From: an uncultured Clostridia bacterium
GTDB taxonomy: Bacteria; Acidobacteriota; Blastocatellia; Chloracidobacteriales; JADJPF01
Length of the DNA: 64,000 bases
Direction of reading: 5' to 3'
NCBI GenBank assembly: GCA_964492845.1
Contig: CAZBMZ010000031.1
Location: 2,181-66,180 of the forward strand
The notes under the pieces are model-generated. The model was not told where the DNA came from. It worked only from the letters and a program-made list of their open reading frames with translations, and did not search any database. Below are positions 1 through 64,000 of this stretch, in pieces. The stretch's first letter is position 1; every line of letters begins with the position of its first letter. A program made the translations under genes and the position numbers.

Positions 1-484
1 ATTTATTAAGTTTGTGGTAGCAAATAAAGATTGTTAGTAAAGCAATTATTAACCCTGCTAATGCAGCAATTGCGGCAATAGTTGGACTATTAAATCTATC
101 AGATAGGGAAAGGCGAACTTTGCTAATTAAAATAAAACCATAAAAGTAAAGTTTAGTAGGTCTTAGCCAGCGGTTGATATTTTTTTCACGTTGTCTAATA
201 GCAGCAATATAACAATGAGCCGTTCCTATAAATACAAAAATTAAAATTGGTCGAGCAAGACCAAAAACAGGAACTTTTCTAAGTATTTTTGGAATAATTT
301 CTAAACTAGGGACTTGGTTAATAGTTAAGAGTAAATACCAAACTGACAAGAAGCCCAGAAAAATAACTAATGGTAAATGATGACGTGTTTTATTGACTTG
401 TGATAGAGAAAAAACAAATAGTAGCCCACAAAAAAGTGAGCTAACTAGTAATAATAAAGAGTTAATAAGAACTTGTTCTGGCAT
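1..484 (-). CDS. Integral membrane protein of unknown function, 3' end cut by window edge
   Basis: Not in ORF track. Reverse frame is open from ATG (484..482) to base 1 (161 codons, no stop): MPEQVLINSLLLLVSSLFCGLLFVFSLSQ... with several hydrophobic helices. Confidence 0.5.
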   Translation of the reverse strand, partial: MPEQVLINSLLLLVSSLFCGLLFVFSLSQVNKTRHHLPLVIFLGFLSVWYLLLTINQVPSLEIIPKILRKVPVFGLARPILIFVFIGTAHCYIAAIRQREKNINRWLRPTKLYFYGFILISKVRLSLSDRFNSPTIAAIAALAGLIIALLTIFICYHKLNK

Positions 485-532
485 AAATTAATACTGTAGG
501 GACAAACTTGTCCCCACAGTAGCAAGAAAGCA

Positions 533-1057
533 TTATTTCATCAAGTTAGAGTTCATTGCTAAAGCTTGAATATTTTCCTTAAGCTCATCAACTAAAGGAT
601 CAATAGCTGTTAAGTCTTTTAGTGCCACTTGTTTTTGCTCTGGAGTTAAGACTTGAGAAATTTCTGTTGCTGTACGAATACGAAAAACTGTCATTTGAGA
701 CGTTAAATTAGCTAGGTCTTGGGAAAGTGCTTCTACACGAACCAAATCAGGACTGTTTGATAATAATTCTGTGCGCAGTTCTTTACGTTTAGCTTCTAGT
801 TGTTGATGAAATTCTTGGGCTTGGGGTTTAGCTTGTGTGACAATAGCTTTGATTTGCTGTCTTTGACTGTCTGTAAGGTTAATATCTTTAGCTAAGTTTC
901 GTAACTCATCGCCTATAGCAAAGACATTTTGTAAAACTGTTGGCATTGAAGGACGGCTGCCAAAACGCGCATTTTCATTAGCAAAAATATTTGTAAAACT
1001 AGCAATAGCAATTACTAGGGTTAATATTAAAGTAGAAATAATAGCTGTTTTTTTCAT
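533..1057 (-). CDS. Periplasmic Spy/CpxP-family (LTXXQ motif) protein
   Basis: Signal peptide MKKTAIISTLILTLVIAIASF. Two LTXXQ motifs (LTDSQRQQIKAI, LTPEQKQVAL) in a helical Q/E/K-rich protein. GGAGG sits 5 nt before the ATG at 1057, so I prefer that start over the track start at 1069. Confidence 0.7.
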   Translation of the reverse strand: MKKTAIISTLILTLVIAIASFTNIFANENARFGSRPSMPTVLQNVFAIGDELRNLAKDINLTDSQRQQIKAIVTQAKPQAQEFHQQLEAKRKELRTELLSNSPDLVRVEALSQDLANLTSQMTVFRIRTATEISQVLTPEQKQVALKDLTAIDPLVDELKENIQALAMNSNLMK

Positions 1058-1504
1058 AAATACCTCCAAAAGTTTTGATTGAGTTTCTTTAATCTCAACA
1101 CTGACAACAATATAAACGAAGGAAATTTAATTTTGAATTTAGATAGTATTTAATGACGATTATTGCTATTTAAGTGACGAAAATAGCAGATTATTAGACT
1201 AAAAACTTATGATTTTAGTAAATATTTTTTGTTTTATACTACTTATGTTAATTGTAAGGAGTTTCTTGTCCAAGTAGGAAGAAGTTTTGAAAACAACAAA
1301 ATTTCCTCTCCTTATTTTTTCTAGTAGCAAATCCGACATCACAAAATCCCAGAAACGAACAATTTTGACATTAAAAAGATCTAAATTATTTTAGTTAACT
1401 TATACTTAAACAATGAGTTAGTAGTTTATACTTTGCTGGCATAGAATTTGGTATAACTCTATATGCTTTTGGCTATTAACCTGGCTGTGGAGTAATAAAA
1501 GATA

Positions 1505-3919
1505 ATGGAAATCTTTTTACGAGACTTACGTTATGCCGTGAGGATGTTAGCAAAAAATCCTGGCTTTACCTTTGTTGCTATAATGGCTTTGGCAATTGGG
1601 ATTGGAGCCAATAGCGCGATTTTTAGTGTTATTAATACAGTATTACTTAAAGAATTGCCTTATAAAGATCCTAATGAACTAGTAATGGTTTGGGAAACTA
1701 GTTCTACTATGGAAGAACAAAAACGTTCTGTATCTTTTCCTAATTTCCTGGACTGGCGAGAAAATAGCCAAGTATTTGAGCATTTATCATCATTTCGTTA
1801 TTCTAGTCGTAATCGTACTGATAGCAATAAAGTTACCCGAATTAATGTTCTTAGGGCTTATTATGATATATTTGAACTATTTAAGATTAATCCAAAACTA
1901 GGAAAAACTTTTTCTATTGAACATTCCAAACAAGCAAACGCTGATGTTGCTATTTTAAGCTATAAATATTGGGTAGAGAACTTTGATAGCGATGAAACAA
2001 TTATAGGAAAAACAATTTTTCTTGATAAACAACCCCTTACCATTATTGGAGTCTTGCCGTCTGACTTTAAGTTTCCACTACGTTTTGATAGTCCTGATAT
2101 TTGGCTCCCATTAATTGACGATTTAGAAGACAAAGAAAGAGACAATTATTATTTATTTGTCATAGGTAGACTAAAAAAAGGCATTAGCTTATCAAAAGCC
2201 CAGTTAAATTTAGACACAATTGCTAAAGAACTAGAAAAAAAATACCCTGAAACCAATTTTGAACAAGGGGTAAATATTGTAGAACTACGTGAACATATGG
2301 TAGGTAAAGTGCGGCCAGCACTTTATGCCCTGTTTGGTGCAGTAGTTTTAGTCTTATTAATTGCTTGTGCTAATGTAGCTAATCTTTTACTTGCTAGAGC
2401 AGTTACTAGAGAAAAGGAAATTGCTGTACGTATTGCCCTAGGCGCAAGTCGTCTTAGGTTAATCCGTCAATTTTTAACAGAAAGTCTTTTACTAGCGGGT
2501 TTAGGCGGGCTTTTAGGCTTGATTTTAGCAATGTGGGGAGTAGACGCATTGCTATCACTTAACCAAAATATTTCCAGACTAGGTAATTTTTCTTTAGATT
2601 TTAGAGTTTTGAGCTTTACCTTTGTTATTTCTGTTATTACAGGGATAATTTTTGGTTTAATTCCTGCTTTACAAACTTCTAATCCAAACTTAAATATTTC
2701 ACTAAAAGAAGTTAGAAGTAATTCTACTAGTCCTAACCGTCAAAGAGTAAGAAATATTTTTGTTGTTTCAGAAATTGCTCTAGCTTTAGCTCTATTAATT
2801 AGTTCTGGATTAATGATTAAAAGTTTCTGGCAACTGCAAAGATTAGACCTTGGATTTGAAAGTAGCAATATTTTAACTGCTAGATTTTCTTTGCCCTCTT
2901 CATTAGATGAATATGATGAAGCTAATAAAAAGACAGCCTTTTTTCAGGAAGTTCTAGAAGAAATCAATAAGCTGGCTCAAGTAGAAAAAGCTGCTTTGAC
3001 TTCTCCATTACCTTTAGCAATGGGTGGGGTGTCTTTATCTCTAGTTATTGAAAAACGACCTCCTAAAATACTTAATCAAGCTCCTTTAATAGCCTGGCAT
3101 ATCATTAGTGAAGATTATTTTGAAACCTTAAAAATTCCAATGGCTTTAGGACGTGCTTTTACTAGTCAAGATAATGAAAATTCTACAAAAGTAGTAATAA
3201 TTAATCAGGTACTTGCAGATAAGTTTTTTCCTAATGAAAACCCAATAGGGGAGTGGGTAACAATTGGGCTTTATAACACTAAATGCCAAATTATTGGGGT
3301 AGTAAGCAACACTAGAAACCAAATATTTTCCGATCACACAAAACCAGAATTTTATACCCCTTATTTACAAACGCCCTGGAATGAAATGGCTTTAGTAATA
3401 CGCACTAAGACAGACCCCAAAGATTTAGTTGCAACCATTCATAACCGAGTTCATGCAATAGATAGAAATATTCCTATTTTTAATGTTAAAACAATAGATG
3501 AAATGCTTTCAGATATGATTTTTGAACCACGTTTTAATACTTTACTTTTAACTTTATTTGCCTTTGTTGCTCTAATACTAGCTTCTATTGGTATTTATAG
3601 CGTAATGTCTTACTCTGTTGGTCAAAGAACTCATGAAATAGGAGTACGTCTAGCTTTAGGTGCGCAAAAACAAGATATTGTTAAATTAGTTGTTACTCAA
3701 GGAATTTTACTAGCTATTGTTGGTATTTTATCAGGAATTGCAATTGCTTATGGTTTAACTAGATTTTTATCAGGACTGCTTTTTGGTGTTAGCTCTACAG
3801 ATATGCTTACTTTTTTTAGTGTAACAATGTTTTTATTTTTAATAACAATGCTGGCTTGTTATATTCCTGCTCGTCGGGCTATGCGTGTAGATCCAATGGC
3901 TGCACTAAGACGGGAATAA
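1505..3919 (+). CDS. ADOP/MacB-like ABC transporter permease (duplicated FtsX domains with periplasmic MacB_PCD domains)
   Basis: N-terminus LRDLRYAVRMLAKNPGFTFVAIMALAIGIGANSAIFSV is the hallmark of this family. It is 804 aa, with two TM bundles each ending in an FtsX-like ...YIPARRAMRVDPMAALR. Confidence 0.9.
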   Translation: MEIFLRDLRYAVRMLAKNPGFTFVAIMALAIGIGANSAIFSVINTVLLKELPYKDPNELVMVWETSSTMEEQKRSVSFPNFLDWRENSQVFEHLSSFRYSSRNRTDSNKVTRINVLRAYYDIFELFKINPKLGKTFSIEHSKQANADVAILSYKYWVENFDSDETIIGKTIFLDKQPLTIIGVLPSDFKFPLRFDSPDIWLPLIDDLEDKERDNYYLFVIGRLKKGISLSKAQLNLDTIAKELEKKYPETNFEQGVNIVELREHMVGKVRPALYALFGAVVLVLLIACANVANLLLARAVTREKEIAVRIALGASRLRLIRQFLTESLLLAGLGGLLGLILAMWGVDALLSLNQNISRLGNFSLDFRVLSFTFVISVITGIIFGLIPALQTSNPNLNISLKEVRSNSTSPNRQRVRNIFVVSEIALALALLISSGLMIKSFWQLQRLDLGFESSNILTARFSLPSSLDEYDEANKKTAFFQEVLEEINKLAQVEKAALTSPLPLAMGGVSLSLVIEKRPPKILNQAPLIAWHIISEDYFETLKIPMALGRAFTSQDNENSTKVVIINQVLADKFFPNENPIGEWVTIGLYNTKCQIIGVVSNTRNQIFSDHTKPEFYTPYLQTPWNEMALVIRTKTDPKDLVATIHNRVHAIDRNIPIFNVKTIDEMLSDMIFEPRFNTLLLTLFAFVALILASIGIYSVMSYSVGQRTHEIGVRLALGAQKQDIVKLVVTQGILLAIVGILSGIAIAYGLTRFLSGLLFGVSSTDMLTFFSVTMFLFLITMLACYIPARRAMRVDPMAALRRE

Positions 3920-4367
3920 TTATTAAAATCAATTAAATCAAATAAATACCTGCTATTTTAATCTACATTCTTAATTACTATATAGAAAATGGATTACGTT
4001 TAGTAATTAGTGCAATATTAACTAAATGTTAATTAATTTGACACTAATAAAAGTTATTTTACAGTGGTATAACCAATTGTAAATAAACTTGTTAGAGTAA
4101 ATAATATTTATGGTGTATACTTGCTATACAATAAAAGTCAAAAAATATTTTTTAAATATTTAAGTTATAGAATAAGCTTTTGATAAATTTCCTGAGATAT
4201 AACCACTGTGTATTGAATAGTTTAGAAGCTGATCATTTGTATATCAATCAATAATTTAACTTAGTAAATTATTTTTGGAATAATATTTGCCTAGGTTTAT
4301 AAGAGAGTAGTCATATCAAATTGCAAATTAGAAACCTAATAACCTAAAACCTAGAGGAGCAAATAAA

Positions 4368-6488
4368 ATGCGAAGATACGTATATTTAACAATGTTTTTC
4401 TTTGGATTATTTGTAGCAGTATTTTCAATAAATAATAATCAAACCCAAGCAGCCAAAAAGACCTTTAACAAGGGAAGCCAACAAGAATTAAGTTTAGCCA
4501 AAACTATAAGTTATCAATATTTAGCCAAATATACAGAAAATTATGGAATAGATAGTACAAAAGATTTAAGAGTAAGTAATGTAGTGGTAGACGATTTATC
4601 AATGGCACACACCAGAATGCAACAAACCTACAAGGGAGTGCCAGTATTTGGTGGAGAAACAATAGTACACTTAAATTCAGATGGTTCATTATTTAACATA
4701 ACAGATTCATTAGTATCAAAAGTAAGCATTAACACAGAAGCAAAATTAACAGAAACAGATGCCTTAACAAAAGCATATGAAGTATTAGGATGTAGTGATT
4801 GTTTAACAGCACAACCAAAAGTAGATATGTTTATACTCAGACATAAAAAGAAAGATCATTTAGTTTATAGAGTACAACTTGAGAGAATTGATGGCAGCGC
4901 AGAAACATCAATGCCAGTTTATTTTATTGATGCTCACACAGGTAAGAAAGTATGGGAATACAATAACTTACAAACAGCAAGTGCAAACGTTACTGGTACA
5001 TCCACTTATTATGGAACACGAACTTTAACAGGTTATCAAAGTGGTACTACTTTTTACCTAGAAGATGTTGTTCGTAAGGTTGGTACTTTTAATTACAACA
5101 ACACTACTTCAAGCGTTTCTCGAGCTTCTGACACAGATGGTAACTTTAACGCAACAAACCAAAGAGCTATGATAGATGTTCAATATGGTATTGCTGCAAC
5201 CTATGATTACTTTAAGAATGTACACGGTCGCAATGGTATTGATGGTGCAGGTGGCCCAGCCTTTTACACCTCTATTGATGGAGCTACAGGTTTGATTTCC
5301 GCTAGAGTTCATTACAGCACAAATTATAACAACGCATTTTGGAACGGCCAAAATATGACATTTGGTGATGGAAACGGCACAACCTTTAGTGCATTAACAA
5401 CCATTGACATTTGCGCTCACGAATTATCACACGGAGTAACAGAACGTACAGCAGGATTGGTTTATGCAAATGAATCTGGAGCATTAAATGAATCAATGTC
5501 AGATGTTTTTGGTGTAATGGTAGATAGATCAGTAAGAGGGGAAAGCGCAAACACTTGGAAGATAGGCGAAGAATGCTTTACTCCTAGCAACGGAACAAAT
5601 GATGCACTGCGTTATATGGACAACCCACACTTAGCAGGAAATGGTGGATTTACAAGTGACGACGACCCAGACCACTACACAGAACGCTATACAGGAACAG
5701 CAGATAATGGTGGTGTACACATCAATTCAGGTATTCCAAATAATGTATTTTATCTAGTAGCCAAAGGTGGAACACACCATAGAGGCGGCTCAATGACAGG
5801 AATAGGAGCAGATAAAGCAGCAGCAATTTGGTACAGAGCATTAACATCATTTATGACCTCAAGCACCAACTTTGCAGGAGCAAGAACAGCAACATTAAAT
5901 GCAGCAACAGCCATTTATGGAACTGGAAGCACAGAATACAATGCAGTATGTAGTGCTTGGGCATTATGCGGAGTAGGAACAAGCTGTACAACTCCACCAC
6001 CTCCACCACCTCCAACCGGCGGCGGCGAACTATTAACCAACGGTGGATTTGAAACTAGTTTGACTCCTTGGGTTAAGAGTGGAACAGGAGCATTATACAT
6101 AGCTAATGGAGCATCTCCACACTCAGGAACTGGTTATAGTTATTTTGGAAATGCAAACAGCAGAACAGGACAAACATATCAACAAATAACAATCCCAAGT
6201 GGAGCATCTCCAACACTTACATTTTATTTGAATGTAACATCAGCAGAAACAACAACATCAACTCAGTATGATAGATTGTTTGTAGAATTACGTAGCACCT
6301 CTGGAGCATTACTTAAGACTTTAGCTACCTACAGCAACTTAAATAAAACAGCTTCTTCTACTAGCTACACACTCAGAAGCTTAAGCTTGGCTGGTTATAG
6401 CGGTCAAACCGTCCGAGTTCAATTCCGGGTAGCTACTGATAGAAGTTCTATCACTACCTTCCGTGTTGATACTGCTTCTGTTAAGTAA
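4368..6488 (+). CDS. Secreted M4 (thermolysin-like) zinc metalloprotease, copy 1: propeptide, catalytic domain, poly-Pro linker, C-terminal jelly-roll-like domain
   Basis: Signal peptide present. HEXXH (AHELSHGVTE) followed by GALNESMSD (third Zn ligand Glu) and a thermolysin-like C-terminal helical part (GGVHINSGIPN). Linker TTPPPPPPPTGGG, then LLTNGGFE... domain. GGAGG SD precedes the ATG. Confidence 0.9.
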   Translation: MRRYVYLTMFFFGLFVAVFSINNNQTQAAKKTFNKGSQQELSLAKTISYQYLAKYTENYGIDSTKDLRVSNVVVDDLSMAHTRMQQTYKGVPVFGGETIVHLNSDGSLFNITDSLVSKVSINTEAKLTETDALTKAYEVLGCSDCLTAQPKVDMFILRHKKKDHLVYRVQLERIDGSAETSMPVYFIDAHTGKKVWEYNNLQTASANVTGTSTYYGTRTLTGYQSGTTFYLEDVVRKVGTFNYNNTTSSVSRASDTDGNFNATNQRAMIDVQYGIAATYDYFKNVHGRNGIDGAGGPAFYTSIDGATGLISARVHYSTNYNNAFWNGQNMTFGDGNGTTFSALTTIDICAHELSHGVTERTAGLVYANESGALNESMSDVFGVMVDRSVRGESANTWKIGEECFTPSNGTNDALRYMDNPHLAGNGGFTSDDDPDHYTERYTGTADNGGVHINSGIPNNVFYLVAKGGTHHRGGSMTGIGADKAAAIWYRALTSFMTSSTNFAGARTATLNAATAIYGTGSTEYNAVCSAWALCGVGTSCTTPPPPPPPTGGGELLTNGGFETSLTPWVKSGTGALYIANGASPHSGTGYSYFGNANSRTGQTYQQITIPSGASPTLTFYLNVTSAETTTSTQYDRLFVELRSTSGALLKTLATYSNLNKTASSTSYTLRSLSLAGYSGQTVRVQFRVATDRSSITTFRVDTASVK
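4446..6427 (+). repeat. Core of tandem duplication (copy 1), apparently identical to 7194..9175
   Basis: Offset is 2748 nt. The last 5' mismatch is at 4445/7193 and the first 3' mismatch at 6428/9176. Seven 60-nt lines spot-checked were identical. The sense translation and three antisense ORF translations are also identical across the block. Confidence 0.85.
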
Positions 6489-6520
6489 GTATTTTTTAAG
6501 CGTAACTTATTTTAATAAAA

Positions 6521-6547
6521 GGCTAGAGTAATTGCTCTAGCCTTTTT
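6521..6547 (+). terminator. Rho-independent terminator of M4 protease copy 1
   Basis: GGCTAGAG-TAATTG-CTCTAGCC followed by TTTTT, 33 nt after the stop codon. Confidence 0.75.
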
Positions 6548-7115
6548 ACTTTTATTGGATGTTTAATTTAATGTATATCCTGTATACATCTATTAATTTA
6601 AGTTTTTTTATAAAATCCTAGTATGTTTCTTCAGCATATTTACTGTTAATAAAATAACTGCTGCAAATAAATTTATAATGTCATATAAACCCTTTATTTA
6701 GAAATAAATACAGCATTTATAACATCGCCTAACCTAATATATCAAAATCAAATAGATTTATATACCAACCCATTGTCAAGTAACTTGACAGTAGTAATTT
6801 TTGTTTACACTCTTATAACTATAAGATAAACAATAAGTTATGCTTATAGAGTTATTTACTATATAGTTAGTATACAGAATATTTTATATTATTTTTCCTT
6901 ATAGCTATATTTGAGGAGTTTGTAAAATATTTGCAACTAATTTCCAGTCAAAATAACTTATTGATACTAAAGAGGTTTAGCTAACAATATTTATTTAAAA
7001 TATAAATCAATATAGGTTATAAAATTTTATTTGGCATAAGCTTTGCCATTACCTAAAGCGCAAATCAAATTAAAATCCATAACCTGCCGTAAAAGCATCG
7101 AGGAGCGAAATAAAA

Positions 7116-9236
7116 ATGCGAAGATATCTATATTTAACAATGTTTTTCTTTGGATTATTTGTAGCAGTATTTTCAATAAATAGTAATCAATCACAAGCAG
7201 CCAAAAAGACCTTTAACAAGGGAAGCCAACAAGAATTAAGTTTAGCCAAAACTATAAGTTATCAATATTTAGCCAAATATACAGAAAATTATGGAATAGA
7301 TAGTACAAAAGATTTAAGAGTAAGTAATGTAGTGGTAGACGATTTATCAATGGCACACACCAGAATGCAACAAACCTACAAGGGAGTGCCAGTATTTGGT
7401 GGAGAAACAATAGTACACTTAAATTCAGATGGTTCATTATTTAACATAACAGATTCATTAGTATCAAAAGTAAGCATTAACACAGAAGCAAAATTAACAG
7501 AAACAGATGCCTTAACAAAAGCATATGAAGTATTAGGATGTAGTGATTGTTTAACAGCACAACCAAAAGTAGATATGTTTATACTCAGACATAAAAAGAA
7601 AGATCATTTAGTTTATAGAGTACAACTTGAGAGAATTGATGGCAGCGCAGAAACATCAATGCCAGTTTATTTTATTGATGCTCACACAGGTAAGAAAGTA
7701 TGGGAATACAATAACTTACAAACAGCAAGTGCAAACGTTACTGGTACATCCACTTATTATGGAACACGAACTTTAACAGGTTATCAAAGTGGTACTACTT
7801 TTTACCTAGAAGATGTTGTTCGTAAGGTTGGTACTTTTAATTACAACAACACTACTTCAAGCGTTTCTCGAGCTTCTGACACAGATGGTAACTTTAACGC
7901 AACAAACCAAAGAGCTATGATAGATGTTCAATATGGTATTGCTGCAACCTATGATTACTTTAAGAATGTACACGGTCGCAATGGTATTGATGGTGCAGGT
8001 GGCCCAGCCTTTTACACCTCTATTGATGGAGCTACAGGTTTGATTTCCGCTAGAGTTCATTACAGCACAAATTATAACAACGCATTTTGGAACGGCCAAA
8101 ATATGACATTTGGTGATGGAAACGGCACAACCTTTAGTGCATTAACAACCATTGACATTTGCGCTCACGAATTATCACACGGAGTAACAGAACGTACAGC
8201 AGGATTGGTTTATGCAAATGAATCTGGAGCATTAAATGAATCAATGTCAGATGTTTTTGGTGTAATGGTAGATAGATCAGTAAGAGGGGAAAGCGCAAAC
8301 ACTTGGAAGATAGGCGAAGAATGCTTTACTCCTAGCAACGGAACAAATGATGCACTGCGTTATATGGACAACCCACACTTAGCAGGAAATGGTGGATTTA
8401 CAAGTGACGACGACCCAGACCACTACACAGAACGCTATACAGGAACAGCAGATAATGGTGGTGTACACATCAATTCAGGTATTCCAAATAATGTATTTTA
8501 TCTAGTAGCCAAAGGTGGAACACACCATAGAGGCGGCTCAATGACAGGAATAGGAGCAGATAAAGCAGCAGCAATTTGGTACAGAGCATTAACATCATTT
8601 ATGACCTCAAGCACCAACTTTGCAGGAGCAAGAACAGCAACATTAAATGCAGCAACAGCCATTTATGGAACTGGAAGCACAGAATACAATGCAGTATGTA
8701 GTGCTTGGGCATTATGCGGAGTAGGAACAAGCTGTACAACTCCACCACCTCCACCACCTCCAACCGGCGGCGGCGAACTATTAACCAACGGTGGATTTGA
8801 AACTAGTTTGACTCCTTGGGTTAAGAGTGGAACAGGAGCATTATACATAGCTAATGGAGCATCTCCACACTCAGGAACTGGTTATAGTTATTTTGGAAAT
8901 GCAAACAGCAGAACAGGACAAACATATCAACAAATAACAATCCCAAGTGGAGCATCTCCAACACTTACATTTTATTTGAATGTAACATCAGCAGAAACAA
9001 CAACATCAACTCAGTATGATAGATTGTTTGTAGAATTACGTAGCACCTCTGGAGCATTACTTAAGACTTTAGCTACCTACAGCAACTTAAATAAAACAGC
9101 TTCTTCTACTAGCTACACACTCAGAAGCTTAAGCTTGGCTGGTTATAGCGGTCAAACCGTCCGAGTTCAATTCCGTGTCAGTACTGACAGCAGTGCTATC
9201 ACTACCTTCCGTGTTGATACTGCTTCTGCTAAGTAA
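7116..9236 (+). CDS. Secreted M4 (thermolysin-like) zinc metalloprotease, copy 2
   Basis: 706 aa. Differs from copy 1 only near the N-terminus (V5L, N23S, T26S) and the last ~20 residues (ATDRSSI/STDSSAI, SVK/SAK). Same HEXXH/NESMSD motifs and its own SD (GAGGAG). Confidence 0.9.
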   Translation: MRRYLYLTMFFFGLFVAVFSINSNQSQAAKKTFNKGSQQELSLAKTISYQYLAKYTENYGIDSTKDLRVSNVVVDDLSMAHTRMQQTYKGVPVFGGETIVHLNSDGSLFNITDSLVSKVSINTEAKLTETDALTKAYEVLGCSDCLTAQPKVDMFILRHKKKDHLVYRVQLERIDGSAETSMPVYFIDAHTGKKVWEYNNLQTASANVTGTSTYYGTRTLTGYQSGTTFYLEDVVRKVGTFNYNNTTSSVSRASDTDGNFNATNQRAMIDVQYGIAATYDYFKNVHGRNGIDGAGGPAFYTSIDGATGLISARVHYSTNYNNAFWNGQNMTFGDGNGTTFSALTTIDICAHELSHGVTERTAGLVYANESGALNESMSDVFGVMVDRSVRGESANTWKIGEECFTPSNGTNDALRYMDNPHLAGNGGFTSDDDPDHYTERYTGTADNGGVHINSGIPNNVFYLVAKGGTHHRGGSMTGIGADKAAAIWYRALTSFMTSSTNFAGARTATLNAATAIYGTGSTEYNAVCSAWALCGVGTSCTTPPPPPPPTGGGELLTNGGFETSLTPWVKSGTGALYIANGASPHSGTGYSYFGNANSRTGQTYQQITIPSGASPTLTFYLNVTSAETTTSTQYDRLFVELRSTSGALLKTLATYSNLNKTASSTSYTLRSLSLAGYSGQTVRVQFRVSTDSSAITTFRVDTASAK
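7194..9175 (+). repeat. Core of tandem duplication (copy 2)
   Basis: See 4446..6427. Confidence 0.85.
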
Positions 9237-9273
9237 AAGATTCGTTTCTAATTTGCTAATTAATATAGTAAAA

Positions 9274-9300
9274 GCCAGAGTAATAACTCTGGCTTTTTTT
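9274..9300 (+). terminator. Rho-independent terminator of M4 protease copy 2
   Basis: GCCAGAG-TAATAA-CTCTGGC followed by TTTTTTT. It is homologous in layout to the copy-1 terminator but diverged in sequence. Confidence 0.8.
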
Positions 9301-9358
9301 GTTGTTTTTATATTATCCTATCTGGGAAAATTTTCTTCTTACTTCATAATAATTTGCT

Positions 9359-9802
9359 ATGGAAAATAATACAGAAACAAAATTGTCAACCACCTCACCA
9401 GGACAAAACCGTTTAGTAAAAATTAAAGATGTTTTAGTTGCTGAACAAGATAATAATCAATGTTCAATTAGAGTAGATTTATCTTGGCAGGATAGAGAGT
9501 TTTTTAGTGAGCGTTCTGGCCCAAACGAACCTGACTATAAAATAATGCTAGCTGCTCTTTGTACTTTAGATGCACTCCATAAACTTACTGAAGATAAAGT
9601 AAAAATGGAATTGCTTTTTATTGAACGCCAGCAGTTAGAAAAAGTAAACCGTGAAATAATAATGGTACTAATTGATATTACAACAGATGAAATCTCTTGT
9701 GCTGCGACGGGTGCTTGCCAAGTAAGAACTAACCCAATAGAAACGGCTGTGCGTTCTGTGTTGGATGCAACTAATCGAATGGTTGAGTTAAGCTTAAACT
9801 AG
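9359..9802 (+). CDS. Hypothetical cytoplasmic protein; possibly a stand-alone LeuA-allosteric-domain-like fold
   Basis: 147 aa with no signal peptide. Two similar half-modules, each a beta-rich stretch followed by a helix (SGPNEPDYKIMLAALCTLDALHKL; TGACQVRTNPIETAVRSVLDATNRMV). The second helix recalls the G.G..DI..AS..A...A.N motif of LeuA_dimer domains. This is a recollection-based guess. Confidence 0.3.
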   Translation: MENNTETKLSTTSPGQNRLVKIKDVLVAEQDNNQCSIRVDLSWQDREFFSERSGPNEPDYKIMLAALCTLDALHKLTEDKVKMELLFIERQQLEKVNREIIMVLIDITTDEISCAATGACQVRTNPIETAVRSVLDATNRMVELSLN

Positions 9803-9810
9803 TAATTTTG

Positions 9811-12800
9811 TCAGAAGTTAAAAGTAAAAGTATTTGAAACTACGCCATTTATAGTAACTATTACTTGATTAGCTCCTTTTTGCAAATTAAGTTTCTTTTT
9901 ATTTCCTTTTAAGATAATTTGACTATCGGTTTGTACCATAATTTGTTTAGAAACATCTTTGTTATTAATAGTTACCTTTGCTCCAAAAACGGTAAAACCT
10001 GCACCAGTAATTGTTAAATTCGGTTTTTGAAAGCTTGCAGTATTAATCATTACTGCCCTTGGCATAGATATAGACCTAGCAAGACTTTTTACAGCACGAA
10101 CACGCCCATTTTGCAAATCAGCAATTAATAAATTTCCAAGCCTATCTATTGCAACACTAAAAGGTAGATTAAGACTTGCTCTTGTTGCTAGCATTCCATC
10201 ACCACTAAAACCCATCATACCATTACCTACAACACCATTAATTACACCAGTTTGAGCATTTATTTGACGGATAGAATTATTAAAAGCTTCTGCAACGAAT
10301 AAATCACTACTCCCGTCAATAGCCGTGTCTAATGGGAAGTTTAACCCAGCCGTTTGAGCCGGACCACCATTGCCAGGCAGACAATCCCCATCAACTAAAG
10401 GATCACATCCTTTACCAGCAGCTTTAGTAATAATACCTGTATTTGCGTCAATCCTACGCACTAAATTATCAAGCGCGTCCGTGATATAAAGATTGTTAGA
10501 ACCGTCTACAGTTATGCTAACAGGAAAATTAATTCCAGCTTTGGTAGCTAAAGAGCCGTCGCCGCTTGAATTACTGCTACCATTACCACCAATTGTAGTA
10601 ATAACTGCTGTTGCTATGTCTACTTTGCGGATTCGGCTATTAAAAGAGTCGGCAATTAAGATATTTCCATCTAAATCTACAGCTACTGAATTAGGAAAGC
10701 TAAGTTTTGCTTGTGTAGCTTGTCCTCCATCGCCGCTAAAGCCGTCTTCACCTGTTCCAGCAATAGTAGTAATAATGCCATTTCTATCAATTTTACGGAT
10801 TCTATTAGCTTCCCCATCAGCAATTAGAATAATGCCTTGTTTATCAACAGCAATGTCCAAAGGTGAAAGTCTAGCGTTTGTTGCTGCTCCACCATCACCC
10901 AAAGGACAATCAATTTCAGGACAACCAGCAATACTAGTAACTACACCAGTATTAAAATCAACCTTGCGAACTCGACTAGTCAAACGATCAGCAATTAGCA
11001 AATTCCCATCATTATCTAAAGCTATTTCTACAGGCATAAATACTGCACTTGTAGCAACTAATCCATCACCATCAAAATTAGCCTTTCCATTTCCAGCAAT
11101 TGTTGATATTAAACCCGTTTTAGCATCAACCTTGCGGATCCGGTTATTATCTTGATCAGCAATAAATAAATTGCCAAATCCATCTGTAATAGCTTCTGTT
11201 GGTCTGACAGTGCTATTAATTGCTGGAATATTGTCTGTTGTTTGAGTGTCTTGACCATTGCCGGCTACAGTGCTAATCATTCCCGTACTTACATCAATCT
11301 TACGCACTCTACTATTATCTGTATCACTAATAAAAATATTACCTAAGCTGTCCATAGTAGCAAAACTAGGAAAATTTAGACTTGCCCTAGTCGCTAAAAT
11401 TTGATCTCCGTTATAATCAGCATCTCCTGTACCAGCAATGCTAGTAATATTACCTGTTGTGCTATCAACTTTTCGGATCCGGTTATTAAAAGAGTCAGCT
11501 ATTAGCAAATTGCTTTTATCATCCAGAAAAATGCCTATTGGAAAGCTAAGTGAGGCTTGAAGGGCTGGCCCGCCATCGCCGCTAAAATCTGATCTACCAT
11601 TACCTACTACAGTAGTAATTATGTTAGTTGTTATATCAACTCTACGGATTCGATTATTTCCAGAATCAGCAATAAGAATATTGCCCTGTTTATCTACTGT
11701 AACGCTTGTTGGAGTATCTAAAGACGCATTAGTAGCAAGCGCATTATCTCCATCAAATGCAGGAGTTCCATTACCAGCAATAGTAGTAATAATATTAGTA
11801 TTAGCATCTATTCTACGAACTCGATTATTGCTAGTGTCAGCAATAAAAATATTGCCATTGGTGTCAATTGCTACGCTTTGAGGGGAGTTTAAGCTTGCTG
11901 CCGTGGCTGGTGCGCCGTCGCCGCTAAAATCTGGTCGACCACTGCCAGCAATTGTTGTAACAATTCCAGTGTTAACATCAACTCTACGGATACGGTTATT
12001 TAAGTCATCAGCAATAATCATATTGCCAACATCGTCTAAAGCTATGCTTAACGCGCTTAGTGCGACTTCTGGACTAGTTGCTTGTCCTGCATCGCCAAGA
12101 TAAGCAATTCCACCAGCAATAGTAGTAATTTCACCTGTAGCTAGTTCTGCTAGTGGTTTAGGTAAAATAGTAAAACGTTTTTGATCCATTCCTCCGCGAG
12201 TTTGGACAGTCAACGTCCGATCTCCAGCAGACTGTTGACTTGGGACACGAATGCGGATACGACGAGCAGTTTCAACCGTTAAATCTGTAATTAGCTGATC
12301 CCCAAGCACAACTTGGGTGTCAGGAGCAAAATTGCTGCCTGTTATGATAATTTCTTCGCCGCCTTCAATTCGCGCTTGTGGACGGCTTAAATTATCTATT
12401 TTTGGTTTGCCAATAGTAACAACTTTAACTGCTTCATCTTCAGTAGTTGCATTGCTATCTAAAACAAAAGTGCGTGTTCCTTGAACTACTACACTAGTTG
12501 CTTGCCCAAAACTAACGCCAGCTTGAGCTAAAGAAATCATTTGACGTTGTGATTGATTAACAGAGTTTGTAATAACTTTAACTCCTGTTTGATCAACAAC
12601 ATAAATATTTCCCATAGTATCTAAGCTAATTGATTGAAGGTTATCAAAAACAAATTCATTGTCTACAAGAGGAGTGATTGCAGTGTTAGCAATAGGGCCA
12701 ATAGTTTTAACTTCGCCAGTAAAACTAACAGAGCGAATTACATTATTTCCAGCATCAGCAACAAAAATAACTTCGCTTGTGCTACTTGCAAAAAATGAAG

Positions 12801-13743
12801 TTTTTGCAGGATTAACAGACACGCTTACAGGACGACTAAAAAGAGCCGCGCGACCTTGACCATCAGCTTTTCCAGCATTGCCTGGACTACCTGCTAGCAA
12901 ACGAACTTCTTGTTTACCAAAATCAGCTAAATAAATTGCATTATTTCCAGTGTCGGCAATTACTAGATTTCCTCCATTAGCTAAAGCCACGCCTTGAGGA
13001 TTTCTAAAAACAGCTTGAGAAAAAGGAGTTATGTCATTTGACATTGTTCCTATTGAGCCATTACCTAAGACAGAGACTACGTTATTGCTAAAGTCTACTT
13101 TTCTAATGCTATTATTTAGCGTGTCGGCAATGTAGATGCCGCCTTGAGGACGATTATCTACCGCTACTCCAAGCGGGCCTGCAAATTGGGCTTGGGTGCG
13201 TTGTCCATCAAGCTTTCCACGCATTCCTGATTGTCCAGCAAAAACAGTTACATCAGCATTACTACTATCTTTCTTTAAGATTACATGACTATTTGGATCA
13301 CTAATATAAATTGAACCATCTGAGCCAACTTTTGCATCACCTGGAACTTTTCGCCCCTTTGCTTTGTTAACTCGCGCTACCGCAACAAAGTTTGAGACTG
13401 TTCCCATAGAGCTTTGGGCTGTAATAGTTGCATAGCCTTGCTGCAAGCCTGTTACCATACCCGTTTGATCGACAGTTGCAATTTCTGGGCTGTCAGACGT
13501 AAAACTTAAGTTTTGAGTAATTGGACTATTATTATTATCTAGTACAACTAACTTAAGCTGGCTAGCTTCATTAACAACCGGGTTAGGGTCATTATTTGGC
13601 CCAACTAATTTTATTGAAGCTTGTTGAAAAGTAAGACCAAATTTTTTGTGCAATTTATTTTTGTTGGAATAAAGATAAGTATTTTGTGGAGCAAGCAAAC
13701 AAATTATTGTTAGGCAAGAGAAAAGCAATAAAATACGGCTCAT
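9811..13743 (-). CDS. Giant secreted NHL-repeat protein with Big_2 and IPT/TIG domains
   Basis: Signal peptide present. Big_2-like segment (SDSPEIATVDQTGMVTGLQQGYATITAQ) and IPT segments (GGEEIIITGSNFAPDTQVVLG; NLTITGAGFTVFGAKVTIN). More than 20 repeats of the GN..IAD..NNRIRKVD...G.I.T.AG NHL pattern. Confidence 0.85.
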   Translation of the reverse strand: MSRILLLFSCLTIICLLAPQNTYLYSNKNKLHKKFGLTFQQASIKLVGPNNDPNPVVNEASQLKLVVLDNNNSPITQNLSFTSDSPEIATVDQTGMVTGLQQGYATITAQSSMGTVSNFVAVARVNKAKGRKVPGDAKVGSDGSIYISDPNSHVILKKDSSNADVTVFAGQSGMRGKLDGQRTQAQFAGPLGVAVDNRPQGGIYIADTLNNSIRKVDFSNNVVSVLGNGSIGTMSNDITPFSQAVFRNPQGVALANGGNLVIADTGNNAIYLADFGKQEVRLLAGSPGNAGKADGQGRAALFSRPVSVSVNPAKTSFFASSTSEVIFVADAGNNVIRSVSFTGEVKTIGPIANTAITPLVDNEFVFDNLQSISLDTMGNIYVVDQTGVKVITNSVNQSQRQMISLAQAGVSFGQATSVVVQGTRTFVLDSNATTEDEAVKVVTIGKPKIDNLSRPQARIEGGEEIIITGSNFAPDTQVVLGDQLITDLTVETARRIRIRVPSQQSAGDRTLTVQTRGGMDQKRFTILPKPLAELATGEITTIAGGIAYLGDAGQATSPEVALSALSIALDDVGNMIIADDLNNRIRRVDVNTGIVTTIAGSGRPDFSGDGAPATAASLNSPQSVAIDTNGNIFIADTSNNRVRRIDANTNIITTIAGNGTPAFDGDNALATNASLDTPTSVTVDKQGNILIADSGNNRIRRVDITTNIITTVVGNGRSDFSGDGGPALQASLSFPIGIFLDDKSNLLIADSFNNRIRKVDSTTGNITSIAGTGDADYNGDQILATRASLNFPSFATMDSLGNIFISDTDNSRVRKIDVSTGMISTVAGNGQDTQTTDNIPAINSTVRPTEAITDGFGNLFIADQDNNRIRKVDAKTGLISTIAGNGKANFDGDGLVATSAVFMPVEIALDNDGNLLIADRLTSRVRKVDFNTGVVTSIAGCPEIDCPLGDGGAATNARLSPLDIAVDKQGIILIADGEANRIRKIDRNGIITTIAGTGEDGFSGDGGQATQAKLSFPNSVAVDLDGNILIADSFNSRIRKVDIATAVITTIGGNGSSNSSGDGSLATKAGINFPVSITVDGSNNLYITDALDNLVRRIDANTGIITKAAGKGCDPLVDGDCLPGNGGPAQTAGLNFPLDTAIDGSSDLFVAEAFNNSIRQINAQTGVINGVVGNGMMGFSGDGMLATRASLNLPFSVAIDRLGNLLIADLQNGRVRAVKSLARSISMPRAVMINTASFQKPNLTITGAGFTVFGAKVTINNKDVSKQIMVQTDSQIILKGNKKKLNLQKGANQVIVTINGVVSNTFTFNF

Positions 13744-13993
13744 GGTGAGATCCTCAAATAGCTATATTACCTAAGTAATATGTGAAGATTATTAAATTTT
13801 GTATTATGAATTAATAGGTATAAGATTTTACTTATTAAAATCTTTCCTAGTGTATTTATGCTGCTTTATTTTCTCTTTTATTTAAGATTTGTGCAATGTC
13901 TTTAAGCTTATAGATATATTTATCACACTTGGCAAAAAAAAAATCTTAATGTACCCTAAGCAATAAGACATTATTGGATATTAGGTAAAATCC

Positions 13994-14662
13994 ATGACTA
14001 CTTTAGTTAAAGATATAGACAAAAACACTAATTCTATTGATTTGCTAGTACCTGCTAACAGAATGATTTTATATGGAGTTAGTTGGAAAAGTTATGAAAA
14101 TTTACTGGAAGATTTTTCTAGTCAAAGTTGTCCGCATTTGACCTATGATGAAGGAACTTTAGAAATTATGAGTCCAACTTCTGAGCATGAAAGAATTAAA
14201 CATGTTATTGAAATGATTGTAGAACTTTTGTCGCTAGAAATAGGGCTGGATGTTTATTGTTTGGCTTCGACAACTTTTAAGAATAAAGAATTAAAGCGAG
14301 GGTTTGAGCCAGATTCTTGCTTTTATATTCAAAATTTAACTTCTATTGAAGGCAAAGAATCTATAGACTTAAAGATTGATCTACCACCAGATTTAATAAT
14401 TGAAATAGACATAACTAGTCAGTCTATTAATAAATTTCCTATTTATGCTAGCTTAAAAATGCCTGAGATTTGGCGATATGATGGTGAAAAACTTATTATT
14501 TATCAGTTATCTAATGGAGCATATACTGAAGTAATTAGTAGCGTTGCCTTACCATTAATTACTTCTACTGATATTTCAGATTTTATTAAAAAAAATGTTA
14601 ATAAGCGAAGCACCCTCTTAGCAAAAGAAGTAAAAGATTGGGCAAAAAGAATTAATAACTAA
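13994..14662 (+). CDS. Uma2-family (DUF820) PD-(D/E)XK endonuclease
   Basis: Typical Uma2 layout: ...HLTYDEGTLEIMSPTSEHERI..., EPDSCFYIQN, PPDLIIEIDITS, PEIWRYDGEKLIIYQL. Confidence 0.8.
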   Translation: MTTLVKDIDKNTNSIDLLVPANRMILYGVSWKSYENLLEDFSSQSCPHLTYDEGTLEIMSPTSEHERIKHVIEMIVELLSLEIGLDVYCLASTTFKNKELKRGFEPDSCFYIQNLTSIEGKESIDLKIDLPPDLIIEIDITSQSINKFPIYASLKMPEIWRYDGEKLIIYQLSNGAYTEVISSVALPLITSTDISDFIKKNVNKRSTLLAKEVKDWAKRINN

Positions 14663-14703
14663 CAAAATAATCACAACGCTTTAAATTTTTATAGGATAAA
14701 ATT

Positions 14704-15663
14704 GTGGCAAAAAATGACCCAGATGATTATTTAAATTTACATTCAACTAAACAAACAGACGACTTTGCTTTAGGTGAGTCAAATGCTGATGACTTGGAAG
14801 AAAACAAAAATATTTTGCCTAATGCAGTTTATATTGTTCCTTTGGTTGCTGGGTTTGTCATGCTGGTTTTTTTAGCCCTATCGATTTTTGTTTTTAGAGT
14901 CTGGGACGAAACACCTGGCACAATTAACGAAGCGCAAAGTATTCGAGTAAAAGAAGATAATCAACCGATTGTTAGTAAACAGAAAAGTATTAAAACTACA
15001 ACGGAAAATAAAATAAATACACCTTCTCCAATCAACAGTCCAATTAGCAACCCAACACCTTTAGCTAAAACAGAAATAAGTAGTAATTCACCTATTGCAA
15101 CAATACTTGAAAGTGCTTTGCCAGCAGTTGGAATGGTGCTAGTTAAAACTTCTGCAAATAAAATAAGCTCTGGTTCTGGCTTTATGATTACAAATGATGG
15201 ATTGTTTGTTACTAATTGTCATGTTATTGAAGATTGGGAAGAAATAGCCGTTAAACTTAATAATAGCGAAAAAATTTATCTTGTTGATGCTGTTAATTGT
15301 GATACAAAAAAGGACTTAGCCGTTCTGCGTTTTCGAGAAAAGGCAAATTATCCTATTTTAGATTTAGAAGAAAATTTTACTGCTAATTTAGGCGATGACG
15401 TGGTTATTTTAGGCTATCCATTAGGGACTAAACTTGGTGTGGAAGTAACTCTATCTACAGGAATTATAAGCAGCACTCGAAATATTTCTGATGTTAGTAT
15501 GGTACAAACCAATGCAGCAATAAATCATGGAAATTCTGGTGGGCCAATGATTTCACGTCGTAGCGGTAAGGTTATAGGTATAGTTACTGCTAAAGTAAGA
15601 AATAGTGAATCCATTGGGCTAGCAATTAATATTAATGAACTTAAATCCATAGTTAGTAAATAG
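14704..15663 (+). CDS. Membrane-anchored trypsin-like (S1C/HtrA-like, no PDZ) serine protease
   Basis: GTG start with weak AGGA upstream and one TM helix (VYIVPLVAGFVMLVFLALSIFVF). Catalytic triad context: TNCHVIED (His), KKDLAVLRF (Asp), GNSGGPM (Ser). Confidence 0.8.
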   Translation: MAKNDPDDYLNLHSTKQTDDFALGESNADDLEENKNILPNAVYIVPLVAGFVMLVFLALSIFVFRVWDETPGTINEAQSIRVKEDNQPIVSKQKSIKTTTENKINTPSPINSPISNPTPLAKTEISSNSPIATILESALPAVGMVLVKTSANKISSGSGFMITNDGLFVTNCHVIEDWEEIAVKLNNSEKIYLVDAVNCDTKKDLAVLRFREKANYPILDLEENFTANLGDDVVILGYPLGTKLGVEVTLSTGIISSTRNISDVSMVQTNAAINHGNSGGPMISRRSGKVIGIVTAKVRNSESIGLAININELKSIVSK

Positions 15664-15704
15664 CGATAGCCGCCCATTTATGAGTGGCCTATTGTCAAAT
15701 GTCC

Positions 15705-15777
15705 AACATTAAGATGAATTAATGTTTGGCACGTAGTGGCAATTGATAATAGACCCCATAAATGGATAGTTAATGTT
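15705..15777. repeat. Structured intergenic repeat, upstream copy (U), flanking the Rpn gene
   Basis: AACATTAA-6nt-TTAATGTT, then hairpin TTGGCAC-GTA-GTGGCAA (15726..15742), then AATTGATAATAGACC, CCATAAATGG (15756..15765) and TTAATGTT (15770..15777). Homologous to 16941..17015. Confidence 0.6.
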
Positions 15778-15798
15778 AATAACAAGTAGAGAGAGAAA

Positions 15799-16800
15799 AT
15801 GGAAGAAGAAAGATTAGAACAAGATAGCCCATGGAAAGAAGCAATAGAAAAGTATTTTAAGGAGTTTATAGAGTTATTATATCCAGAGCTTTATAAGGAA
15901 ATAGATTGGAAAAAAGGATGGGAATCATTAGATAACGAATTACAACAAGTAGTAAGAGATGCTGAAGTAGGAGCGCATAGAGTGGATAAATTAGTAAAAG
16001 TATGGTTAAAAAATGGAAAACCACAATGGCTACTAGTGCATATAGAAGTACAAGGACAAAAAGAAAAAGAGTTTCCAGAAAGAGTGTTTGTATACAACTA
16101 TAGAACATATGATAAATATAGACAAACAGTGATAAGTTTTGCAGTGCTAATAGATAGCAGTAAAAAATGGAGGCCAAATAGCTTTGGATATGGTTTTTGT
16201 GGAAGCGAAATGAGACTGGATTTTGCTACAATAAAACTGGTAGACTTTGAGCAAAGATTTAATGAGCTAGAATCAAGTACAAACCCATTTGCAATTGTTG
16301 TAATGGCTCAACTTCGCGCTATGTCTACTAGAAAAAATGACCAAGCTCGCTACCAAGCTAAACTTACACTAATAAGAATGCTCTATCAAAAAGGATATAG
16401 CAAAGATGATATATTAGAGTTAATAAGGTTTATAGATTGGCTAATGGTACTGCCTAAATACTTAACGGAGCAAATAAATACTACTATTCTTGAATATGAA
16501 AGGGGAAATTCTATGCCTTATGTTACTTCTTTTGAGCGTTTAGCTACTGAGAAAGGGCTAGAGAAAGGCTTACAACAAGGCTTACAACAAGGCTTACAAC
16601 AAGGCTTACAACAAGGAGAGGTTAATTTATTATTAAAGCAGTTGAAACATAAATTTGGACAAATAGAAGAAACAGTTGAGCAAACAATTAAAGAGCTTTC
16701 TATAGAAAATCTAGAAAATCTGGGAGAAAATTTATTGGGCTTTACTAGTAAAGGAGATTTAGAAAAGTGGCTAGAAGCCAACAAATTAAGTAAACAATAA
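15799..16800 (+). CDS. Rpn-family recombination-promoting nuclease / putative transposase (PD-(D/E)XK) with C-terminal DUF4351
   Basis: N-terminal DSPWKEAIEKYFKEFIELLYP...VDKLVKVW...WLLVHIEVQGQKE...RVFVYNYR is the typical family core. GLEKGLQQGLQQGLQQGLQQGE linker, then a DUF4351-like tail (LLLKQLKHKFGQIEETVEQTIKELSIENLENLGENLL). Confidence 0.8.
   Translation: MEEERLEQDSPWKEAIEKYFKEFIELLYPELYKEIDWKKGWESLDNELQQVVRDAEVGAHRVDKLVKVWLKNGKPQWLLVHIEVQGQKEKEFPERVFVYNYRTYDKYRQTVISFAVLIDSSKKWRPNSFGYGFCGSEMRLDFATIKLVDFEQRFNELESSTNPFAIVVMAQLRAMSTRKNDQARYQAKLTLIRMLYQKGYSKDDILELIRFIDWLMVLPKYLTEQINTTILEYERGNSMPYVTSFERLATEKGLEKGLQQGLQQGLQQGLQQGEVNLLLKQLKHKFGQIEETVEQTIKELSIENLENLGENLLGFTSKGDLEKWLEANKLSKQ
16567..16614 (+). 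repeat. Perfect 12-nt x4 in-frame tandem repeat (GGCTTACAACAA; encodes GLQQ x4)
   Basis: Read directly from the sequence; it lies inside the Rpn gene. Confidence 0.95.
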
Positions 16801-16928
16801 AATTAGCTAAGAGGTAAAGTATAAATTTAGAATATTACACTTAAGTTATATTAAGTAATCAAATTTACTGTTATTATTACTATCTATGGGCAAAAGCCCG
16901 TCTTTAACTATTATCAAAAGTTCTGATG

Positions 16929-17046
16929 GGGCATCAAGTAAATTAATGTTTGCCGCGTAGCGGCAATTAATAAAGACCACCCGTTTATGGGTGGTTAATA
17001 TGGGTGGTTAATGTTTATCATCAAATACCCCAATAGGGCATCAAGT
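16929..17046. repeat. Structured intergenic repeat, downstream copy (D), bracketed by an 11-bp direct repeat
   Basis: GGGCATCAAGT occurs at 16929..16939 and again at 17036..17046. Between them are TTAATGTT, a perfect hairpin TTGCCGC-GTA-GCGGCAA (16950..16966), AATTAATAAAGA, hairpin CCACCC-GTTTAT-GGGTGG (16977..16994), a duplicated GGGTGGTTAAT, and TTAATGTT (17008..17015). Confidence 0.65.
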
Positions 17047-17054
17047 TAAATAAT

Positions 17055-19934
17055 ATGCTTTCAATTGCTCCAGATTATTTTGACCGGCTAGGCTTGCCGC
17101 GTAATCTTTCTGAAAAAGAATTAGAAAAATTACTTGCTCAACAAGAAGCACGTTATCAAGTGCTGCTAAAAATTCCTGTTAAACGCACTCAAGCGGCACA
17201 AAAACTAGAGCTAATTAAAATTGTAAAAGGCTTACTTAATGCTGCTCCGGTTGTAGAGGATACTTTTGACGCGCTAAATATTGATCAAACAGAACTAAAA
17301 ACACCTGATAGCTTTCCTAAAAAAGCCACACCAAAAGTAAACACAGAACTAATATTTGAAACCTATAAAATTACTGATGAAGGCGAAATAGGCAAACTTC
17401 GGTCATTGATTAATCAATGGGCTGTAAGTATTCCTCATCATGAATATTTAACCCTTGGAACAGATATTGAGGTTTTAACGGTTGAAGAACGCCCAATTTA
17501 TTTAATAGATATTAGATATTTACTAGAAAATAGAGAAGTTATAGCAAAACAAAAACCTTATTTTGGTGAAGCACTCCCAGTCAATACACCTGTAAAAGCT
17601 GATCAAGTTGCAGTTTGGCAGGTAAAAGTTGCTGCTCCTGCTACTTATCAATCCAACACTTTAGAACAAGAAATAACCGCTTCTCGTGAGCGTGTAGATT
17701 GCCCAACTTGTCAACGACAGGGCGAAATGTGGTGTTTAGCTTGTCGTAGTTCAGGACAAGTTGCTTGTAAAGAATGCCAGGGAAAATACCAGTTTAATTG
17801 TCTTGTTTGTAATGGAAAAGGACAAATTACCCAAGGTCAACGCCTTGTAGATTGTAATCAATGTCGTGGTGTAGGAATTGCTATTTGCGGATATTGTCGA
17901 GAAGGTCTAGCAATTTGTTCAACTTGCCAAGGCCAACGCCGCATTGTTTGTAAAGAATGTAGCGGCAAAAGTGAACTTTTAAATTTTCTTAACCTTAAAG
18001 TTAACTATCAGTTACAAACTGCTCAAGCAAATGTTTTTCCTCCAAATTTTCCTGACTTTATACAAAAAAACTTTTCTCCAACAGAAGAAAACATGTTTGT
18101 CTTTCGTCAAGAAGGCGAACAATTTGTTAATGCTCAACCTATTAATGAGATTAAGTATTTAGACTTGCGTAATTCAATTTTAGAGTTAGCTACTAAGCAC
18201 TTGGTGAAAAATGCTTCTGATCCAATTCGTGTCAGCAAGCATTCTGTTTCCGTCCGTCGCTGTCCTGCTATTTACTTAAGTTATAGTTTTGAAGAAAAAG
18301 AATACGAACTTTGGGTTATTGGGTCGGATAAAAGAATTTATTCTCGTACAAGTCCAATTTCTGAATATGATAAAAAACTTGCTCAATTAGCAGCAGAACA
18401 ACTAGCAGCAAATTATTTTCTTAATGCTTTAGAGCTACTTTCAGATGCTTTTCGTCATACACCTAATTCTGCAAGTGCTTTAGTTGTAGTAAATAGCAGC
18501 GTCAAAAAGTTACAAGAGAAATTAAAGACAAAACATTTTTATGAAGTTATTGAAGCTGCAAGCCAAGCAGAAAAGTTTTTAGGTAAAGATTTAGCAGTTA
18601 ATTTTAGTCGCTTAAAGCAACAAGCCATCTCAAATATGCGGCGAGAATATGCTTTAGCAAGCGTTGGGTCAGGTCTACTAATTCTTTTATTTACTTATAT
18701 TTTTATGGGAATAAATGGTCAAGTTTATGCTCGTACTTTGACCATGCAGATTGGTTTTCCCTTGATTATTCTGGTAACTGCTCTAGCTTGGTTTTTAGCC
18801 ATCTATCTTGCAACTCAAATGGCGAGAACAGTTGTTGCTAGTTTAATTAGTTTAGTGCTAATACTTCTTAGTAGTATATTTAGCTTAATCGAGCAAGATG
18901 ATTATTTAGCACGTCGTAAAGGAGAAATTACTGCTCGTTTTGGACAAGGCGATTATGAGTCGTCAAAAGCCGCAATTGAGCCGCTAGAATCATTGATTGC
19001 AATTTCTCCAAAAGATTGGCAATTGCAATTAATGCTAGGTCGGGCCTATGTAAAAGCTACTTACTATGAAAAGGCTGTCCAATGCTTAAATGTAGCACTA
19101 ACCTTAAATAATAATAATGCTGAAATTTACAATGAATTAGGGCTAGCTTTACTAGGTAAAAATGAAAAACAAATGGCTATCAAAAATTTTCGCCAAGCTA
19201 TAAACCTTCGTTTACCAACAATTTACCGTGAAGCTTATCAAAACTTAGCCCGTGCTTTGGATATGGCTTATATTGATGGGGCAACATTAACAATGGGACG
19301 TAGCGATAATGTGCTAGATTCGCCTGTCCATAGCGTTATTGTAGAAGGTTTTTTAATAGATAAATTTGAGGTGACTAATCAAGATTACTTAGAATTTATT
19401 AAAGATACTAACTATATTGCCCCAAGCAATTGGACTAATGACAATCCAAAGCCAGGCACGGAAAAAATGCCTGTAACAGGTATAAGCCTAATGGATGCTA
19501 GAGCTTTTGCTGAATGGAAAGCTAAAAAAACAAGCTTTGCTTCTCGACTTCCTAAAGAAGCAGAATGGGAGCTAGCTGCACGAGGGGCAAAGGGAAGAAA
19601 TTTCCCTTGGGGTGATGGGTGGAAAGCTAATTTAGCTAATGTTAAGGCGGGAGAAGGACGACTAGCTAATGTTGGAAGTTTTAGCCAAGGAAATAGTCCT
19701 GAAGGTGTCGCTGATTTGTTAGGCAATGTTGCTGAATGGATAGACGAGCCGCTAAAAGTTTACCCAAATGGCAAAGCTATTATTAATGCTGAACTTTGGA
19801 TAGTCCGAGGCGGAGCCTATGATAGTCTTCCTACACAAGTACACGGGGCTAGCCGTAGTGGGGCAGTAGCAGAAAAGCGAGATTATCCAAATATAGGTTT
19901 TAGATGTGTAATTAGTGCTAGCGAAATAAAATAG
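17055..19934 (+). CDS. Multidomain membrane protein: DnaJ-type Cys-rich zinc-finger cluster, 3 TM helices, TPR repeats, C-terminal FGE-sulfatase (SUMF1-like) domain
   Basis: Eight CxxC motifs in ~90 aa (CPTC, CLAC, CKEC, CLVC, CNQC, CGYC, CSTC, CKEC). Hydrophobic helices around aa 545-620, then TPR-like AIEPLESLIAISPKDWQLQLMLGRAYVKATYYEKAVQCL. FGE domain motifs: LIDKFEVTNQDYLEF, RLPKEAEWELAARG, GNVAEWIDE, VRGGAY, NIGFRCV. Confidence 0.75.
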   Translation: MLSIAPDYFDRLGLPRNLSEKELEKLLAQQEARYQVLLKIPVKRTQAAQKLELIKIVKGLLNAAPVVEDTFDALNIDQTELKTPDSFPKKATPKVNTELIFETYKITDEGEIGKLRSLINQWAVSIPHHEYLTLGTDIEVLTVEERPIYLIDIRYLLENREVIAKQKPYFGEALPVNTPVKADQVAVWQVKVAAPATYQSNTLEQEITASRERVDCPTCQRQGEMWCLACRSSGQVACKECQGKYQFNCLVCNGKGQITQGQRLVDCNQCRGVGIAICGYCREGLAICSTCQGQRRIVCKECSGKSELLNFLNLKVNYQLQTAQANVFPPNFPDFIQKNFSPTEENMFVFRQEGEQFVNAQPINEIKYLDLRNSILELATKHLVKNASDPIRVSKHSVSVRRCPAIYLSYSFEEKEYELWVIGSDKRIYSRTSPISEYDKKLAQLAAEQLAANYFLNALELLSDAFRHTPNSASALVVVNSSVKKLQEKLKTKHFYEVIEAASQAEKFLGKDLAVNFSRLKQQAISNMRREYALASVGSGLLILLFTYIFMGINGQVYARTLTMQIGFPLIILVTALAWFLAIYLATQMARTVVASLISLVLILLSSIFSLIEQDDYLARRKGEITARFGQGDYESSKAAIEPLESLIAISPKDWQLQLMLGRAYVKATYYEKAVQCLNVALTLNNNNAEIYNELGLALLGKNEKQMAIKNFRQAINLRLPTIYREAYQNLARALDMAYIDGATLTMGRSDNVLDSPVHSVIVEGFLIDKFEVTNQDYLEFIKDTNYIAPSNWTNDNPKPGTEKMPVTGISLMDARAFAEWKAKKTSFASRLPKEAEWELAARGAKGRNFPWGDGWKANLANVKAGEGRLANVGSFSQGNSPEGVADLLGNVAEWIDEPLKVYPNGKAIINAELWIVRGGAYDSLPTQVHGASRSGAVAEKRDYPNIGFRCVISASEIK

Positions 19935-19945
19935 CAACTTAAAAC

Positions 19946-19986
19946 AAATCCTTGGAATTGGAGATCTTAACCAATTCCAAGGATTT
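19946..19986. terminator. Perfect 16-bp-stem hairpin between convergent genes (likely bidirectional terminator)
   Basis: AAATCCTTGGAATTGG-9nt-CCAATTCCAAGGATTT. On the minus strand it is followed by GTTTT. Confidence 0.7.
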
Positions 19987-20053
19987 AATAAGAGGCACTA
20001 TGAACAATAAACTTTCTCAGAGAGGAAAATTAAAATATTAACAACACTACAAT

Positions 20054-20953
20054 CTAGTAATATCTAGTTACCAAAACAGGACATTTGGCCGCACGTAAAA
20101 TTTTGTCTGTAGTTGTACCAAATAAATATTCTTTCTTGGAATCCTTACCATGTGCGCCAATACAAATTAAATCCACATTTCTTTCTTCTATATGATCTAA
20201 CAATTCTTGGTAAGGCTCTCCTTCAGCAACAAAACGAGTAATTTTTAACTCTTTGTCTGTTTCTGGGATTAATTGTTCCATATGATTCATGCTTTGGTGT
20301 ACAGGATTACCAAATACAGGAGAACCAGTAGAAATATCGCTAGGCAATACTTGTAGTAAATCTATTGATGAGCCGTAAGTTTTAGCCAACTCTAAAGCAT
20401 AGGAGAAAGCTTGTTTAGAGTATTTAGAAAAATCACATCCTACTAAAATACGTGAAAGCTCTACTTTATTAGTTTCATCATTAACCCAGGATTTTTCATT
20501 TGGATGAATTACTAATATAGGACAAGGAGCAACTTTACAAACTATTTCAGTTGTTGAACCAAGTAAAGCAGCGGCTAATGGGCGACGACGCGAGAGCATA
20601 ACAATTAAATCTATTTCTTGTTCTATGGCTGTTGCAACAATTTTATTAGCTGGATCTCCTTGGCTAACAATTACTTCCCAATCAGGAATTGGAATATCTG
20701 AAGGGCTTAAATAAGCAGCTAGGGATTTAGTAAAACTAGTTTCTACATCAAAATAAGCCGTGTCATTTGTTTCATCAAATTCTTCTATAGAATAAAAACA
20801 AAAAAGTTTGGCACCATATGAACGCGCTAGCAATAAAGCGTAGTCTAAAGCTTCGTCAGATTCGGGAGTAAGTGAGCTAGCACATAAAATGCGTTTAATA
20901 CTAGCTTTGGGTAGTGGTATTGAAGGATAAGTTTGAGATTTTGTTGTTGACAT
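20054..20953 (-). CDS. Tandem universal stress protein (two UspA domains)
   Basis: Two Usp halves, each ending in a G..G......GS...K+.....CPVLV-type motif (LLGSTTEIVCKVAPCPILVI; LFGTTTDKILRAAKCPVLVT). I prefer the start MSTTKSQ at 20953 over the track start at 21022. Confidence 0.8.
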   Translation of the reverse strand: MSTTKSQTYPSIPLPKASIKRILCASSLTPESDEALDYALLLARSYGAKLFCFYSIEEFDETNDTAYFDVETSFTKSLAAYLSPSDIPIPDWEVIVSQGDPANKIVATAIEQEIDLIVMLSRRRPLAAALLGSTTEIVCKVAPCPILVIHPNEKSWVNDETNKVELSRILVGCDFSKYSKQAFSYALELAKTYGSSIDLLQVLPSDISTGSPVFGNPVHQSMNHMEQLIPETDKELKITRFVAEGEPYQELLDHIEERNVDLICIGAHGKDSKKEYLFGTTTDKILRAAKCPVLVTRYY

Positions 20954-21293
20954 AATTATTTCGCCTTTTGGCGACCCCCTTTCATCGGCTTTGAATAACT
21001 GCTTACGCAATAAGTGTTCCAAAGTAAAAATTGTCTGGAAAAATTGTAAAAAAAATAATTTAAAAGAAATTTTTAAGATAAATTAAATATAATTTCTTTA
21101 TTATCAATAAATTAGTAATCATATGATTGTCCTATACATCCATTAAAATTAATTAATTTTAATTCTATTAAATGTGATTTTTTTCCCATTGCTTTGAGTA
21201 ATTTTTCAATTATTAATCTATCGAATTTTTATAAATTGTTTTATTATCAAAAAGGTGTTGCTGGAAATATTAGTTACGTTTGGAGTATAAAGT

Positions 21294-22277
21294 ATGAAAA
21301 CTATAACGCAGAAAATCTACGCAGTAATATTAATAGGTGTTATTCTTTGTTATTCTTCAGCAACAATTTATGGACAAAAGCCTCAACAAGAAGAACTTAG
21401 TGATGCCCAAAAAACCTTGCAAGAAATGGGCATTGAATATAAAACAGATGCTTTTCGCATAGCTATAGCCGCAGGAGATATAGATGTAGTTCGATTGTTT
21501 ATTGATTCTCAGCTAAATTTTGAAGCAAATGTATTTAGTCATGAATTTAACAAAGAAGTGCTAATTAAAGAGGTTACGTATAATGCTGTAAGTAAAGGAC
21601 AAATTGTTATTGCAAAACTTCTTTTAGACTCATTTCCAAATATTATTTTTGTAGAAGAATTTGATAAAGATTTAATAAAAGCTGCTTTATCTTTAGGAAA
21701 TATAAGCTTGCTAAAAATGCTATTAGATAGAAGTATTGGGATAAACTACATAAAGAATAGTTTTTTACAATCACCTATTAGGAATGATAAAGCTGTTATC
21801 AAATTACTTGAACAAAGAGGATTAATTTCTATAAAAAATAAGGAAGAATTTGATAGAGAATTAAAAATAGCTTTAAATGAGCAGTATGCAATAGAAGCTA
21901 TGAGGCTATTTCATTCAGTACAGGCTATTTATCAAGCAGGTGTAGGTAATGGCAATTTTGGTTCGGCTGAAGAAATTTTCAAAAATAGCTTAATTGATGG
22001 TGCTTTGGCAAATGCTGCGGGTGTTGGGCCTATGGAAGCCGAAGGTATAACCTGCATAGGTGATGGAAGTGCTAAAGATGGTTATAAGTTCTTGGTTTTT
22101 AAGAAAGATGCAGATCAAGGAAATCTAGCTGATTTTGTTGTAATTGCAATACCAATAATAGCTCAAGGAAATGATAGAACAGGCAATCGTAGTTTTTATG
22201 TAGATGCTACAGGTGTAATTAGAATGTGTAATGCTAATGAAACACCATCAGAAAATAGTAGTCCTGTTGGTGATTAA
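21294..22277 (+). CDS. Secreted protein: ankyrin-like repeats plus a C-terminal domain resembling the globular part of type IV pilin-like proteins
   Basis: Signal peptide present. Ankyrin-like AIAAGDIDVVRLFIDSQLNFEANV, AVSKGQIVIAKLLLD, ALSLGNISLLKMLLD. C-terminal NEQYAIEAMRLFHSVQAIYQAGVGNGNFGSAEE...LIDGALANA...DGYKFLVF matches my memory of acidobacterial pilin-like proteins (..AI..LR.I.SAQATYQ...GNGNYG...LID..LA...GY.F). Confidence 0.5.
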   Translation: MKTITQKIYAVILIGVILCYSSATIYGQKPQQEELSDAQKTLQEMGIEYKTDAFRIAIAAGDIDVVRLFIDSQLNFEANVFSHEFNKEVLIKEVTYNAVSKGQIVIAKLLLDSFPNIIFVEEFDKDLIKAALSLGNISLLKMLLDRSIGINYIKNSFLQSPIRNDKAVIKLLEQRGLISIKNKEEFDRELKIALNEQYAIEAMRLFHSVQAIYQAGVGNGNFGSAEEIFKNSLIDGALANAAGVGPMEAEGITCIGDGSAKDGYKFLVFKKDADQGNLADFVVIAIPIIAQGNDRTGNRSFYVDATGVIRMCNANETPSENSSPVGD

Positions 22278-22296
22278 ATACAGTGTTTGCTATATG

Positions 22297-22602
22297 TTAG
22301 CTGGCTCTAGCTAGCCCTTCTACAGCTTTAATATTTCTAACCTTTGTTGGTTTTCTACCTAATTTTTTCTCCATTTTTGCTTTAAGCAATGCTTCATCAA
22401 CTAAACGTAATTTATGGAGCAGTTGCGCACGTAGTTTTGCTGTCAGTGGATTAATATAAGGCCAGTTATCAGCATAAGACTCAACAACAAGTAATGCTCG
22501 GATTTTTCTTCGTTCTTTTGCTAATTTGGCTATTGTGTCTTGTTCTGCGATTAAAGCATTTTTTACAGGTTTTTTTAGAATAGAAGTAATATGCTTTTTC
22601 AT
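22297..22602 (-). CDS. Small basic hypothetical protein
   Basis: 101-aa ORF in the track; helical, K/R-rich; no motif recognised. Confidence 0.4.
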   Translation of the reverse strand: MKKHITSILKKPVKNALIAEQDTIAKLAKERRKIRALLVVESYADNWPYINPLTAKLRAQLLHKLRLVDEALLKAKMEKKLGRKPTKVRNIKAVEGLARAS

Positions 22603-22691
22603 AATACCACCTTCTTTCCTACTTACTCTTTACGCAACTGCTATTCCTAAATAATAATTAAATTAAGTGTTTAGCCATTGGAGTAGAACAA

Positions 22692-23570
22692 GTGCCAGCA
22701 ATCTCTAATAAAAATAGTTATTCTCAAAAAGTTGAGCGAGTTTTATTAATTATTTTGCTATTAAATATAGTAGTAGTAATTATAAAAGGCGTTACAAGTT
22801 GGTTAACTTCCTCGTTAACTGTTCTTACAGATACTATTCATTCTTCAATGGATGCAGCAAATAATATAGTAGGAATACTAATTATTCGTTATGCTTCTGC
22901 ACCACCAGACAAAGAACACCCTTATGGACACGACAAATTTGAGACTTTAGGAGCTTTTTCAATTGCTGCTTTTCTTGCTGTGACTTGTTTTGAAATTTCT
23001 AGCCGAGCTTTACAACAAATTATGACAGGGCAAACACCTATTACTAATATTGGAAAAAGCACTTTTTTAATGATGCTTTTAACTATTGTTATCAATATTT
23101 TTGTAGCTAAATATGAAGCAAATCAAGGAAAACAACTTAATAGTCATTTATTAATAGCTGATGCTGGACATACAATGTCAGATGTTTATGTTACTTTGTC
23201 AGTAATACTAAGTTTGTTTTTTAGTTGGTTTGGTTATGGTCAGATAGATGCGTTTTTTGCGCTTGCTATTGCAGGTTTTATTGCTTATCAAAGTTATCAA
23301 ATTTTTCGTCAAACAATTCCTGTTTTAGTTGATGCTGCTAGTCTTGATTCAAGCGAAATAGAAAAACTTACTTTAACAGTACCAGGAGTAAAATACTGTA
23401 ATAATATTCGTTCTCGTGGAAAACCTGGAGCATTGTTTGTAGAAATGGTTATAACTGTTATGCCAGAAAGCTTGGAAAAAGCTCATGAAGTAACAGAACA
23501 AATTGAAAAAAAACTTAAAGACCAATTTGGCCGCGTGGCAATAACAATTCATTTTGAGCCTGGCAAGTAA
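22692..23570 (+). CDS. Cation diffusion facilitator (CDF) family divalent-metal efflux transporter
   Basis: GTG start with GGAG upstream. Six TM helices, metal-site motifs HSSMDAANN and DAGHTMSDVYV, HPYGHDKFE loop, C-terminal cytoplasmic domain. Confidence 0.85.
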   Translation: MPAISNKNSYSQKVERVLLIILLLNIVVVIIKGVTSWLTSSLTVLTDTIHSSMDAANNIVGILIIRYASAPPDKEHPYGHDKFETLGAFSIAAFLAVTCFEISSRALQQIMTGQTPITNIGKSTFLMMLLTIVINIFVAKYEANQGKQLNSHLLIADAGHTMSDVYVTLSVILSLFFSWFGYGQIDAFFALAIAGFIAYQSYQIFRQTIPVLVDAASLDSSEIEKLTLTVPGVKYCNNIRSRGKPGALFVEMVITVMPESLEKAHEVTEQIEKKLKDQFGRVAITIHFEPGK

Positions 23571-23589
23571 TTATAATAGTTAAAATAAC

Positions 23590-23994
23590 TTAAGCAAGTT
23601 GCTCTTCAAGGCTATCAAGTTTTTGGCAATCCTGACATAAGCCAGTGATCTTTAAGGAAACCTCTTCTACCTTAAATCCTAAAGGTAGGGAAAAATTGCT
23701 AGTTGGAGGTATTGCTAAATCCATTAAATCTGCTACTTGGTGGCAATTACGACAAAATAAATGGTCATGTCGGTTTAACATACCATCATAACGGACATAA
23801 TCTTCACCAAAAGAAACTTGTTTAATTAGTCCGTGATCAGATAAATACTTAAGCGAATTATAGACAGTAGCAAAGCTAAGGCGTGGAGATTTTTGTATTG
23901 CACGGTCAAAGACTTGACGTGCTGTAGGATGATCCATACTAGCTTTTACTACATCAAAAACTGTTTTGCGATGGGAAGTAAGTTGGTATTTCAT
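23590..23994 (-). CDS. Fur-family metalloregulator (Zur/Fur/PerR-like)
   Basis: Winged-helix part (HPTARQVFDRA....SFATVYNSLKYLSDHGLIKQV), HDHLFCRNCHQV and CQDCQ (two CxxC pairs, a structural Zn site). Convergent with the CDF gene. Confidence 0.85.
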   Translation of the reverse strand: MKYQLTSHRKTVFDVVKASMDHPTARQVFDRAIQKSPRLSFATVYNSLKYLSDHGLIKQVSFGEDYVRYDGMLNRHDHLFCRNCHQVADLMDLAIPPTSNFSLPLGFKVEEVSLKITGLCQDCQKLDSLEEQLA

Positions 23995-24001
23995 AATTTT
24001 G

Positions 24002-24031
24002 ATATTAGAATAGTTCTAAAATTTAAGTCAA
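24002..24031 (-). promoter_or_regulatory. Candidate sigma70-type promoter of the Fur-family gene with embedded 6-3-6 palindrome; predicts a leaderless mRNA
   Basis: Minus strand reads TTGACT (24031..24026), 18 nt, TAATAT (24007..24002), 7 nt, then ATG (23994). No SD is present. The palindrome TTAGAA-TAG-TTCTAA (24005..24019) overlaps the spacer and the -10. Confidence 0.4.
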
Positions 24032-24036
24032 GAGAC

Positions 24037-24056
24037 ATTTTGCAAGATTGCAAAAT
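24037..24056. promoter_or_regulatory. Perfect 9-2-9 inverted repeat just upstream of the candidate -35 (possible operator)
   Basis: ATTTTGCAA-GA-TTGCAAAAT, read directly from the sequence. Confidence 0.35.
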
Positions 24057-24116
24057 AATTAATTTCAATAGGTTAAAGCAAAAACTAATCTCTAAAACAT
24101 TGATACTAAGAAATAA

Positions 24117-24151
24117 AGCCACTAGAGAATAAATTTAATTTTCTAGTGGCT
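24117..24151 (-). terminator. Terminator hairpin of the K/D-rich coiled-coil gene
   Basis: AGCCACTAGA-14nt-TCTAGTGGCT (10-bp perfect stem) with T-rich flanks on both strands, 29 nt after the stop at 24180. Confidence 0.7.
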
Positions 24152-24179
24152 TTATTGCTCTAACTATGTTTACTAAATA

Positions 24180-25052
24180 TTACTTAATTGATACGCCTTT
24201 ACTTCTAGCGTCTCGTTGTAATTCTTGTAGTGCTGCACCTGATTTTTGTAAATCCTCTTGAGCTTTTTGCATTTCTCTTTGTGCTTCTTCAAGGATTCTC
24301 TTTGTTTCTGGATCTGTATAATAAGGATTTCCTACTCTGTTGCCATTATTGGAACGACCTTGTAAAGCGCGTTGTTGAGCTTCGTTAATTCGGCTTTGAT
24401 AAAGCTGGATTTTGCTTTCGGCCATACGTTGCTTTTCTGATAAGTCACTATAGTTTTTAGTGTAATAAGTTGGGTTGGGTCGTCCATCTTTGTCAGTTTT
24501 AGGAATTTCTTCTTTTTTAGCTTTATAGCCAGAAGTTTCTCCTTCTTTCTTAAAACCATCAATAGATTTTTGTGTTTCATCATACTTGCTATTTAAGTTT
24601 TTTAGATTGTTTTCAGCTTGTCTAAGCTGTTCTGAAAGGGCATCAAAATCTTGTGGATTACCGCCGCCTGCACGTAATCTATTACGCATTTGTTGAACAG
24701 ACAATTCAAGTTGAGTTTTTTGCTGGTCTAATTCTTTATTCTTTTTCTCTACTTCAGCATATTTCTTTTGCCAATCTTGTTCTTTTTTAGCTTGTTCGAC
24801 TTTAGCAGGATCTTTATCGTCTTTGCCATCTTTACCGTCTTTATCATCTTTACTATCTTTATCCTTGCCTTCATCATCTTTACTTGCTAATTCTTTTTCT
24901 TTATCTTTTTCTTTATCTTTTTCTTCTGTTGTTTTAGCATCGGAACGTTGTCCAGATGGAAAATCATCATTAGTTAAAGTTTTAGATCCTTGGGCAAAAA
25001 CAGGGAGACTTAGACTTAAAATTAAACCGAGCGTTAAAATAATCCAACGCAT
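24180..25052 (-). CDS. Secreted coiled-coil protein with K/D/E low-complexity N-terminal region
   Basis: Signal peptide MRWIILTLGLILSLSLPVFAQG. Low-complexity EEKDKEKDKEKELASKDDEGKDKDSKDDKDGKDGKDDKD, then long heptad-like Q/E/K helices. Confidence 0.6.
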   Translation of the reverse strand: MRWIILTLGLILSLSLPVFAQGSKTLTNDDFPSGQRSDAKTTEEKDKEKDKEKELASKDDEGKDKDSKDDKDGKDGKDDKDPAKVEQAKKEQDWQKKYAEVEKKNKELDQQKTQLELSVQQMRNRLRAGGGNPQDFDALSEQLRQAENNLKNLNSKYDETQKSIDGFKKEGETSGYKAKKEEIPKTDKDGRPNPTYYTKNYSDLSEKQRMAESKIQLYQSRINEAQQRALQGRSNNGNRVGNPYYTDPETKRILEEAQREMQKAQEDLQKSGAALQELQRDARSKGVSIK

Positions 25053-25298
25053 GACTTACCTCCTAGAATAAAAACCCTTAAATTGAATTTTTTGTGTAAA
25101 CTCGATACTACTAAATTAAACCAAATTTTGCAAGTCTTGAAGTTACTTGATTTTAGTAGCACTTGGATTACTAGCAGAGTTAATTAGTTTGCTAGTAAAA
25201 CTAATTAAGAGCTAAGAGAGTTTCTTTGCTTTGCTATTCAAAAAAGAAAAAACTAGCTATATTCTCCAAGTTTTAATCTATACAAAGCGGGATGTTTT

Positions 25299-26135
25299 AT
25301 GGAAAATTTTATTGATGAAGCCAAGATTGCTAAAAAAATTGCTTTAGAGGCAGGAAAACTTTTACTAGAGTATTATTCCAAAGACCTAATAGTTAACTTA
25401 AAACCAGGAGATGAGCCTGTTACTATTGCTGATCAAACTGTAAGCGAGTTTATTCTTAAAGAATTAGCTAAAGAATTTCCACAGGACTTATTAGTCTCAG
25501 AAGAATCCCCTGATAGTGTGGAGCGTCTTAAATCAGAACGATTTTGGCTAATTGATCCATTAGATGGGACAAAGGAATTTTTAGCTCGTAACGGGGAATT
25601 TTCTGTAATGATTGGATTAGTAGTAAACAAACAAGCTGTTGCTGGAGCAGTTTATCAGCCTACAGAAGATCGTCTTTGGTGGGGAACTTGCAGAGAATCT
25701 TATCTAAACAATGCTGAGGGAGAAAAAAGCTTAAAGGTTTCAGATATAAATGATTTTCCAGGAATGCGAACTGTTGTTAGCCGTTCTCATCGAGGCGGAA
25801 AACTAGCAGACATACTTAAACATTTTGGAATTATACAAGAAATAATTTCAGGTAGTGGAGGAATCAAGCTAGGTTTAATTTCTAGTGCTGATGCAGAACT
25901 TATGTTTAGCCCATCACCCGGCTATAAACTTTGGGATTTATGCGCACCTGAAGCCATCTTAAATGGTGCTGGGGGCAAAGTAACCGACTTTACTGGCTCG
26001 CCAATAGATTATAGGGCCAAGGAAGTAAATATTTATAATGGAATTTTTGCTAGTAATAACACAAAACATGCAGAGATAGTCAACGATCTTGTCAAACTAG
26101 TTTCTTTGCCATTTAAGTTTGAGAAAAAACATTAA
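25299..26135 (+). CDS. Inositol monophosphatase family / CysQ-like 3'(2'),5'-bisphosphate nucleotidase
   Basis: Motifs EPVTIADQ, VSEES, WLIDPLDGTKEF, and WDLCAPEAIL near the C-terminus. Confidence 0.8.
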   Translation: MENFIDEAKIAKKIALEAGKLLLEYYSKDLIVNLKPGDEPVTIADQTVSEFILKELAKEFPQDLLVSEESPDSVERLKSERFWLIDPLDGTKEFLARNGEFSVMIGLVVNKQAVAGAVYQPTEDRLWWGTCRESYLNNAEGEKSLKVSDINDFPGMRTVVSRSHRGGKLADILKHFGIIQEIISGSGGIKLGLISSADAELMFSPSPGYKLWDLCAPEAILNGAGGKVTDFTGSPIDYRAKEVNIYNGIFASNNTKHAEIVNDLVKLVSLPFKFEKKH

Positions 26136-26334
26136 AATTTTGCTAGCTTTACTAATTTTGGGAAAAGAAATTTTCAAAAACGGACACTTCAAAAACTAAC
26201 TAACTTTATAGCTAATTAGTTAAAGGAACACTAAAGCTAATAATTACAATAAGTTAGATAAAATGGCTATGTTTGGCATAGTAACTGCTAATTATGCCAA
26301 ATATAGTTACCTTAAAATCTAAGAAGGAAGATTT

Positions 26335-27522
26335 ATGTCACACACTAGGCGTAATTTCTTAAAAAATTCTGTTCTTGCTGGAGGTGCTGCTATTGTTGGA
26401 GCAAAATCATCTCTAGGACAAGAAGCCAGCCAAGCAGCGAATAAAATTAGTCCAAGTCAACCTACAAAAACAGAATCCACAAGTAAGACACAAACTAATG
26501 TAAAGCCCTTAAAAATTTTAATTCTAGGTGGTACAGGCTTAATAGGCCCTTATCAAGTTCAATATGCTTTAGATCGTGGGCATAAAGTTACTTTATTTAA
26601 TCGTGGTAAAACCAGACCTGGTTTATTTCCCCAAGTTGAACATCTTCAAGGGGATCGCAATACAGGTGACTTAAAATCACTTCAAGGGCGAGAATGGGAT
26701 GTAGTAATTGATAATCCCACAACAAAGCCTTCTTGGGTGAGAGATGCTGTTGCTGTGTTAAAAAATTCTACTAAGCAGTATGTATTTATTTCTACAATTT
26801 CGGTTTATGCAGATGCTAGTAAAGTGGGGATGGATGAAACTGCTGAGCTTGCTACAACAAAAGATCCTGAACCAGAAAAAAATGTTCTGCCAAACTATGG
26901 CCCGCTAAAAGCAATGTCTGAAGCTGAAGCTGAAAAGGGTTTTCCGGGTCGCACTACCATCATTCGCCCAGGTTTAATAGTTGGGCCCGGGGATTATTCA
27001 GACAGATTTTCTTATTGGCCTCTAAGAATTGACCGAGGAGGAGAAATTCTTGCTCCAGGCGATCCTACTGATCCAGTCCAAATTGTTGATGCTCGTGATT
27101 TGGGCGAATGGTGCATTAGAATGGTTGAGGATGGAAACGTAGGTATTTATAACGCTGTTGGGCCTAAAACAAAGCTTTCTATAGCTGAAATGCTTTATGG
27201 TATTAAGGCAGTAACTACAGCAGACGTTAAGTTTACCTGGGTTGATGCCAACTTTTTAGAACAACATAAAGTTCAACCTTGGTCTGATATGCCTGTTTGG
27301 GTGCCTCCAATTGGTGAATATAAAGGCTTTGCACAAGTAAATATTTCTAAAGCTATCAACAAGGGTCTAACTTTTCGTCCTTTAGCTGTTACTGCCAAAG
27401 ATACTTTGGACTGGTTTAAGGCTTTGCCAGCAGATAGACAAGCTAAACTTCGCTCAGGAATAGACCCAAAACGAGAAACCGAGGTACTACTAGCCTGGAA
27501 TACTCGAAATGATAAAAAGTAG
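26335..27522 (+). CDS. Tat-exported NAD(P)-dependent epimerase/dehydratase-family (extended SDR) protein
   Basis: Twin-arginine signal (TRRNFLKNSVLAGGAAIVGA) and a Rossmann motif ILILGGTGLIGPYQV. Confidence 0.65.
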   Translation: MSHTRRNFLKNSVLAGGAAIVGAKSSLGQEASQAANKISPSQPTKTESTSKTQTNVKPLKILILGGTGLIGPYQVQYALDRGHKVTLFNRGKTRPGLFPQVEHLQGDRNTGDLKSLQGREWDVVIDNPTTKPSWVRDAVAVLKNSTKQYVFISTISVYADASKVGMDETAELATTKDPEPEKNVLPNYGPLKAMSEAEAEKGFPGRTTIIRPGLIVGPGDYSDRFSYWPLRIDRGGEILAPGDPTDPVQIVDARDLGEWCIRMVEDGNVGIYNAVGPKTKLSIAEMLYGIKAVTTADVKFTWVDANFLEQHKVQPWSDMPVWVPPIGEYKGFAQVNISKAINKGLTFRPLAVTAKDTLDWFKALPADRQAKLRSGIDPKRETEVLLAWNTRNDKK

Positions 27523-27562
27523 CCTTCTCCTAACCTAAAACATCACATTTAGTAGCTTTGAT

Positions 27563-27616
27563 GGCTATACATATAATTAATCAAGTAATGTTGATTTAAT
27601 ATGTATAGCCACTTTT
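27563..27616 (+). terminator. Terminator hairpin after the SDR gene
   Basis: GGCTATACATAT-24nt-ATATGTATAGCC (12-bp perfect stem) followed by ACTTTTC. Confidence 0.6.
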
Positions 27617-27648
27617 CTTACCCAAAATACTAACCAAATACAACACTT

Positions 27649-29016
27649 ATGGAAACAGAAGTAGCTGAAATAACAGCCATAGACAAAATAAGTAAATTAA
27701 GTGCTTTTACTAGTTTTCTACAAAAAATAGTTAATGTTACTCAAGAAGAAATTAAGCCCTTACTGCTTGCTTGTGGATATTTTTTCTTTCTTCTAAGCAG
27801 CTATTTTATTTTAAGGCCAATTCGAGATGAAATTGGTGCTGCAAATGGTATTGGAAACTTGCCTTGGTTATTTACTGGAACATTAGTAGCTACACTAGTA
27901 GCAAGCCCTATTTTTTCAAGCTTAGTAACTAAGTTTCCTGTAAAAAAGTTTATTACTTATACTTATCTTTTTTTTACAACTAATATAGCTATTTTTTATT
28001 TACTTTTTAGCTTTTTACCAGAAAAAAAAGCTTTTTGGGTTGGATGTGTTTTTTTTGTTTGGATTAGTGTTTTTAATCTTTTTGTAGTGTCCATTTTTTG
28101 GGCATTTATGGCAGATATTTTTAGTTTCTCTCAAGGCAAAAGACTATTTGGCTTTATTGCTGGTGGTGGAACACTTGGATCATTATTTGGATCATTATTA
28201 ACAGTTTTTTTAGCTACAAGAATTAATACTATAAATTTATTTTTAATTTCATTACTGCTTTTATTACTAGGTTTATTTTGTGTTCAAATTTTCCCTACAA
28301 ATTTTCAAAAAACTTCTGATAAAGAAGAAGATTCTAGCAAATCAGAGGACGATCCAAAATTTACTAAACAACCAATAGGCGGCAATGTTTTAGCAGGAAT
28401 TAGTCATACAGCTAAATCCACTTATTTGTTAGGCATTTGCTGTTATATTTTCCTTTTTACCATTGGGTCAACATTTCTTTATTTTCAGCAAACGCATATT
28501 GTTGCAACAGAATTTCAATCACGAGGCGATAGACAAGCTTTTTTAGCTAAACTTGATCTAGTCGTAAATTCACTAACAGTTTTAGCTCAATTTTTCTTTA
28601 CAGGCCGATTTATTCAGCGTTTTGGCATTGGTTTAGCTTTAATTCTCGTACCGACTTTAAGCATTTTAGGTTTTACAGGCTTGGCTCTTATGCCAATGGT
28701 TCCAATTTTTGCAGGCTTTCAAGTAATGCGACGTAGCAGCAATTATGCAATTTCTGGAACTGTGCGAGAGGTACTTTTTACTGTTGTTCAACGAGAAGAC
28801 AAATATAAAGCTAAAAATTTTATAGATACTTTTATTTATCGAACAGGCGATCAAGTAGGGGCTTGGTCAAACGCGCTACTTGCTTGGGTGGGACTAGGTT
28901 TAACAGGTATTGCTTGGGTAGGCGTTCCTATTTCTATCTTATGGTTAATGCTAGGTTTATGGCTAGGCTGGAAGCAAGCCCAGTTAGCAAAAAACCTAGC
29001 AAAAAGTAACTTGTAA
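27649..29016 (+). CDS. MFS-type transporter of the TLC/Npt-like (ATP:ADP antiporter-related) family
   Basis: About 12 TM helices. The N-terminal LLLACGYFFFLLSSYFILRPIRDEIG resembles the conserved Y.ILR..+D start of TLC-like carriers (from memory). Substrate unknown. Confidence 0.5.
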   Translation: METEVAEITAIDKISKLSAFTSFLQKIVNVTQEEIKPLLLACGYFFFLLSSYFILRPIRDEIGAANGIGNLPWLFTGTLVATLVASPIFSSLVTKFPVKKFITYTYLFFTTNIAIFYLLFSFLPEKKAFWVGCVFFVWISVFNLFVVSIFWAFMADIFSFSQGKRLFGFIAGGGTLGSLFGSLLTVFLATRINTINLFLISLLLLLLGLFCVQIFPTNFQKTSDKEEDSSKSEDDPKFTKQPIGGNVLAGISHTAKSTYLLGICCYIFLFTIGSTFLYFQQTHIVATEFQSRGDRQAFLAKLDLVVNSLTVLAQFFFTGRFIQRFGIGLALILVPTLSILGFTGLALMPMVPIFAGFQVMRRSSNYAISGTVREVLFTVVQREDKYKAKNFIDTFIYRTGDQVGAWSNALLAWVGLGLTGIAWVGVPISILWLMLGLWLGWKQAQLAKNLAKSNL

Positions 29017-29022
29017 AACTAT

Positions 29023-29889
29023 CTATTCATTACCATAGCTAATTTCCATTTTACGAACCTTTAGACAAGCAACAATTAATACAAAAGCAGTTAAAAGCAG
29101 CATACTAGGGATTGCAATCCAGGGCGATGCAGGTTCAGCCACAATTGCATAAGGCCCGACAGACAATTTTATTGGCGTAAGTGATTGCAAATAAAAAATA
29201 ATAGATAATTTTTTTAGTATTGGTGGAAGTAGAAAATTAATCATTTCCCAACCATATAGAAATACTGCTGGAATAATTGGGTTACGGAAAAATAGCCCAA
29301 AAAGCAAAAATATTGACCCATAACCAATGCAGCCTAAAACAGTAATTCCAATGTAGGCTAGGGCTTGGCTAAGTCCTGGGCCTTCAAAAAAATATTGCAT
29401 CCCTGCTTCATAGCCGCGTGGAGTGTAGATAAAAAATAAAGAAATTGCTGTAACTATACTAAATAATGTACTAGAAATTACTACAGCAGAAAAATACTTT
29501 GCTACAACTAAAAGTTCTCGGCGCACAGGAGTTAAAAAATAATAGTGGAGGCTTTTATCCATAACTTCAGCACGAAAAAGATTAATAAATAGCCAGCTAC
29601 AACCAAAAAATAGAATGACTCTTAAACTAAGTGCTTCAAAGACTTGTGCAAATATTTGATTAAAAAACGCTTGATTGCCTATATTCTTTTTACTAAAAGG
29701 GACAAAAAGAAAAGTGCTAAAAAGCAGTACAGGAAATGAAGCTAACAAATAGAAAAAAATAGCTCGTCGATTAAAAATGTTCTTTTTTAATTCGCTACGA
29801 AAAATTGCCCAAATTTGACGACCCCATAAACCCCAAGACGATGTTTCTTTCTCAACTTCACTAGCATAAACTTCTACTTTAGAACTCAT
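29023..29889 (-). CDS. ABC-2-type transporter permease
   Basis: 288 aa with 6 predicted TM helices; last gene of a four-gene ABC operon. Confidence 0.65.
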   Translation of the reverse strand: MSSKVEVYASEVEKETSSWGLWGRQIWAIFRSELKKNIFNRRAIFFYLLASFPVLLFSTFLFVPFSKKNIGNQAFFNQIFAQVFEALSLRVILFFGCSWLFINLFRAEVMDKSLHYYFLTPVRRELLVVAKYFSAVVISSTLFSIVTAISLFFIYTPRGYEAGMQYFFEGPGLSQALAYIGITVLGCIGYGSIFLLFGLFFRNPIIPAVFLYGWEMINFLLPPILKKLSIIFYLQSLTPIKLSVGPYAIVAEPASPWIAIPSMLLLTAFVLIVACLKVRKMEISYGNE

Positions 29890-29893
29890 TTTC

Positions 29894-30820
29894 TTAGCTC
29901 CCTTCAGACCCTATTAAATATTGGTAGACAGCATTTAAGTCATCATCTACAGGGTGAATAGATTCAATTTTTAGCTGTTCTTCCAACACTATTTTATTAA
30001 AAACTAAGTAAAATTCTTCAGGATGAACGGTTTTAATAAATAGTCCTTGTCGGTCTTTGTGCAAGCGTGCTTCTACAATGTGATCTTGTTGGAAAACCTT
30101 GGCTGCTAGTATTGATGGACGATCACAGCGAATTAAAATTTGTAGCGGGTGTTCCTGCATTTCGCTACGTACCCCGCGAGTGTCTCCATCAGCAACAATA
30201 TAGCCATTATTAATTAAAACAACTCTATCTGACATCATATCAACTTCATGCAAAATATGGCTAGAAATAATTAAATACATTCCTTGAGCAGATAGATCAC
30301 GAAATAGCGCGATAACTTCAGCGCGTGCCATTGGATCAAGACCGTTAAGCGGTTCGTCTAAGACTAAAACTTCTGGATTATGAGCAATTGCTTGAGCAAG
30401 CCTAATACGTTGACGCATACCTTTGCTATAGCCGTCTACTTTTCGATTTGCTGCATCAACTAAATTTACTCTAGTTAAAGCTTTGTTGGTTAGCTCAGTT
30501 GCTTCTTGACGAGGGTATCCGCTAATTTCCAGAAAAGATTGAATAAAGTTGCGTCCAGTAATTCCACGAGGAAAAGAGTCAAATTGCGCACAATAGCCAA
30601 GTTTGCGGAATAATTTTTCTGGCCGATTTGGGCTAATACCTAACACGCTAATGCTACCTTGTGTTGTTTGAAGCAGACCAGACATTAAATTCATTAGCGT
30701 TGTTTTACCTGAACCATTAGGGCCAACTAAACTAGTAATTCCACGAGAAATAGAAAGATTAATTTTATTAACGCCTAAAATCTCACCATAAAACTTGGAG
30801 ACATCTTCAAAAATAATCAT
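29894..30820 (-). CDS. ABC transporter ATP-binding protein
   Basis: Walker [10 protein letters not shown], signature YSKGMRQR, Walker B LVLDEP, H-loop SSHIL. Confidence 0.9.
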
Positions 30821-30833
30821 AATCGCTAGTCTC

Positions 30834-31694
30834 CTAACTTATTATTTCGTAAGCTTTTATTTTCTTAAATAAAAGAAAACAGCAAATTGCAGCAATCACA
30901 ATTAATGCTGTCCATGCCGACCAAATCGGAAGTTCTGCACGAATTGTATGATTAAAAAGGTCTGCCCAAATAGTGCGCATTAATGAACGAGTGCTAAAAA
31001 TATACATCCAAGGAGTTTCAAAAATTTCTTTTATTACAGCAGCAATTGCATTTGGAATAAAGAAAATGCCAAGTAGCGCGCCTGTTGCAGCAATACGCCA
31101 TTTTACCCAAGCAGAAATAGCTTGAGAAATTAAAGCTAAAACTATAATCCATATCCAACTACCTAGCAAAATTGCTCCAGCAATACGAATGTTTTCTATT
31201 AACCAGATGGATCCTTCTAAATAAGTTTGTAGGAAAAATAGTAACATTCCTGGAATCCAAGTTATTAGAGAAAGAAGTATAATCAGAGTCAGCATTTTCC
31301 CTAACACATAATCAAAGCGCGAAAATGGACGACATAAATAAAGTGCTAGACCATTATTGCTAACATCTTGGGCAACAAGCGGAGGGCCAATTAACATTGT
31401 TAGGAAAAAGCCAAAAGTGCTTTGTACAACAACAAAATAGTAGAAAAAGTCTAAATCTATAGGAATGACTTCTTTAAGGGGAATTCTAAGCATTTCTAGT
31501 GCTGCGGCGTTGTGGTGAAGATAAAGAACTAGCATTGAGCCTAACGGATAAACAAAGGCGGCTACAAACATTGCTAGGAAAAGTCGGGATTGAAAAATTT
31601 CTTGATAGGCATAGCGAGGGAGAATTAAAAATCTTGACCAACTAGGCGTTGTTTCCCCTGCGTAAGGTTGATATTTTTGTTCAAATACTGCCAT
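30834..31694 (-). CDS. ABC-2-type transporter permease
   Basis: 286-aa polytopic membrane protein. Its ATG overlaps the stop codon of the upstream ATPase by 1 nt (TAATG). Confidence 0.65.
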
Positions 31695-32611
31695 TATTTT
31701 TCCTCCATAGCTTTGAGGAAGATATCTTCTAATGAATCTCGCTTAAAGTTTAATCGGCGAATTTGCAGTTGATGTTTTTCTGCTGCTTTATAAAGATGTG
31801 CTACTTCTACGCCATCTTGAAGAATTACTTTAATTCGTTTTTCACCTATTAAAGCATATTCGCAACCAAGTTCAGCGACAGACTCAGCAAAAGCTAAGTT
31901 ATTGCCTACAGTTTCCATTTCTAAAAACTTTCGGTTAGATTTGCGCTCTGCTTCTAAATCACAATATACGGCAACACGTCCATCTTTTAGAATTAAGATT
32001 TCTTCACAAGATTCTTCAACATCTTTAAGTAAATGGGAAGAAAGCAAGATATTTACTTGATTTGTATCTCGGATGTCACGGATTAATTTTAGCATTCGTT
32101 GGCGTGTTGGCGGGTCAAGTCCATTAGTCGGCTCGTCTAAGATAAGTAGCTTAGGCCCGTGTACAATGGCTTGAGCTAGTTTTGCTAATTGCTTCATTCC
32201 TAATGAGTAAGTGTCAATTGAACGATAGCGGGCCTCTCCTAAACCTACAAAAAACAATGCTTCGTGAGCGCGTTCAAGTGCAATATTTGGAGGTAGTCCA
32301 GAAAGTTCTCCCATCATTTTGACAAAATTTACACAACTCATTCCAGCAATAAACGAGTCTCTTTCAGGCATATAACCAATAAGGCTACGTATTTTTCTTA
32401 CTGCAACTCGGATATCTTCTCCAAAAATCCTAGCACTTCCTTGATTTATAGGATAAAAACCCAATAAAGTATGAATCAAGGTTGTTTTACCAGCACCATT
32501 TGGGCCAAGAAGTCCAATTGCACGGCCTGTAAGTTGAACTTGGAGATTTTTTAGAATGGGGCGTTTTCCTAAAGTGACGCTTAAATTATCCAAATCAATA
32601 ATAGGTTGCAT
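31694..32611 (-). CDS. ABC transporter ATP-binding protein
   Basis: Walker [10 protein letters not shown], signature YSLGMKQL, Walker B LILDEP, H-loop SSHLL. Confidence 0.9.
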
Positions 32612-32811
32612 AGATTGGCTTTCACAAAATTATAGTAATGCAATAACTCTATAACGGTTAAGGTTCTTAAATATTAACTAAACTTTAAAAATTTTTTGAA
32701 ATTTAGTTTTACAATCAAAAATAGGCTTTTTATTATTTTCTTAAATCAGAATAAAGATAAAGTATCATCTAGTGTTTTTGCTTAAACTAAGTTCTAGTTT
32801 TGTTAACCTTT

Positions 32812-33588
32812 TTAATTATTCTTTTCTAGCTTTTTTTCCTCAAATGTTGGGCTATTGATAACAATTTTGGTAAAGTCAAATTTATAAATTTTTCCACTTT
32901 GGTTTATGTCCAAATGGTGTGGCAATTGTAAATTTGCTACTTGTCTCCAATCAGAAAATAGTATTTTTATAATTTCTTTTTTGTCATCAGAGTTTTGTAT
33001 ATGTAATCCACTCAACAATTTAGTATCAACATCAAAAAATAGCCAGCATTCTTGATTTAATGCGTCTTTGGTTTCTACTTGATATATTTTTTTGTTGTTT
33101 ATTTCAATAATTGTCACTTTTCCAAAATCATGAAAAAAATCTTCTGGTTTTAATAGTAATTGATGAAAATAATGTCCTCTAATTATATTTACAACGGTTT
33201 TGGGCAACTTCTCTATTTTATTTCCTAAAGTAAATCCCTCATCTTTTCCTTGTGTGATTGCTTCAAATGCCTGTGGTTTATAGTCATATACTTGCTTAAA
33301 ATATCCATACCCTTTTGAATTGGTTTGTGTTTCAGTAGTATAATTACCTTCGGGAGATTGACAGTTTGCTTTTGTAATTATATTTTCTATTCTTTTAATA
33401 TATATTGCTTCTCCCAATGCTTCTACTGAATTTTTAATGATATTTATTCCTATTAAACTAGCTTCTTGTAAGTTTATTTGTTCTATACTATTTTGATTTA
33501 TCTTATTTATCAAAATTTTTTCTTCTTGTCCTAGTACAGAATTAATTATTATTAATAATATTAAACAAGAAAATAATATATTTTGCAT
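32812..33588 (-). CDS. Secreted hypothetical protein
   Basis: Signal peptide MQNILFSCLILLIIINSVLGQ. 258 aa, beta-rich, very AT-rich gene; no motif recognised. Confidence 0.45.
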   Translation of the reverse strand: MQNILFSCLILLIIINSVLGQEEKILINKINQNSIEQINLQEASLIGINIIKNSVEALGEAIYIKRIENIITKANCQSPEGNYTTETQTNSKGYGYFKQVYDYKPQAFEAITQGKDEGFTLGNKIEKLPKTVVNIIRGHYFHQLLLKPEDFFHDFGKVTIIEINNKKIYQVETKDALNQECWLFFDVDTKLLSGLHIQNSDDKKEIIKILFSDWRQVANLQLPHHLDINQSGKIYKFDFTKIVINSPTFEEKKLEKNN

Positions 33589-34021
33589 ACTCTATGACCT
33601 TATATTTACTTATTTCTAAATTTTTAGATATCTCATCTTTTAGTAAATAAAATTTTTAGATGTGGGTTTGGTTCGGCTTTACGATTAATATTTTCTTTTT
33701 GTTCATCAAGTATTTTTGTAGGCTAATAGTTTAATTTTTGTGGGTAGGTTAATTTCTAGCTTTTTAATAATAAATGCTATACAAAATAGAAAGTTTATTG
33801 AGCAGCTAAATTCTTTTATTTATTAAAGTTATATAAGATGGTTTTTACTCAGTAATAGGCTTTTGCTATTTAGTAGAGTATAAAAAGCATAAAAATGCAC
33901 ATAATGCTCTAGACTAAAAATTCTAAATGTTAGTAGAGAAGTTGAACAAAATATCTACAAAATACTTAAATTCCTAAAGGATTAGGAATCTACATAGCAA
34001 CTAGGAAAATAAGGTAATTTT

Positions 34022-35842
34022 ATGAATGATAAGAAAAAACTTAATGCTTCAAATGCTTGGCGTGAAGCAAAAGAACTACTTTGGACACATAGAAAACGTC
34101 TGGCTTTAGGCTTTTCTTTAATGATAATTAGCCGACTTATGGGACTGGTTTTGCCAGCGTCATCAAAATTTTTAATTGATGAAGTAATTGTTAAACACCA
34201 AGTGCAAATACTTTATTGGATTGCTTTATTTGCTGGGCTAGCAACCATTGTTCAAGCTATAACCTCTTTTGCTCTCTCACAAATTCTAGGTGTTGCTGCT
34301 CAACGAGCAATTAACGATATGCGCAAACGTGTTCAAGTACACATTACACAACTTCCAGTTAGCTTTTTTGATAGCACCCAAACAGGAAAGTTAGTTTCCA
34401 GAATTATGACCGATGCTGAAGGAATAAGAAATCTGGTTGGTACAGGATTAATTCAACTTGTAGGAAGTATTTTTACAGCCGTAATATCGCTAGGCATATT
34501 GTTTTACTTAAACTGGTGGCTAACATTAATGACAATTTTAGCTTTAAGTTCTTTAGGTGGGATTTTAGCCTTTTCCTTTAGCAAACTGCGTCCGCTTTTT
34601 AAGGAGCGAGGAGAAATCACATCTCAAGTTATGGGTCGTTTAGGTGAATCTTTGGGCGGCATCCGCATTATTAAAGCTTACACGGCTGAAAAAAGAGAAA
34701 ATAGAACTTTTGCTAAAGGATCGCATAAACTATTCCGTAATATTGCTAAATCAATGACAGGTGTTTCTGCTACAACTTCTTTTGCTTCAATGATTGTAGG
34801 CGTTATTGGCGTGATTATGATTTTGGTTGGTGGTAATTCTGTTTTAAGTGGAGCAATGACTTTAGGTGATTTTTTTATGTATGTGTTTTTTACTGGGTTA
34901 ATGGCAATGCCTATAATTGAAATTGCTGCAATTGGTACACAAATTACAGAAGCATTTGCTGGATTAGATAGAATCAGAGAAATACTTAATCAACCAACGG
35001 AAAAAGATCATGACAAAGATCGTTTAGCTGTAAAAAATGTTATAGGAAATGTTGAATTTAAGGATGTTAATTTCTCTTATGAAACTGGAGTTCCTGTCTT
35101 AAAAAATATTTCTTTTTATGCTCCAGCCGGTTCAACTACGGCTTTAGTTGGTTCTAGCGGTGCTGGAAAAAGTACCTTAATTAGTTTGATTATGAATTTT
35201 AACCAAGCTCAGTCAGGCAGTCTTACTATTGATAGTAAGGAAATTTCTAGCTTAAAAATGCAGGATTATCGCTCATATTTAGGCGTAGTTTTACAGGATA
35301 ATTTTTTATTTGATGGGACGATTGCAGAAAATATAGCTTTTTCTAAACCAAGTGCAACAGGCGAGGAAATAGAAATGGTTAGCCAAATTGCTTATTGTGC
35401 TGAGTTTATCGAAGGTTTTGATAAAAAATATGACACAATTGTTGGTGAGCGAGGAATTAAACTTTCGGGTGGACAACGCCAAAGAATCGCTATTGCTAGG
35501 GCAATTCTAGCTGATCCTAAAATTTTAATTTTAGATGAAGCAACTTCTAGTTTAGACAGCGAAAGCGAATCCTTGATTCAATCAGGACTTCGCACACTTC
35601 GCAAAGGCCGCACATCATTTGTAATTGCTCATAGACTTTCCACAATTACCAGCGCAGATCAAATTTTAGTGCTAGAAAAAGGCGAAATTGTAGAGCGTGG
35701 TACACACAAGGAATTATTGGCAATGGGTGGACGCTACAAGCAACTTTATGATAAACAATACCAATTAGAGCTTAATCGTTTTACTAATCCTGGAGAGGAA
35801 AATAGTTTAGAATCTCCAAGACAATATGCTATTTCGCACTAA
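34022..35842 (+). CDS. Type I ABC exporter, fused permease/ATPase (MsbA/ABCB-like)
   Basis: Six-TM domain. Walker A GSSGAGKST, signature LSGGQRQR, Walker B ILILDEATS, H-loop AHRL. Confidence 0.9.
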   Translation: MNDKKKLNASNAWREAKELLWTHRKRLALGFSLMIISRLMGLVLPASSKFLIDEVIVKHQVQILYWIALFAGLATIVQAITSFALSQILGVAAQRAINDMRKRVQVHITQLPVSFFDSTQTGKLVSRIMTDAEGIRNLVGTGLIQLVGSIFTAVISLGILFYLNWWLTLMTILALSSLGGILAFSFSKLRPLFKERGEITSQVMGRLGESLGGIRIIKAYTAEKRENRTFAKGSHKLFRNIAKSMTGVSATTSFASMIVGVIGVIMILVGGNSVLSGAMTLGDFFMYVFFTGLMAMPIIEIAAIGTQITEAFAGLDRIREILNQPTEKDHDKDRLAVKNVIGNVEFKDVNFSYETGVPVLKNISFYAPAGSTTALVGSSGAGKSTLISLIMNFNQAQSGSLTIDSKEISSLKMQDYRSYLGVVLQDNFLFDGTIAENIAFSKPSATGEEIEMVSQIAYCAEFIEGFDKKYDTIVGERGIKLSGGQRQRIAIARAILADPKILILDEATSSLDSESESLIQSGLRTLRKGRTSFVIAHRLSTITSADQILVLEKGEIVERGTHKELLAMGGRYKQLYDKQYQLELNRFTNPGEENSLESPRQYAISH

Positions 35843-35870
35843 AATAAGGCTTTATAAAAATTTTATCTAA

Positions 35871-36320
35871 ATGGAAGGTTTTATGGAAAGAGAAGCACAA
35901 AATTATCAAAATCATGTTAGATGGCATCAGCCTTTTCACTTTTTTGTTATGCCAGTTTTTGCTATTCACCTTATTTGGACTCTAGTTGTACTTGTTCGTC
36001 AACCAGGTTGGCAAACAGGAGAAAATTTTGTTGTAGCTATGGCTTTAGTTGTAGCAGGGTTTTTAATTCGTATTAACGCGCTTAAGGCGCAAGATCGAGT
36101 AATTCGCCTAGAAGAACAACTAAGATTTCAACGTCTATTTCCACAAGATTTTGCTAAAAAATTAGACTCTTTAACAACAGGTCAACTTATTTCCTTGCGT
36201 TTTGCATCTGACGAAGAATTACCAGAGTTAATAGAAAAAATAAAAGCTAAAGAATTAATAAAAGGTGGGGAAATCAAAAAAGCAATAAAAAATTGGCGGC
36301 CTGATTACCATAGAGTTTAA
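35871..36320 (+). CDS. Small membrane protein, function unknown
   Basis: Two TM helices (FHFFVMPVFAIHLIWTLVVLV; FVVAMALVVAGFLIRI). A GGAAGG SD favours the second ATG at 35883. Possibly DUF6526-like (uncertain recollection). Confidence 0.5.
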   Translation: MEGFMEREAQNYQNHVRWHQPFHFFVMPVFAIHLIWTLVVLVRQPGWQTGENFVVAMALVVAGFLIRINALKAQDRVIRLEEQLRFQRLFPQDFAKKLDSLTTGQLISLRFASDEELPELIEKIKAKELIKGGEIKKAIKNWRPDYHRV

Positions 36321-36455
36321 TTTGGGAATGCGAGCATCCTGCTCGCTCTCCCATCTTCTTATAAATGGTGTTGAACCATTTTTCACCTACTTAGTTTAAC
36401 CGATCACACTCCGAATAAAATTTCACGTTAAAAAATAATTTTTCTAGGAGCAGCT

Positions 36456-39257
36456 ATGTCTAATCGCTTAAAGATAAAGCTACTTACAATATTTGTGTGT
36501 TTTTTGATACTGGTAATAGTGCCTAATCAATCGTCCTTCTCTAGCAATAAGTTTTATTTTTCTCCTTATCAAGTAGGAGAATCTAACCCGCCAAAAATAA
36601 ATAGTGTTAGCCCTAATAAATTTCCTTTAGCTGGAAATGTGGAAATTGTCATAACGGGAGAGAATTTTTCTGCTAACTCATTGATAGTTTTAGGAGATAA
36701 AGTTATTGCAAATGCTACAATTAGCGAAAAAGAAATAAGGTTTTTAGCTCCTAGTCAGGACTTAGCTGGAAACCTAACTTTAACAATACAAAATGTTAAT
36801 GGTTTAGCTCAAAGCGAACTCCAAGCATTACCCAAAGATATAAATGAGTTACAACCAGGTGAAATTACTACTTTACTTGCAACTAAGGCTGCTTTAGGAA
36901 ATGGACAATCAGCTAGCAAAATAAGCTTAAAATCTTCTGCTAAAATATCAGTTGATAAAAATGGAAATATTTTTATTGCAGACACAATTAATCATTGTGT
37001 GCGGCGTGTAGATGCTAAAACAGGCATTATTACTTTGGTAGCTGGAATGGGGGTTGCGGGTTTTGCTGGTGATGGACAACTAGCTTTAACAGCTAAACTT
37101 AATAGTCCAACAGATGTTGCTTTAGATAATGATGGAAATATATTTATTTTAGATTCTGGTAATTTAAGAATTCGCAGGATAGATAACCAAACAGGGATAA
37201 TTACAACTTTTGTTGGAAATGGAATTTTTAGTTGTTTAGGGACATTTTGTGGTGTTAGAGGTGATGGTGGCCTGGCTACAGAAGCTAGTGTAGAGGCAGA
37301 AGCCATAAGCGTAGATGCTTCAGGAAATTTATTTATCATAGAATCTGGCATAGAATTTAATTGCATTAGAAAAGTGGACAAGCAAACGGGAATTATTACT
37401 GGGTTTCTTGGTAGTTGTCCAAAACAATTTTTTATACCTTGTGATCCAGAAAAAGAAGATAACTGTATGTCTTTTATTGATATTGCTTCAGATAAAGAAG
37501 GGAATATCTTTGCAATTAATTCGGGAAATGATTCTATTGATCGAATAGACTCTACCACTGGACAAAGAAGTATATTGCAACGCTATGACCGGTTTAATAG
37601 CCAAATTCCAAAACTTAGTTCTATTGCAGTTGATCAAGAAGGAAACGTCTTAATAACCACTGTGGAAAATACAATTATTAAGCTAGATGGAAAAACTGGG
37701 GAAATGCTCTCAACAATTGCTGGTAATGGAGAAAGGGGTTTTAGTGGTGATAAAGGATTGGCAATAGAAGCTAGCTTTGATTTTTTTGATACCTCCTTGG
37801 AAGAAGAAGCATCTTTAGATGTTGACCAAATAGGAAATATTTTTATTTCCGATGCTGGCAATAATAGAATCCGTAAAATTTCAGCTAATACAAACATAGT
37901 AGAAACAATAGCTGGTGTAGGTCAGGTTATAACTGAACCATCAGAAAACGCTTTTCTAAATATGCCCTACATAAAAGTAAAAAATGACAAGCTTTATGCT
38001 TCAGATATTTTTACTAATACTGTAAAAGCCTTAGACTTAAACACAGGGCAAATAACAGTTATTGCAGGTAATGGTCGAGAAGGTTTTAGTGGCGATGAGG
38101 GATTAGCAACAGAAGCTAGCTTAAATTTTCCTCAAGGCATAGCAATTAATAATGCGGGAGATGTTTTTATTGCTGATAGGGGTAATAGTCGTGTCCGAAA
38201 AGTAGATGCTAAAACAGGTATAATTACTACGTTTGCTGGTAATGGTAAGTTTGACGAGGTAGTTAAAAATGATGTTGTAGCAACAGAAACCTGTTTATTT
38301 GGCCCATTGGATTTAGTCTTGGATTTAGAAGAAAATCTACTTGTTATAGATGGGCCTGCTATTAGAAGAATAGATGCTAAAACTAATATTATCAATAAGA
38401 TTGCTGGTAATGGATATAAGAAAGGTGATGGAATTTTAGCAACAGAAGCTGACTTAAATGATCCTATTAGCATAGCAGTAAATTCTAAAGGGGATATTTT
38501 TGTTACTAGCTTTAGTGATGGAAAAGTGTACCGAGTAGATGCTAAAACAGGTATAATTACTACTTTTGTTGGTAAAAAGATGACCGGATTTAATGGCGAA
38601 GGGATACTTGCAACTGAAGCAGGAATAGTACTACCAAAAGGAATAACTTTTGACGAACAAGATAATTTGTTTGTTACCGACACTTTTAATAACTGGGTAA
38701 GAAAAGTAGATGCCAAAACAGGAATTATTAATACTGTTGTAGGAAATGGTTCTTTAGGCTATAGCGGTGATAATGATTCTGCTGTAGGTGCTAGTTTAGA
38801 AACGCCTAGTATAATTGCTTATGGTAATGGAAAGCTATTTATTTGTGACCAGGTGATAGACCCCAACGATTTTGGTTTGTTTTTTAACCAATTTAACCGA
38901 GTTGTTAGAGTGGCTAAGATAGCAACAGAAGATGATTTTGGATTATTTATAACTAATCTTCCTGCTGTTTTTGTTAGTCAACAAAAACGAGAAAAATTTG
39001 TAATTAGTATTAATAAGTTAAATGCTTTTGAGGGAGATGTTACGATTACCCCTCCGCAAAATTTGCCTTTAGGAATTAAGTTTATCCCTGCAAAGCCTAT
39101 TACAATTAATACAAATGCTAATTTTAAGGTTAAAATTACAAAAGAACTTCCTTGTGGTAATAATAAATTTACTTTTGTTGGGCAGGATTCAAAAGGACGT
39201 AAAAGAAATGTTGAATTAAGAGTAATCTCCGAAGAACAATTATTTTGTATTAGGTAA
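36456..39257 (+). CDS. Secreted NHL-repeat protein with N-terminal IPT/TIG domain (paralogue class of 9811..13743)
   Basis: Signal peptide present. IPT segment PPKINSVSPNKFPLAGNVEIVITGENFS. About 12 NHL-type repeats (GNIFIADTINHCVRRVDAKTGIITLVAG...). Confidence 0.85.
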   Translation: MSNRLKIKLLTIFVCFLILVIVPNQSSFSSNKFYFSPYQVGESNPPKINSVSPNKFPLAGNVEIVITGENFSANSLIVLGDKVIANATISEKEIRFLAPSQDLAGNLTLTIQNVNGLAQSELQALPKDINELQPGEITTLLATKAALGNGQSASKISLKSSAKISVDKNGNIFIADTINHCVRRVDAKTGIITLVAGMGVAGFAGDGQLALTAKLNSPTDVALDNDGNIFILDSGNLRIRRIDNQTGIITTFVGNGIFSCLGTFCGVRGDGGLATEASVEAEAISVDASGNLFIIESGIEFNCIRKVDKQTGIITGFLGSCPKQFFIPCDPEKEDNCMSFIDIASDKEGNIFAINSGNDSIDRIDSTTGQRSILQRYDRFNSQIPKLSSIAVDQEGNVLITTVENTIIKLDGKTGEMLSTIAGNGERGFSGDKGLAIEASFDFFDTSLEEEASLDVDQIGNIFISDAGNNRIRKISANTNIVETIAGVGQVITEPSENAFLNMPYIKVKNDKLYASDIFTNTVKALDLNTGQITVIAGNGREGFSGDEGLATEASLNFPQGIAINNAGDVFIADRGNSRVRKVDAKTGIITTFAGNGKFDEVVKNDVVATETCLFGPLDLVLDLEENLLVIDGPAIRRIDAKTNIINKIAGNGYKKGDGILATEADLNDPISIAVNSKGDIFVTSFSDGKVYRVDAKTGIITTFVGKKMTGFNGEGILATEAGIVLPKGITFDEQDNLFVTDTFNNWVRKVDAKTGIINTVVGNGSLGYSGDNDSAVGASLETPSIIAYGNGKLFICDQVIDPNDFGLFFNQFNRVVRVAKIATEDDFGLFITNLPAVFVSQQKREKFVISINKLNAFEGDVTITPPQNLPLGIKFIPAKPITINTNANFKVKITKELPCGNNKFTFVGQDSKGRKRNVELRVISEEQLFCIR

Positions 39258-39365
39258 TTATAGAGATAATTACTAAAGCCGCAAAAAATAGCTTGAAAAA
39301 TTTTAATTGCTGCTTTAGCATACGAAGGAATTCATAAACACCTGTTATCAATATCTAAAAATTTT

Positions 39366-39464
39366 ATGCAAAGCACAAGATTTAGCAATTTCAGATTTAC
39401 CTTCCGCTTCTCCTTTAGGGAGCAGCGGACGGCTAAGACTTGTGCAAAGGAAATAGTTGATTAG
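39366..39464 (+). CDS. Candidate Phe-rich leader peptide (32 codons) of the Phe-biosynthesis operon
   Basis: Below the ORF-track cutoff. ATG CAA AGC ACA AGA TTT AGC AAT TTC AGA TTT ACC TTC CGC TTC TCC TTT AGG ... TAG encodes MQSTRFSNFRFTFRFSFREQRTAKTCAKEIVD, with 6 Phe among residues 6-17. No obvious SD. Lies between a candidate promoter and an intrinsic terminator just upstream of chorismate mutase. Confidence 0.55.
   Translation: MQSTRFSNFRFTFRFSFREQRTAKTCAKEIVD
39404..39434 (+). promoter_or_regulatory. Attenuator segments 1 and 2 (anti-antiterminator hairpin; segment 2 also complements the terminator's 5' arm)
   Basis: CCGCTTCTCC (39404..39413, covering Phe codons) pairs with GGAGCAGCGG (39419..39428) in 9 of 10 positions. 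GCGGACGGCT (39425..39434) pairs with AGCCGACTGC (39503..39512) in 9 of 10 positions, including one G-U and with one A-A mismatch. Confidence 0.5.
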
Positions 39465-39504
39465 TTGATTAAAAGTTAATAGCACAAAAAGTTTTAGACT
39501 AAAG

Positions 39505-39549
39505 CCGACTGCGATTCCCTAAATAAAGATCGCAGTCGGTTTTGTTTTT
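39505..39549 (+). terminator. Intrinsic terminator (attenuator 3:4 hairpin) 50 nt upstream of chorismate mutase
   Basis: CCGACTGCGAT-13nt-ATCGCAGTCGG (11-bp perfect stem) followed by TTTTGTTTTT. Confidence 0.8.
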
Positions 39550-39600
39550 ATGGGCTACTTTTAACAAACTTAAAAATCTCTCGAAAGGAAGAAAAAAACA

Positions 39601-39882
39601 ATGAATATTGAAGATTGCAGAGCAGAAATAGACGCTGTAGATGAAAAAATTATTCATTTGCTAAATCGTCGTGCTGAACTAGTAGCAAAAATAGGCGAGA
39701 TAAAACAGCTTCAAGGGCTACCTATTTATGATCCAATCAGGGAAAGTATTGTACTTGCAAATATTTATAATTCTAATAAAGGCCCTTTAGACAACGAAAC
39801 GCTAGAAAGATTCTTTAAGCAAATTATCGCTAAATCTAAGCTTATAGAAACTAATTACATAGAAACTACACTAGCATCTTAA
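39601..39882 (+). CDS. Chorismate mutase (AroQ class, monofunctional)
   Basis: 93 aa. CRAEIDAVDEKIIHLLNRRAELVAKIGEIK...PIYDPIRE is the typical AroQ helix 1 / loop. SD GGAAG. Confidence 0.85.
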   Translation: MNIEDCRAEIDAVDEKIIHLLNRRAELVAKIGEIKQLQGLPIYDPIRESIVLANIYNSNKGPLDNETLERFFKQIIAKSKLIETNYIETTLAS

Positions 39883-39910
39883 CTTTAATAACAAAAGGGT
39901 TGCAAAAATT

Positions 39911-40762
39911 ATGACATATGTAGCATTTCAAGGAGAACCAGGAGCATTTAGCGAAGAAGCCGCTATTTCATTATTAGGCTCACAAACTCAACTACTTCCC
40001 TGCAACAGTTTTGAATCAATGTTTGACGAGGGCCATCAAGGAAAAGCTGATATGATTCTTGCTCCGCTAGAAAATAGTTTAATAGGCTCTATTTCACGCT
40101 GTTATGACCTGCTTTTAGAAAGTTCTTTACAAATTATTGCCGAAGTTGTTCACCCTATTCATCATTGCTTAATAGGCTGTCAAGGGTCGTCTTTTGAAGA
40201 TATAAAAACTGTAGAATCCCATCCAGCAGCACTAGCACAATGTGAGAAATTTTTTGCAGCAAATCCAAAAATCAAAGCTATTGCAACAAATGACACTGCT
40301 GCAAGCGTGCGCCGAGTTATTGAAAGATCTGATCCAACTGTTGCAGCAATTGCTAGTTATCGAGCTTGCTTAATTTATAAAGGTAAACTTTTAGGTCAAA
40401 ATCTAGAAGACAATAGCCAAAATTATACCCGCTTTGGACTACTTACCTCTAAGGATAAGGCTAGTAGAAAATCAACTAAGTTTTCTATACCTAATAAATT
40501 ATCTTTAGCCTTTTATCCATCAAAAGCTGACAATGAGCTATGTAGATTGCTACAGTATTTTACCGATCACAATATAGAGCTATTAAAAATAGAGACACGA
40601 CCAATCAAGGGACGACCTTGGAACTACTCATTTTGCTTAGATTTAAGAGCTTGTCTTGAAAAAGAGCAGCTAAAAAATATCCTAGAAGACCTTCAAAACC
40701 AAGGTTATAAACTGCAATTCTTAGGGTTTTATCCTGAAATGTTAATGCCCAAGCAAAATTAA
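39911..40762 (+). CDS. pheA: Prephenate dehydratase with C-terminal ACT domain
   Basis: VAFQGEPGAFSEEAA start, ENSLIGSI, SHPAALAQC, NYTRF, and an ACT-like tail (LLKIETRPIKGRPWNYSFCLD). Confidence 0.85.
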   Translation: MTYVAFQGEPGAFSEEAAISLLGSQTQLLPCNSFESMFDEGHQGKADMILAPLENSLIGSISRCYDLLLESSLQIIAEVVHPIHHCLIGCQGSSFEDIKTVESHPAALAQCEKFFAANPKIKAIATNDTAASVRRVIERSDPTVAAIASYRACLIYKGKLLGQNLEDNSQNYTRFGLLTSKDKASRKSTKFSIPNKLSLAFYPSKADNELCRLLQYFTDHNIELLKIETRPIKGRPWNYSFCLDLRACLEKEQLKNILEDLQNQGYKLQFLGFYPEMLMPKQN

Positions 40763-40777
40763 ATGGAGAATTAAAAA

Positions 40778-41830
40778 ATGCTTATCAAAATGCTAGAAAG
40801 CGCGACAGAAAGCCAAATAAATTATTTAATAGAAAAAGTAAAAGAGCTTGGGTTTAAACCCTATACAAATTACAGCAGTAATTCTATGACAATTGCAATA
40901 ACAGGAAATGGAAATTCTGACAAATTAAAAACTTTGTCCAATGAATCAGGAGTAAATATGCTTGTACCAACAACACATCCTTTTAAGCTTGCTAGTAGAC
41001 AAAATAAGCTTCAAACCTCGGTGATTGATGTAAGAGGTGTAAAAATAGGTGGAAGAGAAGCTGTAGTAATAGCCGGGCCTTGTTCGGTTGAATCGCGCGA
41101 ACAGCTTTTAGAAACAGCTATTGCAGTAAAAGCGGCTGGTGCTGTGATGTTAAGAGGAGGTGCTTATAAACCTCGTACTTCTCCTTATGATTTTCAAGGC
41201 TTAGGAATAGAAGCTTTAGAACTCTTAAAAGAAGCCAGACAACTTACAGGACTTCCAATTGTTACTGAAGTAATGAGCGAATACGATGTTGAAATAATGA
41301 GCGAGTATGCTGATATGTTGCAAGTAGGTGCAAGAAATATGCAAAACTTTGCTTTACTACGTCGTTTAGCAAAACTCCAAACACCAATTTTGTTAAAACG
41401 TGGCCCTTCAGCAACAATTAAAGAATGGTTACTGGCTGCTGAATATTTGCTAGCTGGTGGAAATGAAAAAGTAGTGTTATGTGAAAGAGGAATAAAGGGC
41501 TTTGATACAGAACTACGCAACACGCTTGATTTAGCGGCAGTTGCTCAAGCTAGAGAACTTTCACATTTGCCTATTATGGTTGATCCTTCTCATGCAACAG
41601 GTAAACGCAGTCTGGTTGCTTCGCTTTCAAAAGCAGCCTTAGCATTAGGCGCAGATGGAGTTTTAGTTGAAGTTCATCCTTGCCCTGAATTTGCTTTGTC
41701 CGACGGCCCACAATCGCTAGATTTTCAAGGTTTTGCCGATATGATGTATCAATTAACAGAACCAAATCGCCCTGTTGCTAGTCCAAAAACTTGGATGATA
41801 GAAACAAATATAGCTCAGGCTATAGCCTAA
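40778..41830 (+). CDS. 3-deoxy-7-phosphoheptulonate (DAHP) synthase, type I-beta, with N-terminal ferredoxin-like regulatory domain
   Basis: Core motifs GPCSVES, RGGAYKPRTSPYDFQGLG, QVGARNMQNF, LKRG, DPSHATG. The ~75-aa N-terminal extension resembles the Thermotoga-type FL domain. Confidence 0.85.
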   Translation: MLIKMLESATESQINYLIEKVKELGFKPYTNYSSNSMTIAITGNGNSDKLKTLSNESGVNMLVPTTHPFKLASRQNKLQTSVIDVRGVKIGGREAVVIAGPCSVESREQLLETAIAVKAAGAVMLRGGAYKPRTSPYDFQGLGIEALELLKEARQLTGLPIVTEVMSEYDVEIMSEYADMLQVGARNMQNFALLRRLAKLQTPILLKRGPSATIKEWLLAAEYLLAGGNEKVVLCERGIKGFDTELRNTLDLAAVAQARELSHLPIMVDPSHATGKRSLVASLSKAALALGADGVLVEVHPCPEFALSDGPQSLDFQGFADMMYQLTEPNRPVASPKTWMIETNIAQAIA

Positions 41831-41868
41831 ACTATAGCCTGAACTTTCAATTGATTTTCTCGCACGGG

Positions 41869-43536
41869 TTATTCAAAACTAGAAGCTAAGTCATTGTTGA
41901 TAATATCGCCTGAAACTACTAGCTCTACACGGCGGTTTTGTTGTCGCCCGCTTGGTGTATCGTTTGAGGCTACAGGGCTTGTTTCTCCAAAACCACGAAA
42001 TGTAATTGCGTCAGGAGCTACGCCCTGTTGATTAAGAAAATCTCGGACGGCTTGAGCGCGGTTTTCCGAAAGTTCTTGGTTATATTCGTCTGTTCCAACG
42101 CTATCTGTATGACCTTCAACTTGGATTTTTAGGCCAGGATAAGCTAGCAATATTCCAGAAACTTTAGCTAGTTTTTCACGTGCGCCGGGCTTAAGTGTAT
42201 ATTTTCCAGTATCAAACAAGACATCTGACATATTAACAATTAAACCTCTAGCTGTATCACGTGTTTCTAAAATTACGCTTAATTGTTTAAGTAATTTAGC
42301 GCGAAGTTGAGTTTTTTCATTTTCAGCTTGTAAGCGCAGACGTTCGGCCTCTTGAGCTTGCAAACGGAGGCGTTCAGCTTCGGCTAAAGTAGCTTGTTGT
42401 TGTGCTAGAGCCTCATTTTTAGCACGTTCAGCTTCAGACTTTTGCTGTGCTGCGTGTTTGGCTGCTAGTTCAGCCTCAATTTTAGCGCGTTCAGCTTCCA
42501 TCTTAGCGCGTTCAGCCGCTAAACGTTCATTTTCGGCTAAAGCTCTACGTTGTGCCTCTATGCGGGCTTGTTGCTCTTTAGCTTCGGCTTCGGCTTTAGC
42601 TTGGGCTTCTCGCTCTGCGGCAGCGGCTCGCTCATTGGCTAGTTGTTCGGCTTCAATGCGTTTTATTGTAATAATTCGCGCATCTTCAGCCGTTTGTACT
42701 GCTTCTCTGGACATTGCAGCAACAGGTTTTTTTCCAGATTTGTTTGCTAAATATTTTTTAGCTTGTTCTAAGCTTCTAAGAGCTTTTTCAAATGTTTCTG
42801 GAGCGTATTTTTCTGCTCCTGTCCAACTAGCAATTTGTACTGCATTTTCTGCCTGATAAAATTCTAGTGGAATATCATTAGAAAATCTTACAGGTTTAAT
42901 AGCCATTGGATTTACATTTAATGTGTATTGCCCTCTTTGCAACAGTTCATATTTAGCATCTACTTCTTCTCGATTTCCTTTAGTATCTTGTCTAATAAAA
43001 TTTTCCATCACTACTACATCGCTTGGTTGAGTTACTGCATAATAAGGTTCTGCTGTAACAATTAACCCAAAAGCTTGTAGCTCAACTGTAGCTGATAGCT
43101 TGCTTTCGTCGTCATCTAATAATACTTCGCCAACATTTATTGCTCGCCCTTCAGGAGTAATTGCCCACATTACATAAGTTAAATATTCAGAGCCATATTT
43201 AGTTGCTGGCTCAAGTTTATCCATTTTGGCATCAATCTTTAACACACCTTGTTTACTTTCTACTTTTGCTTCTCCTTTAGCATTTGGCAAAAGGGCTGTG
43301 CCGCGAAAATCAACCTTTGTTGATCCGCTACGATGTCTATAATTAACAGCTTTTATATTTCTAGCTACTACTGTAACGCGGTAAATAGGAGTTGTATCTT
43401 GTTGATAAATATCATCTTGTTGTATTGTTCGTTGTTTTGATTGCATTGGATTAGGTGCTTGGGAAGATTGAGCAAATAAAACACCAGATAAAGAAATGCT
43501 TAACACTAAACTTAAAATAATAGCTTTTACTTTCAT
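41869..43536 (-). CDS. OmpA-family protein with long Ala/Glu coiled-coil and C-terminal OmpA/MotB peptidoglycan-binding domain
   Basis: Signal peptide present. AEREAQAKAEAEAKEQQARIEAQRRALAENERLAAERAK... coiled coil. C-terminal VLFDTGKYTLKPGAREKL...IQVEGHTDSVGTDEYNQELSENRAQAV...NRRVELVV. Confidence 0.85.
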   Translation of the reverse strand: MKVKAIILSLVLSISLSGVLFAQSSQAPNPMQSKQRTIQQDDIYQQDTTPIYRVTVVARNIKAVNYRHRSGSTKVDFRGTALLPNAKGEAKVESKQGVLKIDAKMDKLEPATKYGSEYLTYVMWAITPEGRAINVGEVLLDDDESKLSATVELQAFGLIVTAEPYYAVTQPSDVVVMENFIRQDTKGNREEVDAKYELLQRGQYTLNVNPMAIKPVRFSNDIPLEFYQAENAVQIASWTGAEKYAPETFEKALRSLEQAKKYLANKSGKKPVAAMSREAVQTAEDARIITIKRIEAEQLANERAAAAEREAQAKAEAEAKEQQARIEAQRRALAENERLAAERAKMEAERAKIEAELAAKHAAQQKSEAERAKNEALAQQQATLAEAERLRLQAQEAERLRLQAENEKTQLRAKLLKQLSVILETRDTARGLIVNMSDVLFDTGKYTLKPGAREKLAKVSGILLAYPGLKIQVEGHTDSVGTDEYNQELSENRAQAVRDFLNQQGVAPDAITFRGFGETSPVASNDTPSGRQQNRRVELVVSGDIINNDLASSFE

Positions 43537-43648
43537 TTTTACATTACCCTTTCTTTATTACTTATAATTATTGCAATACTTATGATGTAGCTAATATCGT
43601 ATAGCTTATATCTGTAGGTTATTTAACTAGATATATAAAATAGCTTAT

Positions 43649-44047
43649 TTAAGTGGGTATTGCTTCAAGGTTAGAATTAGAAGTATTGTTAAGTAGTTTT
43701 TCTAGGGGAGTAAGGACTGTTTCCCATAAAGACGCATCTCTCTTTAATTGTAGATTTTTAATTTGTGAAGTGTATAAATGAGCTAGGTTATCATTTAATT
43801 CTAATAGGAAAACAGCATTAGCATTAGTGCGTATACTGTTACTACTAACTCTAACTTCACTGCCTTGAGAGGTAAAAAGAAATATTGCTTTATGTCTATT
43901 ATCTCCTAATCTACCACCCGATAAAATCCCGCTTCTAGTGGCAGGATTAAGTATTTCAAATTGATACTCATGATTTTGGGTGTTAATAATAACTTGATCA
44001 GTTGATTTTAAGTTACAAAAAGGAATTTTTTGTTCATAATTTAACAT
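43649..44047 (-). CDS. Hypothetical protein
   Basis: 132-aa ORF with no recognisable motif or signal peptide. Confidence 0.35.
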   Translation of the reverse strand: MLNYEQKIPFCNLKSTDQVIINTQNHEYQFEILNPATRSGILSGGRLGDNRHKAIFLFTSQGSEVRVSSNSIRTNANAVFLLELNDNLAHLYTSQIKNLQLKRDASLWETVLTPLEKLLNNTSNSNLEAIPT

Positions 44048-44533
44048 AATTATTATCTCCTACGTAGCTCTAAAGAGTAGCTACTAGTTAGTTATTGAAA
44101 AATAATAATTTATCAATAAGTTAATTTCACTTTTTAACCTCGTTTATTCTGCTTATAGATATATCAAAAGGTGTGCCATAAATGAAAAAGTGTTTGTAAT
44201 TTGTTGATTAGACAATAGTTAGGCGAATAACAGGTGTTAACTTAAGAGTAATAAAGGTATTTTATTTGTATTTTAGAGATGTATGCTATTAAGACACTTG
44301 TATTGTATTAATACATCAAAGTAGTGTTTTCTTGGACATAAGCTTTGATCTGCAAATGAATCACCTATAGTTTTTCCATTTTGTATTATTTTTTACATCA
44401 TTTTCTTGTCATATACTTGGGAAGTTAGCCATTTATTTAATTAAATGTAATAATAAAAAGCGACTAGTCTTATCCAAAAGGCACTAGGCAAAAGTAGTTT
44501 AATCTTTACTTAACCAGTTTAAGGAGAATAGTC

Positions 44534-47500
44534 ATGTATTTTATAAGTAAGTTTTTAGCAAAAGTTTTTTTTGCTATTAGTCTAGTAATATTTTCTTTTA
44601 TTAATGTTTATGGTCAAACGTCTGGTACTTTAGATGGTACTGTTGTAGATGAAAATAATGTACCTGTAGAAGCTGCATTAGTAGTTGTAACTAATCAAGA
44701 TGATGGTAGCCCTTATGCAACTAGAAGTAATGCTCAAGGCAAATATGTCTTTTCTTTTCTTGAGCCGGGACGTTATACAATTGCAATTGAAAAAACTGGT
44801 TATCAAAAGACAGAAAAACTTAATTTTATTATTCCATTAAATAAAACTACTGTCACATTACCACCAATTGTAATTAGGTCTTTAAGCGCGCCTAACCCAA
44901 ACCAGCCAGATCCAAACCAGCCGACTCCAACAACTAATCAACCTGTTGCTAGTGCTTCGGGAAATGATGTTTTAGTAGAACTTACAGACGCTGCTAACCG
45001 AGGCAATTATAATAGTCAGCTTTTAACATCACTCCCATTAGGAGGAATTAGATCTTTTGATTTCTTTGCTCTGCTTTCTCCAGGTGTTGCTCCCTCGCCA
45101 GCCACTACAGGTGCAGCAGGCCCAGGTCTTGGGCCAGGTGTTGGTACTTCTGGACAATTTGCCGTTAATGGTCGTCGCGCTCGTTCTAATAATTTTACAA
45201 TTGATGGGTCAGATAATAATGATCAAGATATAGGTGTACGTCGTCAAGGGTTTGTTTCACTTGTTCCACAATCAATAGAAAGTGTTAATGAATTCCAAAT
45301 TTCTACTCAAGTTTGGGATAGTGAGTTTGGCCGCAATATAGGTTCACAAGTTAATGCTGTTTCTCGCTCAGGTGGAAATGAATTTCATGGCACAGCTTAT
45401 GGATTCTTAAATTCTGATAGCTTTAATGCACGAAATTTCTTTGACTTAAAGGGCGGGGCATCAGGCGATAAAGACGAAATTACTCGCTCACAAGTAGGAT
45501 TTGTTTTAGGTGGGCCAATTGTTAAAAATAAGACACATTTTTTTGGCTCTTTTGAAAGACAAGATATAAATGCTTCTCAAGAAAATCATTTTGCTGTGCC
45601 TCTAGCCAATGAAAGAGCTTTACCTGGTTTAACAACAGGAATTGGTAGAGCATTAGGAGCTATTTTTCCATTACCAAATAATTTAGCTGGGCCTTATGGA
45701 GCAAATAATTTTACTCAAATATTACCTAGTAGTGCTAACGGAACAGTCTTTTCTGTTAAACTAAATCAAAAGATAGGAAAAACAGTTTTTACGGCTCGTT
45801 ATAACTTTACAGATGATGATTCAATTATTCCTAGTGTAGGAAATGCAATAAATGCTTCTTTAGGCACAGATACCCGCACACAAAATCTTTCTTTATTTTT
45901 TAATAGTCAAGTGTCTGAAACCATTTCTAATCAAATTCGCATTTCTTATGGACGAACTACACTAGCTTTTCCTGCACAAGCAGGTAGCCCATTATTATTT
46001 GGGGAAAGTGCTGCTACTTTAAATTTGCAGCAATTAACTAGAGATTTGCAACAAGCAGGAAATGTTTTAATCACAGATCCTTATCTTAAAACTCTTAATG
46101 CTCCTTTTGGTAATTTTGATGCTTTTGGTCGTACCGGCCCGCTAGGTCAATTAGTTATATCACCATTTAGCCCAATAGGAGTTGATCCTTTTACTTTTCC
46201 CCAAGGTAGAACAAATAATACTTTTCAATTAGCTGATACTTTAGTAAAAACTATAGGCAATCATACTGTTAAATTAGGTGCTGATTTTAGACGTACACAG
46301 CTTAATAGTTTCTTAGACCGTAATTTCCGACCACAAGTAGTTTTTACTAGCGGGTTTTTTGTAAATCCTAGTTTAGGAGCTAGGTTAATTCCAGGTTCAG
46401 ATGTTGCATTAAGAGCTATACCTTCGCAAGTTTTCCAAGCTCTAGCAACAACTCCAGATTCAACAATTGGGCTACGCTTTAATGAATTTAACTTTTTTGC
46501 TCAAGATAGTTGGCGCGTTAATCGTCGGTTATCTATAAATTATGGGATTCGCTATGAGTATACTTCTGTTCCAGTTGAAGTAAATAATAAGATTGAACAA
46601 ACCTTTAACCTACAATTACCTGCTTCTAATCCTAATATTGGTAGAACTGACTTTGGACAAGCTTTTCAAGGTTTATTTGAAGGTTTTATCAATGATGCAG
46701 TTGGTTCACTTAATAGATTTTTGGATGGTAGAGATAAAATATTTAGACCAGATGGTAATAATTTTAGCCCTAGAATAGGTTTAGCTTTTGACCCATTTGG
46801 CAAAAGCACCACTTCTATTAGATTAGGCTATGGTATTTATTATGACCAAATTATTGGTAGTGTTACTAGCCAATCACGAAATGTTTTTCCAAACTTTATT
46901 CCTATAGTTTTTGATCCACTATTTTCTTTTGATCCTCAAGGCAATGTAATTAATCTTTTAGGAGCTTTTAGAGAAAATGGACTATCAGGTATTGGTCGGA
47001 TAATAAATTTTATTCAACCAGGCACACTTAACACTTTAGGCATTAATAGTGATGTACTGCAATTTGGATTAGGAGAAATTTTACTTGCTACAGGCGCAAG
47101 TAATCCAGGTTTTAATGGCGGCCCAAGAGGTGGAGGACTTGCCTTTGTATTGCCAGATGCTAATTTGCGTAGCCCTTATAGCCAACATTGGAATGTTTCT
47201 ATAGAACATCAATTTGGTCGTGATTTTGTGGTAGCTGCCGCTTATGTTGGTTCAACAGGTACTAAACTAATTAGGTTCCGCACTCCTAACGGAGGGCCAA
47301 ATTCTTTTTCTATAATTACCCCTAATACTGCTTTGCCAACAGGGTTTCAAGCAGACGCATTTGCTCCATCACGTAAGGATCCAAACCTTGGGCCATTTAC
47401 TGTAATTGAATCTTCGGCTGCTTCTATTTATCACTCACTGCAACTGTCTATTACTAAACGCCTAAATAATGGCTTACAATTTGGTTCTAGCTATACTTAT

Positions 47501-48130
47501 TCTCACGCAATAGATGAAGTTTCGGATGTATTTGATACAACAGGAGTTTTTGCTCTTCCTCAAGATGATAATAATTTACGTGCTGAACGTGCTTCAGCTA
47601 GCTTTGATGTTCGCCATCGCTCAGTTACTTACTTTAACTATGACTTACCTAGCTTTAGCAAAAATCAATTACTTAATGGATTTCAATTAAATGGTGTGCT
47701 TACCTTACAAACAGGACAACCATTTACTGTTAACCAAGTTTTTGATACTAATCGAGATGGTAATTTAACTGATAGATTAGATTCAAATAATTTTATTGCA
47801 CAAATTGATAAAGGTATTCAAAGACTTGATGATCCAACAAATTCATTTCGTCAAGCAACTGAAATGATAGGTGTAGGTGTTAGAAATGGTGCTGCTGGAC
47901 GTAATACTTTTCGTGCTGCTGGTGTTGCTAGTTTTGACTTAGCAGTAGTAAAGAAATTTAGTATTTCTGATAGACAATCTTTTTCTATTCGTACAGAATT
48001 TTTTAATCTCTTTAACCGAACACATTTTGGTATTCCTGTAAGAATTTTTGGCGCACCATCTTTTGGACGTTCAGTTAATACTTCACTCTCAGCAAGAACT
48101 ATTCAATTTGCTGTTAAGTATCAGTTTTAG
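44534..48130 (+). CDS. TonB-dependent-receptor-like outer-membrane beta-barrel with N-terminal carboxypeptidase-regulatory-like domain
   Basis: Signal peptide present. CarboxypepD_reg segment (GTLDGTVVDENNVPVEAALVVVTNQDDGSPYATRSNAQGKYVFSFLEPGRYTI), a plug-like region, a long barrel and the C-terminal aromatic residue (..AVKYQF). Strong SD AAGGAG. Confidence 0.85.
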   Translation: MYFISKFLAKVFFAISLVIFSFINVYGQTSGTLDGTVVDENNVPVEAALVVVTNQDDGSPYATRSNAQGKYVFSFLEPGRYTIAIEKTGYQKTEKLNFIIPLNKTTVTLPPIVIRSLSAPNPNQPDPNQPTPTTNQPVASASGNDVLVELTDAANRGNYNSQLLTSLPLGGIRSFDFFALLSPGVAPSPATTGAAGPGLGPGVGTSGQFAVNGRRARSNNFTIDGSDNNDQDIGVRRQGFVSLVPQSIESVNEFQISTQVWDSEFGRNIGSQVNAVSRSGGNEFHGTAYGFLNSDSFNARNFFDLKGGASGDKDEITRSQVGFVLGGPIVKNKTHFFGSFERQDINASQENHFAVPLANERALPGLTTGIGRALGAIFPLPNNLAGPYGANNFTQILPSSANGTVFSVKLNQKIGKTVFTARYNFTDDDSIIPSVGNAINASLGTDTRTQNLSLFFNSQVSETISNQIRISYGRTTLAFPAQAGSPLLFGESAATLNLQQLTRDLQQAGNVLITDPYLKTLNAPFGNFDAFGRTGPLGQLVISPFSPIGVDPFTFPQGRTNNTFQLADTLVKTIGNHTVKLGADFRRTQLNSFLDRNFRPQVVFTSGFFVNPSLGARLIPGSDVALRAIPSQVFQALATTPDSTIGLRFNEFNFFAQDSWRVNRRLSINYGIRYEYTSVPVEVNNKIEQTFNLQLPASNPNIGRTDFGQAFQGLFEGFINDAVGSLNRFLDGRDKIFRPDGNNFSPRIGLAFDPFGKSTTSIRLGYGIYYDQIIGSVTSQSRNVFPNFIPIVFDPLFSFDPQGNVINLLGAFRENGLSGIGRIINFIQPGTLNTLGINSDVLQFGLGEILLATGASNPGFNGGPRGGGLAFVLPDANLRSPYSQHWNVSIEHQFGRDFVVAAAYVGSTGTKLIRFRTPNGGPNSFSIITPNTALPTGFQADAFAPSRKDPNLGPFTVIESSAASIYHSLQLSITKRLNNGLQFGSSYTYSHAIDEVSDVFDTTGVFALPQDDNNLRAERASASFDVRHRSVTYFNYDLPSFSKNQLLNGFQLNGVLTLQTGQPFTVNQVFDTNRDGNLTDRLDSNNFIAQIDKGIQRLDDPTNSFRQATEMIGVGVRNGAAGRNTFRAAGVASFDLAVVKKFSISDRQSFSIRTEFFNLFNRTHFGIPVRIFGAPSFGRSVNTSLSARTIQFAVKYQF

Positions 48131-48153
48131 AATACTTTAGGAGTAAATAAATT

Positions 48154-48495
48154 ATGTCAAATGAGGAACTAGAACGAGCAATAAATTTCTTGTTAGACCT
48201 AAATGCAAAATTTGAAGTTAAACAACAAATCTTGCAAGAAAACATGCAGGTTATGCAAGAAAATATGCAGGTTATGCAAGAAAATATTCAGGGGCTAACT
48301 AAAGATGTTCAGCAACTAACTAATGCTGTAGCTATTTTGGCTGTACAAGCAGACCAAGACCGAGCAGAAATGCGAGTATATCAAGCAGAAATGCGAACAG
48401 TTGTGCAACAAACAAATTCTGCAATAACAACTTTGTCTAATATAGTTGGCGGGATTCATCAAAGAGTAGCTAAATTAGAGGAAGAAATTAATTAA
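48154..48495 (+). CDS. Small coiled-coil protein with internal heptad tandem repeat
   Basis: 113 aa. SD GGAG, 23 nt after the receptor gene. QENMQVM x2.7 repeat; no signal peptide. Confidence 0.5.
   Translation: MSNEELERAINFLLDLNAKFEVKQQILQENMQVMQENMQVMQENIQGLTKDVQQLTNAVAILAVQADQDRAEMRVYQAEMRTVVQQTNSAITTLSNIVGGIHQRVAKLEEEIN
48235..48290 (+). repeat. 21-nt in-frame tandem repeat, ~2.7 copies (CAAGAAAAYATGCAGGTTATG)
   Basis: Units at 48235..48255, 48256..48276 (one C/T difference) and a partial unit at 48277..48290. Confidence 0.9.
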
Positions 48496-48514
48496 ACTCA
48501 AGGGATAAATTTTT

Positions 48515-49516
48515 ATGAAAGTGCTAGAGCGTTTACGTAGTCGTGCTACTGCTAGTCCTCAACATATTGTACTTGCTGAAGGGGAAGATCCACGCACAAT
48601 TGCAGCAGCAGAAGAAATTATTAAAAGTAAAATGGCGCAAGTTACTTTACTTGGAGATGAGGATAAAATTGCAAAAGCAGCTAAAGAACAAAATATTTCT
48701 CTTAGCAATATTCCAATAATTAATCCTCGTCGCTCATCGGATTTTACTAAGTATGTTCAATATTTTTATGAGCTACGTAAAGCCAAGGGAATTTCCTGGG
48801 AAGAGGCAGAAAAAGCCATACAAGATCCACTTTATTTTGGCAATATGATGGTTAGAGAAAATAAAGCGGATGGTTCTGTTGCTGGTGCTACTAATACTAC
48901 TGCACATACAGTTAGAGCAGCACTTCAAGTAATAGGACTAAAGAAAAGTTTTCGTATTGTCTCTAGTTTTTTTATTATGGTAGTTCCTAATTGTCCTTAT
49001 GGAGCAGATGGAAATTTTATTTATGCTGATTGTGGGGTGGTAATTAACCCTAATGCAATGGAGTTAGCAGAAATTGCTATTGCTTCAGCAGAAAACACCC
49101 GTGCTTTATTAGAAGTAGAACCTAAAGTTGCACTACTTAGTTTTTCCACTAAGGGCAGTGCTTCACATCAGCTAGTTGATAAAGTTGTAGAAGCTTTACG
49201 TACTATTCGCGCTCGCGCACCAGAATTAAAAGTTGATGGTGAACTCCAAGCCGACGCAGCACTTGTTCCTAAAGTAGGCGCAAGCAAAGCACCTGGTAGC
49301 AGTGTTGCAGGAGAAGCTAACACCTTAATTTTCCCAGATTTACAGTCAGGAAATATTGGTTATAAATTAACAGAACGCCTAGCAGGTGCAACGGCCATCG
49401 GGCCAATACTTCAAGGTCTTGATAAACCAGCTAATGACTTGTCCCGTGGTTGTAAGGCAGAAGATATTGTTGATGCTGTTGCAATTACAGCAGTTCAAGC
49501 TCAAGCGGGAAAATAA
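48515..49516 (+). CDS. pta: Phosphate acetyltransferase (short PTA_PTB form)
   Basis: 333 aa. [50 protein letters not shown] and GPILQGL...NDLSRG are typical Pta blocks. Confidence 0.85.
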
Positions 49517-49556
49517 AATTTTGCATCCGATAATTTATTAATAATGTGTTTAATTA

Positions 49557-49595
49557 AGCCTAGGGATAAAACATTAATCTCTAGGCTTTAATTTT
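49557..49595 (+). terminator. Terminator hairpin between pta and the convergent three-gene operon
   Basis: AGCCTAGGGA-11nt-TCTCTAGGCT (one G-U) followed by TTAATTTTT. Confidence 0.6.
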
Positions 49596-49596
49596 T

Positions 49597-50106
49597 CTAA
49601 AATTCTTCTATAGTTACTGAGTAGTTCTCAAAATTAGCGTCTTCAACTCCATAATCAAAAAGCAAAAAATCCATTCCTGCCGTTTCGCTTTTTAGTAGTT
49701 CAGCAATAAATTTTTTAGCAGTTTCAGCATTCATTTTATGAATAACTTTGCGTTGGCGAACATCTCGACTTTTGCGCCAAGTTCCTTGAATACTTATTGT
49801 TAAACTGCCTATTTGTTGGATGCGGCGACTTTTAGTTTTTGGATTTTTTTGCATAGCAGCTAGGATTTGTTCTTTAGATTTTGGAGAAGGTTTTCTAACA
49901 CCTCTTTTGTAAAAATTTACTTTACGCATTGCAGCCTTATAAGCCTTGCTTTTTTTGTCAGATGTTCCTGCCATAGCTATTGCTAAAGCAGGAGTGCTAC
50001 CAAAATCATAAAGCACTTCAAAAAAACTATCTTCTTGATACTGCATTTTACTAGCTAAAATTTGTTCAGCTATTTCTGTTAAATTAGTACCACTATATGA
50101 AGACAT
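49597..50106 (-). CDS. Small basic protein, uncharacterised; possibly Tpg-like (terminal-protein-like)
   Basis: 169 aa. Central K/R-rich region (KKSKAYKAAMRKVNFYKRGVRKPSPKSKEQILAAMQKNPKTKSRRIQQ) and acidic/aromatic C-terminus (DFLLFDYGVEDANFENYSVTIEEF). Last gene of the kinase operon. The Tpg resemblance is from memory only. Confidence 0.35.
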   Translation of the reverse strand: MSSYSGTNLTEIAEQILASKMQYQEDSFFEVLYDFGSTPALAIAMAGTSDKKSKAYKAAMRKVNFYKRGVRKPSPKSKEQILAAMQKNPKTKSRRIQQIGSLTISIQGTWRKSRDVRQRKVIHKMNAETAKKFIAELLKSETAGMDFLLFDYGVEDANFENYSVTIEEF

Positions 50107-50171
50107 AGAAATTTTATAACTCCTATAGTTTTAAGAAAATAAACCTTGATATTAAAACATAGAAAAGCAAA

Positions 50172-51533
50172 TTAATTATTTTGTTTTAGCTGATCCATTG
50201 CTCTAATAAAATCTCTAATTGGAAGGTCAAAAAGATGTGCTACTTTTTTTAATGGATATTTAGCTTCTAGTTTATATTTATCTCCAAGGGGAATTTCCTG
50301 ATTGCTAGCAAAATAAAGCGCGTCAGTTCGTGCTGCTAGAGGATGAAAGCCTTGTTTTAAGAGTTTATCAATGTTGTAAAACATCCTTGCTCGTGCTGTA
50401 GCAATAATTGACCAACGCCAATCAGGTCGAAAACTCCATTTACGTTTGCTGTAAATATTGGCATCAAATAAGCCTATGGTAGAACGAAAAACGCTTTTTA
50501 CTCCTAAAATAGCTTTTTGACGAGCAGTTTCATTCTTAAATTTATTTTCAGGATTATTTTTAAGTTCAGTCAAGGCAGATGTTAGTAATTTATAAAATGG
50601 TTCAAGTATTTTAGCTTTTTGCTTAAATATTTCTGCTTCATAAATAGTTACTTGATAGCCTAAATCTAAAGCTAGTTGTACTAAAGCAGTATCAAACCAA
50701 CCTTCAGAAAGATAAGGTTCCCGGCTGTTTCCTAGAGGATGAGGAAGGTTTTGCCCATTCCAATGACTTTCTCCACTTAAAGAGATTTTCCAAAGTCCAA
50801 CAATTGTTTTATCAAAACTTGGATTAATTAGCCGTTCAGGTTCACCAACACCAAAAAAAATATTACTAGCAGATAGATATTGTTGGTTTTTATCATAAAC
50901 ATAAATATATTTGTATTTATATTCTTTTTTAGTTAATGGACGCACCCAGGCTAAGTCAAAAGGCTTATTTTCATGCCAAATAGCTAAATCGCTTTTTAAG
51001 TCTTTAATATATTTTTTTCTAATATCATTAGTAGAATTTAATCGCTCAATTAAATTAATCCCTGTTGTGTTAGGCTTACTTTTTAGTTCTATGTCTAACA
51101 ATTGTTCTAAATAACTTATAGATCCATAAAGAGTTGAAGCTTGAGTAATATCTGAGAAATACCAATCTATTAATCGATTTGGTAAGTTAATGTAAGTTGA
51201 GTTGCGGTCTGACTCCCAAAAATATTTTAGGGAAATTTGATAAATCATATCACCTGGTTTAGTTGCATGGTCTAGTTTCCATTCTTCGCCTAAATTATTT
51301 ATAAATGGGTGTTTAGTAAAATCAGGTGTAAAAAGTAGAGGGTTATCTGTTAGTTTTTTAGAAATGGAACAAGTAGGGACTAACCAAATATGTTTTCTCT
51401 CATATTGCCTAGCTAATTCTGCTATATCACTGGCATTAAGCAACAAATTTATATCAATAGGGATTTGATACCATTTGCCTTTACTGGCAAAACAAAAAAA
51501 ATCTTCTGTTAAAACAGAATGAAGACCAATCAT
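50172..51533 (-). CDS. Uncharacterised 453-aa protein with family-B-polymerase-like motif order (candidate Tap-like protein-priming polymerase)
   Basis: Segments YIYVYD214KNQQYLSAS, K346SVFRSTIGLF and LAARTD404ALYF, spaced 132 and 58 aa apart. They can be laid over phi29-type motifs A (DxNSLYP), B (KxxxNSxYG) and C (DTD) as I remember them. Starts 15 nt after the kinase stop. No named family recognised with certainty. Confidence 0.3.
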   Translation of the reverse strand: MIGLHSVLTEDFFCFASKGKWYQIPIDINLLLNASDIAELARQYERKHIWLVPTCSISKKLTDNPLLFTPDFTKHPFINNLGEEWKLDHATKPGDMIYQISLKYFWESDRNSTYINLPNRLIDWYFSDITQASTLYGSISYLEQLLDIELKSKPNTTGINLIERLNSTNDIRKKYIKDLKSDLAIWHENKPFDLAWVRPLTKKEYKYKYIYVYDKNQQYLSASNIFFGVGEPERLINPSFDKTIVGLWKISLSGESHWNGQNLPHPLGNSREPYLSEGWFDTALVQLALDLGYQVTIYEAEIFKQKAKILEPFYKLLTSALTELKNNPENKFKNETARQKAILGVKSVFRSTIGLFDANIYSKRKWSFRPDWRWSIIATARARMFYNIDKLLKQGFHPLAARTDALYFASNQEIPLGDKYKLEAKYPLKKVAHLFDLPIRDFIRAMDQLKQNN

Positions 51534-51548
51534 ATAATTTTACTTAGA

Positions 51549-53768
51549 TCACCATACTATAACGGCTCCACTAGAAGAGCTAGCAGCCATAGTACGAAAG
51601 GCTTCTGCTGTTGAGCCTAGTTGATCATAGCTATTTTCTAGTTCTGCTGAAAGTTTATCAATCATATCAGAAGCCTTATGTGCTGCAATGAGTTCAAAGG
51701 ATAGCAAAGCACTTCCTAATTGAATAATATCTTGATTTTTAAGTAAAACTCCTTGTCCATAAGGGGTTAAAGGTATTTGTGTACGAGTATTATTTTCTCG
51801 TCTGTTAATTTTAGTTCCATTGGTGCTTCCAGTGTCACAAAGATAAAAATCACCATTAGTAAATTCTATTTTCGCATGTTTACGTGATATAGTTGTATTA
51901 GGGGATGTTGGGTGGTTAGGTTGTAAAAATGAAATATCATTACGTCGTAAAAGTTGGCTAGTTTGTAAATCAACAACATTACGAAAACGCCCTAGGTAAG
52001 TAGTTGGCTTAATAACTAAATGGTAATTTGTGTAAGTAGTTCCATTAATTGGTTGAAGCAGTGCTAGAGTAGAAATTTGCACTGCTGGAAGATGTGTTTT
52101 TACTATTTTATGTGAATCTACTTGAATAATTTTTTCTAGTCCATTGCTAATATCGCTACCTGTCGGCCAGACTAACTCTAAAGTACAACCTTCAAAACCA
52201 CTAGCTTGAGGATGGACAATTTCAAGCTCTAATTTAATAGCACTAAAAAATCTATAGCCTGCTTCACGGACATATTTATAAATGTTGCTAATAAAGGCTA
52301 TAGAGTTAAAAATAGATTCCATTTCTTGAAATTTTTTTGTAGAAGTATGTGGTACATAGATTTTTATTAAATTAGGAGCAAGCCAAACTCCATCTTTGAA
52401 GACAGCTTTAGTTTCTAGTTCTTTTCCTAGTTGAGAAATTATTTTATTAGGATTTAAGTCAGAACTAGATAAAAATTGGCTAATTCTTAAGGCTTCTATT
52501 AATACTTTAGCCATTGATGCTAATTTGGGATTTTTTTCTGCAACGGCACTAGGTGGAAAATTACTTATATCAATACTTTTTTCAGCTACTGCACCAAGCT
52601 CAGAGGCTTTTGGCATAATGTTGTTATTTGTAGAATAAGAAAAACTACTAGAGACATTATCAGGTATAGGAAGACTAAATTGAGGTGCCCTTGGCATCAA
52701 CATTGGACTAGCACTTGGTTTAGGGCTAACAGAAGGTGCGCTATCATAATCAGAATAATCAAACTCTTCTAATTGAGGTGTTGAGCCTGTTATAGTTGGT
52801 AGGATTGCTGATAAAGATTCCATTTGACCTGTTCTAGGTTTATCAATAATCATTTTTATTAAGGTAATCATTGATAAAACTGAGGAAAACCGGTCTTCAG
52901 GAGATTTGGATAAAGCCCTTAATACTAGGGATTCAACGGCTTCTGGAATATCCCTTCTAAACATTCTTAGTGGTGTAGGTGTTTGATTAATATGTTGATT
53001 CATCAACTCTTGTGCAGAAGTAGCAAAAAAAGGTACTCTACCAGTTAGTAATTGATAAAAGATTACTCCTAGAGAATAAATTTCGCTAAGTTTAGTCGCT
53101 TCTAAACCATCGCATTCTTCAGGAGAAAGATAAAAAGGAAGAGAAAATAGATTTTGTGTTCTTGAACCAGGAAGGAAATTATATAGTTCCTGATTTTTAA
53201 TTTTGGCAAAACCAAAGTCTAAGACTTTAATACGTTCTTTCCCATTTTGATCATAAACAATAAAAATATTATTTGTTTTTAAGTCATGGTGTAATTTATT
53301 ATTTTTGTGCATTACTGCTACTGCTGCACAGATTTGATACATTAAGTTATAAGCTGTTTCTAAAGATAAATTAGGCTCTTGTTCAATTAATGTACTTAAT
53401 AAACACCCTTCTAAATATTCCATTACTACATAAAGAGTGTTATTGGTGAAGCCATAATCTAGTATTTGGACAATATTAGTGTTTTGTGCTTTAGCCATAG
53501 CTTGAGCTTCAGTCAAAATTACATTAACTATTTCTGTGTCGGCTTGTAAAAACTCTGGGTGGAAAACTTTAATTGCTAAAGGGGTATTTTGACCAATTTT
53601 AGCTCCTTTATAAACAATTGCTAAAGAACCAGAGCCAATTCTTTGATCTAATCGATAAGAGTTGATAATTGGAAATATTGGAAGTGTGATTCTGAGAGGA
53701 CTATAATCACGGTCACATTTTTCCACATGATCACCAAAGACTCGTTTGCAAACAACACATTCTTTCAT
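51549..53768 (-). CDS. Hanks-type Ser/Thr protein kinase fused to an FhaA-like module (DUF3662-like segment + FHA domain)
   Basis: N-terminal CVVCKRVF...C zinc-ribbon-like start. Kinase motifs IGSGSLAIVYKG, AIKV, HHDLKTNN (non-RD), DFGFA, SPEE. Mid region GVWLAPNLIKIYVP...YVREAGYRF...LELVW resembles the FhaA N-terminal domain. FHA: ISRKHAKIEFTNGDFYLCDTGSTNGTKIN. SD GGAG favours the start at 53768 rather than 53792. Confidence 0.85.
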   Translation of the reverse strand: MKECVVCKRVFGDHVEKCDRDYSPLRITLPIFPIINSYRLDQRIGSGSLAIVYKGAKIGQNTPLAIKVFHPEFLQADTEIVNVILTEAQAMAKAQNTNIVQILDYGFTNNTLYVVMEYLEGCLLSTLIEQEPNLSLETAYNLMYQICAAVAVMHKNNKLHHDLKTNNIFIVYDQNGKERIKVLDFGFAKIKNQELYNFLPGSRTQNLFSLPFYLSPEECDGLEATKLSEIYSLGVIFYQLLTGRVPFFATSAQELMNQHINQTPTPLRMFRRDIPEAVESLVLRALSKSPEDRFSSVLSMITLIKMIIDKPRTGQMESLSAILPTITGSTPQLEEFDYSDYDSAPSVSPKPSASPMLMPRAPQFSLPIPDNVSSSFSYSTNNNIMPKASELGAVAEKSIDISNFPPSAVAEKNPKLASMAKVLIEALRISQFLSSSDLNPNKIISQLGKELETKAVFKDGVWLAPNLIKIYVPHTSTKKFQEMESIFNSIAFISNIYKYVREAGYRFFSAIKLELEIVHPQASGFEGCTLELVWPTGSDISNGLEKIIQVDSHKIVKTHLPAVQISTLALLQPINGTTYTNYHLVIKPTTYLGRFRNVVDLQTSQLLRRNDISFLQPNHPTSPNTTISRKHAKIEFTNGDFYLCDTGSTNGTKINRRENNTRTQIPLTPYGQGVLLKNQDIIQLGSALLSFELIAAHKASDMIDKLSAELENSYDQLGSTAEAFRTMAASSSSGAVIVW

Positions 53769-53919
53769 AAGCAACTCCAAAGATACCAACAATTACTTAA
53801 GGGCAGGTTTGTTTTTTGTTATCTTTATGTTATGACTAAAATATCCTCATCATAGCATGAGAGTTTTAGATAGCCAAAAATTTTCATTTGATTTTAATAA
53901 TTTAAAAATAAAAATTTTT

Positions 53920-55395
53920 ATGACCATAATTAAGCCAAAAAAAAATTTGCTAATTTGTAGTATTGATCTAGGTACTTCCTCAGTTAGGGTATTAGGTTAT
54001 AACAAAAAAGGGGAAGCTATTAAAGGTTTGACAGTACAACAAACCTACCAAATGAATACAGCATTAGATGGCAAAGTAGAAATAGCAGCAAAAACTTTGT
54101 TTTCTTTAATTGCTACTTGTTTAGACTCTTTTTTAGAAAAAGTAAGCAAAGAAAATTATTTAATCATGGCTGTTTCAATTTCTACTTTTTGGCATAGTCT
54201 TATGGGAATGGATTCAGCCGCTAAAGCCATTACACCATTAATTAGCTGGAATGATACTCGTAGCTATTTAGCTGCAAAGAGTTTACGAGCTAGCCTAAAT
54301 GAAATAGAAATACATCAAAAAACAGGCTGTAGATTGCACTCTAGCTACTGGCCTGCAAAAATTACTTGGCTATCAAAAAGAGAGGAATTTTCAAAAATAA
54401 AATATTGGCTGTCTTTTGCAGATTATCTTTTTTTAGAGCTATTTGGTGAGCTAACTACAAGTGTTTCTCTAGCATCTGGAACAGGACTACTTGATCATAA
54501 TAATTGTGGTTGGGATAAAGAATTAATCAAAAGCCTACCTTTAGAGTTTTCACAACTACCTAGAATTAGTGAAGAACCGCTTAAAGTTTTACGACCAAAA
54601 TTTGCACAACGTTGGCCGCAGCTTGCTAAAATACCTTGGTTTTTAGCTATTGGAGATGGGGCTTGTAGTAATATTGGTAGCAATTGTTTTGATAGTACAA
54701 AGTTTGCCTTAATGATTGGCACTTCAGGAGCAATTAGAGCAGTTTGCAAAAAGAACTTTTTAATCCCTAGTGGGCTTTGGTCTTATCGTATAGACTCACG
54801 TCGTAGCATAATCGGTGGTGCAATTTCTAATGCTGGAAATCTTTTTGCTTGGTTAAAAAACACCTTAAACTTAAACTTAAGTGATAAAGCATTAGAAATA
54901 GCCTTAAGCAAAATAAAAGCTGATAGTCATGGATTAACTCTACTTCCGTTTTTTAGTGGAGAACGAAGTCTGGGTTGGAACGATAATGCTAAAGGGGCAA
55001 TAGTTGGTCTGCAACTAGCTACTAAACCTATAGAAATTCTTAGAGCAGCTTTAGAAGCCGTTGCTTATCAATTTTTCTTGATTTATCAAGAATTAATAAA
55101 AATTTTGGATAAACCTAAAATAATTGTTGCTACAGGTGGTGGCTTATATAATTCAAAAGTTTGGGGAAAAATTATTGCTGATGTAATAGGAGCAAACTTA
55201 GGTGTTATATCTGAAGCAGAAGCTAGTAGTCGGGGTGCTGCTCTTTTAGCCTTAGAATCATTAAATATCTTAAAGCTTGATGGAAGTGATAATTTTAAGG
55301 AAGTATATAAGACAAATTCTGATAATAATCTTATTTACCAACAAGCAGTTAGCCGATATAAAAATTTTTATCAAAAACTAGTGTTAGAAAATTAA
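53920..55395 (+). CDS. FGGY-family carbohydrate kinase (gluconokinase/xylulokinase-like)
   Basis: CSIDLGTSSVRVLGY (N-terminal ATPase motif), GDGACSNIG, GGISNAGN, ATGGG. I prefer the start at 53920 (MTIIKPKK) over 53857. Confidence 0.8.
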   Translation: MTIIKPKKNLLICSIDLGTSSVRVLGYNKKGEAIKGLTVQQTYQMNTALDGKVEIAAKTLFSLIATCLDSFLEKVSKENYLIMAVSISTFWHSLMGMDSAAKAITPLISWNDTRSYLAAKSLRASLNEIEIHQKTGCRLHSSYWPAKITWLSKREEFSKIKYWLSFADYLFLELFGELTTSVSLASGTGLLDHNNCGWDKELIKSLPLEFSQLPRISEEPLKVLRPKFAQRWPQLAKIPWFLAIGDGACSNIGSNCFDSTKFALMIGTSGAIRAVCKKNFLIPSGLWSYRIDSRRSIIGGAISNAGNLFAWLKNTLNLNLSDKALEIALSKIKADSHGLTLLPFFSGERSLGWNDNAKGAIVGLQLATKPIEILRAALEAVAYQFFLIYQELIKILDKPKIIVATGGGLYNSKVWGKIIADVIGANLGVISEAEASSRGAALLALESLNILKLDGSDNFKEVYKTNSDNNLIYQQAVSRYKNFYQKLVLEN

Positions 55396-55526
55396 TTTTT
55401 TATTTTATAACTGAAAAGCTGGCTATAAAATAAACAAAAATATTTAGTAAGAAATTATAAAAAAACTTATCTTAAAACAAAAAATCTTTCTATAATTGAT
55501 TAAAACAAAAAAAGTTTATTAATCAG

Positions 55527-58500
55527 ATGTCACTAATAAGTTTTATCAGAAAAATAATTGTAAGTAGCACATTTTTGCTACTTTGTATTACTTTTTGTGT
55601 AAACACTATTTATGCTCAAGACAATCAAGTTTACTTTGACCATATTACTCAAGAACAAGGTCTTTCTAATAATGGAATACTTTCAATATTACAAGATCAT
55701 AAAGGCTTTATATGGATAGGGACAGAATTTGGCTTAAATCGCTATGATGGACAAATTAAATCTTATCAATATCCTGACACTCTGCCTGTTAAAAGAATAC
55801 TTTGTCTTTATGAAGATAAAGCTAATAACTTATGGATTGGTTCAACCGAAGGATTACTAAAGTATAATAGACAGGCAGACTCTTTTAGCAAAATCCCTCT
55901 TTGTGATGACACACTTACTAGCATAACTAGCTGGATAAGCAGCATTTATCAAGATAAAAATAATATTCTTTGGTTAGGCACTAATTGGGGCTTAGTAAGA
56001 TTAGATATAAATAATAATCAATGTGAACGTTATTTGCTTAAGGAAAAAACTGTAGATACTAATTATTCTCCTGTTTACGGTATAGTTGAAGATCATTATG
56101 GTACTTTATGGGTTAGCACTAATGACAAACTAAAAATTTTTGACCGCTTAACTAAAACTTCTACAGATATAATAAAATTAGATACAAAAAATGCTTTTTT
56201 TAACATAGCTTATAACAATATAGCATTACATCCTAATGGAAATCTATTTGTTGGTAGTACGGAAGGGCTTTATCTAGTAAATACACAAACTAAACAAATA
56301 GTAAGTAAGTATGAGCAAGTAAATAACGAACAAATAACGTCTTTACTTTTAGCTGATTCAAAGACTCTTTATGTAGGTACTTTTAAGTCAGGACTTTTTA
56401 AGATAGATTTAACTACAAATAAAACTACTAATTATAGAAATAATCCAGAAGATCCTAATAGCTTACTTGGCAATACTGTTTTTGCTTTATTTCAAGATAA
56501 AGGCGGGGTTTTATGGGTTGGAGATGGTTCTTATGGATTAAATAAATTATCTCCATATAGAAACTTATTTCGTCTTTATCAAAACAATCCTTTTAATAAA
56601 AATTCATTAAGTAATAACTATATTAGAGGAATTTTTGATGACTCCAATGGTTTTGTTTGGGTAGCAACACAATATGGGGGCCTTAACAAATTAGAGCTTC
56701 AAACAGGAAAAGTTATTCGTTATCAAGATAAAATAGAAGGTATTTCCTTGGGTAGCAGTTTGGTTTGGAATATTTATAAGGATAGCCAAAATATTCTTTG
56801 GATAGGGCTTTTTCCTGATATTTTAGCTAAAGAAGGACAGCTTAATACAGATTTTACTATTATAGATACTACACTAGATAAAAATATTACTACAAAGCTT
56901 GTATATTCTGGAAAAGTATTTCATGAAGATCGACAAGGTACTTTATGGATTGGCACAGCAAACAATTTATATTCAATAAGTAAAGATCGACAAGTTATTA
57001 AAGATTATAAAAAGCAATATTTAGATAAATGGGTAATTGGGGAAGATATACAAGCAATTTTTGAAGATAGCCAAGGAAAAATTTGGGTAGGGACTGAACG
57101 AGGTTTTTTAGTTGTAGATACAGAAACTAACCAAAATACTTTTTATACAGGCTATATTTCTGGAATTTATATTTCAGATAGTTATATATGTAGTTTTTGG
57201 GAAGATGAAAGCAAAAATATTTGGATTGCAACAAAAGGTTCTGGAGTTTTACGCTTTAATCCACAAAAAAATGAATTTACTGTAATAACAGAAAAAGATG
57301 GACTACCTCATAATAATACTTACGCTATTTTAGGAGATTCAAAAAATACTCTTTGGATAAGTAGCGATAATGGCTTGGCTCATTATGATCCAGGCAAAAA
57401 AACATTTGAACTTTTTGGCGTTAATGATGGGTTACAAGGCAAAGAATTTAATCGATATGCTTTTTTTAAGAGTTCAAGAGGAGAATTATTTTTTGGTGGA
57501 ACTAATGGATTAAATAGCTTTTATCCAGAACAAATTATTAAAAACAATGTTCCTCCAAAAGTTATTATTACTGATTTTTTGGTTAATGGTGTAAGACTAG
57601 ATTTTGATCAAAATAATTTAGAGCTAAATTACACACAAAAATCTTTATCAATTAAATTTGCTGCAATAGATTTTAATGCTCCAGAGAATAATCTTTATAA
57701 TTATCGCCTAGTTGGTTTTGATCCAAATTGGATACAAGCACGTGGTCAAAAAGAAGTTATTTATAATAATTTAGACCCAGGCAACTATACTTTTGAAGTT
57801 CGAGCAACTAATAACCATCAAATTTGGAGCGACAAAATAACAGAGCTAAAATTTACAGTTTTACCTCCTCCTTGGCGTAATAATTGGGCTTATTTACTTT
57901 ATAGTGTAATGCTTATAGGGAGCATTTCGGCTATTGTTAGCTATCAAACTAATAAGCTAAAAATAGCAGCCAATATAAAGGAAGCAAAATTAAGGGCAGA
58001 ATCTGCTGAAATGGCAACAAAAGCAGCACTCCTAGAAGCAAAAGCGGCAGAACTTCAAACAAAAGCGGCTCAAGTTCAAACAGAAAGCTTGGAAAGAGAA
58101 AACCAACAACGTATAAAGAATGAATTAGAAATTAAACAAAAAAATCAAGACCTAGAGGAAGCTAACTTAAAATTAAAAGAACTAGATGAAATTAAAGCTA
58201 AGTTTACTGCCATGTTAGTTCATGACTTAAAGTCTCCTTTAACTGTAATTAGTTCTACTTTAGATATTCTCTTAGAAGATAAAAAAGATATTGTAAAGTC
58301 ACAATTAATTAATACTTCTCGAAAAAGCGTTAAAAAAATAGTTGATTTAGTTAATGAAGTTTTGGAGTTTTACCGAACTAATTCTGAGGAGATGAAACTA
58401 GAGTTTCAGCCTACAAACCTTTTAGACTTAATTACTTATTCTGTAGAAGGAGCAAAAATAGCTGCTAGAGATAAAAATATTTTAGTTAAATTTTACCCAG

Positions 58501-59369
58501 ACTCACAAATACCTTTAGTTTCTGCTGATGCTAATAAATTAGAAAGGGTTTTTAGTAATTTATTTTCTAATGCTCTTAAATTTACTCCTAAAAATGGAAA
58601 AATAACAGTTGAGATTTCAACACAAAAAGGTAGTGGTGTAGAAACAGGATTAACATTTGTTAATATTTCCATAACAGATACTGGAGAAGGAATTTTAGCT
58701 GAAGAATTACCTTATATTTTTGAGCCTTATCGACAAGCTAAGTCTAGCCAAGCTAAAGCAGGTGTAGGATTAGGTCTTTCTATTGTTAAACGTATTATTG
58801 CTGCTCATAGTGGTAATATTTCTGTACATAGCCAAATAGGGGTTGGTAGTTGTTTTACTATAACTTTACCTGCTTTAGCTTGTTTAATTGCAGACTTACC
58901 TAAAAATCAAGAAAATTTGACTAGTATTTCAAAAGAAAATAAACAAATACTAAATAGTGAACTAGCTAAAGATAAAAGAATTTTGATTGCAGATGATGAA
59001 AAAATTAATCAAAAAATAATATTATCAAAATTAAAAAGTATTGGTTATCAAGTAGATATTGCTAATAATGGAAAAGAAGCTGTAGAAATGTTTTTATCTA
59101 GTAAATATGATCTTGTATTAATGGATCATTATATGCCAGAAAAAGATGGACTATTAGCTAGTAAAGAAATTAGAGATTATGAAAATAAACAAAAAGAAAA
59201 TAAACATACGCCAATTATTATTATTACTGCTAATGCTATTAGTGAAATGGAAATAGATTATAAAGATACTTGTATAGATGATTTTATAGAAAAACCATTT
59301 AATATAGAAAAACTTGCAAGTACTGTCCAAGAATGGTTGTTTGATAAAGAAGCAAAAGTCTTAAATTAA
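55527..59369 (+). CDS. Hybrid sensor histidine kinase: beta-propeller (Reg_prop) repeats, Y_Y_Y domain, TM, coiled-coil, HisKA, HATPase_c, receiver
   Basis: Repeated D..G.IW+GT..GL motifs, then NLDPGNYTFEVRATN (Y_Y_Y). H-box FTAMLVHDLKSPL, G-boxes DTGEGI / GVGLGLSIVKRI, receiver ILIADDE...DLVLMDHYMPEKDG. Confidence 0.9.
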   Translation: MSLISFIRKIIVSSTFLLLCITFCVNTIYAQDNQVYFDHITQEQGLSNNGILSILQDHKGFIWIGTEFGLNRYDGQIKSYQYPDTLPVKRILCLYEDKANNLWIGSTEGLLKYNRQADSFSKIPLCDDTLTSITSWISSIYQDKNNILWLGTNWGLVRLDINNNQCERYLLKEKTVDTNYSPVYGIVEDHYGTLWVSTNDKLKIFDRLTKTSTDIIKLDTKNAFFNIAYNNIALHPNGNLFVGSTEGLYLVNTQTKQIVSKYEQVNNEQITSLLLADSKTLYVGTFKSGLFKIDLTTNKTTNYRNNPEDPNSLLGNTVFALFQDKGGVLWVGDGSYGLNKLSPYRNLFRLYQNNPFNKNSLSNNYIRGIFDDSNGFVWVATQYGGLNKLELQTGKVIRYQDKIEGISLGSSLVWNIYKDSQNILWIGLFPDILAKEGQLNTDFTIIDTTLDKNITTKLVYSGKVFHEDRQGTLWIGTANNLYSISKDRQVIKDYKKQYLDKWVIGEDIQAIFEDSQGKIWVGTERGFLVVDTETNQNTFYTGYISGIYISDSYICSFWEDESKNIWIATKGSGVLRFNPQKNEFTVITEKDGLPHNNTYAILGDSKNTLWISSDNGLAHYDPGKKTFELFGVNDGLQGKEFNRYAFFKSSRGELFFGGTNGLNSFYPEQIIKNNVPPKVIITDFLVNGVRLDFDQNNLELNYTQKSLSIKFAAIDFNAPENNLYNYRLVGFDPNWIQARGQKEVIYNNLDPGNYTFEVRATNNHQIWSDKITELKFTVLPPPWRNNWAYLLYSVMLIGSISAIVSYQTNKLKIAANIKEAKLRAESAEMATKAALLEAKAAELQTKAAQVQTESLERENQQRIKNELEIKQKNQDLEEANLKLKELDEIKAKFTAMLVHDLKSPLTVISSTLDILLEDKKDIVKSQLINTSRKSVKKIVDLVNEVLEFYRTNSEEMKLEFQPTNLLDLITYSVEGAKIAARDKNILVKFYPDSQIPLVSADANKLERVFSNLFSNALKFTPKNGKITVEISTQKGSGVETGLTFVNISITDTGEGILAEELPYIFEPYRQAKSSQAKAGVGLGLSIVKRIIAAHSGNISVHSQIGVGSCFTITLPALACLIADLPKNQENLTSISKENKQILNSELAKDKRILIADDEKINQKIILSKLKSIGYQVDIANNGKEAVEMFLSSKYDLVLMDHYMPEKDGLLASKEIRDYENKQKENKHTPIIIITANAISEMEIDYKDTCIDDFIEKPFNIEKLASTVQEWLFDKEAKVLN

Positions 59370-59462
59370 GTTTGGAAAAAAACTGAAAAAATAGTTAGAC
59401 AGCTAATAAAAAATTATGTTAAGTTTCCAAGCACTACTTAACTTAATAGGTACAAAAACAAA

Positions 59463-60029
59463 ATGCTAAATGTCCAAACGTTTCTCTTAAAGCTAATTAA
59501 ACAAAGCTTGGCTTTAGCTATAATTTTTTGCCTAAGTGGAATGGCAAGTATAGTTTGCTGTTTTACCAAGTGCCAAGTAGACCTAGAAACTACTTGTCAT
59601 CAAAATTCTACTAGTTTTACAGAAAATAGTTGTCAGGAAAGCGATTTTGAAGAATCAGAAACTTGTGCTGTTAGTGAAATTTCATTAGAAAGTAGTTGTA
59701 GTGAAAACAATAGTGAAAATTGTTGTTCTACAAATGAATCTTCAACTGAAAATCTAGATAATTCAAACACTTGTGAATTTCTTTTAAGTACTGATCTTGA
59801 GGATGGTTTTAATAGTGATTCTAGTTGTAAAATTAAATGTTGTTTACCTTCTGAAGAAGTTCTAGATATTCCTAGAATTCCTAGGCTAGATGACCTAAAA
59901 ACTATAACTGTTACAGAAATTTCTTATTCTAATATTTTTCAAGAACAAACAGTTTTTTTTATCTTTCCAATTAAAAAGTTAGTCAATCAAGAAAAAACCT
60001 ACCTACGATGCTGTGTATTCCTAATTTAA
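59463..60029 (+). CDS. Cysteine-rich acidic membrane-anchored protein (hypothetical)
   Basis: 188-aa ORF with an N-terminal hydrophobic segment LALAIIFCLSGMASIVCCF. S/E/N/C-rich middle with about 20 Cys, including CC pairs. C-terminus ..TYLRCCVFLI. No SD seen, so the coding status is less certain. Confidence 0.4.
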   Translation: MLNVQTFLLKLIKQSLALAIIFCLSGMASIVCCFTKCQVDLETTCHQNSTSFTENSCQESDFEESETCAVSEISLESSCSENNSENCCSTNESSTENLDNSNTCEFLLSTDLEDGFNSDSSCKIKCCLPSEEVLDIPRIPRLDDLKTITVTEISYSNIFQEQTVFFIFPIKKLVNQEKTYLRCCVFLI

Positions 60030-60133
60030 AAATAACTTTTAGCTAAATCTTTTCTCTTTATTAACTTAGGTTAGTTAATTAACTATCCTTTTAGCTAAAA
60101 ACTTAAAATTTACTTAAATTAGGAGATTTTGTT

Positions 60134-60574
60134 ATGTCAAATTTGAAATCATTTTTAGTTAGTTTTGCTTTAATTCTTACCATATTTGCTTTACCTGTTT
60201 TTGCTCAAGAAAAGAACACAGGTGAAAAGTCTAATCAAACAACAGAAGCTAAAACACATTGCGAAGAAAAGGCAGAAGGAAAGTCTTGTTGTGCTTCTAA
60301 AACAAGTTGCTCAGAAAAGAAAGTAACCAAAAAAACTTCAAAAACTTCTAAGAGCAAAAGCAAAAAGGTCGCATATAATTCTAGTTCCTGCTGTGTAGAA
60401 GATAAAAGCTGTTGTGTAATAGACAAAAATTGCTGTGATAGCAAAGACAGCAAGAAAAATATCCAAAATGTTAGCTTAAAAACTAGCAATGTCCAAAATG
60501 AAGATTGTTGTTCAACAGATGGCAAATGTTGTTTGATAGATAAAAATTGCTGTGATGGCAAAGCTAGCAGCTAA
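60134..60574 (+). CDS. Secreted lysine- and cysteine-rich protein with CC-x-x-D-x-x-CC-x-IDKNCCD repeats (putative metal-binding)
   Basis: Strong SD (AGGAG) and signal peptide MSNLKSFLVSFALILTIFALPVFAQE. 16 Cys. Internal duplication SCCVEDKSCCVIDKNCCDSK / DCCSTDGKCCLIDKNCCDGK. Followed by a strong terminator. Confidence 0.65.
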   Translation: MSNLKSFLVSFALILTIFALPVFAQEKNTGEKSNQTTEAKTHCEEKAEGKSCCASKTSCSEKKVTKKTSKTSKSKSKKVAYNSSSCCVEDKSCCVIDKNCCDSKDSKKNIQNVSLKTSNVQNEDCCSTDGKCCLIDKNCCDGKASS

Positions 60575-60594
60575 ATAGCTAATTTAATGAAAAT

Positions 60595-60624
60595 AAAAGG
60601 GTAGATGGCTACCCTTTTATTTTG
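60595..60624 (+). terminator. Rho-independent terminator after the Cys-rich gene
   Basis: AAAAGGGTAG-ATGG-CTACCCTTTT followed by ATTTTG. Confidence 0.8.
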
Positions 60625-60652
60625 TAAAGTTAAGCAGGAGTTTTAAAGATTT

Positions 60653-60880
60653 ATGGGTAAATCAGAAGAAAACTTAAGTGATTTGGCAAAAAAACTTACA
60701 GATTTAGAAAATCAACTTCAAACAAACATGTCTCAAGAAGATGTAGAAACAGCTATTAAGGATTTTTCTAGTGCCTTAACAACCTTAAAAGAATTACAAA
60801 AAGAAATTTTGACTGACTCAGCACTAAGTTCAGCAAAAAAAATAGAAAAGCCAGATGAAGATAGCCCTTTTGAAACTTAA
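60653..60880 (+). CDS. Small acidic helical hypothetical protein
   Basis: 75 aa, SD GGAG. Its stop abuts the stop of the convergent kinase gene. Confidence 0.4.
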   Translation: MGKSEENLSDLAKKLTDLENQLQTNMSQEDVETAIKDFSSALTTLKELQKEILTDSALSSAKKIEKPDEDSPFET

Positions 60881-63800
60881 CTAAAAATTTTCTTGGGTAG
60901 AGGCTTCTATATCTTCTATTAGTGCTTGAACCTTTAATTTATCCCTCATAAACTCTGTTAAATCAATATTATCTGGTAAATTATCACAAAGTTCTTGAAT
61001 AATTTCTTTGGCTTTTTCAAGTTCCTTTAAAGCTTCGTCCATTTGACCAAACATCCAAAAAGTATTTGCTAAACCATAATGAGCTTGCCACTTGTAGGTT
61101 GGGTGAATAATTCGCTGGCAAAGTTCTATAGCTATTTGATAGTTTTGTTGGGCTGCTTCTACTTGTCCTAACTGTTCATTAGTGTAAGCTAAAGCACAAT
61201 AGGCTTCAGCCATTAATCTATTTTGTCCTAGTTTATTATGTTCTTCTAAGGCTTTTTCAAGCTTACGTAAAGCATCATGATAAATACCTAATTCTAGGCT
61301 AACTAAACCTAAATTGTGATTAGCTAAAGTTTTTGCTCCTACATTATCCATACTATTAGCAATATTAAGTAATTTCTCGTAACATTCACGGGCCGCATCT
61401 AATTCACTTAAATAGCGGTAAACATCTCCGCGTCCGTTTTCAAAAATTGCTTCATCTATTTTAGCTTCTAAAATATAAGCTAGTTCTAGCCCACAATCAA
61501 AAGCTTCTAAAGCTTTATCTAATTGCATTGTTTGAAGATAGAGTTGACCCATACGACGTAAGGCGGTTAATTCTCCAAAACGGTCTTTGTTGTTATGAGC
61601 CATTTTTAAGGCTTGTTCTACCAGTATAAAACCTTGTTTGAATTTCCCTGTTAAGCCATAAGTACTACCTAATAAAGATAAAATTTGGTTTTCTGTGCTA
61701 ATAACTTTTTGTTGACGTGCAATGGTTAGATTAGCTTCTAATATGTTAAGTGTTTCTTCTGTCTTTCCTAATGCTGTAAGAATTTGGGCTAGCATTAGTG
61801 ATAACTGGCTTTCTAGCTTGGTATCTCCAAGAGATCGAGCAGCCTTTAAGCCTATTTCTGTTGCTTCTCGTGCTTGCTCAAAATTACTTAAATAATACTC
61901 TATTTGACTTTTAATTAAATTACTATGACAAATAATTGTTTGATTTTGCTCAAATTTAGTTAATTGTTGGGCTTTTGCAAGGTCTTGTTGAGCTTTTTCT
62001 ATTTGTCCTAAATGTAAAGCGATACGAGCCGAGCCTAAATAAAGCTGTGCCTGCTCTTCTAAATTAGGCGGATTTCCTTCTTCCTGCATTTCTGAAGCAG
62101 CATTTAATGCCCAATTATAATATTTTTCTGCCTCTACAACGTCCTGGCGTGAAAGTGCTGCTTCTGCTGCAAGACGGCCATAATAAAAAGTTTTTTCTAT
62201 TTCTCCTGATTCATAATAATGGTGAAGTAGTGCTGTACTGTGACGAAGCAATTTTTGTTGGTTATTTTTTACTAAGTCCTCAATGGCTTTGGCTACTTGT
62301 AAATGTAGCTTGCGTCTACGTCGCTTAGGTGTTGCTTCATAAAGTACAAATTGAACTGTTGGATCAGTAAATAAATATTCTTCTTCTTTACTTTCTGTTT
62401 CTTGCAATATTCTTGCTTTTATTGCCTTTTCCAAAGAATCAATTAATGTGTCTTCCGACAATCCAGTAAATTTCTCTAGTAGATCAAAAGTAAATTGCTG
62501 ACCTATTATTGCTGCTTGACGTAAGATATCTAATGTATCTTGGCTAGTTTGTCCTAATTTTATTTCTGCTAACTGTTGTAAACTTTCAGGTAACACAAAA
62601 TCTTTAATATTTTCACAGTGCCAAGCTTCTGCTGATAAAGTTATTTTTCTTTCGTTAATTAGGTAACGAACTACTTCAACAACATAGTAGGGATTGCCTC
62701 TAGAAACTTCCCAAATTCTTTCAACATCTCGTTCAATTATTTCTAAGCGGCCAAAAATACCATCTAACATATTTCTTAATTCAGCTTGACTTAATGGAGT
62801 TAACTTTATGGTTTCATAGCCTCCAGAACGAGATAGAGAAACTAACCACTCTTGGCAAGGGTGACCTTTTTGGGTTGCTTTTTCACTATTAACTAAAAAA
62901 ACAAATAATGTTTGACTAGGGAAATTACGTATTAAATAAGAAAGAAATTCTAAATTAACATGAGCATATTCTAAGCTATCAAATATTAATGCTCCTATTT
63001 GAATAGTTGAGGAAATAGTATTTGCTAGACTTTCAAAAACTGACCATTTTTCACTTTCATCTAGGCTACGACCTTCAAAAATATACTCAGGCAAAGTTAT
63101 ACCTGTTTTTTCTGCAACTATAGGAATTAAATCTGATTCTTGAGATAGTGACTGACGACGAACATTAAATATTCTTCGGAGTAAATCTAGCCAAGGCTGA
63201 AAAGGCAATTGTGCGCGGCTTGTTGGCTCATAAAATTTAGTTAGCAAAACAGGGATATTTTGCTTTTTTAACCATTTAGTAAACTCTTCTCCTAACTGAG
63301 ATAGTCCAACACCTTTTTCCCCTAAAACTACCACTGGCCTAGCTTTTCCAGCTAACAAGTTTTGATACTCTGCAATTAGTCTTTCTAATTCCTTTTTTCT
63401 GCCTACAAAATTATTAAAATCTGGGTTTACTTTAACTAATCTACGACTAATAGTATCTAAACGTAAGGGTGTAACAGGCTCAGTGCGGTTATTTTGGATA
63501 GGGGACAAGTCAGCACTAGATACTCTATTTTTACTATGCGCTCCTGTGTTAGTAGTACGTAAATGACCAATTCCTGAGTTAGTTAAGAGTTCTTGTCCAA
63601 ATTCCTGGGCTGAATTTGGACGCTCATCAGCCGTTTTACTTAAAGCTCTTAAAATAACAGCTTCTAGATCCATAGGAATATTAGGCCGGAACTGTCTTAA
63701 AGATGGAGGTGTTTTTTCTACATGAGCTTGTAGGATTTCAATAATTGATGACTCATTAAATGGTAAACGACCAGTTAACATCTCATAGGCAATTATTGCT

Positions 63801-64000
63801 AAGGAATATATATCAGAGCGAGCATCTAATTCTCGGCTATAACATTGTTCTGGTGACATATAATGAGGTGTGCCAAGAATGTTATTAACTTGGGTTAATG
63901 CCTCGCCTGCACGTACTTTAACAATACCAAAATCAACTACTTTAACTAATTCTGTGCCATCTTTAAGCTTATGTAGTAATATGTTAGAAGGCTTAAGATC
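60881..64000 (-). CDS. Ser/Thr protein kinase - AAA/STAND ATPase-like - TPR protein, 5' end beyond window
   Basis: The track ORF starts at an internal Met (63859). The same frame stays open to base 64000 and reads DLKPSNILLHKLKDGTELVKVVDFGIVKVRAGEALTQVNNILGTPHYMSPEQ (kinase subdomains VIb-VIII). Downstream are an AAA_16-like region (FVGRKKELERL...VVVLGEKGVGLSQL) and many TPR repeats. Confidence 0.85.
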   Translation of the reverse strand, partial: DLKPSNILLHKLKDGTELVKVVDFGIVKVRAGEALTQVNNILGTPHYMSPEQCYSRELDARSDIYSLAIIAYEMLTGRLPFNESSIIEILQAHVEKTPPSLRQFRPNIPMDLEAVILRALSKTADERPNSAQEFGQELLTNSGIGHLRTTNTGAHSKNRVSSADLSPIQNNRTEPVTPLRLDTISRRLVKVNPDFNNFVGRKKELERLIAEYQNLLAGKARPVVVLGEKGVGLSQLGEEFTKWLKKQNIPVLLTKFYEPTSRAQLPFQPWLDLLRRIFNVRRQSLSQESDLIPIVAEKTGITLPEYIFEGRSLDESEKWSVFESLANTISSTIQIGALIFDSLEYAHVNLEFLSYLIRNFPSQTLFVFLVNSEKATQKGHPCQEWLVSLSRSGGYETIKLTPLSQAELRNMLDGIFGRLEIIERDVERIWEVSRGNPYYVVEVVRYLINERKITLSAEAWHCENIKDFVLPESLQQLAEIKLGQTSQDTLDILRQAAIIGQQFTFDLLEKFTGLSEDTLIDSLEKAIKARILQETESKEEEYLFTDPTVQFVLYEATPKRRRRKLHLQVAKAIEDLVKNNQQKLLRHSTALLHHYYESGEIEKTFYYGRLAAEAALSRQDVVEAEKYYNWALNAASEMQEEGNPPNLEEQAQLYLGSARIALHLGQIEKAQQDLAKAQQLTKFEQNQTIICHSNLIKSQIEYYLSNFEQAREATEIGLKAARSLGDTKLESQLSLMLAQILTALGKTEETLNILEANLTIARQQKVISTENQILSLLGSTYGLTGKFKQGFILVEQALKMAHNNKDRFGELTALRRMGQLYLQTMQLDKALEAFDCGLELAYILEAKIDEAIFENGRGDVYRYLSELDAARECYEKLLNIANSMDNVGAKTLANHNLGLVSLELGIYHDALRKLEKALEEHNKLGQNRLMAEAYCALAYTNEQLGQVEAAQQNYQIAIELCQRIIHPTYKWQAHYGLANTFWMFGQMDEALKELEKAKEIIQELCDNLPDNIDLTEFMRDKLKVQALIEDIEASTQENF

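What the first reader, a model, noticed from the sequence alone, without database searches (positions are those of the whole stretch)
39293..39600. Candidate phenylalanine leader-peptide attenuator upstream of the chorismate mutase / pheA / DAHP synthase operon
The 343-nt gap after the NHL gene contains four elements. (i) A possible promoter, TTGAAA (39293..39298), 17 nt, TAGCAT (39316..39321). (ii) An unannotated 32-codon ORF (39366..39464), MQSTRFSNFRFTFRFSFREQRTAKTCAKEIVD, with six Phe codons among residues 6-17. (iii) A hairpin in which the Phe-codon segment CCGCTTCTCC (39404..39413) pairs with GGAGCAGCGG (39419..39428). (iv) A strong intrinsic terminator (39505..39549, 11-bp stem plus TTTTGTTTTT) only 50 nt before the chorismate mutase start. 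Segment 2 (GCGGACGGCT, 39425..39434) also complements the terminator's 5' arm (AGCCGACTGC, 39503..39512) in 9 of 10 positions. This gives the classical 1:2 / 2:3 / 3:4 alternative-pairing logic. A ribosome stalled on Phe codons would free segment 2 to form the antiterminator. Leader-peptide attenuation of Phe genes is textbook in Enterobacteria (pheL, pheM), but I am not aware of it in this kind of organism. The same operon's DAHP synthase carries an N-terminal ferredoxin-like regulatory domain, so pathway control would be two-layered. The weak point is that no Shine-Dalgarno precedes the leader ATG.
Basis: partly seen in the sequence, partly recalled or inferred. Interest (0 to 1): 0.7.

Follow-up and report, generated by a model that had tools for sequence, protein, structure and literature searches.

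The report
Acidobacterial phenylalanine leader-peptide transcription attenuator
Upstream of a phenylalanine-biosynthesis operon in a soil/sludge Acidobacterium lies a conserved switch: a tiny Phe-rich reading frame, alternative RNA hairpins and a terminator. It is the textbook E. coli attenuation mechanism, found as an undescribed RNA family in a phylum where none has been characterised.

Summary
These are the promoter-like TTGAAA-17-TAGCAT, the 32-codon ORF with six Phe codons, hairpin A, and an 11-bp-core terminator 51 nt before the chorismate mutase start.

The organism is a Blastocatellia MAG (Acidobacteriota). Thirteen distinct homologous leaders were recovered upstream of stand-alone chorismate mutase–prephenate dehydratase operons, with eight different upstream neighbours and GC of 0.36–0.56. 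All keep the ATG, an open frame and TTY/TAY codons at fixed alternate positions. All keep three helices: A, a newly recognised hairpin B holding the stop codon, and terminator T.

In the 12-sequence alignment, 19 of 40 pairs show compensatory changes (9.5±1.8 in shuffles). A covariance model built from six sequences found the other seven (42–68 bits).

I masked a ribosome on the central aromatic codons and folded the nascent RNA. In all 12 sequences tested, the 3' arm of A then pairs with the 5' arm of T (−8 to −17 kcal/mol).

No Rfam family matches, the peptides are never annotated, and I found no prior description.

Verdict: a real leader-peptide attenuator and a new member of a known kind. 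Function is untested, and no Shine-Dalgarno precedes the leader.

The parts
39293..39321 (+). Sigma-70-type promoter: -35 TTGAAA (39293-39298), 17-nt spacer, -10 TAGCAT (39316-39321)
   Evidence: One search finds the site. TTGAAA-17-TAnnAT is invariant in the low-GC relatives while flanking sequence diverges. TTGACA/TTGACC-17/18-TATAGT occurs in GC-rich members. In total 11 of 13 members have such a site 12-75 nt before the leader ATG. No transcription start site has been mapped.
39366..39464 (+). Leader ORF, 32 codons plus UAG: MQSTRFSNFRFTFRFSFREQRTAKTCAKEIVD. No Shine-Dalgarno.
   Evidence: An ATG and an open frame of 29-38 codons are present in all 13 homologues. Indels in the 5' part keep the frame. 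The peptide is never called as a gene among 15 billion predicted proteins.
39381..39416 (+). Regulatory codons: Phe at codons 6, 9, 11, 13, 15 and 17 (UUU/UUC at 39381, 39390, 39396, 39402, 39408, 39414)
   Evidence: The aligned columns hold TTY or TAY in 11-12 of 12 sequences, while the intervening codons vary, e.g. R/M/N/A/G at codon 10. Three of these codons (6, 9, 11) lie outside any helix.
39403..39429 (+). Hairpin A (segments 1:2): 5' arm 39403-39414 made of Phe-region codons 13-17, 3' arm 39418-39429. It sequesters segment 2 when no ribosome is stalled.
   Evidence: 92% of cells are paired across 12 sequences, and 4 of 11 pairs have compensatory changes. RNAalifold predicts it independently.
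39433..39497 (+). Hairpin B: 5' arm 39433-39445, 3' arm 39482-39486 plus 39490-39497 with a conserved AAA bulge. The loop contains the leader stop codon (39462-39464). It is nested inside the antiterminator.
   Evidence: The outer helix is 84% paired with 5 of 8 pairs compensatory. The inner helix is 94.5% paired. Predicted by RNAalifold. Its role is inferred.
39414..39428 (+). Antiterminator 5' strand (segment 2): GCAGCGG 39422-39428 and UUUAGGGA 39414-39421
   Evidence: With a ribosome masked on codons 11-15, the nascent-RNA minimum-energy fold pairs this strand with 39505-39523. It gains -14 kcal/mol, against -6.1±2.6 for shuffled segment 2 (3 of 200 shuffles as good).
39505..39523 (+). Antiterminator 3' strand, which is the terminator 5' arm and loop: CCG(A)CUGC 39505-39512 and UCCCUAAA 39516-39523
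   Evidence: The core pairing is 93% conserved across 9 sequences, against 14-42% when slid. One compensatory change is seen in L038: A to G in segment 2 with U to C in the terminator arm.
39500..39549 (+). Intrinsic terminator T (segments 3:4): stem 39500-39516 with 39528-39544 (G+C core 39505-39515 with 39529-39539), 11-nt loop, U-tract 39540-39549
   Evidence: energy -23 to -24 kcal/mol, the strongest intergenic hairpin-plus-U-tract in the window. 88% paired, with 9 of 16 pairs compensatory.
39585..39603 (+). Shine-Dalgarno AAGGAAG (39585-39591) and the ATG (39601) of the chorismate mutase gene
   Evidence: GAAAGGAA is conserved in relatives. It is not sequestered by the terminator.
39601..41830 (+). 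Regulated operon: chorismate mutase CM_2 (39601-39882), prephenate dehydratase with a weak ACT match (39911-40762), DAHP synthase with a weak N-terminal ferredoxin-like domain (40778-41830)
   Evidence: Pfam hits. The operon ends at a bidirectional terminator at 41809-41845.

Best explanation
This is a ribosome-mediated (leader-peptide) transcription attenuator that sets expression of the chorismate mutase - prephenate dehydratase - DAHP synthase operon according to the supply of charged tRNA-Phe.

Transcription starts at the conserved promoter (about 39328) and a ribosome translates the 32-codon leader.

Phe sufficient, or no ribosome loaded: nothing stalls on codons 11-15. Hairpin A (39403-39429) forms or re-forms behind the ribosome and locks up segment 2. 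Hairpin B forms. When 39528-39544 is transcribed, terminator T forms and RNA polymerase releases at the U-tract (39540-39549), 51 nt before the first structural gene.

Phe-tRNA scarce: the ribosome stalls on the Phe codons that make up or immediately precede the 5' arm of A. Segment 2 (39414-39428) stays free. With B as a nested clamp that brings the strands together, segment 2 pairs with the terminator's 5' arm and loop (39505-39523) before the 3' arm is made. T cannot form and the operon is transcribed.

Shown here: the presence, conservation and covariation of the ORF, codons and helices, and the computed alternative pairing. Inferred: the promoter start point, translation of the ORF, kinetic competition, the role of B and the response to Phe.
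For: 1. All elements are present at the stated coordinates, and the fold has z = -5.4.

2. Thirteen distinct homologous leaders sit directly upstream of stand-alone CM-PheA operons in Acidobacteriota. They lie behind eight different upstream neighbours: NHL, divergent efp, HU, A2M, isocitrate dehydrogenase, DnaJ, aminotransferase and lactate permease. Several of those upstream genes have their own terminator ahead of the promoter.

3. All 5 stand-alone CM loci fetched blind from the CM protein search carry the leader. Loci with a fused CM-PDT gene or with no CM upstream do not.

4. The ORF is open in all 13. Aromatic codons are fixed at alternate positions, with TTT/TTC and TTC/TAC changes, while intervening codons vary. 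This holds even at 0.5-0.56 GC.

5. The three helices covary on the 12-sequence alignment. 89.3% of cells are paired, against 37-48% when slid. 19 of 40 pairs have changes on both sides, against 9.5±1.8 in shuffles (0 of 500 reach it). RNAalifold finds the same helices.

6. Model R1, built from six low-GC sequences, detects the seven others at 42-68 bits (E 1e-7 to 1e-14). It finds only one copy in the window.

7. In all 12 sequences folded with a ribosome mask, a stall on the central aromatic codons switches the terminator's 5' arm to pair with segment 2. The gain is -8 to -17 kcal/mol; 0-9 of 200 shuffles of segment 2 do as well. A stall at the first codon or two of the series gives little gain (0 to about -6 kcal/mol).

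8. L038 carries a three-way change: segment 2 GCAGCGG to GCGGCGG, terminator arm CUGC to CCGC, and 3' arm GCAG to GCGG.

9. The genes regulated are exactly those controlled this way in E. coli (pheL-pheA) and C. glutamicum (aroR-aroF) (PMC3082878, PMC11802643).
Against: - No experiment exists: no mapped 5' or 3' ends and no Phe response.
- No Shine-Dalgarno precedes the leader ATG in any of the 13 members, although every CM gene has one. Translation of the leader is inferred only from conservation.
- The antiterminator helix is mostly invariant, with one compensatory event. Its complementarity cannot be fully separated from the constraints of helices A and T. Its register differs between low-GC and GC-rich members.
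- In full-length RNA the terminator remains part of the minimum-energy fold even with the ribosome mask. The model therefore depends on co-transcriptional kinetics, as in classical attenuators.
- In L003 the antiterminator is the minimum-energy fold even without a ribosome.
- Phe-rich windows are not rare in this AT-rich DNA.
- The alignment used for pair counts was fitted to the model structure, and the sequences are related, so shuffle counts are not probabilities.
Confidence: 0.85

Rival explanations
1. The hairpin with its U-tract is just the terminator of the upstream NHL gene. The Phe-rich ORF and hairpin A are chance features of AT-rich intergenic DNA.
For: No separate terminator lies between the NHL stop (39257) and the promoter-like site, so read-through transcripts from the NHL gene would also stop at T. 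Phe-rich windows occur at nine loci in the window. The promoter match is no better than chance on its own.
Against: The whole leader, including T, is conserved next to the CM-PheA operon behind eight unrelated upstream genes. One of these is a divergent efp. Others have their own terminator before the conserved promoter. The ORF, codons and helices are conserved and covary.
Confidence: 0.02
2. The element is an RNA-only or protein-dependent attenuator, such as a Phe/Tyr riboswitch, a T-box-like tRNA sensor or a TRAP/PyrR-like protein binder. The three hairpins would do the sensing and the ORF would be incidental.
For: No Shine-Dalgarno is present in any member. Hairpin B and its A-rich bulge are more conserved in sequence than pairing alone requires. 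Much of the peptide conservation (R14, E-Q-R) is explained by the RNA helix.
Against: No Rfam family matches, T-box included, even at E<=10. An ATG and an open frame are kept in 13 sequences across 0.36-0.56 GC, with frame-preserving indels. The conserved unpaired nucleotides are TTY/TAY triplets at a six-nucleotide period, with free variation between them. The substitutions are synonymous (TTT/TTC) or Phe to Tyr. That pattern is coding, not an aptamer.
Confidence: 0.07
3. The ORF encodes a functional small protein (a basic and aromatic peptide) co-transcribed with, or preceding, the operon. The terminator merely separates two transcription units.
For: The ORF is conserved and has its own promoter.
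Against: The C-terminal half is not conserved between lineages, and length varies from 29 to 38 residues. The conserved residues are those encoded by the helix arms and the aromatic codons. There is no Shine-Dalgarno. The link with Phe genes and the overlap with alternative helices are unexplained by this model.
Confidence: 0.03
4. The leader acts mainly at the level of translation or mRNA stability, for example by ribosome re-initiation or by unmasking the CM ribosome-binding site, rather than by transcription termination.
For: Leader genes close to structural genes have been proposed to boost translation by re-initiation, including in Acidobacteria (PMC4833913).
Against: The leader stop codon lies 137 nt before the CM start. 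The CM Shine-Dalgarno is not paired in any predicted conformer. A canonical hairpin plus U-tract is conserved in all members.
Confidence: 0.03

Closest known systems
E. coli pheL-pheA attenuator (Zurawski 1978; reviewed in PMC3082878 and PMC11802643)
   Same: A short ORF rich in Phe codons lies between the promoter and the Phe-biosynthesis gene. A hairpin includes the regulatory codons, an alternative antiterminator is possible, and an intrinsic terminator sits just before the structural gene. The enzymes controlled are the same (chorismate mutase and prephenate dehydratase).
   Different: No sequence or structure homology: there is no Rfam hit at E<=10. The leader has 32 codons rather than 15. 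Phe codons sit at alternate positions (F-x-F-x-F) rather than in runs. An extra conserved hairpin B lies between 1:2 and 3:4, and the stop codon is in its loop. There is no Shine-Dalgarno. CM and PDT are separate genes, and the operon also carries DAHP synthase. pheL is essentially confined to gamma-proteobacteria, with only a few candidates outside (PMC3082878).
Corynebacterium glutamicum aroR leader upstream of the aroF (DAHP synthase) operon (Neshat et al. 2014, as cited in PMC11802643)
   Same: A leader peptide with mixed Phe and Tyr codons controls an operon containing DAHP synthase outside the Proteobacteria. The GC-rich members of the present family also mix Phe and Tyr codons.
   Different: The phylum differs (Actinobacteria). 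aroR has only an F-Y-F triplet. There is no evidence of homology. Here the first regulated genes are CM and PheA.
E. coli trpL and pheM (pheST) classical attenuators
   Same: The same 1:2 / 2:3 / 3:4 competition is decided by the ribosome's position. The default state is termination when the leader is not translated.
   Different: A different amino acid or target. In trpL the ribosome at the stop codon masks segment 2. Here the stop lies about 34 nt beyond segment 2, so termination under sufficiency relies on A re-forming behind the ribosome (inference).
Corynebacterium glutamicum ilvBNC three-hairpin attenuator (PMC11857589)
   Same: A leader-peptide attenuator described by that paper's title and abstract as having three hairpins rather than two. 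I did not read the full text.
   Different: It controls a branched-chain amino acid operon in an unrelated phylum and has no sequence relation. I did not compare the roles of its hairpins with those of A, B and T here.
Putative pheL in Bacteroides and Desulfobacterium (mentioned in PMC3082878)
   Same: Candidate Phe leader peptides outside the gamma-proteobacteria.
   Different: Only mentioned there and not characterised. No comparison of sequences was possible with the tools here.

Membership tests
Leader-peptide (ribosome-mediated) transcription attenuators, as a mechanistic class | A short ORF between the promoter and the structural genes, enriched in codons for the amino acid made by the operon | tested here: met
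   The 32-codon ORF has 6 Phe codons in residues 6-17. Aromatic codons are conserved in 13 homologues.
Leader-peptide (ribosome-mediated) transcription attenuators, as a mechanistic class | An intrinsic terminator between the leader ORF and the first structural gene | tested here: met
   The stem 39500-39544 with U-tract 39540-39549 has an energy of about -24 kcal/mol. It is conserved, with 9 of 16 pairs compensatory.
Leader-peptide (ribosome-mediated) transcription attenuators, as a mechanistic class | A mutually exclusive antiterminator whose formation depends on a ribosome stalled at the regulatory codons | tested here: met
   Met computationally only. Ribosome-masked folding of 12 sequences pairs segment 2 with the terminator's 5' arm, at -8 to -17 kcal/mol. 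This beats 95.5-100% of shuffles. The core is 93% paired, but with only one compensatory change.
Leader-peptide (ribosome-mediated) transcription attenuators, as a mechanistic class | The leader ORF is translated, with a ribosome-binding site | tested here: inconclusive
   No Shine-Dalgarno is present in any member. The ATG and open frame are conserved. Two members (L012, L046) have the -10 box 12-16 nt from the ATG, making them near-leaderless. Translation was not measured.
Leader-peptide (ribosome-mediated) transcription attenuators, as a mechanistic class | Read-through increases when the cognate charged tRNA is limiting | not testable with these tools
   This needs Term-seq or reporter assays in an Acidobacterium or a heterologous host.
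Rfam leader and attenuator families (pheL-type Phe leader, leu/phe leader, Trp/His/Thr/Leu leaders) | A match to the family covariance model | tested here: not met
   cmscan of 39200-39700 at E<=10 returned only chance-level miRNA, Qrr and intron hits. No gathering-score hit was found in the window or in seven related loci.
T-box riboswitch | A specifier loop and the conserved T-box sequence, with an Rfam T-box model match | tested here: not met
   No hit. The element spans only about 185 nt from the ATG to the U-tract, and its conserved unpaired triplets lie inside an ORF.
New family defined here (model R1: Acidobacteriota CM-pheA leader) | Aromatic-codon ORF plus helices A, B and T directly upstream of a stand-alone CM_2 gene followed by a prephenate dehydratase gene | tested here: met
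   The window scores 167 bits. Thirteen distinct members were found. Only one copy is present in the 64-kb window.

The most novel reading that the evidence does not exclude
This is the founding example of an undescribed, widely distributed Acidobacteriota RNA family that departs from the classical design in three linked ways.

1. The leader is translated without any Shine-Dalgarno. In some members it is translated from a near-leaderless transcript, so coupling of the sensing ribosome relies on non-canonical initiation.
2. The strictly conserved hairpin B, with its A-rich bulge and the stop codon in its loop, is an active module. It could be a polymerase pause or timing element, or a binding site for a factor. 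It would not be a passive spacer.
3. Lineages tune specificity between Phe-only and joint Phe/Tyr sensing by TTC-to-TAC swaps at codons 13 and 15.
Probability: 0.25. Interest if true: 0.6.

Novelty: new member of a known kind. Interest (0 to 1): 0.5.

Why it matters
Leader-peptide attenuation is textbook, but documented cases are concentrated in Proteobacteria, with a few in Actinobacteria and Firmicutes. [quoted passage not shown] Phe leaders are described essentially only for gamma-proteobacteria (PMC3082878).

This element gives Acidobacteriota a well-supported amino-acid-sensing cis-regulator. That phylum is abundant in soil, hard to culture and almost unstudied for gene regulation.

It also supplies a covariance model that can annotate the element across MAGs. 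At present neither the RNA nor the peptide is annotated anywhere.

It is a natural comparison for how the same regulatory logic was built independently: alternate-position codons, an inserted third hairpin and no Shine-Dalgarno.

Practically, it flags the CM-PheA-DAHP synthase operon as controlled at two levels in these organisms. One level is attenuation. The other is enzymes carrying ACT and ferredoxin-like domains; those domains mediate allosteric feedback in characterised homologues, which is my own knowledge and was not tested here.

Tried and rejected
1. A metagenome-wide exact-pattern scan for hairpin A returned 15 loci. Only 2 were true relatives (L028, which equals L002, and L029). 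The other 13 were chance matches inside GC-rich coding DNA.

2. A PheA-based scan of GTDB species representatives returned only 11 loci at 32-52% identity. The window's own clade was not recovered. Two distant members (L012, L015) were found only by looking for Phe-rich ORFs and then reading the sequence.

An exact look-up of 10 leader peptides found none.

4. My first automatic detection of the terminator arms failed for L002, L005 and L015, so those rows are invalid. I redid them with explicit arms.

5. MAFFT alone misaligned hairpin B of L038 and hairpin A of L012 and L033. I replaced it with model-based alignments, which lean towards the model structure.

6. It is less conserved in the low-GC group (73% against 93% paired), but it is not wrong for GC-rich members.

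7. I looked for a link between Tyr codons in the leader and operon content. There is none: L015 has the same CM-PheA-DAHPS operon as the window but 3 Phe and 3 Tyr codons.

8. I looked for other attenuator-like terminators or further copies in the window and found none.

9. A relay model (A2:B1, B2:T1, as in the his leader) and a consensus pause site after hairpin A were considered by eye. No consistent complementarity or motif appeared, so I did not pursue them.

10. Literature searches for any description in Acidobacteria found none. The library lacks most subscription journals. From memory, Russian-language comparative surveys of classical attenuation (Lopatovskaya, Seliverstov and Lyubetsky, around 2010) may cover more phyla. 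I could not check them.
Full report
**1. The observation**

- The NHL/TIG-repeat gene ends at 39257 and a CM_2 chorismate mutase gene starts at 39601, leaving a 343-nt gap.
- TTGAAA (39293-39298), 17 nt, TAGCAT (39316-39321) is reported by the promoter scan. Such 9/12 matches are no more frequent than chance in this AT-rich DNA (20 found, 27±4 expected).
- The ORF 39366-39464 reads MQSTRFSNFRFTFRFSFREQRTAKTCAKEIVD, with Phe at residues 6, 9, 11, 13, 15 and 17.
- CCGCTTCTCC (39404-39413) pairs with GGAGCAGCGG (39419-39428), with one U·C mismatch.
- The terminator has an 11-bp G+C-rich core (39505-39515 with 39529-39539). A-U and G-U pairs extend it to 15-17 bp. The loop is 11 nt and the tail is TTTTGTTTTT (39540-39549), 51 nt before the CM start.
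- It is the strongest intergenic hairpin-plus-U-tract in the window, at about -24 kcal/mol. The simple scan missed it only because its loop limit is 8 nt.
- The region 39328-39560 folds at -66.4 kcal/mol, z = -5.4 against dinucleotide shuffles.
- Phe richness alone is not remarkable. Nine loci in the 34% GC window have at least 6 Phe in 12 residues in some frame.
This hairpin B (39433-39497) has a loop that contains the leader stop codon.

**2. Source and relatives**

The prephenate dehydratase belongs to a protein cluster that NCBI names as coming from Blastocatellia / Acidobacteriota MAGs. The next-nearest PheA proteins, at about 56% identity, are from Pyrinomonadaceae.

I fetched the DNA around close PheA relatives (83%, 79%, 72% and 57% identity). 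I also fetched loci from GTDB species representatives and loci around stand-alone chorismate mutases found by a profile search.

Thirteen distinct homologous leaders were found: the window, L029, L002, L003, L005, L038, L041, L012, L015, L033, L043, L045 and L046. All lie directly upstream of a stand-alone CM gene followed by pheA.

The upstream neighbour differs among them: NHL, divergent efp, HU, alpha-2-macroglobulin, isocitrate dehydrogenase, DnaJ, aminotransferase or lactate permease. In L003 and L005 the upstream gene has its own terminator before the leader promoter. The element therefore belongs to the Phe operon and not to whatever lies upstream.

All 5 stand-alone CM loci taken blind from the protein search had the leader. 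Loci with a fused CM-PDT gene (L007, L009, L010), or with pheA not preceded by CM (L011, L014, L036), had none.

Downstream content varies:
- CM-PheA-DAHP synthase in the window group, L015 and the P0157/L046 operon (gene list of its second contig).
- CM-PheA-aroC-aroA in L033, and CM-PheA-aroC (locus ends inside aroC) in L045.
- CM-PheA-aroA in L043.

**3. What is conserved**

*Promoter.* TTGAAA-17-TAnnAT is invariant in the low-GC relatives although the surrounding sequence is not. GC-rich members have TTGACA/TTGACC-17/18-TATAGT. Eleven of 13 have such a site 12-75 nt before the leader ATG.

*ORF.* An ATG and an open frame of 29-38 codons are present in all 13. Indels in the unstructured 5' part are in multiples of three or are compensated (L003).

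*Codons.* TTY or TAY occupies the same alternate codon positions in 11-12 of 12 aligned sequences. Codon 11 is TTT in all. This holds at 0.5-0.56 GC, while intervening codons vary freely. Three of these codons lie outside any helix, so RNA pairing cannot explain them. Several lineages have TAC (Tyr) in place of TTC at codons 13 and/or 15. L015 has 3 Phe and 3 Tyr; L033, L043 and L045 have 5 Phe and 3 Tyr.

*Helices A, B and T.* A covariance model built from six low-GC sequences detected the seven other members at 42-68 bits. It found only one copy in the window. On the 12-sequence model-based alignment:
- 89.3% of cells are paired, against 37-48% when partners are slid.
- 19 of 40 pairs show changes on both sides, against 9.5±1.8 in shuffles; 0 of 500 shuffles reach the observed value.
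- Compensatory pairs number 9 in T, 6 in B and 4 in A.

RNAalifold predicts the same three helices on its own. Two caveats apply. The alignment was fitted to the model, and the sequences are related.

**4. The switch**

I folded each nascent transcript up to the point where the terminator's 3' arm has not yet been made. A 28-nt ribosome footprint was placed on each aromatic codon in turn.

In all 12 sequences tested, a stall on the central codons frees the 3' arm of A. In the window these are codons 11-15, which form or immediately precede the 5' arm of A. The freed arm then pairs with the terminator's 5' arm, with hairpin B nested inside.

Sequestering the terminator arm gains -8 to -17 kcal/mol. 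Shuffling the 24 nt after the footprint reaches this value in only 0-9 of 200 trials per sequence. A stall at the first codon or two of the aromatic series gives little gain (0 to about -6 kcal/mol). A stall at the last codon gives less than the central codons in most sequences, but still -6 to -9 kcal/mol in the window, L002, L005 and L033. A ribosome at the stop codon, or no ribosome, leaves A formed in eight of the nine sequences so tested; the three sequences added were folded only under stalls. The exception is L003, where the antiterminator is the minimum-energy fold even for free RNA.

In the window the pairing is GCAGCGG (39422-39428) with CCG(A)CUGC (39505-39512), plus a perfect 8-bp extension of UUUAGGGA (39414-39421) with UCCCUAAA (39516-39523). 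That core register is 93% paired across nine sequences, against 14-42% when slid. Their folding partners are GCGG plus the spacer just 3' of it, e.g. GCGGCUGC in L043 and L045.

Only one clear compensatory event supports the antiterminator. L038 has GCGGCGG, CCGACCGC and GCGGUCGG where the window has GCAGCGG, CCGACUGC and GCAGUCGG.

In full-length RNA the terminator remains part of the minimum-energy fold in all 9 sequences so tested, even with the mask. As in classical attenuators, the decision must therefore be kinetic.

**5. Mechanism proposed**

The element is best read as classical ribosome-mediated attenuation with three hairpins. The default state is A + B + T, which terminates at 39540-39549. 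This state holds under Phe sufficiency or when no ribosome is loaded.

Under Phe-tRNA limitation, a ribosome stalled on codons 11-15 prevents A from forming. Segment 2 captures the terminator's 5' arm and loop as they emerge, with B acting as a clamp that shortens the loop to be closed. Read-through into CM-pheA-DAHP synthase follows.

The leader stop codon lies about 34 nt beyond segment 2. Unlike trpL, a terminating ribosome does not mask segment 2. Termination under sufficiency would rely on A re-forming behind the ribosome; this is inference.

The roles of B remain untested: clamp, pause element, or something more.

The main weakness is that none of the 13 leaders has a Shine-Dalgarno, whereas every CM gene has one. 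Two members (L012, L046) have the -10 box only 16 and 12 nt from the ATG and would be nearly leaderless. The others would have A/U-rich 5' UTRs of roughly 35-70 nt (the -10 box ends 44-75 nt before the ATG).

**6. Comparison with what is known**

Functionally the closest systems are the following.
- E. coli pheL-pheA: the same pathway step and a Phe-codon leader.
- C. glutamicum aroR-aroF: a Phe/Tyr leader ahead of DAHP synthase.
- The C. glutamicum ilvBNC attenuator, described as a three-hairpin attenuator in its title and abstract; I did not read the full text (PMC3082878, PMC11802643, PMC11857589).

The element is not a member of any described RNA family. No Rfam model matches the region at E<=10, including the leader and T-box families. 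No gathering-score hit occurs in the window or in seven related loci.

None of ten leader peptides exists among 15 billion predicted proteins.

In the searchable literature, pheL is described for gamma-proteobacteria, with "only a few" candidates elsewhere (Bacteroides, Desulfobacterium). A 2010 genome-wide survey stated that leader peptides had not been shown outside Proteobacteria and Actinobacteria, apart from its own Firmicutes case. The same survey noted that Acidobacteria attenuators were essentially unannotated (PMC3082878, PMC2965389). I found no description of this element, but the library is incomplete.

**7. Verdict**

It is a new member (a new RNA family) of a well-known kind of regulator, in a phylum where none has been characterised. 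Confidence that it is a leader-peptide attenuator is 0.85. Interest is moderate at 0.5. The mechanism is textbook, but the comparative support is unusually clean. The family appears widespread among Acidobacteriota with stand-alone CM-pheA operons: the profile search found 2,590 such CM proteins, and every one sampled carried the leader.

Noticed in passing
L012 1943-1988; L046 1268-1312: In two GC-rich members the -10 box ends only 16 nt (L012) or 12 nt (L046) before the leader ATG, so the leader mRNA would be nearly leaderless. None of the 13 leaders has a Shine-Dalgarno, while every downstream CM gene has GGAG/AGGA.
   Followed up: partly
L015 1941-2036; L033 1906-1998; L043 1236-1325; L045 1285-1383: Distant members replace Phe codons at positions 13 and/or 15 with Tyr codons (TTC to TAC). 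This gives 3 Phe + 3 Tyr or 5 Phe + 3 Tyr and suggests joint Phe/Tyr sensing. It does not correlate with operon content: L015 has the same CM-PheA-DAHPS operon as the all-Phe window.
   Followed up: partly
window 39482-39497 and 39540-39549: The 3' arm of hairpin B carries a conserved A-rich bulge (GCAC-AAAAA-GUUUU; GCGC-AAAAA-GAUUU in GC-rich members). ACAAAA is complementary to the G-interrupted U-tract UUUUGU found in several members. This may be trivial A/U complementarity.
   Followed up: no
window 4368-6488, 7116-9236, 6517-6547, 9270-9300: Two tandem 706-aa ORFs on the + strand are each followed by a very similar palindromic, bidirectional-looking terminator (GGCUAGAG...CUCUAGCC and GCCAGAG...CUCUGGC).
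   Followed up: no
window 41809-41845: A bidirectional terminator with a 12-15 bp palindromic stem lies between the end of the DAHP synthase gene (+) and the convergent OmpA-family gene at 41869-43536 (-). It marks the 3' end of the regulated operon.
   Followed up: no
L046 1100-1225: Arrays of short GGTACTTGGTGCTT-like repeats are followed by their reverse complement (ACCAAGTACCAAGTA...). Together they form a long inverted repeat between the lactate permease gene and the leader promoter.
   Followed up: no
L036 2300-2500: REP-like inverted repeats (…GCGGTAAGGC…GCCTTACCGC…) fill the gap between an aminotransferase gene and pheA. This Acidobacteriota locus lacks both CM and the leader.
   Followed up: no
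L008 (DATHNC010000113.1): A contig labelled Candidatus Saccharimonadales carries a PheA 52% identical to the window's, grouping with Acidobacteriota hits. This may be a binning error in that MAG.
   Followed up: no
window 40778-40963 (DAHP synthase residues 1-62): The N-terminal ferredoxin-like domain (PF18152) scores 24.4 bits here, below Pfam's cutoff of 27. The orthologue in L015 scores 69 bits. The domain is probably real but divergent in the window's lineage.
   Followed up: partly
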